Below, piece by piece: positions 1 through 64,000 of a stretch of 64,000 nt of DNA. The DNA is taken from assembly GCA_002269645.1 (NCBI GenBank), contig NIVC01000945.1, positions 248,001 to 312,000 of the forward strand, written 5' to 3'. Made by a program: the position numbers and the translations under genes. Within the stretch, counting starts at the first letter, position 1; the number at the start of each line of letters is the position of its first letter. The notes beneath the pieces are model-generated. The model worked only from the letters and a program-made list of their open reading frames with translations. It searched no databases and had not been told where the DNA came from. The DNA is from Macrostomum lignano (lineage: Eukaryota).

Positions 1-186
1 GTCAGCATACGCTAAGCTAGGGTGTCAGCAGTCGCTAAACTAGGGTGTCAGCATACGCTAAACTAGGGTGTCAGTAGTCCCTAAACTAGGGTGTCAGCAT
101 ACGCTAAACTAGGGTGTCAGTAGTCGCTAAACTAGGGTGTCAGCATACGCTAAATTTGGGTGTCAGCAGTCGCTAAATTGGGGTGC
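1..186. repeat. 23-bp minisatellite (ctagggtgtcagcatacgctaaa), intronic
   Basis: About 8 head-to-tail units with alternating catac/tagtc variants; runs off the start of the window. Confidence 0.9.
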
Positions 187-416
187 GCCTATTTAATAAA
201 AATTCGCTAATGACAAATCAAATTTCAATAGGAATTAATAATTTACTATTGCCTCACAGTATGAATCGAGAAAGCAGATGAAGAATTATCACAGCCAAAT
301 AATCAATAAATAGCCATATTAGTAGTAACATTTACCTCAGGCAAAGCAAAGAAACTAAAAGCAACAACAACAACAGACTATGAATTTCTATACAAAATTT
401 AGCACTGATTGTTCAC

Positions 417-21688
<21,272 letters not shown>

Positions 21689-22144
21689 GATAGAAAATCA
21701 GCTGGCACCAATAAATCAATTCGCTGACAGAGTCCAATTAAAAGAGAATCTTGTTTATCGCATTAGACTGACTGAAACCAATGCAATAAAAACCAACACT
21801 TCAAAGCACGTATTTTAGTGACTATTGTTGATAAACAATCTATTTCTAAGAAATCGAGAATACCATTTCTTAATTCGTATAGTAACTGTCATTTACTACA
21901 ATTTACGTATTAAAGAATTATGTGCACGCCAGTGATATGCTTGCTCGTTTTCTGCGGCCTGTATGTATGAGCGAGAAAACGGATCTTGTTATCTGCTATT
22001 GGGTGCGGTGAGGGGTGAGCAAAAAATACAGAGCAAAAACGCGGGCTGGTCGTGGACAAGGACAACTGACTGTTGTCATCTGGTTTGCCAATCTTAAAAC
22101 AGTGACTAACTATGGGTCTTTCAATAACGGCCGAAAACAGACAC

Positions 22145-22215
<71 letters not shown>

Positions 22216-22302
22216 GGCAGGCAGGCAGACAGAGAGACAGAGAGACAGAAAGACAGACAGAAAAACAGACAGACAGACAGACAGACAGACACTAAGACAG
22301 AA

Positions 22303-22339
<37 letters not shown>

Positions 22340-22378
22340 GGCACTAAGACAGACGGACAAACAGACAGACAGACAGAC

Positions 22379-22485
<107 letters not shown>

Positions 22486-23424
22486 CACAGGCAGGCAGGC
22501 AGGCAGGCAGATAGACGACAGACACACAAAGTGAGAACAGTCTAGTAGCGGAATCGCCATTCCAGAATTTAGATATTCGTTGGCCCTGACAGATACAACT
22601 AGGCCATTTAGTCTCTCTCTCCTATATCTCTATCCCGATTCCTGAGCCGCGTCCCTCAGCCGCTAGCGCAGTGGACAAAGCAGACACGGATTGAGGCAAT
22701 CAAAGAGTACATATTGAGGCACTCGGATAGAAAAAATGCATGTTCAGTAGCCAACCGACCGTCGCACTGCTTACTGATTAGGCGCCCAAGCCAAGGTGGA
22801 ATCCGTCAACTATAAATATTTTTAGTTGCAAAACTTTTTGGACGGGGATCAAAGCTCAAAACACTTATAGAACTATAAGGGTACTCAAGTTCATAGGGAC
22901 TGTTTTGCTTTAACACTTGAGCAGTAACTAGCAACTAACAACTAGCTCAGCTGATAAAGAGCTGCTCAATTTGCTTGAAATACGCATTTCGAATAGCGCA
23001 TTTTACCCGAAACAAATGAAGCCGAGAAAGCCTTGAAGTCGTACATGCAATAATCAGACCTTAATTAATGCATTCTGCATTTGCTTCAAGGCATTTCGCT
23101 GTCCTATTAAATAGTCTAGCAACATGGCATTTCCTTTCCGAAGAGTTAGAACTGAATAATAAAATAAAATAGCTCTACAACACGACCTTCCTATTAAAGC
23201 TTTAACCGTCTTTCTATACTTACTAGATTTCTTCCCTTTGTAGGCCATGTTTGGTTAAGTTGGTTAAGTTCAGCCCAAACCAAAAAATCCCGGTGCATTC
23301 CAATTCAAATTAGGAATGAAATACAAGTAAGCAACTTTTCTAGAACTTTTTATGCTTAAAGCGCTACTTACATAACCATTGAGATCCCAGTGTTAAGTGT
23401 TCTTAATGGTACTGAGAACCAGCC

Positions 23425-23890
23425 CCTGGATCTGGGAGGCTGGCCTAGCAACTGAGGATCTGGGAGGCTCGCCTAGCAACTGAGGATCTGGGAGGCTGGC
23501 CCAGCAACTGAGGATCTGGGAGGCTGGCCTAACAACTGACGATCTGGGAGGCTGGCCTAGCAACTGAGAATCTGAGAGGCTGGCCTAGCAACTGAGAATC
23601 TGGGAGGCTGGCCTAGCAACTGACGATCTGAGAGGCTGGCCTAGCAACTGAGGATCTGGGAGGCTGGCCCAGCAACTGAGGATCTGGGAGGCTGGCCTAG
23701 CAACTGAGGATCTGGGAAGCTCGCCCAGTAAATGAGGATCTGGGAGGCTGGCCCAGCAACTGAGGATCTGGGAGGCTGGCCTAGCAACTGAGGATCTGGG
23801 AAGCTCGCTCAGTAAATGAGGATCTGGGAGGCTGGCCCAGCAACTGAGGATCTGGGAGGCTGGCCCAGCAACTGAGGATCTGGGAGGCTG
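23425..23890. repeat. 28-bp minisatellite (ctgggaggctggcctagcaactgaggat)
   Basis: About 16 units. Confidence 0.9.
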
Positions 23891-26800
23891 GCGGTGATCA
23901 AATCCGAATCTGATAATCTTGGATGAAGGAATCAATAACTATCTCAGCATGGCTGCAATCTTAGTTCTTGGAATATTAAATTTTGTCAGCAGAAAACTAA
24001 AACATATTTGATACTCAATGAATGCTACTAACAGTTCAATAGTGTCACACAAAACTGATTAGCGAAATTTAAGTTTAAAAAAGCTTTCACACGCATTTAT
24101 AAATCTGATGCGATTAAGCCCAAATGGGAAGCCATAGGGGATTTTAAAAATATGTCGAGCAGCAAAAGGCAGTTTTAGATAATAAATATGAGGAAGATTA
24201 AAATTTATTGAATAATTGTTTATACACCCTTTCAAACTGGGGAATACAAATGAGGACAGAAGAATAGACTAGTTCAGACTTCAGACGGACTGAATGAGTT
24301 CACTGACACTTTGAACAACAATAGCTAGCAATTGCTGGCCTAGACAGCAACCTCCTCACCAGTCTTCAATCCACACTGCAGTCTAAAGAGTGCAATAACA
24401 AATGGCCAATCACTCGCTTTAAACTACTACTCATAAGAAAATAAGCTAAATTATAGATTATCTGTCAATGACTCAATAAGTTTTAATAACATGCAGTATT
24501 TTGCAAGCACATTTTAAAATGCAATAAACATAAACAATGATCCTAAGTTTTTATCAATATAAGACTATTAAAACCTTATTGATCCTACTATAAATAAGAA
24601 TAGGCCTTAATTTAAACAGTTTTACTAGCAAAGGTTTCAAAGAAATTGTCATTCCTTGGTAAAAATTTTATATAACTATATCCACTAAGTAAGTATGTCT
24701 AATATCTACTTTAAAATATATACACAGAGATCAGAGATTAGCAGTTCCAGCCATTTGCATTTAGGCTAGCTGTCATTAATCTGATTATATAAATTGTAGC
24801 ACTTATAATTCAACACCCAAATCAAGTTGGTTGGAGTCACCATTAAAGTTAGCAATTCAATTATGCAATCTCAAACAAGTCTGCACTACATGCTTCCATA
24901 CTATGTTTTAAACTGTTGCAAAATTCAAGTCAATGTCAAAACTAGCCAGTAAACTGATGATAAATAAAAGGCCTATTGTTCTACAATCCTTATCAGAATC
25001 AGAATTTAGTCAGTCAGGTTTTTTCTAGTATTCTTACAATGCATTTCAGGTTGGAAGTCTACTTGGGCTTTGCAAAAAAGCATGTTTTCTATTAATATTT
25101 AATTTATTTCAGAATTGAGCAATGCAGTATATTGCTCTCTACTTAGCCACAACAGGTGTACCACCATGAAAACATTTCTGATCAAATGGTACAAATTAAA
25201 AGAAAATCAGTTAAGCTATTTTTTCTATTATCAATTGCATAGACTAGGGGTTGGCTAACTTTCTTATCTCAAGGACCAGAGAGACCAGAGAGAAGGAAGA
25301 TAGGAAAAAGGAAAGGTGAGAAAATAAAGAAGAGAGGGAAGAGAAACGAGAGGAGAAAGGAGAAAAAAAATTAGAGAAGAAAGGAGAGAGAAGACAAGAC
25401 TAGGAGAGAGAAAAGGGAAAGGATTAGAAAGAATACTGCTAAGAAAAGATATAGACATTGATAGCTAGATTGCTTTTAGAGTTTCAAAGGACTCAAGGGC
25501 TGGATAGGGAGGCTTTGCAGGTCACATGTGGCCTATAGTATACTATAGTATAATTAAAGTAAAAAATTTTGATAAAACTATTAAAGGGTCTTTAAAATTA
25601 AAATCAAGTATAAAAATATTAAATTTATTTTAAAATCAAATTAAATTTAGATGGCCACAATATTGAATGTCTATTATATTTACATTTATCTTTTTTATCA
25701 TTAATTATTTTATCTTAAAATATTAGTTATTTCATTAGTTATTTTAAAATAATGAAATAGTTATTTCATTTATTAGTTGTTTTATATTAATTATCATGTG
25801 TAGTCAATCATATTCATAAATACCTATATAATGATAGATTTGAACTAATTATCCATGATACAAAGCTTTACTCTTTTTCAGTATTTGTGCTAATTTATTC
25901 CTTATTATTATATCTATCAAATCTATCTTTATTAGTCATTATTATTATCAAGAAACCATTGCTAGTGGTAATGATTTGCAAAAATGGGATAAATATGTCA
26001 GATATTTATTTTGTACTAGTATACTTGCTTTATTTAGTGGAATAAATATATATAGGTCAGGCTATAATAAAAGTTGAAGCCAAAGGTAATGTTTATTAGA
26101 GGTGTTGCAAGATCTTGATGAGATTAGATTTGAGATGAGATCTCAACATTTTTTCTATTGTTGAGAAATATTGACTTTTGTAGAAAATTTTGAGACAAGA
26201 TTTGAGAAATTGAGAAATTTTATAGATTGCTAAAAATGAAATTTTGATTAAGAAAATATGTGAAAAGGCAAATATTGTCTTCAAAACACTTAAATACTAT
26301 TGTTGAACCTATGCTTTTTGTTTGAATATTTTAGCAAGATGATTTTGAAATGGATAAATTCTATGATAGGTTAGGTTAGTTGAGACGTTTTATATCATTG
26401 TGATAAATGCAAATATCATTATAAATGCTGACATGCAAACTTCTACTAATACATATTTTTGCCATCATTTTAGTCTTGCAATAAGGTGATTTGGCAGCAT
26501 ACTCAAAAGGATGTATTTGTTGTATTTGGTGTATTTGTTGTAATGAGATACATATATTTTTCAAATATTTTTAATCTTATCATCTTGTTTCAAAATTTTT
26601 TGACTTCAGACTTTTCTTGTTTCAAATCTCATTTTGGTCTAAATCTTAATTTCTGACAGCTGTAATGTTTATAATATAATATAATTCTATTTATATAGGA
26701 CTTGAACATTGAAGATCTATACTTAATACATATTATTACCAAAAATAAAAAAATAAAAATATAGACTTAGGCTTATTATTATATATTTAAATATTTAAAG

Positions 26801-28216
26801 CTGTGGCTATCTTAGACATGTGCCATAGGGTGCTACCAAGTTTGTCAATGACTAATTTGGCAACTCTGTTAATGAACTTGTTTATCTTAGGACTACCATA
26901 TATTGCTAATTTGGTTAGGCCTACCTAACAATGTGCTATTGACTAGTGCCTATCTACTATATATACTATATACTAAAAATTAGAAGATAAAGCCTATTAA
27001 GAAGATACATATAATAGTAATGGAGATAATAAAGGCAAATGATTTTTATTTTTTGATTTTTATTTTTTGAAATCCAATATTTCAAGCACACTTTTGCATA
27101 TATTAAGAATTAGAAATTTTGTCTGAAATTCTGCAACGAATTTTTTCCGGATTTTTTGACGCAAAATCGCATTTTTTTCACGCAATCGCATAATGCGTTG
27201 TGATTTTTCTGCAAGAATTCCATCTAGGTCCAATGCAATAGAATATTAGATTAACCAAATTATTATATTTGATATAAATATAGTTTATCAATACCAACAA
27301 GTATTGACATTGGATAAGAAATCTAAATATACTAAAAGCTAGGCTATAGTACATAAATCTATAAACCTAGGCCTAGCTTAGGAGTTCTAGGACCATAGGA
27401 GGGAATCAAAAACCCAAAAAATCACAACTCCAAAAGTTCTTTCTATCAATATCATATGCCCAAAATATCATCACCCAAATGTAAATTATAAATCACCACA
27501 AACACAAACCCAAAATATCAATTATAGGCCTAACTATGCTTGAAGTTGAATGAAAACTTGAGATAGGCCTATGTCATCATTTGCATAAAATTGTAATGAT
27601 GTCCTACTGTGAAACCTGTGATATTCCTATCCAGCTGACCTCAGAATCTTTAGACTTTAGCCCTGCCCTTGAGATAAGATAGGCCTACTAGGCCTAGGAT
27701 TCTACCCTAGGCCTATGATGCCATATCATATATAGTTTATAAACTGAAACAAATATCAAAGTAAAAAATGTTATACGTAATAGGCCTACCTAAACCTAGC
27801 CAGGCTAGCCTAGGGCCGTCACATGAGTTATGACAATACAAGTCAGTAGGCTATATACTAATAACTATATGTTATGGCTTATGCCATAAGTTATGGCTAG
27901 AGTTCCAGCACCGGAACCCGTTTTCTATTATAGCTATGGATCCGGCTAAAATTCTATTTAATTTCGAAATCGAATATCATGACTTTCGAATTTAAAATAG
28001 CGAGTCGAATGTAATTACACTATAACAAGGTTTATGTATAAGTCCCATTTTTCACAACTTTATAAATTCGAGTTTGCCTGATCACATAATATTTTAAGTA
28101 CCTATTAAGTTGATTCCACAATCGATCTTAGTGTTTCTTTTCTAGTTAATGTGAAGTTTGCTTGAAAATTGTAGGTTGAATTCCAATTCAATAGATTACT
28201 TTGTCTATGTACAAAC

Positions 28217-28254
28217 CAAGGACCACTGTATATAGCTATATACAGTGGTCCTTG
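28217..28254. mobile_element. 38-bp perfectly palindromic micro-element with an 8-bp TSD
   Basis: caaggaccactgtatatag|ctatatacagtggtccttg, flanked by GTACAAAC at 28209-28216 and 28255-28262. Confidence 0.8.
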
Positions 28255-28418
28255 GTACAAACGGTAACCGGTGCAGAATTTTCATATCCAATTTAAAATA
28301 GTAAGCTCAAGCTGAGCCATGTACGAGCCGTACGACCATGGTTCTACAGTTAAATGTGTGAAAACCATGCAATGGAGTTATGCATGGACTTGCGTACATG
28401 TGTTGCACATACATGTAC

Positions 28419-29115
28419 CAAGGACGACTTAAGTAGAAGGACGGGAAACCTCGTTTCTTAGAAAATTTTTGAAGGCACTTTTTCCCGAAAAAATACACTA
28501 TGGAGATAGGAAATTTTCATTTTTTCAGCACAAAAATTGCTATTACTTTTGATGGAGGCAGATCCAGTGCTCATCTTTTGATATGTTGTGCCTTTTTTAT
28601 TGCTCTATCGATATTTATAAAGCTTTTCGTTCAGAAAATTAGGATTATATGTCAATTTTTTATTCTACGTACATTTCCTGTATCTGAAAATCACAAAAAT
28701 GCATGACACAGCTCCAATATTTGCTTTTATGAACCTGTTTTATCATCTCTGTTACGAATATTTGCTAAGCAGTCAGTTAAGAATGATAAAATAGACTTCT
28801 AAAACCAAAGGGCCGAGCCGTGGCATTCTAATGTATTTCAATCACAAGACACGTAAAAATATACGGAGAATAAAAACTTTACATAGAATCCTAATTTTCT
28901 GAACTAAAAGCTTTATAAATATCGATAGAGCAATAAAAAAGGCACAACATATCAAAAGATGAGCACTGGATCTGCCTCCTATCAAAAGTAATAGCAATTT
29001 TTGTGCTGAAAAAATGAAAATTTCCTATCTCCATGGTGTATTTTTTCGGGAAAAAGTGCCTTCAAAAATTTTCTAAGAAACGAGGTTTCCCGTCCTTCTA
29101 CTTAAGTCGTCCTTG
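28419..29115. mobile_element. 697-bp non-autonomous DNA transposon with ~255-bp TIRs (P-like CANRG termini; hAT not excluded)
   Basis: Near-perfect long inverted repeats beginning CAAGGACGACTTAAGTAGAAGG; perfect 8-bp TSD ACATGTAC at 28411-28418 and 29116-29123; no transposase ORF. Confidence 0.9.
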
Positions 29116-29814
29116 ACATGTACATGTGTACACGTACATGTAAATCGCATAGGGGGTTGGAAAACTGGAGCAACGCTTTCCGCGACGTCGTCTCGCAACC
29201 AACAGAGAGGCAATTATTACCCATCAATCTGACTCTTGCGCACACTTAAATGTATTAGCTAGCCCGTGCATGGTTTACTACAGACGATTCATCATGTGGA
29301 ACATACATGTATGCATAACACACGCTCATATAGCAGCGGGTCGCGTGTGCAGCTGTGACTCTGAATATATTCTGATCGTCAGTACGTTCATTTTACACTT
29401 TCTGACTATGGGGGGGGGGCGTACGTGAATCGCACGATAAAACCCCAGCCAGAAATTTTTATTCGTGCATAAAAATACATGTATTCCTGCGAAATAAAAG
29501 CTGTGTACATATAAGTGTATATATGTACAAATACATATGTAACCAATGATTAAAATGAATCGAATCAGGGATTGTAACACGAGATTTGGACTTCTCTGCC
29601 CCTAGACAGGTGTGTCCCTTGCTAGACAGCCAAGGGGGGGGTCACTTTTCAGACAGGAATGTTCAAGAGTATGCAGGCCATTTAATAAAACTATGCTGTG
29701 CAAGTGAATTCATAAATTTGCAGATTGGGCTTTATGGTGTAGATTATGGTATAGATTAATTTAAAACTTTTAATAAGTGAATGCTATTTATGATAACATT
29801 AAAAACTGGAAATG

Positions 29815-30915
29815 TTAACTTTCGAAAGCAGTTAAACATGTATTTTAATCAACAAAACGATTCATGACTTTCAGTTTGATTCTCTGCTTAGCTATAATTT
29901 AGTCTTAAGCTAATTCCTATCAGTAGCCTTTGCAGAACACCCTGGCATCACACAGTCTCCGACAGCACAGTGACATGGCCACATGCGCGTGAATGCCGCG
30001 CCTGTTGATCTGGTGAGCCGATGGTGGGTCCCATAATCCGTAATCTAATCCAATAGACCGAACAGACCTCTTCTTCCAAGGCGCCGGAGCGCTTAGCGGC
30101 AGGTATCCTTGAGCCGGATCGATGTAGCCGTCCTTGACTCCGAAGCTCTCCAGGTGTTTGATTGACCGGCAGAGCCAGTCGATCATGACGGGACTGGCCG
30201 GACCGCAATAGAGAAATTTGCCTTTGTGCTTTGACTCAGCGCTTGCCTGGCAGCAGCTGATGGAGGCCATCGCCAATAGGCACACCAGCAGTTTGAACAT
30301 TCTCTGGAATGTAAGCAACGAAATAAGTTATATAAATGATAAAATAACTGCGCGCCAGTACTGTACGCAGACACGCACTCACAAACACGCTCACACAGGC
30401 TTTACAGCGGCCATGAATTTCTAATCGTCAGACATGTACATTCTCTGAGCCTTGTGGGTTGGCCATCATGGACGTTCTTCGAGCACACAGGCCTCAAATT
30501 AATGTGGCGCCTGGTGATCAGAAGCGTTTCCCGCTAAGGTTATCTGTCCCTTGTACTGTAACATTAAATTAGTCCAAGAAATATTCGATCTTACCTTGGG
30601 AGTATCTCAAGATTTCACTCTCAAATTGCTTGAAGAAATGATCGTCCGAACTTGGCTCTCGTAATAAAAGTGATGCTCTGCTGAGTAAGCAAGGAATGCC
30701 AGGACTGTCCCGCTTTTCAATTGATTTTTATAATAATCGGCAGACTGTCTATGGTCAAATCTGTTCTCAATTTTATTACTCTCGTCTATGGCTTCGCTGC
30801 TTTCCAGCGTGTGGCAAAAGTGCACACTGAGTCAGTACAGTTTAACCATTTTCATATGCCTTTCGTAGTCCTAACCGAATATATTTAATATACTGTAAAG
30901 ACAGCCCTGAAGAGA
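29815..30915. repeat. Segmental duplication, copy 1 (ILP plus ~500 bp upstream block)
   Basis: Homologous to 37325-38356. The upstream block differs by only about 9 substitutions and 2 indels over about 450 bp (hand count). Confidence 0.9.
29920..30300 (-). CDS. Insulin-like peptide precursor, copy 1 (126 aa)
   Basis: Signal peptide MFKLLVCLLAMASISCCQA; B-chain C-x11-C (CGPASPVMIDWLC); KKR and RR convertase sites; A chain GIHAHVAMSLCCRRLCDARVFCKGY. The ATG follows an acceptor ttccag|agaATG. Confidence 0.8.
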   Translation of the reverse strand: MFKLLVCLLAMASISCCQASAESKHKGKFLYCGPASPVMIDWLCRSIKHLESFGVKDGYIDPAQGYLPLSAPAPWKKRSVRSIGLDYGLWDPPSAHQINRRGIHAHVAMSLCCRRLCDARVFCKGY

Positions 30916-31454
30916 CTGCTAGTACAGGGCCAAGAAGCTTAATTTGATTCTTTAATTTTGACCTGCATTATGTCTATGGCCCAAACCGTCACTAAGTGGA
31001 ACTTCGTGTGTTTTACACAATTCGCTTCTGTCAGCATGTTATACTAGCAGCCAATTGCCTCATGTAGGGAGAAAAAGGACATTTACGCTCCGCACTCTGA
31101 AAGTTTCTTTACTCTTGAAGACGGAAAATCAACCCATTTTACAATGACCGTTCATAGAGACTATGACAATCAATCAATTCCACCCTGTCCTGCATGAGAA
31201 TCAATCTAATAAAGCCACCTCATCGCTCAAATACTAATATAACCAAGTTTATGATTTATTATAAAAAAACTTGAGGCTTTTAAATGAACAGTATTCTTGA
31301 ACTGTGTATCACAATACAGGTATTTACCACCTGTTGGAAGCAACCCCAGAAATCGCTCAAAAGCAACCACTGAGCAGCTCACATCCGACTTCAAAAACAA
31401 CCACAACCAACCTGAAGCTATCAACAAAAAATTATAATGTACCAAATCTTTATA

Positions 31455-32046
31455 CCACTTCCCCCAGATTAGCACCACTTATCCAGATTAGCACCACTTC
31501 CCCCAGATTAGCACCACTTATCCAGATTAGCACCACTCCCTCCAGCTTAGCACCACTCTCTCCAGATTAGCACCACTCCCTCCAGATTAGCACCACTTCC
31601 CCCAGATTAGCACCACTTCCCCAGATTAGCACCACTTATCCAGATTAGCAGCACTCCCTCCAGCTTAGCACCACTCCCTCCAGATTAGCACCATTTCCCC
31701 CAGTTTAGCACCACTTATCCAGATTAGCAGCACTCCCTCCAGCTTAGCACCACTCCCTCCAGATTAGCACCATTTCCCCCAGTTTAGCACCACTTATCCA
31801 GATTAGCACCACTCCCTCCAGATTAGCACCACTTTTCCAAATTAGCACCACTCCCTCCAGATTAGCAACACTCCCTCCAGATTAGCACTGCTCCCTCCAG
31901 ATTAGCACTACTCCCTCCAGATTAGCACTGCTCCCTCCAGATTAGCACCACTTTTCCAAATTAGCACCACTCCCTCCAGATTAGCAACACTCCCTCCAGA
32001 TTAGCACCACTTATCCAGATTAGCACCACTTCCCCAGATTAGCACC
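31455..32046. repeat. ~20-bp minisatellite (ccagattagcaccactccct), left part, interrupted by the Gypsy element
   Basis: The same unit resumes at 36516-37195. Confidence 0.95.
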
Positions 32047-32273
32047 TGTGATAGCTTGGCCTGCGTGCGCGCTGGGGGCGGGGCTAGGTTGAGTTGTTTT
32101 GCTCTCTCTCTCTCTCTCTCTCTCTTTCGCTGCATGTACTTGCTAGCGCGGGTTGGGGGGTGCGGTGAGTATGCCGATCAATATCAAATAGTTTAATATA
32201 AAGCAGGCTTTTTAGCCGGTAAAGTTTTTCGTGCTTTTGAGCCAAAATAAAGTTTTGTCTTGACTTTATTTCA
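32047..32273 (+). repeat. 5' LTR (227 bp)
   Basis: Contains TATA-like taatataaag and AATAAA at 32246-32251. Confidence 0.95.
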
Positions 32274-32274
32274 C

Positions 32275-32289
32275 TGGCGACGAGGATGG
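32275..32289 (+). other. Primer-binding site complementary to the tRNA-Ser(GCU) 3' end
   Basis: TGGCGACGAGGATGG is the reverse complement of CCAUCCUCGUCG-CCA, the typical 3' end of eukaryotic tRNA-Ser(GCU). It overlaps the gag ATG at 32286. Confidence 0.75.
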
Positions 32290-35200
32290 CCACTGGGCCA
32301 CTGTGTAGCATAGGGCCGTTTGAGCCTGAGACGGAGGACTGGTCGCAATACAAGGAGCGCATTGAACAAGTGTTCATTGCAAACGAAATCGAAAGCGAAG
32401 AGAAGAAGCGAGCGGTATTCCTCAGCGTGTGCGGCAAGGACACCTATAGGCTTGTCACCAGTCTTCTGGCCCCAGTTAAGCCTTCACAGGCTTCCTTCGC
32501 TAACATCTGCAAAAAGCTTGACGATCACTGGGTCCCAAAGCCGTCAGAGATCGTGCAAAGGTTCCACTTCTACCAGCGCGTTCGAGAGAGCTCGGAGTCC
32601 GTGGCCGACTTCCTGGCGGCACTGCGGCGTTTGGCTGTCCACTGCAACTTCGGTAACAGCTTGAGCACCATGCTGAGAGATCGTCTGGTGCTTGGCATCC
32701 AGGATGATCGCATACAGCGCAGACTCCTGTCCGAGACAGAGTTGGACCTGGACAGAGCACTGGCGATCTCCCAGGCGGTGGAGCTGGCAACCAAGGGCTG
32801 CAACTTGGTCAAGGGCTCGTTCTCAGGAACCCCGCAAACCGCCTCGGCAGCATCGGTAGACCAAGTCGGCCAGACCAATGCGGTAGCGACTCAGCGACCT
32901 GCAAAAAGGTGCTACAAGTGTCTGTCAGCGAAACACCTGGCGGCGAAGTGCCCATTCATGAAGAAGGCCTGTTTCAAGTGCGGCAAGATGGGGCACACCG
33001 CTGCAGCCTGTCGAGGAGGCGCGGATTCGGCTGGAGCTGAGCCGCGGTCGCAAGTCGCCGCTGTGGAGGAGGAAAGCCAAGACTGCGGCTCCCTGAACAC
33101 CTTGCCCAGTGCAGCTGCCAAGGTACCGCCGTACACCACCACGGTCCTGCTCAACGGAGTGTCCTGCCAGATGGAGATCGACACGAGCGCGGCGGTATCG
33201 CTGATATCGGCTAGAGCCTATCACGACCTGCTGGGCGGGGCTCCTGAGCTCGAGCGGACCCCGATTCGACTGCGGAACTACTGTGGACAGCCGGTCAGCG
33301 TACTCGGTCAGATCAGCGTGTCTGCAGAGATTCCAGGTAAAGCCAAGCAGCTTCTTCCTCTTCTAGTGGTATCTGGATCCGGGTCCAGCCTTATCGGTAG
33401 GAACTGGCTGGCTGTGCTGCCGTTGAATTGGGGAAGCGTCAAGCAGCTGCACGAAGCGTCTGCTCCAAAGGATCAGCAAGTGCAGAAGTTGCTAGAGAGG
33501 TTCAGCCCCGTTTTCTCGAGTGGCCTCGGCTGCTACACGGGTGAACCTCTGAAACTGCGAGTGAAGCCCGGGGCGCGGCCCAAGTTCATGAAGGCGCGGC
33601 AGGTACCTTTCGCTTTGAAGTCCAAAGTGGAAGAGCAGCTCGAGCGGGAGATCCAGCAGGGCATTCTGCGGCCGGTCTCCGATTCGGAGTATGCGTCCCC
33701 AATCGTGCCGGTACTGAAGTCGGACGGCTCCGTCAGAATCTGCGCAGATTTCAAGTGCACGGTAAACCAGGACGTGGAGATGGACTGCTACCCGCTGCCA
33801 AGGATTGAGGAGTTGTTCGCCAAGCTCACCGGCGGCCAAAAGTTCACCAAGCTGGACCTCAGCCAGGCATACATGCAGCTTCCGCTCGACGAAGAGTCTC
33901 AGCGCTTGTGCACCATCAACACCTCGAAGGGTTTGCTGAGGTATACAAGGCTACCGTTTGGAATCTCACCAGCAGTTGGAATCTTCCAGAGAACCATGGA
34001 CGGCCTGCTGCATGGTGCACAGCATACGGCAACCTTTATTGATGACGTGTTGGTGACCGGCGCCGATGACGCTGAGCACCTCGAGAATCTGGAGACCGTC
34101 CTGCAGCGCCTGAAGGATGCCGGGCTGAAGTGCCGGCTTGACAAATGCCGCTTCATGGAGAATTCGGTGACTTATTTGGGGCATCGGATTGACGCCCAGG
34201 GCCTACATCCGATGAGTGACAAAGTCAACGCGATCGTTGACGCGCCGATGCCAAAGGACGTCACGCAGTAGCGCAGTTTCTTGGGCCTCCTCAACTATTA
34301 CGGCCGGTTTCTGCCGAACCTGTCCAGCGTTCTGGCTCCTCTGCACCGGCTTCTCGAGAAAGGAACTGTCTGGCGATGGAGCGAAGCGCAGTCCGATGCT
34401 TTCCGGCGCAGCAAGGAGCTGCTATTGAGCTCGCAGGCGCTTGTCCATTTCGACGTCAAAAAGGAGGTGATTCTGGAGTGTGATAGTTCGCCATACGGGG
34501 TCGGGGCCGTCATCTGCCACCGGATTGATGGCCTTGAAAGGCCGATTGCCTTCGCGTCCCGATCGCTCGCCGACGCCGAGAGGAACTATTCGCAGACAGA
34601 GAAGGAAGCCCTGGCGATCATTTTTGGGATCAAGCACTTCCACGCCTACCTCTATGGCAAAACCTTTGAGCTCAAGAGCGACCACAAGCCGCTACTGGGC
34701 CTGCTACACGAGAGCAAGGGCATTCCACCACTGGCTTCGGCTAGGATCCAGCGTTGGGCTCTGCTGCTTTCGAACTACTCGTATCGACTGCAGTATCGCA
34801 AGGGAACTTCGCTACTGCGGGCTGACGCTCTGAGTCGGCTGCCGCTGCCGACGAAGTCAGTGGAGACGCCGTCACCAGCTGAGGTAGTGCTGCTCATCGA
34901 TGCGTTCAATGAGGGACCCGTGACGGCTGCTCAGGTTCGCGGCTGGACAAGAAAGGACCCGCTGCTCAGTCGAGTGCTGCGGCTCGTGCAAGGTGGATGG
35001 CCGGAGCGTCCTCGGCTGGATGCGGAACTGCAGCCGTACGCAGTTAGGGCGGCAGAGCTGAGCTTGGAGGACGGCTGCCTGCTGTGGGGCAACCGTGTGA
35101 TTGTGCCGGTTCAGGGTCGACAAGCACTGCTCGATTGTCTACATCAGAGCCACCAAGGAGCTTCTAGGATGAAGTCTCTGGCCCGAGGATATTTCTGGTG

Positions 35201-36200
35201 GCCGGGATTGGACCGGGACATCGAGAAGCTGTCGCAGAACTGCGGCGAGTGCCAGCGTCATCAGAACTGCCCGCCGCCAGCCCTCCTGCAGCCGTGGCCG
35301 TGGCCGGACAAGCCGTGGTCCCGGATCCACATGGACTACGCTGGACCAGTCGAGGGAAAAATGCTGTTAGTACTGGTGGACGCTCATTCGAAATGGATTG
35401 AAGTCCACATTTGCCAGTCCGCCACCAGTGCTGCCACCATCGATCGGCTGAGAAGGACTTTCAGTCAGCTGGGATTGCCTGAGGTTGTAGTGAGCGACAA
35501 CGGTCCGAATTTCGTGAGCCAAGAGATAAACAACTTCTTGGCCAGTAACGGCATCCGGCATATCAAAGTGGCTCCATATCATCCATCGTCCAACGGATTG
35601 GCCGAGCGAGCGGTCCAGACGGTGAAGGTGGCCCTGGCGAAGGGGCGGCCGGCGTCCCTACAGTTTCGGCTAGCTCGGTTCCTGCTGACCTACCGGGTCA
35701 CTCCACACAGCACAACTGGTGCACCACCCTGCCAGCTGATGATGGGCAGGCAGCTGCGGACGCTTCTAGACATTGTGCGGCCCGATGTCTCGGCTACAGT
35801 CAGGCGCAGCCAGGACTCGCAAAAGGAGTACCACGACCTGCGAGCCAGGGATCGCAACTTCGAAGAAGGCGACGGTGTCCTGGTGCGCGACTTCAACGGT
35901 CCGGAGAAGTGGGCGCCGGCCTCCGTGAGCCGCCAGACCGGGCCGCTGTCCTACGAGTGCCGCCTGCCCGACGAGCGCATCGTGCGGCGGCATGCCGACC
36001 ACCTGGTGCCGGCGACAATCTCACCTGAGCAAGCTGCGGGATCGGCTCAGTCAGGTGGGGCGGCGCCACAGCTTCTGACTCCGTCAGTGACAACGTCTGA
36101 AGCGCCACCGCCGCCGCTGCCGCCGCCGCTGCTGCCGCCCCCGATGCTGCGGCGTTCGGAGAGGACTACAAGGGCACCGGATCGACTGACCTACGAGTGA
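32286..36200 (+). pseudogene. Single-frame gag-pol polyprotein interrupted by one in-frame TAG (34269-34271)
   Basis: Two CCHC knuckles, protease DTSA (canonical DTGA), RT FIDD, RNase H (ECDSSPYGVGA...YSQTEKEALA), integrase HHCC and D-D-E, and a GPY/F-like tail. ORFs 32286 and 34281 share a frame, and TQ*RSFLG corresponds to the conserved TQLRSFLG. Confidence 0.92.
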
Positions 36201-36294
36201 ACTTGATCTGACAGTGACTGACAGTTTTTGGGTGTTGGGGTTTTCTTTTCTTTTTTGTTGCAAGTTCTGTTGCTTTTGTCTTGGCATGGAGGGA

Positions 36295-36515
36295 TGTGAT
36301 AGCTTGGCCTGCGTGCGCGCTGGGGGCGGGGCTAGGTTGAGTTGTTTTGCTCTCTCTCTCTCTCTCTCTCGCTGCATGTACTTGCTAGCGCGGGTTGGGG
36401 GGTGCGGTGAGTATGCCGATCAATAACAAATAGTTTAATATAAAGCAGGCTTTTTAGCCGGTAAAGTTTTTCGTGTTTTTGAGCCAAAATAAAGTTTTGT
36501 CTTGACTTTATTTCA
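36295..36515 (+). repeat. 3' LTR (221 bp)
   Basis: Direct repeat of 32047-32273. Confidence 0.95.
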
Positions 36516-37195
36516 GCACCACTTCCCCCAGATTAGCACCACTTATCCAGATTAGCACCACTTCCCCCAGATTAGCACCACTTATCCAGATTAGCACCAC
36601 TCCCTCTAGATTAGCACCACTTATCCAGATTAGCACCACTCCCTCTAGATTAGCACCACTCCCTCCAGATTAGCACCACTCCCTCCAGACTAGCACCACT
36701 CCCTCTAGATTAGCACCACTTATCCAGATTAGCACCACTCCCTCCAGATTAGCACTATTCTCTCCAGATTAGCACTACTCCCTCCAGACTAGCACCACTC
36801 CCTCTAGATTAGCACCACTTATCCAGATTAGCACCACTCCCTCCAGATTAGCACTATTCCCTCCAGATTAGCACTACTCCCTCCAGATTAGCACCACTCC
36901 CTCCAGATTAGCACCACTCCCTCCAGACTAGCACCACTCCCTCTAGATTAGCACCACTTATCCAGATTAGCACCACTCCCTCCAGATTAGCACTACTCCC
37001 TCCAGATTAGCACCACTCCCTCCAGATTAGCACCACTCCCTCTAGATTAGCACCACTTATCCAGATTAGCACCACTCCCTCTAGATTAGCACCACTCCCT
37101 CCAGATTAGCACCACTTATCCAGATTAGCACCACTCCCTCCAGATTAGCACTACCCCCTCCAGATTAGCACTACTCCCCCATATTAGCACCACTG
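36516..37195. repeat. ~20-bp minisatellite, right part
   Basis: Continuation of the array at 31455-32046. Confidence 0.95.
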
Positions 37196-37324
37196 TACTT
37201 ATGCTGTGCGATTGCATTTAATTTGCAGACTCGGGTTTTATAGTGATTTATTGTAGAATAATGTACTTTTTGAATAGCAGAATACAGTTTATGCTAGTAT
37301 TAGAAACAGGGCAATATATTCAAA

Positions 37325-38356
37325 ACTTTCAACAGCAGTTTGCGTGTGTAATCAACAAAATCGCTTCATAACGACTTTCTGTTGATTCTCTGATGTCTTA
37401 GATAATTTGTATCAGTGGCCCCTACAGAGCACTCTGGCATCGAATTTTCGCCGGCAGCTCAAAAAAATGAGGGTTCTGTGAATCTGCCGAACAGACCTCT
37501 TCTTCCAAGGCGGAGGAGCGTCTAGCGGCACGTATCCTCTAGACGGATCGAGGTAGCCATCCTTGATACCGAGGCTCTCCAGGTGTTTGATTGCCCCGCA
37601 GAGCCAGCGGATCATGCCGGGTTCGCCCGAACCGCAATAGAGAAATTTGCCTTTGTACGGTGAATTTGCCTGGCAGCAGCTGATGGAGGCCATCGCCAAT
37701 AGGCAGACCAGCAGTTTGAGCATCCTTTGGAATGTAACCAAAGAAATAAGTTATATAAATGATAAAATAACTGCAGGATGCCTTTGTCCACGTCGTCACG
37801 CAACCAAACGCGAGGCAATTCTGCACATTCTGCACAATTCTGCACTGCACAATTTCTAATCGTCAGACATGTACATTCTCTGAGCCTTGTGGGTTGGCCA
37901 TCATGGACGTTCTTCGAGCACACAGGCCCCAAATTAATGTGGCGCCTGGTGATCAGAAGCGTTTCCCGCTAAGGTTCTCTGTCCCTTGTACTGTAACATT
38001 AAATTAGTCCAAGAAATATTCGATCTTACCTTGGGAGTATCTCAAGATTTCACTCTCAAATTGCTTGAAGAAATGATCGTCCGAACTTGGCTCTCGTGAT
38101 AAAAGTGATGGTCTGCTGAGTAAGCAAGGAATGCCAGGGACTACCAGGACTGTCCCGCTTTTCATTTGATGAATATAATAATCGGCAGACTGTCTATGGT
38201 CAAATCTGTTCTCAATTTTATTACTCTCGTCTATGGCTTCGCTGCTTTCCAGCGTGTGGCAAAAAGTACACACTGAGTCAGTACAGTTTAACCATTTTCA
38301 TATGCCTTTCGTAGTCTTAAACGCATATTTATACTGTAAAGACAGCCCTGAAGAGA
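37325..38356. repeat. Segmental duplication, copy 2
   Basis: Homologous to 29815-30915. Confidence 0.9.
37412..37723 (-). CDS. Insulin-like peptide precursor, copy 2 (103 aa; no C-peptide, 4 mature Cys)
   Basis: Paralog of 29920-30300: MLKLLVCLLAMASISCCQA...CGSGEPGMIRWLC...WKKRSVRQIHRTLIFLSCRRKFDARVLCRGH. The ORF is intact and the net indels relative to copy 1 are in frame. Confidence 0.75.
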   Translation of the reverse strand: MLKLLVCLLAMASISCCQANSPYKGKFLYCGSGEPGMIRWLCGAIKHLESLGIKDGYLDPSRGYVPLDAPPPWKKRSVRQIHRTLIFLSCRRKFDARVLCRGH

Positions 38357-38758
38357 CTAGCTAGCAAAGAGCAAAAAGCTAAATTTGCATCAGAATAAGC
38401 AATAATTGGAGAATTAGCTGGCGTTATTATCTAGTGTTGATGTAACATTAAGTTCAGTAACTTTACTGCCCCTAATACTAGGCATATCAGAGTTACTCCT
38501 GATACGGCAGTCTCGATTCATATAGGTTTAGTCGCAAAGTTGATGCAGTAATTGCCTTCGGGTTGAAGATTTGGAACAATGATTTCGGACATTGGGAAAG
38601 ATTATGTCTGCATTGGGAAATATGATGTCTGGCATTGGGAACAAGGATGTCTGATGTTGGGAGAAATCCCAGAAAGAATTCTTACTTCGTATTTCCATTG
38701 TACGCTCGTAGAAGAGTCGAATGAAGACTTTCGTACAAAGTGCGCACTTACCTCATCC

Positions 38759-39634
38759 AGTTTTCCAAGCTGAAATTTGCGCCATTGAGCAGTGTGCCCA
38801 GCAACTGTTTCAGGCGAACATTAATAATTTTGACATTAATTTCTACACTGATAGCCAAGCTGCTATTAAGGCCTTAACCACTGAGAATATCTCCGCTGCT
38901 ACAGTATCTCAATGCCACCGCAGTGTGCAATCTCTCTCAGTCCTTAACAGGATTAGAATTATCTGGACACCTGGTCACAGCAACATCCTGGGCAACGAGC
39001 TCGCGGACTCTCTCGCCAAGGAGGGCAGCAACCCAGACGGCAACCACCGTCTGATGAGGCTACCCACCCCCAGGTCGCAAGTCACCCGCCATATCAACAG
39101 GTGGCTCCATCAGCAGCACCAGCTCCACTGGAACAGCTGCACCGAGTACAGGCAGAGCCGCTCTGCCATGCCTAACCTGAACAGGAAAGTCTCTGATTAT
39201 CTGATTTCGCTTAACAGAACCGACCTCAGGGAGATGTGCATGGTCCTAACCGGCCACGGATTCTTCCAGAGACATATATCGTTGCAAACCGGTTGCCCTC
39301 CCACCTGTCCCTTCTGTGGCATAGGAGAGGAGACCGCGGAGCATCACGTCACCTTCTGCCCTTACTTCAACAAGGCGCGGCACAAATACCTCGGCCACCC
39401 CCAGCGGATGGACGAGCTGACCACCGCGGACAATATCCGAGACCTCCGCGCCTTCGTCCGGGACTCCGGCCGGATGAGGGTCGCCGATGCCTCCACTGCG
39501 GACCTGCCGACTACTGGCGGGGACTGGGCGCACCCCCAAGGCTAATCCTTGTGCTCTTTTACCTTGGGGTTGCGATAGGGGCCTCGCGGCCTATTCGCGG
39601 CGCCTGCGCCCCCCGTCAGTAGTAAGTAAGTAAG
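38759..39634 (+). mobile_element. 5'-truncated non-LTR retrotransposon (RNase H + C-terminal CCHC finger; LOA/I-group-like)
   Basis: VFQAEI...FYTDSQAAI...[21 protein letters not shown] (RNase H), LTGHG and CPFC..ETAEH..TFC motifs, a (TAAG)n tail, and a 10-bp TSD TACCTCATCC at 38749-38758 and 39635-39644. Confidence 0.9.
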
Positions 39635-39637
39635 TAC

Positions 39638-39960
39638 CTCATCCCAGTCTGTCAAGGACACCTGACAAATACAACTATTTTAGTGCATTGCGTGGAAAGT
39701 GCAGACAAATTATTCAAACACTCTCCGAGTTCACTCCTGTGCTTACATTAACGAGAAAGCCATAAAATGAAACGAAGCATTGAGTAATTATGATGGAGCA
39801 GTCTCTATTGCACAGACGAATGTGAACAGAAGGCTCTACCTTGAGCTGCAATTAGCGAGAAAACTTACTTGCCACTCGACTGGGCTGGCCTTCTTTGACG
39901 ATCGTCTGTTGCCCAGTTGATCAGCCTTTTTTGTCTTCATCTCTCCTGTGACTTCTGCGG
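39638..39960 (-). CDS. Two candidate exons of an unidentified minus-strand gene
   Basis: 39869-39960 (…[15 protein letters not shown] donor) and 39638-39661 (VSLTDWDE, ttgtcag acceptor) join in phase 0. The original donor GAG|GTAAGT is split by the LINE. No family recognised. Confidence 0.35.
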
Positions 39961-39985
39961 CTCAAGTTAGCACTGTCTGTCTGCC

Positions 39986-40054
<69 letters not shown>

Positions 40055-40057
40055 GCA

Positions 40058-40128
<71 letters not shown>

Positions 40129-41419
40129 GTGTCTGTCTGTCTGTCTATCTGTCTGTCTGTCTGTTTTATGGTCTTTCTGTCTGTCTAAGTGTCTTAGTGT
40201 CTTAGCATCTGATTGTCTGTCTGTCTGTTCATTGATCACCGACATGAGATAAAAATGTCTACAGAAAGCCTATCCATAAAGTCCGCATACTCCCGAGTTG
40301 CTCAGAATTCACTGATCGTCCCTATGCTACAGAGAATTCCTAGCACTGATCAATCACCACAGACACCCCCAAGACAATCACATTGATGCAATAAATCTTC
40401 TCTCTCGTGTAGCCCTGGGTGGTGATTGATGCAGCCCTTTCTGCTTTAAATCCCCATCCTAGCAGCGGTTAGAGAAATTTTGGTCGAAAAAATCCTCTGC
40501 AATCACAGAGAGTTAATGACTCGCTGGCCCTAAAAAAGCTGGAACTTACTATGCAAAATTTTACTAAGTTCTGGCTAGATTTCAGCTGTTCCTGTCTCTT
40601 CTTTAGTGCATTTGTTCAAGCCGCCTTTTTTCTTGATCGAATTAGTCTATGGCGAAACCTCCCATGTAGCAAATCCGCATCTCAAGGCTTACAGGAGTTA
40701 TTAAGGTTTACGAGGGGACCTGCTAAGATGACAAGGATCATGAGGGATTTTTGAGACTTCAAGGCTCATGGGAGTTGCTCAGGGGCTTTTGAACCAAAGC
40801 TCACAGAGGAGCTGCTATTTTAGGCTTTCAGGCCGGATGCATTTTTGCTTTAACCATTTCCTTAAAATTGAAAACAGTGGCTGCACAACGCAAGGTCAGA
40901 ACCCTATAGATGTAGTCTATTTAAATATCTTTATTCTTTTCTTTGCTGCTGCCTCCCCAAGGGGGGGCGCAACTTGCTAGTCCACTATACTAAAACTGAG
41001 TTGTCTGTTGGTAGGTACGTATTATAGTTATGTGATTGGTTTCAGAACAAAAGGCTCAATTGTTTTTCATAATCTGAAAGCTTCCTATCTCGCCAGTACA
41101 TTTCGCTAAATCCTTTTAATTATGCTTTCGAAGAATGAAACAGCAATAAAAATATGCGAATCAAGAGGAACTTATAACTTAGTTAGAGGATAACTGATAT
41201 CTGCAATTAGGCAGTCACTGATACAAATAGTCGGTCCTACTAAACAGAAAGCATTTTTTCGAGGGTAAAGAGCACAAGAGAGCAAATGTCAATTTAAGTA
41301 GCAGAAATAAGCATAGAAAGAGAGGTTCAAATGCAAATGCAACCGAAAAGCATAAGCAAGCTTTACCTATCAAACTTATTATATTTGCTATTTTCACTTT
41401 GGCAAACAAAACCATCATT

Positions 41420-41735
41420 TTCCTCTCTCTCTCTCTCTCCTCTCACCCTCTCTCTCCTCTCTCCTTCTCTCTCCTCTCTCCCTCTCTCTCCTCTCCCCTC
41501 TCTCCCGCTATCTCCTCTCTCCCTATCTCCCTCTCCACCTTTCTCCTCTCTATCTCTCTCTCCTCTCTCCCTCTCTCTCCTCTCTCCCTCTCTCGTCTCT
41601 CTCCCTCTCTCTCCTCTCTCCCTATCTCTCCTCTCTCCTCTCTCCCTCTCTCTCCTCTCTCCTCTCTCCTCTCTCCTCTCTCCCTCTCTCTCCTCTCTCC
41701 CTCTCTCTCCTCTCTCCCTCTCTCTCCCCTCTCCC
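41420..41735. repeat. CT-rich low-complexity repeat
   Basis: Direct inspection. GA/CT-rich tracts also occur at 44170-44540, 51780-52560, 52987-53207 and 55780-56200. Confidence 0.9.
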
Positions 41736-42169
41736 TTGCGCTGTCTCTGCATGTCCAAATTAAACGCACACAGTGACCGGCATCAGAAACAAGTCTGATC
41801 TGCATGCAGAACAGTAAATATGTTGCTGCCGCAGCCAAGTACAACTGAAAAAGTACACGAAAGTTAGGAAACGAAAATGAAAGAGAGAGTTTTGTGCGTT
41901 TGCGTGTTTGCGCAAAGGAGTTTTTGACTTGGCTAAGCTTGTGTAAAAAAGGAAACTCGTCATTAAAAAAACGGAAAGCGTAGAAACTGAAACCCGTGGA
42001 AAACCAGAAGAGCTATTAGGAGCAGATTCTGCGATAGCGAGCGAATAAATGTAAGTTTTTTGCTGCTTTTTCCGAGACGCTGCAGTATTTTTCTGTGGTT
42101 ACTGTCAGGCGACATAAATGTTGTCAGGGGCTTTAACGTCGTTGTCAAGGAACGCTACATTAGAAGCGA

Positions 42170-43410
42170 CACACTAATGTTGTCAGGAGGCCCTAATGCT
42201 AATGCTGTTGTCAGGGACGCTACAGTTGCTGTCAGGAGACCCTAATGCTGCAGTCAGGGACGCTACAGCTGCAGTCAGGAGACCCTAATGCTGTTATCAG
42301 GAGACCCTAATGCTGTTGTCAGGGACGCTACAGCTGCTGTCAGGAGACCCTAATGCTGTTGTCAGGAGACCCTAATGCTGTTATCAGGAGACCCTAATGC
42401 TGTTGTCAGGGACGCTACAGCTGCAGTCAGGAGACCCTAATGCTGTTATCAGGGGACCCCAATGCTGTTGTCAGGGACGCTACAGCTGTTGTCAGGAGAC
42501 CCCAATGCTGCTGCCAGGAGACCCTAATGCTGTTGTCAGGGACGCTACAGCTGCTGTCAGGAGACCCTAATGCTGTTGTCAGGGACGCTACAGCTGCTAT
42601 CAGGAGACCCTAATGCTGTTGTCAGGGACGCTACAGCTGCTATCAGGAGACCCTAATGCTGTTGTCAGGGACGCTACAGCTGCTATCAGGAGACCCTAAT
42701 GCTGTTGTCAGGGACGCTACAGCTGCTATCAGGAGACCCTAATGCTGTTGTCAGGGACGCTACAGCTGCTATCAGGAGACCCTAATGCTGTTGTCAGGGA
42801 CGCTACAGCTGCTGTCAGGAGACCCTAATGCTGTTGTCAGGAGACCCTAATGCTGTTATCAGGAGACCCTAATGCTGTTGTCAGGGACGCTACAGCTGCA
42901 GTCAGGAGACCCTAATGCTGTTATCAGGGACCCAATGCTGTTGTCAGGGACGCTACAGCTGTTGTCAGGAGACCCAATGCTGCTGCAGGAGACCCTAATG
43001 CTGTTGTCAGGGACGCTACAGCTGCTGTCAGGAGACCCTAATGCTGTTGTCAGGGACGCTACAGCTGCTATCAGGAGACCCTAATGCTGTTGTCAGGGAC
43101 GCTACAGCTGCTATCAGGAGACCCTAATGCTGTTGTCAGGGACGCTACAGCTGCTATCAGGAGACCCTAATGCTGTTGTCAGGGACGCTACAGCTGCTAT
43201 CAGGAGACCCTAATGCTGTTGTCAGGGACGCTACAGCTGCTATCAGGAGACCCTAATGCTGTTGTCAGGGACGCTACAGCTGCTGTCAGGAGACCCTAAT
43301 GCTGTTATCAGGGGACCCCAATGCTGTTGTCAGGGACGCTACAGCTGCTGTCAGGAGACCCCAATGCTGCTGTCAGGAGACCCTAATGCTGTTGTCAGGG
43401 ACGCTACAGC
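42170..43410. repeat. 43-bp (21+22 dimeric) minisatellite (atcaggagaccctaatgctgttgtcagggacgctacagctgct)
   Basis: Period 43 checked at 43081 and 43124. Confidence 0.93.
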
Positions 43411-45264
43411 TGTTTTCATGAGCTCAGACAACAGCAGTAGCAAATTTAATTGACGCCAAAATTTTGGCGCTCCTGTGAATGAAAACACAGAAATAAGGTT
43501 GTTCATTGCTGTCATTTTTAACGTCATTTTTAACGGCATTAAAGCAATATTTATTTGGACAAAATTTATCTGTCCAGACCAGAACAGAAGAGGACTCTCT
43601 TCCTGCCAGTCCTATTTAAAAAGCCGCATACGCCAAGACCATTAACACACGAGAAGACCACAAATGGATCGTTTTATTTTTAGACCTAGCTAATAAGAGT
43701 AAGTCAATGCATATGTACGAGAATGCTTTGCGAGTCGGTAAACGGCTGTTAGCTTTCCTATGTGCAGTTCATTTGGCTTGAAATACAATTTGGCTTGACA
43801 GCTGGGGGACACGTTCCAGAGGGAAGAGGTTAGGGAAGGGGTTTAGGAGCGGCAGTGCATAATATGCACTGAGCTGGGAACACGGAGATGAGGACAAGTC
43901 AAATGTGACTGAAAATCCACCCACCCCCATTTCTCCCTGCTCGCTCTTCTGCCTGGGGTCTCTCTCTTACCCTCTCGGGGTTGGCTATACACTGTTATGC
44001 TAAGCTAGTTAGAGGCAAAACAGCTTGCCTGCCCTGCAAGCCTGCCCGCGCTGCCTGAAGTTAACTAAAGCTGGTTTTTCGAATACTTAATCAATATACG
44101 AGTTGAAAAGGGCACGAGTATCAGTATAGAGGTGACTAGGGTTAGGAGTGCCAGTTTAAATTGGAGTGCTAGAAGAGAGAGTGAGGGGGAGAGTAGAGAG
44201 TGAGGGTAAGAGCAGAGAGTGAGGGAGAGAGAGTAGAGAGTGAGGGAGAGAGTAGAGAGTGAGGGAGAGAGTAGGTAGTGAGGGTAAGAGTAGAGAGTAA
44301 GGGAGAGAGAGTAGAGAGTGAGGGAGAGAGTAGAGAGTGAAGGAGAGAGTAGAGAGTGAGGGAGAGAGAGTAGAGAGTGAGGGAGAGAGAGTAGAGGATC
44401 AGGAAGAGAGAGAAGAGAGTGAGGGAGAGAGTAGAGAGTGAGGGAGAGAGAGTAGAGAGTGAAGGAGAGAGAGTAGAGGGTCAGGAAGAGAGAGAAGAGA
44501 GTAGAGGGAGAGAGTAGAGAGTGAGGGAGAAAGCAGGAGAGAACAGAAACCAATCGACACTAGGCAGCAGTTTTTTGTGTTTCTTTCGCCTTGTCGACAG
44601 CAACGACCTCAGCCTCCGCCATCTCCATCTTCGATTGGCTAACCCGCCAGCGATTTCCTCTTTTCTTCCTGTATCCACAAAAAGCCAGGCCTGCCCGACC
44701 CATGGACCAGACCCCCCCCCCAGTCCCAGGGACGAAGAGAACGCACTGCACCCTATTTTTCTTCAAGGTTCGCTTCCTCCCCTCCCTTTGCATTTTAACC
44801 TCTCTCTCTTCCTGCCCTCATTTCCAAAGCGATTTAGCCGGTGTGGGGGAGGGCAAGGGGTGGGGGACAGAGAGGAGAGGAGGGAGGGCGGGAGAGAGGA
44901 GGGGGTGGAGGAGGTGAACGAACTGCAGTGGGGATAAAATAAGCCAGAAAAGTCCCACTACACTCTACAGTCTTAGTTGACCTGCGCCCTGCTCCTCAAG
45001 CTCCAATAATAATAACAATAATAATAATATCAATTTTTCTCACCTCTGCGCTTATTCTTTTAAGCCGCCAATTCCCCTGTCCGCTAAGCCAGTTCTGGGT
45101 TTGCCATTGGCGCTTGTCACGCTTCCAGTTCTCTGCATATCTATATATTTACTTATTACTAATTAATTCCGCAATGAATTAAATTCTGATTCCGGTAAGT
45201 TACTATTTTATTGCTAATGCTATATTTTGCTATTTAAATTAATTCATTATTTCGTATAACTGGT

Positions 45265-46200
45265 GGCACTCCTCACCCAGTCCATCTGGTCATTGGGGTC
45301 ACTCCTCACCCCAGTCCATCTGGTAATTGGGGTCACTCCTCACCCAAGTCCATCTGGTAATTGGGGTCACTCCTCACCCCAGTCCATCTGGTCATTGGGG
45401 TCACTCCTCACCCCAGTCCATCTGGTCATTGGGGTCACTCCTCACCCCAGTCCATCTGGTCATTGGGGTCACTCCTCACCCCAGTCCATCTGGTCATTGG
45501 GGTCACTCCTCACCCCAGTCCATCTGGTCATTGGGGTCACTCCTCACCCCCAATCCATCTGGTCATTGGGACCACTCCTCACCCCAATCCATCTGGTAAT
45601 TGGGGTCACTCCTCACCCCAGTCCATCTGGTCATTGGGGTCACTCCTCACCCCAGTCCATCTGGTAATTGGGGTCACTCCTCACCCCAGTCCATCTGGTC
45701 ATTGGGGTCACTCCTCACCCCAGTCAATCTGGTCATTGGGGTCACTCCTCACCCCAGTCAATCTGGTCATTGGGGTCACTCCTCACCCCAGTCCATCTGG
45801 TCATTGGGGTCACTCCTCACCCCAGTCCATCTGGTCATTGGGATCACTCCTCACCCCAGTCAATCTGGTCATTGGGGTCACTCCTCACCCCAGTCCATCT
45901 GGTCATTGGGGTCACTCCTCACCCCAGTCAATCTGGTCATTGGGGTCACTCCTCACCCCAGTCCATCTGGTCATTGGGATCACTCCTCACCCCAATCCAT
46001 CTGGTAATTGGGGTCACTCCTCACCCCAGTCCATCTGGTCATTGGGATCACTCCTCACCCCAGTCAATCTGGTCATTGGGATCACTCCTCACCCCAGTCA
46101 ATCTGGTCATTGGGATCACTCCTCACCCCAGTCAATCTGGTCATTGGGATCACTCCTCACCCCAGTCAATCTGGTCATTAGGGTCACTCTTCACCTCAGT
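45265..46200. repeat. 34-bp minisatellite (ggggtcactcctcaccccagtccatctggtcatt)
   Basis: About 27 units. Confidence 0.95.
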
Positions 46201-46622
46201 CTATGTAGTTTTTTGCGCTCGTATTAGAGACAGGGGCTGTGTACACCTGGTGCACTTCAAGCGAAATTGTCACACAACCGGCGAGAGGCATTGCTGCCCA
46301 TTCCGCCGACTCCCCTGAGCAGGCACACAAGCGCGCGGATACGTACGCAGTCATACGCACAGGCACACACTCACACAGGAGTGCACAGCGGCCCTAACTT
46401 TATTTATCGTTAGGCATGTACACTTCACTGTACCTTAGGGGTTGTTGGCTCTCAAATGGCGCTGATTGCACGAGCAGAGCCAAGCCGAGATTCCAATTTA
46501 GCCGCAAATTGACTGCACTTGGAATCGAGCCTGGGCCGCACATCAGAGAGTCAATGACTACTCAAGTAACATATGTATATATAGGGCGCTACACTCGTAA
46601 TGTTGCGAGATTTCGAGTGTTG

Positions 46623-46647
46623 CGTCCTTCTACTTAAGTTGTCCTTG
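46623..46647. mobile_element. Orphan right terminus of the CAAGGAC MITE family
   Basis: cgtccttctacttaagttgtccttg matches the 29091-29115 end at 24/25; no partner left end found. Confidence 0.6.
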
Positions 46648-47125
46648 CAGTTCATACCTCAACTCATTCTCAGACCAAAGATTAACTCAGGTCAACTGAG
46701 GTCACTCCTTACTATACTCCAGTAACAGTTATGATTCGCTAATGGTCTGTTAATAGTTTTCACCCTATTAGTTGTTGCATGCTTGATGGCCTCCGAGGGG
46801 GGGGGGTCAGAGTCTCCGCCATAAATAATCGATACTGATGAGGCGGAAAAGATTCGAGGGAGCTGGGAGAGGGGAGCAAACGGATAAAGGATATTCATTC
46901 GGCTACGGAGGGTGGGTAGGGAGAGGATCTGGCCGGGGCCCAGCTGCGGCGTGGGCGCTTGGCCGGGGGATCTGCGGATCACGGGATCGGGATGGGAGAA
47001 TGCAGAGATGGGGAAGCCTGAAGGCATTGATTACAGAGACTCCTTTGCTGTGCTCAACATCTGGTCTGGATTTTTTCTGAGTGTTGGTTGCAAATAAATT
47101 TTCCTCTGCCCCAGAGCTTAGGCTG

Positions 47126-47155
47126 TATAAAAGGCTGTGGAGAGAAGTCTTCAGT
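47126..47155 (+). promoter_or_regulatory. Possible TATA box plus Inr-like TCAGT upstream of the PDE gene
   Basis: TATAAAAG at 47126 and TCAGT with its A 27 nt downstream; motif evidence only. Confidence 0.25.
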
Positions 47156-47231
47156 GGGATTCAGTGGTATTTTAAAGTTGATTGCAACTTTCTTTGAGAT
47201 TCAATGTTCAACGAAAAATTGAGATGAGGGG

Positions 47232-47263
<32 letters not shown>

Positions 47264-47651
47264 GGGGAGAAAGACAGAATTAGGGGGATCCAATTTGAGA
47301 CAGTCAGTGACATGGTGTAGAAACGAACTAAGAAAGATGGGGCTGAGAGACCGTGGTGATCGCTGCTAAAGTTCTTCAATCCGAATTGCCCAACAAGATC
47401 GATAATATTTTTAGAGCAGCCAGTGCAAGCACTGCTAGATAGCGGATCGATGCATTCTGCACTTGTTTAATTAAGTTTAATTAGCAGTCCATTTATACGC
47501 TCGTGTATAAATTCACTGGGATCACAGGTTTATGAGTGAGAGCCTTATTAGGAAATAAAAATATTGTTTTTTTGTTGCCCATCGCGAATCCATTGCTTTT
47601 TATAGAAATTTGATACACCGCAGTGATCTGCATTTTTAGGCCTGATAGTGT

Positions 47652-48770
<1,119 letters not shown>

Positions 48771-49039
48771 GAATTTTCAAAATATATTGCATCCCACACT
48801 TTGCTATAAAAGCGAGAAGCAAGTCAGTTCTATTTTACGAGGTAATCCCAGATTTTTCTTTACTGCGTTGGCCATAAATCAGTGGAGATCGCCGAGAATA
48901 TCTCAGGATTTCGTAGAGCTACTTGTCATACATTATTCTCTCGTATTGATAAATTATGCTACAAGCAAATTAACAGTGATCAGTTTCTGTCACGGGCCGT
49001 TCAGCGAAAATCAATATTGTCGATGCCAAATAATTTTGT

Positions 49040-49680
49040 GTAGCCACTACTCTCATCTAGAGACATCTGGTGTGTAGCCACTACTCTCATCTAGAGACAT
49101 CTGGTGTGTAGCCACTACTCTCATCTAGAGACATCTGGTGTGTAGCCACTACTCTCATCTAGAGACATCTGGTGTGTAGCCACTACTCTCATCTAGAGAC
49201 ATCTGGTGTGTAGCCACTACTCTCATCTAGAGACATCTGGTGTGTAGCCACTACTCTCATCTAGAGACATCTGGTGTGTAGCCACTACTCTCATCTAGAG
49301 ACATCTGGTGTGTAGCCACTACTCTCATCTAGAGACATCTGGTGTGTAGCCACTACTCTCATCTAGAGACATCTGGTGTGTAGCCACTACTCTCATCTAG
49401 AGATATCTGGTGTGTTGCCACTACTCTCATCTAGAGACATCTGGTGTGTAGCCACTACTCTCATCTAGAGACATCTGGTGTGTAGCCACTACTCTCATCT
49501 AGAGACATCTGGTGTGTAGCCACTACTCTCATCTAGAGACATCTGGTGTGCAGCCACTACTCTCATCTAGAGACATCTGGTGTGCAGCCACTACTCTCAT
49601 CTAGAGATATCTGGTGTGTTGCCACTACTCTCATCTAGAGACATCTGGCGTGTAGCCACCAATCTCATCTAGAGACATCC
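49040..49680. repeat. 34-bp minisatellite (gtgtagccactactctcatctagagacatctggt)
   Basis: About 18 near-identical contiguous units with no spacers. Confidence 0.95.
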
Positions 49681-49849
49681 GTGATTAAAATCCCAGTCAC
49701 AAATAGGCATCAAGAGTTCATGCAACACTCCATTTTCTAAATCCCCAACAACATTCCAGATCAAGCACAAGGCCGCAAATGTGACGTCGATTCCTAGTAG
49801 ACAGAAAACTCAAAGCTTCTCTGCTCTGCTCAAAAATTTCTCCCCAATC

Positions 49850-64000
<14,151 letters not shown>

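What the first reader, a model, noticed from the sequence alone, without database searches (positions are those of the whole stretch)
37412..37723. Paralog that lost exactly the intra-A disulfide pair and the C-peptide
Seen: LCCRRLCDARVFC became LSCRRKFDARVLC. The first Cys of CC (A6 equivalent) changed to Ser and the A11 equivalent to Phe, while the two inter-chain partners and both B cysteines remain. The C-peptide and RR site are deleted in frame, leaving one KKR. Established: A6-A11 is the intra-chain bond, and C. elegans alpha-type insulins also lack it. Inference: a compensated, convergent origin of a two-disulfide, C-peptide-less insulin, caught right after tandem duplication, possibly an antagonist or a new ligand. 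This is the best candidate for a novel system in this window.
Basis: partly seen in the sequence, partly recalled or inferred. Interest (0 to 1): 0.8.

Follow-up and report, generated by a model that had tools for sequence, protein, structure and literature searches.

The report
Four-cysteine paralog of flatworm insulin-like gene
A flatworm (Macrostomum lignano) gene array for a small secreted, insulin-like-looking peptide has one old, diverged copy that lost one cysteine pair and most of its spacer yet kept its reading frame, but it is unproven that the family is insulin or that this copy is used.

Summary
On the minus strand, 37412-37723 is an intact 103-aa ORF (c2). It is a tandem paralog of a 126-aa ORF at 29920-30300 (c1). 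c2 has Ser and Phe where c1 has the first Cys of CC and the next Cys. It keeps the other four cysteines, the signal peptide and KKR, and lacks 63 nt of spacer/A-chain start. Both substitutions recur in two Macrostomum lignano contigs, so they are not assembly errors.

- The duplication is not fresh: dS is 0.28 and 3' flank K is 0.42. c1 itself occurs as 1, 2 or 5 copies encoding identical proteins.
- On its own branch c2 evolves at omega about 1. Losing two of six cysteines is what neutral drift predicts.
- The frame is nevertheless unbroken, while the equally old 3' flank is full of small indels. The promoter-side 500 bp is 97% identical to c1.
- Insulin membership is unproven. Pfam, HMMER, PDB and Foldseek give nothing, and the A-chain spacing is CC-x3-C-x5-C, not x8.
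- c2 is not annotated anywhere.

Best reading (0.5): a still-coding, fast-evolving two-disulfide derivative. Main rival (0.35): a decaying duplicate.

The parts
37412..37723 (-). Copy 2 (c2): intact 103-aa ORF plus stop, the 4-Cys paralog
   Evidence: The same ORF with a 1-nt difference is in NIVC01002732.1 (L001 6758-7069).
37667..37723 (-). c2 predicted signal peptide (MLKLLVCLLAMASISCCQA)
   Evidence: 55/57 nt identical to copy 1. The cleavage site after CQA is read by eye, not predicted with a tool.
37505..37666 (-). c2 B-chain-like domain (54 aa, C-G-x10-C, then a conserved beta-hairpin segment ending PPPW)
   Evidence: AF2 predicts strand-helix-strand-strand with pLDDT 79-92. 18 of 58 aligned residues are changed against c1.
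37496..37504 (-). KKR, the only remaining multibasic processing site between the two Cys-bearing segments
   Evidence: Invariant in c1, c2 and P0002.
37415..37495 (-). c2 A-chain-like segment (27 aa: SVRQIHRTLIFLSCRRKFDARVLCRGH), including the remnant of the spacer and the mutated second site (RR to RT at 37472-37477)
37457..37459 (-). AGC Ser, replacing the first Cys of CC (A6-equivalent)
   Evidence: Identical in L001 and L009.
37442..37444 (-). TTC Phe, replacing the third A-chain Cys (A11-equivalent)
   Evidence: Identical in L001 and L009.
37724..38030 (-). Inferred intron upstream of the c2 coding exon: donor CCCAAG|GTAAGA after 38030, acceptor ...TTCCAAAG|G just before the ATG
   Evidence: Inferred from sequence conservation with c1 and from splice consensus. 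No transcript evidence.
37851..38356 (-). 5' tract (putative promoter, non-coding exon 1, 5' part of the intron), 97% identical to that of c1
   Evidence: 13 mismatches in 495 aligned nt, K=0.027, against K=0.42 in the 3' flank.
29920..30300 (-). Copy 1 (c1): 126-aa 6-Cys precursor (signal, B-like, KKR, 21-aa spacer, RR, A-like GIHAHVAMSLCCRRLCDARVFCKGY)
   Evidence: Annotated gene in GCA_002269645.1. 7 gene copies encode identical proteins.
30416..30915 (-). c1 5' tract homologous to 37851-38356
36515..37194 (.). 20-bp satellite (AGCACCACTCCCTCCAGATT) directly downstream of c2. It is one half of the inter-gene satellite that was split by a retrotransposon.
31454..32046 (.). Other half of the same 20-bp satellite, upstream of c1
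32286..36200 (+). LTR-retrotransposon pol ORFs (RVT_1, RT_RNaseH, integrase) inserted in the satellite between c2 and c1
   Evidence: Absent from the equivalent interval of NIVC01002732.1, where c2-c1 spacing is 3.2 kb.

Best explanation
The window is Macrostomum lignano DNA. It carries part of a tandem array of a Macrostomum-restricted gene family for small secreted pro-peptides. The precursor layout copies that of insulin: signal peptide, a long B-like domain with C-G-x10-C, KKR, a fast-evolving spacer, RR/KR, and a C-terminal A-like chain CC-x3-C-x5-C.

Shown:
- Copy 1 is the conserved, amplified member, with 1, 2 or 5 copies depending on contig, all encoding the same protein.
- Copy 2 sits at the upstream end of the array and is an old, strongly diverged paralog.
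- Copy 2 lost 15 spacer codons, the second dibasic site, 6 codons of the A-chain start, and two cysteines.
- Copy 2 kept the reading frame, the signal peptide, KKR, four cysteines and a 5' region almost identical to copy 1.

Inferred:
- Copy 2 is still a coding gene, driven by the same kind of promoter as copy 1.
- It is translated into an 84-aa secreted product that is cut once, at KKR. This gives a two-chain peptide held by the two inter-chain-type disulfides (Cys30-Cys90 and Cys42-Cys100 under the insulin pairing model), or it stays single-chain.
- Its amino-acid sequence is under little constraint, or under diversifying selection.
- The 5' half is kept similar to copy 1 by gene conversion.

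Whether the family signals through an insulin-type receptor is not established.
For: Organism and array:
- P0001 and copy-2-like ORFs lie on GCA_002269645.1 contigs.
- The window is 99% identical to NIVC01002081.1.

Precursor logic:
- Between c1 and the unlinked paralog P0002, the B and A segments are almost identical and KKR and the (R/K)R site are kept.
- The spacer between those sites differs in length (21 vs 31 aa) and is only 32% identical at the DNA level. That is as expected for an excised connecting peptide.

c1 is constrained:
- 8 copies show 5 variable CDS sites, all synonymous.

c2 frame integrity:
- No stop codon after about 45 substitutions (P=0.19 in simulation).
- Its three indels are 6, 45 and 18 nt.
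- The 3' flank has 9 gap events in about 200 nt, 5 of them not multiples of 3. My rough joint probability under neutrality is 0.001-0.015.

Other support:
- The ORF is intact in a second haplotype or homeolog, with 1 nt difference.
- The 5' tract, GT donor, acceptor region and signal peptide are 92-97% identical to c1.
- AF2 predicts the same topology for c1 and c2, with pLDDT 74 and 76.
- hhalign places RRGIH...CCRRLCD on KRGIV..CCTSIC of insulins in register, with pairwise P=0.005.
- Literature: A6-A11 is the one insulin disulfide not needed for folding and ER exit (PMC8514764). C. elegans alpha-class peptides lack it, with aromatic side chains substituting for it (10.1101/336750). c2 has Phe at the A11-equivalent position.
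Against: - omega is about 1 on the c2 branch: 35 non-synonymous against 10 synonymous changes.
- The A-like core diverges from c1 as fast as the 3' flank (K 0.40 vs 0.42). 9/16 of its residues are retained, which by my rough estimate is about the neutral expectation.
- Losing 2 of 6 Cys is the modal neutral outcome.
- c2 is not annotated in the M. lignano assembly, even where the ORF is intact. It is absent from the 15-billion-protein collection.
- The NIVC01002081.1 version has frame-breaking 1-2 nt indels. I read these as assembly noise, but that is not proven.
- There is no sequence, profile or fold match to insulin.
- The AF2 model for c2 was built with c1 and P0002 in its alignment, so it is not independent.
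Confidence: 0.5

Rival explanations
1. Copy 2 is a decaying, unprocessed duplicate: a young pseudogene or a gene on its way out. Its ORF is intact by chance. The paired Cys loss is coincidence, and the near-identical 5' region is just a gene-conversion tract from the neighbouring functional copies.
For: - omega is about 1 on its branch.
- The A-like core evolves at the flank rate.
- The number of Cys lost equals the neutral expectation, and a bonded pair is lost in 7% of simulations.
- The second processing site is destroyed and the A-chain N-terminal helix is truncated.
- It is not annotated and not in the protein collection.
Against: - No stop codon, and all three indels are in frame, while the equally old 3' flank carries many frame-breaking-size indels.
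- The ORF is intact in two independent contigs.
- Signal peptide, KKR, both B cysteines and their two presumed partners are retained.
- Most changes at hydrophobic positions are conservative (F to L, V to I, I to L, L to V, my reading). V to G and L to K are exceptions.
Confidence: 0.35
2. This rival concerns what the family is, independently of whether c2 is functional. The family is not an insulin-superfamily hormone. It is a lineage-specific, highly expressed secretory product, for example a gland or seminal-fluid protein or an antimicrobial-type peptide, that only resembles insulin in its Cys pattern. In that case the 'A6-A11' label and the receptor-antagonist idea have no basis.
For: - No hit to PF00049 even at E<=10.
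- The only relative among 1.84 billion representative proteins is P0002.
- No PDB sequence hit.
- Foldseek finds no insulin, IGF or relaxin match for either model.
- A-chain spacing is x5, not x8.
- Prolines sit at the B9 and B12 equivalents, and the B helix runs 8 residues past the second Cys. The AF2 models also show a 3-stranded sheet that is not part of the insulin fold.
- Amplification to up to 5 copies per contig, all encoding the identical protein, suggests dosage demand.
- My own knowledge: M. lignano prostate and seminal-fluid transcripts are often short, secreted, fast-evolving and lineage-restricted.
Against: - The combination of signal peptide, C-G-x10-C, multibasic site, hypervariable spacer, dibasic site and a C-terminal CC-x3-C...C chain is specific to insulin-type precursors.
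- hhalign aligns the A chain in the right register.
- Flatworm ILPs are known to be very divergent, with about 50-aa B chains (PMC5391603).
- In my recollection, bombyxin and C. elegans ins genes are also tandemly amplified.
Confidence: 0.4

Closest known systems
Caenorhabditis elegans alpha-class insulin-like peptides (classification of Pierce et al. 2001, as summarised in bioRxiv 10.1101/336750)
   Same: They lack the intra-A-chain (A6-A11) disulfide, which is replaced by aromatic side-chain packing. Most have no C peptide, and the genes lie in tandem clusters. c2 likewise lacks that pair, has Phe at the A11-equivalent, and has lost most of its spacer.
   Different: Alpha-class peptides carry an extra disulfide, so they still have three. 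c2 has no extra cysteine and would have only two. There is no detectable sequence homology between the two groups, so the nematode case is an independent event. The activity of c2 is unknown.
Insulin/IGF/relaxin superfamily (Pfam PF00049), including the flatworm ILPs SjILP and SmILP
   Same: The precursor order is signal, B, cleavable spacer, A. The B motif is C-G-x10-C, and the A motif begins CC-x3-C. The long B chain (about 50 aa) matches schistosome ILPs (PMC5391603).
   Different: There is no significant sequence, profile or fold match. A-chain spacing is C-x5-C instead of C-x8-C. A predicted beta-hairpin extension forms a small sheet. The coding region is a single exon, whereas schistosome ILPs have two exons (PMC5391603).
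Engineered insulin/proinsulin lacking cystine A6-A11 (pairwise Ser substitution; reviewed in PMC8514764)
   Same: Removal of exactly this pair is the best-tolerated disulfide deletion. Folding and ER exit still occur with only A7-B7 and A20-B19.
   Different: Those are laboratory mutants, in my recollection with reduced stability and activity. c2 would be a natural version, in a scaffold whose relation to insulin is unproven.
Its own family: M. lignano hypothetical proteins BOX15_Mlig028676 g1/g2/g4 (P0002, P0007) and the P0001 array
   Same: c2 is a true homolog: 59% identity to P0001 and 52% to P0002, with E of 1e-36 to 1e-30. It shares its 5' region with P0001 genes.
   Different: c2 is the only member with 4 mature cysteines, one processing site and a truncated spacer. 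It is also the only one not annotated.

Membership tests
Insulin/relaxin superfamily (PF00049) | Precursor order: signal peptide, B chain, spacer flanked by basic cleavage sites, C-terminal A chain | tested here: met
   Read from the c1/P0002 alignment: KKR and (R/K)R flank a hypervariable spacer between conserved segments. c2 keeps only KKR.
Insulin/relaxin superfamily (PF00049) | B-chain motif Cys-Gly-x10-Cys | tested here: met
   YCGPASPVMIDWLC in c1 and YCGSGEPGMIRWLC in c2.
Insulin/relaxin superfamily (PF00049) | A-chain motif CC-x3-C-x8-C | tested here: not met
   c1 and P0002 have CC-x3-C-x5-C. c2 has C-x9-C only.
Insulin/relaxin superfamily (PF00049) | Significant sequence or profile similarity to family members | tested here: not met
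   No Pfam family at E<=10. HMMER profile against 1.84e9 proteins finds only P0002. PDB sequence search finds nothing at E<=10. hhalign against 7 insulins gives probability 7% and P=0.005, for the A chain only.
Insulin/relaxin superfamily (PF00049) | Insulin fold: B helix plus two A helices | tested here: inconclusive
   AF2 models contain one long B-like helix and two short C-terminal helices in the expected order, plus an extra 3-stranded sheet. Foldseek finds no insulin, IGF or relaxin match in PDB or BFVD.
Insulin/relaxin superfamily (PF00049) | Disulfide connectivity B7-A7, B19-A20, A6-A11 | not testable with these tools
   Needs disulfide mapping by mass spectrometry, or model coordinates. 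The joint loss of the two cysteines that this model pairs is compatible with it but has P of about 0.07 by chance.
Insulin/relaxin superfamily (PF00049) | Signals through an insulin-receptor tyrosine kinase or a relaxin-type GPCR | not testable with these tools
   No binding or genetic data.
C. elegans alpha-class-like insulin (no A6-A11 bond) | A6 and A11 cysteines both absent, with aromatic replacement | tested here: met
   Ser at 37457-37459 and Phe at 37442-37444. This holds only if the A6/A11 equivalence holds.
C. elegans alpha-class-like insulin (no A6-A11 bond) | Additional compensating disulfide, so that three bonds remain | tested here: not met
   c2 has exactly four mature cysteines and no new ones.
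Unprocessed pseudogene | Frameshift, premature stop, or loss of start or splice signals | tested here: not met
   The ORF is intact in the window and in L001. ATG, an AG acceptor and a GT donor are present. The frame-breaking indels in L009 sit in a 1.2-kb patch of indel-only differences. In and next to the c2 CDS these sit in short homopolymer runs, so they are probably assembly noise.
Unprocessed pseudogene | Neutral substitution pattern (omega about 1) | tested here: met
   35 N to 10 S on the c2 branch, with an N:S site ratio of 3.4:1. The A-like core has K=0.40 against 0.42 in the flank.
Unprocessed pseudogene | No transcription or translation | not testable with these tools
   The only indirect evidence is that c2 is not annotated in GCA_002269645.1 and is absent from the protein collection.

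The most novel reading that the evidence does not exclude
The family is a genuine, highly divergent flatworm branch of the insulin superfamily. Copy 2 is an expressed natural two-disulfide, single-cleavage insulin-like ligand that arose by paired loss of the intra-A cystine, independently of the nematode alpha class. It has a changed receptor-facing B-helix surface, and so could be a modulator or antagonist of the copy-1 signal in a regenerating flatworm that is, to my knowledge, open to RNAi and transgenesis.
Probability: 0.2. Interest if true: 0.6.

Novelty: new variant of a known kind. Interest (0 to 1): 0.35.

Why it matters
If copy 2 is expressed and the family is insulin-like, it would be a natural test of how few disulfides an insulin-type scaffold needs. 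It would also be a second, independent evolutionary loss of the A6-A11 bond, in an animal where, to my knowledge, RNAi, transgenesis and regeneration assays are available. The unannotated ORF and the copy-number differences (1, 2 or 5 copies of the conserved gene) are also useful corrections to the M. lignano annotation. If copy 2 is merely decaying, the locus is an ordinary example of birth-and-death evolution plus 5' gene conversion in a tandem array.

Tried and rejected
- Pfam scan of both proteins at E<=10: nothing.
- Word-indexed homology searches with both copies: only M. lignano proteins.
- Exhaustive HMMER profile search of 1.84e9 representatives: only P0002. Three further hits were repeat-driven (P0004-P0006). 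P0004 is a repetitive, apparently bacterial protein whose repeat contains LGIKDAYVEP, resembling FGVKDGYIDP. No single stretch passes threshold, so I rejected it as summed-repeat noise.
- PDB sequence search with the family profile: nothing.
- Foldseek of both AF2 models against PDB, and of c2 against BFVD (hoping for IGF, proinsulin or viral insulin-like peptides): only insignificant beta-alpha-beta matches.
- Exact-sequence lookup of c2: not on record.
- Literature: no paper describes Macrostomum ILPs or the locus tag Mlig028676. Pierce et al. 2001 is not held.
- Comparing c2 between the two contigs to detect constraint: uninformative, because local divergence is only about 1-2% and the CDS has 1 difference.
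- Testing whether hydrophobic positions change less often than others: 8/26 against 20/58 by my own count from the alignments, so no difference. Only the type of change looks conservative.
- Synteny between the P0002 locus and the window: only the CDS and a 28-bp satellite are shared.

Full report
**1. What is at the coordinates**

On the minus strand, 37412-37723 is an ATG-to-TGA ORF of 103 codons. A six-frame motif scan finds one partner in the window, a 126-codon ORF at 29920-30300, also on the minus strand.

The two proteins share several features:
- an almost identical signal peptide (MF/LKLLVCLLAMASISCCQA);
- a segment with C-G-x10-C;
- a conserved stretch ending PWKKR.

They also share a C-terminal segment. 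In copy 1 (c1) it reads SLCCRRLCDARVFCKGY. In copy 2 (c2) it reads FLSCRRKFDARVLCRGH.

The quoted substitutions are exact: TGC to AGC at 37457-37459 and TGT to TTC at 37442-37444.

c2 lacks 6 nt just after the signal peptide and a net 63 nt further on. The protein-level alignment anchors CAGATTCACAGA of c2 on CAGATCAACAGG of c1. It splits the 63 nt into 45 nt of spacer (SIGLDYGLWDPPSAH) and 18 nt of the A-chain start. The second dibasic site is changed from RR to RT rather than deleted.

**2. Where it comes from and whether it is an artefact**

Both proteins hit only Macrostomum lignano proteins. c1 is identical to an annotated protein (P0001) of assembly GCA_002269645.1.

That protein is encoded 5 times in tandem on NIVC01002732.1 and twice on NIVC01002081.1. 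The window has one copy.

The window is 99% identical to NIVC01002081.1, with only 30 substitutions in 12.6 kb and the remaining differences being indels. It is therefore the same haplotype in another assembly, one repeat unit shorter.

A c2 ORF lies directly upstream of the 5-copy array on NIVC01002732.1. It differs by 1 nt, giving Cys16Gly in the signal peptide.

The NIVC01002081.1 version of c2 has no substitutions but several 1-2 nt indels in short homopolymer runs. They lie inside a 1.2-kb patch where the two assemblies differ almost only by indels, and that patch includes non-coding DNA. I read these as consensus errors.

All three sequences carry AGC and TTC, so the Cys losses are real.

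**3. Family and polarity**

A third family member, P0002/P0007 (BOX15_Mlig028676 g1/g2/g4), lies at unlinked loci.
- Its B and A segments are almost identical to c1.
- It has a different signal peptide and 5' gene structure.
- Its spacer is 31 aa against 21 aa in c1, with 32% nucleotide identity.

Conserved flanking KKR and (R/K)R sites around a free-running spacer are what a convertase-excised connecting peptide looks like.

Third-position distances in the B region give the tree ((c1,c2),P0002): 6/58, 11/60 and 16/58 differences. The 6-Cys form is therefore ancestral, and almost all protein change lies on the c2 branch.

**4. Age and mode of evolution**

Pairwise Nei-Gojobori values:

| Pair | dS | dN |
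|---|---|---|
| c1-c2 | 0.28 | 0.19 |
| c1-P0002 | 1.06 | 0.18 |

Polarised with P0002, the c2 branch has 35 non-synonymous and 10 synonymous changes. With an N:S site ratio of 3.4:1, omega is about 1. The c1 branch has 5 and 5.

Among eight c1 copies, the five variable CDS sites are all synonymous. c1 is under purifying selection and c2 is not, at least on average.

Divergence rises along the unit from 5' to 3':

| Segment | K (c1 vs c2) |
|---|---|
| 500-bp 5' tract | 0.027 |
| Signal peptide | 0.036 |
| B-like region | 0.185 |
| A-like core | 0.40 |
| 3' flank | 0.42 |

The simplest reading is an old duplication (K about 0.4) whose 5' half has since been homogenised by gene conversion. 'Caught right after tandem duplication' is therefore wrong.

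**5. Is c2 alive?**

*Against.* Omega is about 1. The A-like core changes at the flank rate. The second cleavage site is lost. There is no annotation even where the ORF is intact, and c2 is absent from the protein collection.

A simulation put 40-50 random substitutions on the ancestral sequence:
- the most likely number of lost cysteines is two;
- exactly one insulin-type bonded pair is lost in 7% of runs, and A6/A11 specifically in 2%;
- 19% of runs have no stop codon.

*For.* The frame is unbroken. The three CDS indels are 6, 45 and 18 nt. The 3' flank, of the same age, shows nine gap events in about 200 nt, five of them not multiples of three.

Scaling that density to the CDS predicts several frameshifts. 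My rough estimate of the joint chance of no stop and no frameshift is 0.001-0.015. It is post hoc and depends on the alignment.

The following are also retained:
- the putative promoter and non-coding exon 1;
- the GT donor (after 38030);
- the acceptor region;
- the ATG and signal peptide;
- KKR, both B cysteines and their two presumed partners.

Most changes at hydrophobic positions are conservative, though V to G and L to K are not.

AF2 predicts the same strand-helix-hairpin plus two C-terminal helices for both copies, with mean pLDDT 74 and 76. The shared alignment makes the c2 model non-independent.

I put a still-coding, fast-evolving gene at about 0.5 and a decaying duplicate at about 0.35.

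**6. Is it an insulin?**

The layout and two motifs fit: C-G-x10-C, and CC-x3-C near the C-terminus.

The following do not fit:
- A-chain spacing is x5, not x8.
- Prolines sit at the B9 and B12 equivalents.
- The helix continues eight residues past the second B cysteine.
- A hairpin forms a small sheet with the N-terminal strand.

No method gives support:
- Pfam;
- HMMER on 1.84 billion representatives;
- PDB sequences;
- Foldseek on PDB and BFVD.

Only hhalign places the A chain on KRGIV..CCxxxC in register, at 7% probability.

Schistosome ILPs show that flatworm ILPs can have about 50-aa B chains, but they keep C-x8-C (PMC5391603). Membership is therefore unproven, and the A6/A11 labels are by analogy.

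**7. Comparison with known cases**

Pairwise removal of A6-A11 is the best-tolerated disulfide deletion in proinsulin. A7-B7 and A20-B19 are the bridges needed for folding and ER exit (PMC8514764).

C. elegans alpha-class peptides lack the intra-A bond and use aromatic packing instead, and nearly all INS peptides lack a C peptide (10.1101/336750). They carry an extra disulfide, however. c2 has none, so it would be a two-disulfide form.

This is a variation on a known theme, not a new kind of system.

**8. Verdict**

The locus is an old, diverged, unannotated 4-Cys member at the head of a copy-number-variable array of an orphan, insulin-like-looking peptide family in M. lignano. Paralog-specific RNA-seq counts and orthologs in sister species would settle its status.

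Noticed in passing
window 29920-30300, compared with L001-L006 and L009: Copy number of the conserved 6-Cys gene differs between assemblies or haplotypes: 1 copy in the window, 2 in NIVC01002081.1 (same haplotype, 99% identical) and 5 in NIVC01002732.1. All encode the identical protein, and the only CDS differences are synonymous.
   Followed up: partly
window 32286-36200 (+): LTR-retrotransposon pol (RVT_1, RT_RNaseH, integrase zinc finger and core) with long open frames. It is inserted into the 20-bp satellite between copy 2 and copy 1. It is present in NIVC01002081.1 but absent from NIVC01002732.1, so it is an insertion polymorphism between haplotypes or homeologs.
   Followed up: partly
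window 38721-39545 (+): A 274-aa ORF with an RNase H domain, probably a retroelement fragment. It starts about 330 bp beyond the point where c1/c2 homology ends (38387), on the opposite strand to the genes.
   Followed up: partly
L009 2500-3750 (NIVC01002081.1), equivalent to window about 36550-37800: A 1.2-kb patch where the public contig and the window differ almost only by indels (2 substitutions). In and next to the copy-2 CDS these are 1-2 nt changes in short homopolymer runs. The patch covers the copy-2 CDS, its 3' flank and the satellite. It looks like unpolished long-read consensus error and would break the ORF in that contig.
   Followed up: partly
window 30416-30915 vs 37851-38356, through to the 3' flanks 29700-29919 vs 37200-37411: There is a steep 5'-to-3' gradient of divergence between the two gene units, from K 0.027 to 0.42. 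The high-identity part is interrupted by an unalignable patch of about 70 nt inside the putative intron (30350-30415 vs 37773-37850). This suggests partial gene conversion.
   Followed up: partly
whole window (e.g. 2050-2843, 3575-4494, 7349-8687, 13592-15512, 42204-43412, 47651-48770, 59950-61010): The window is extraordinarily rich in minisatellites and microsatellites (65 TRF rows with score >=200). Most long 'ORFs' in the window lie inside such arrays.
   Followed up: no
window 23428-23892 and L007 20344-20758: A 28-bp satellite (GGATCTGGGAGGCTGGCCTAGCAACTGA) lies about 6 kb downstream of copy 1. About 9.5 kb downstream of the unlinked paralog P0002 there is a related array. This could be a remnant of shared ancestry of the two loci, or simply a dispersed satellite.
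   Followed up: no
P0004 (2211 aa, apparently bacterial repeat protein from the representative library): Its repeat contains IIDKLVTLGIKDAYVEP, which resembles SIKHLESFGVKDGYIDP of the B-like domain. The AF2 model of that domain is strand-helix-strand-strand. The hit is driven by summing many repeats and is probably chance.
   Followed up: partly
window 37252 (c2) and 29849 (c1), minus strand: The candidate poly(A) signals differ. c1 has ATTAAA 71 nt after the stop; the equivalent site in c2 reads ATTACA. c2 has AATAAA 160 nt after its stop.
   Followed up: no
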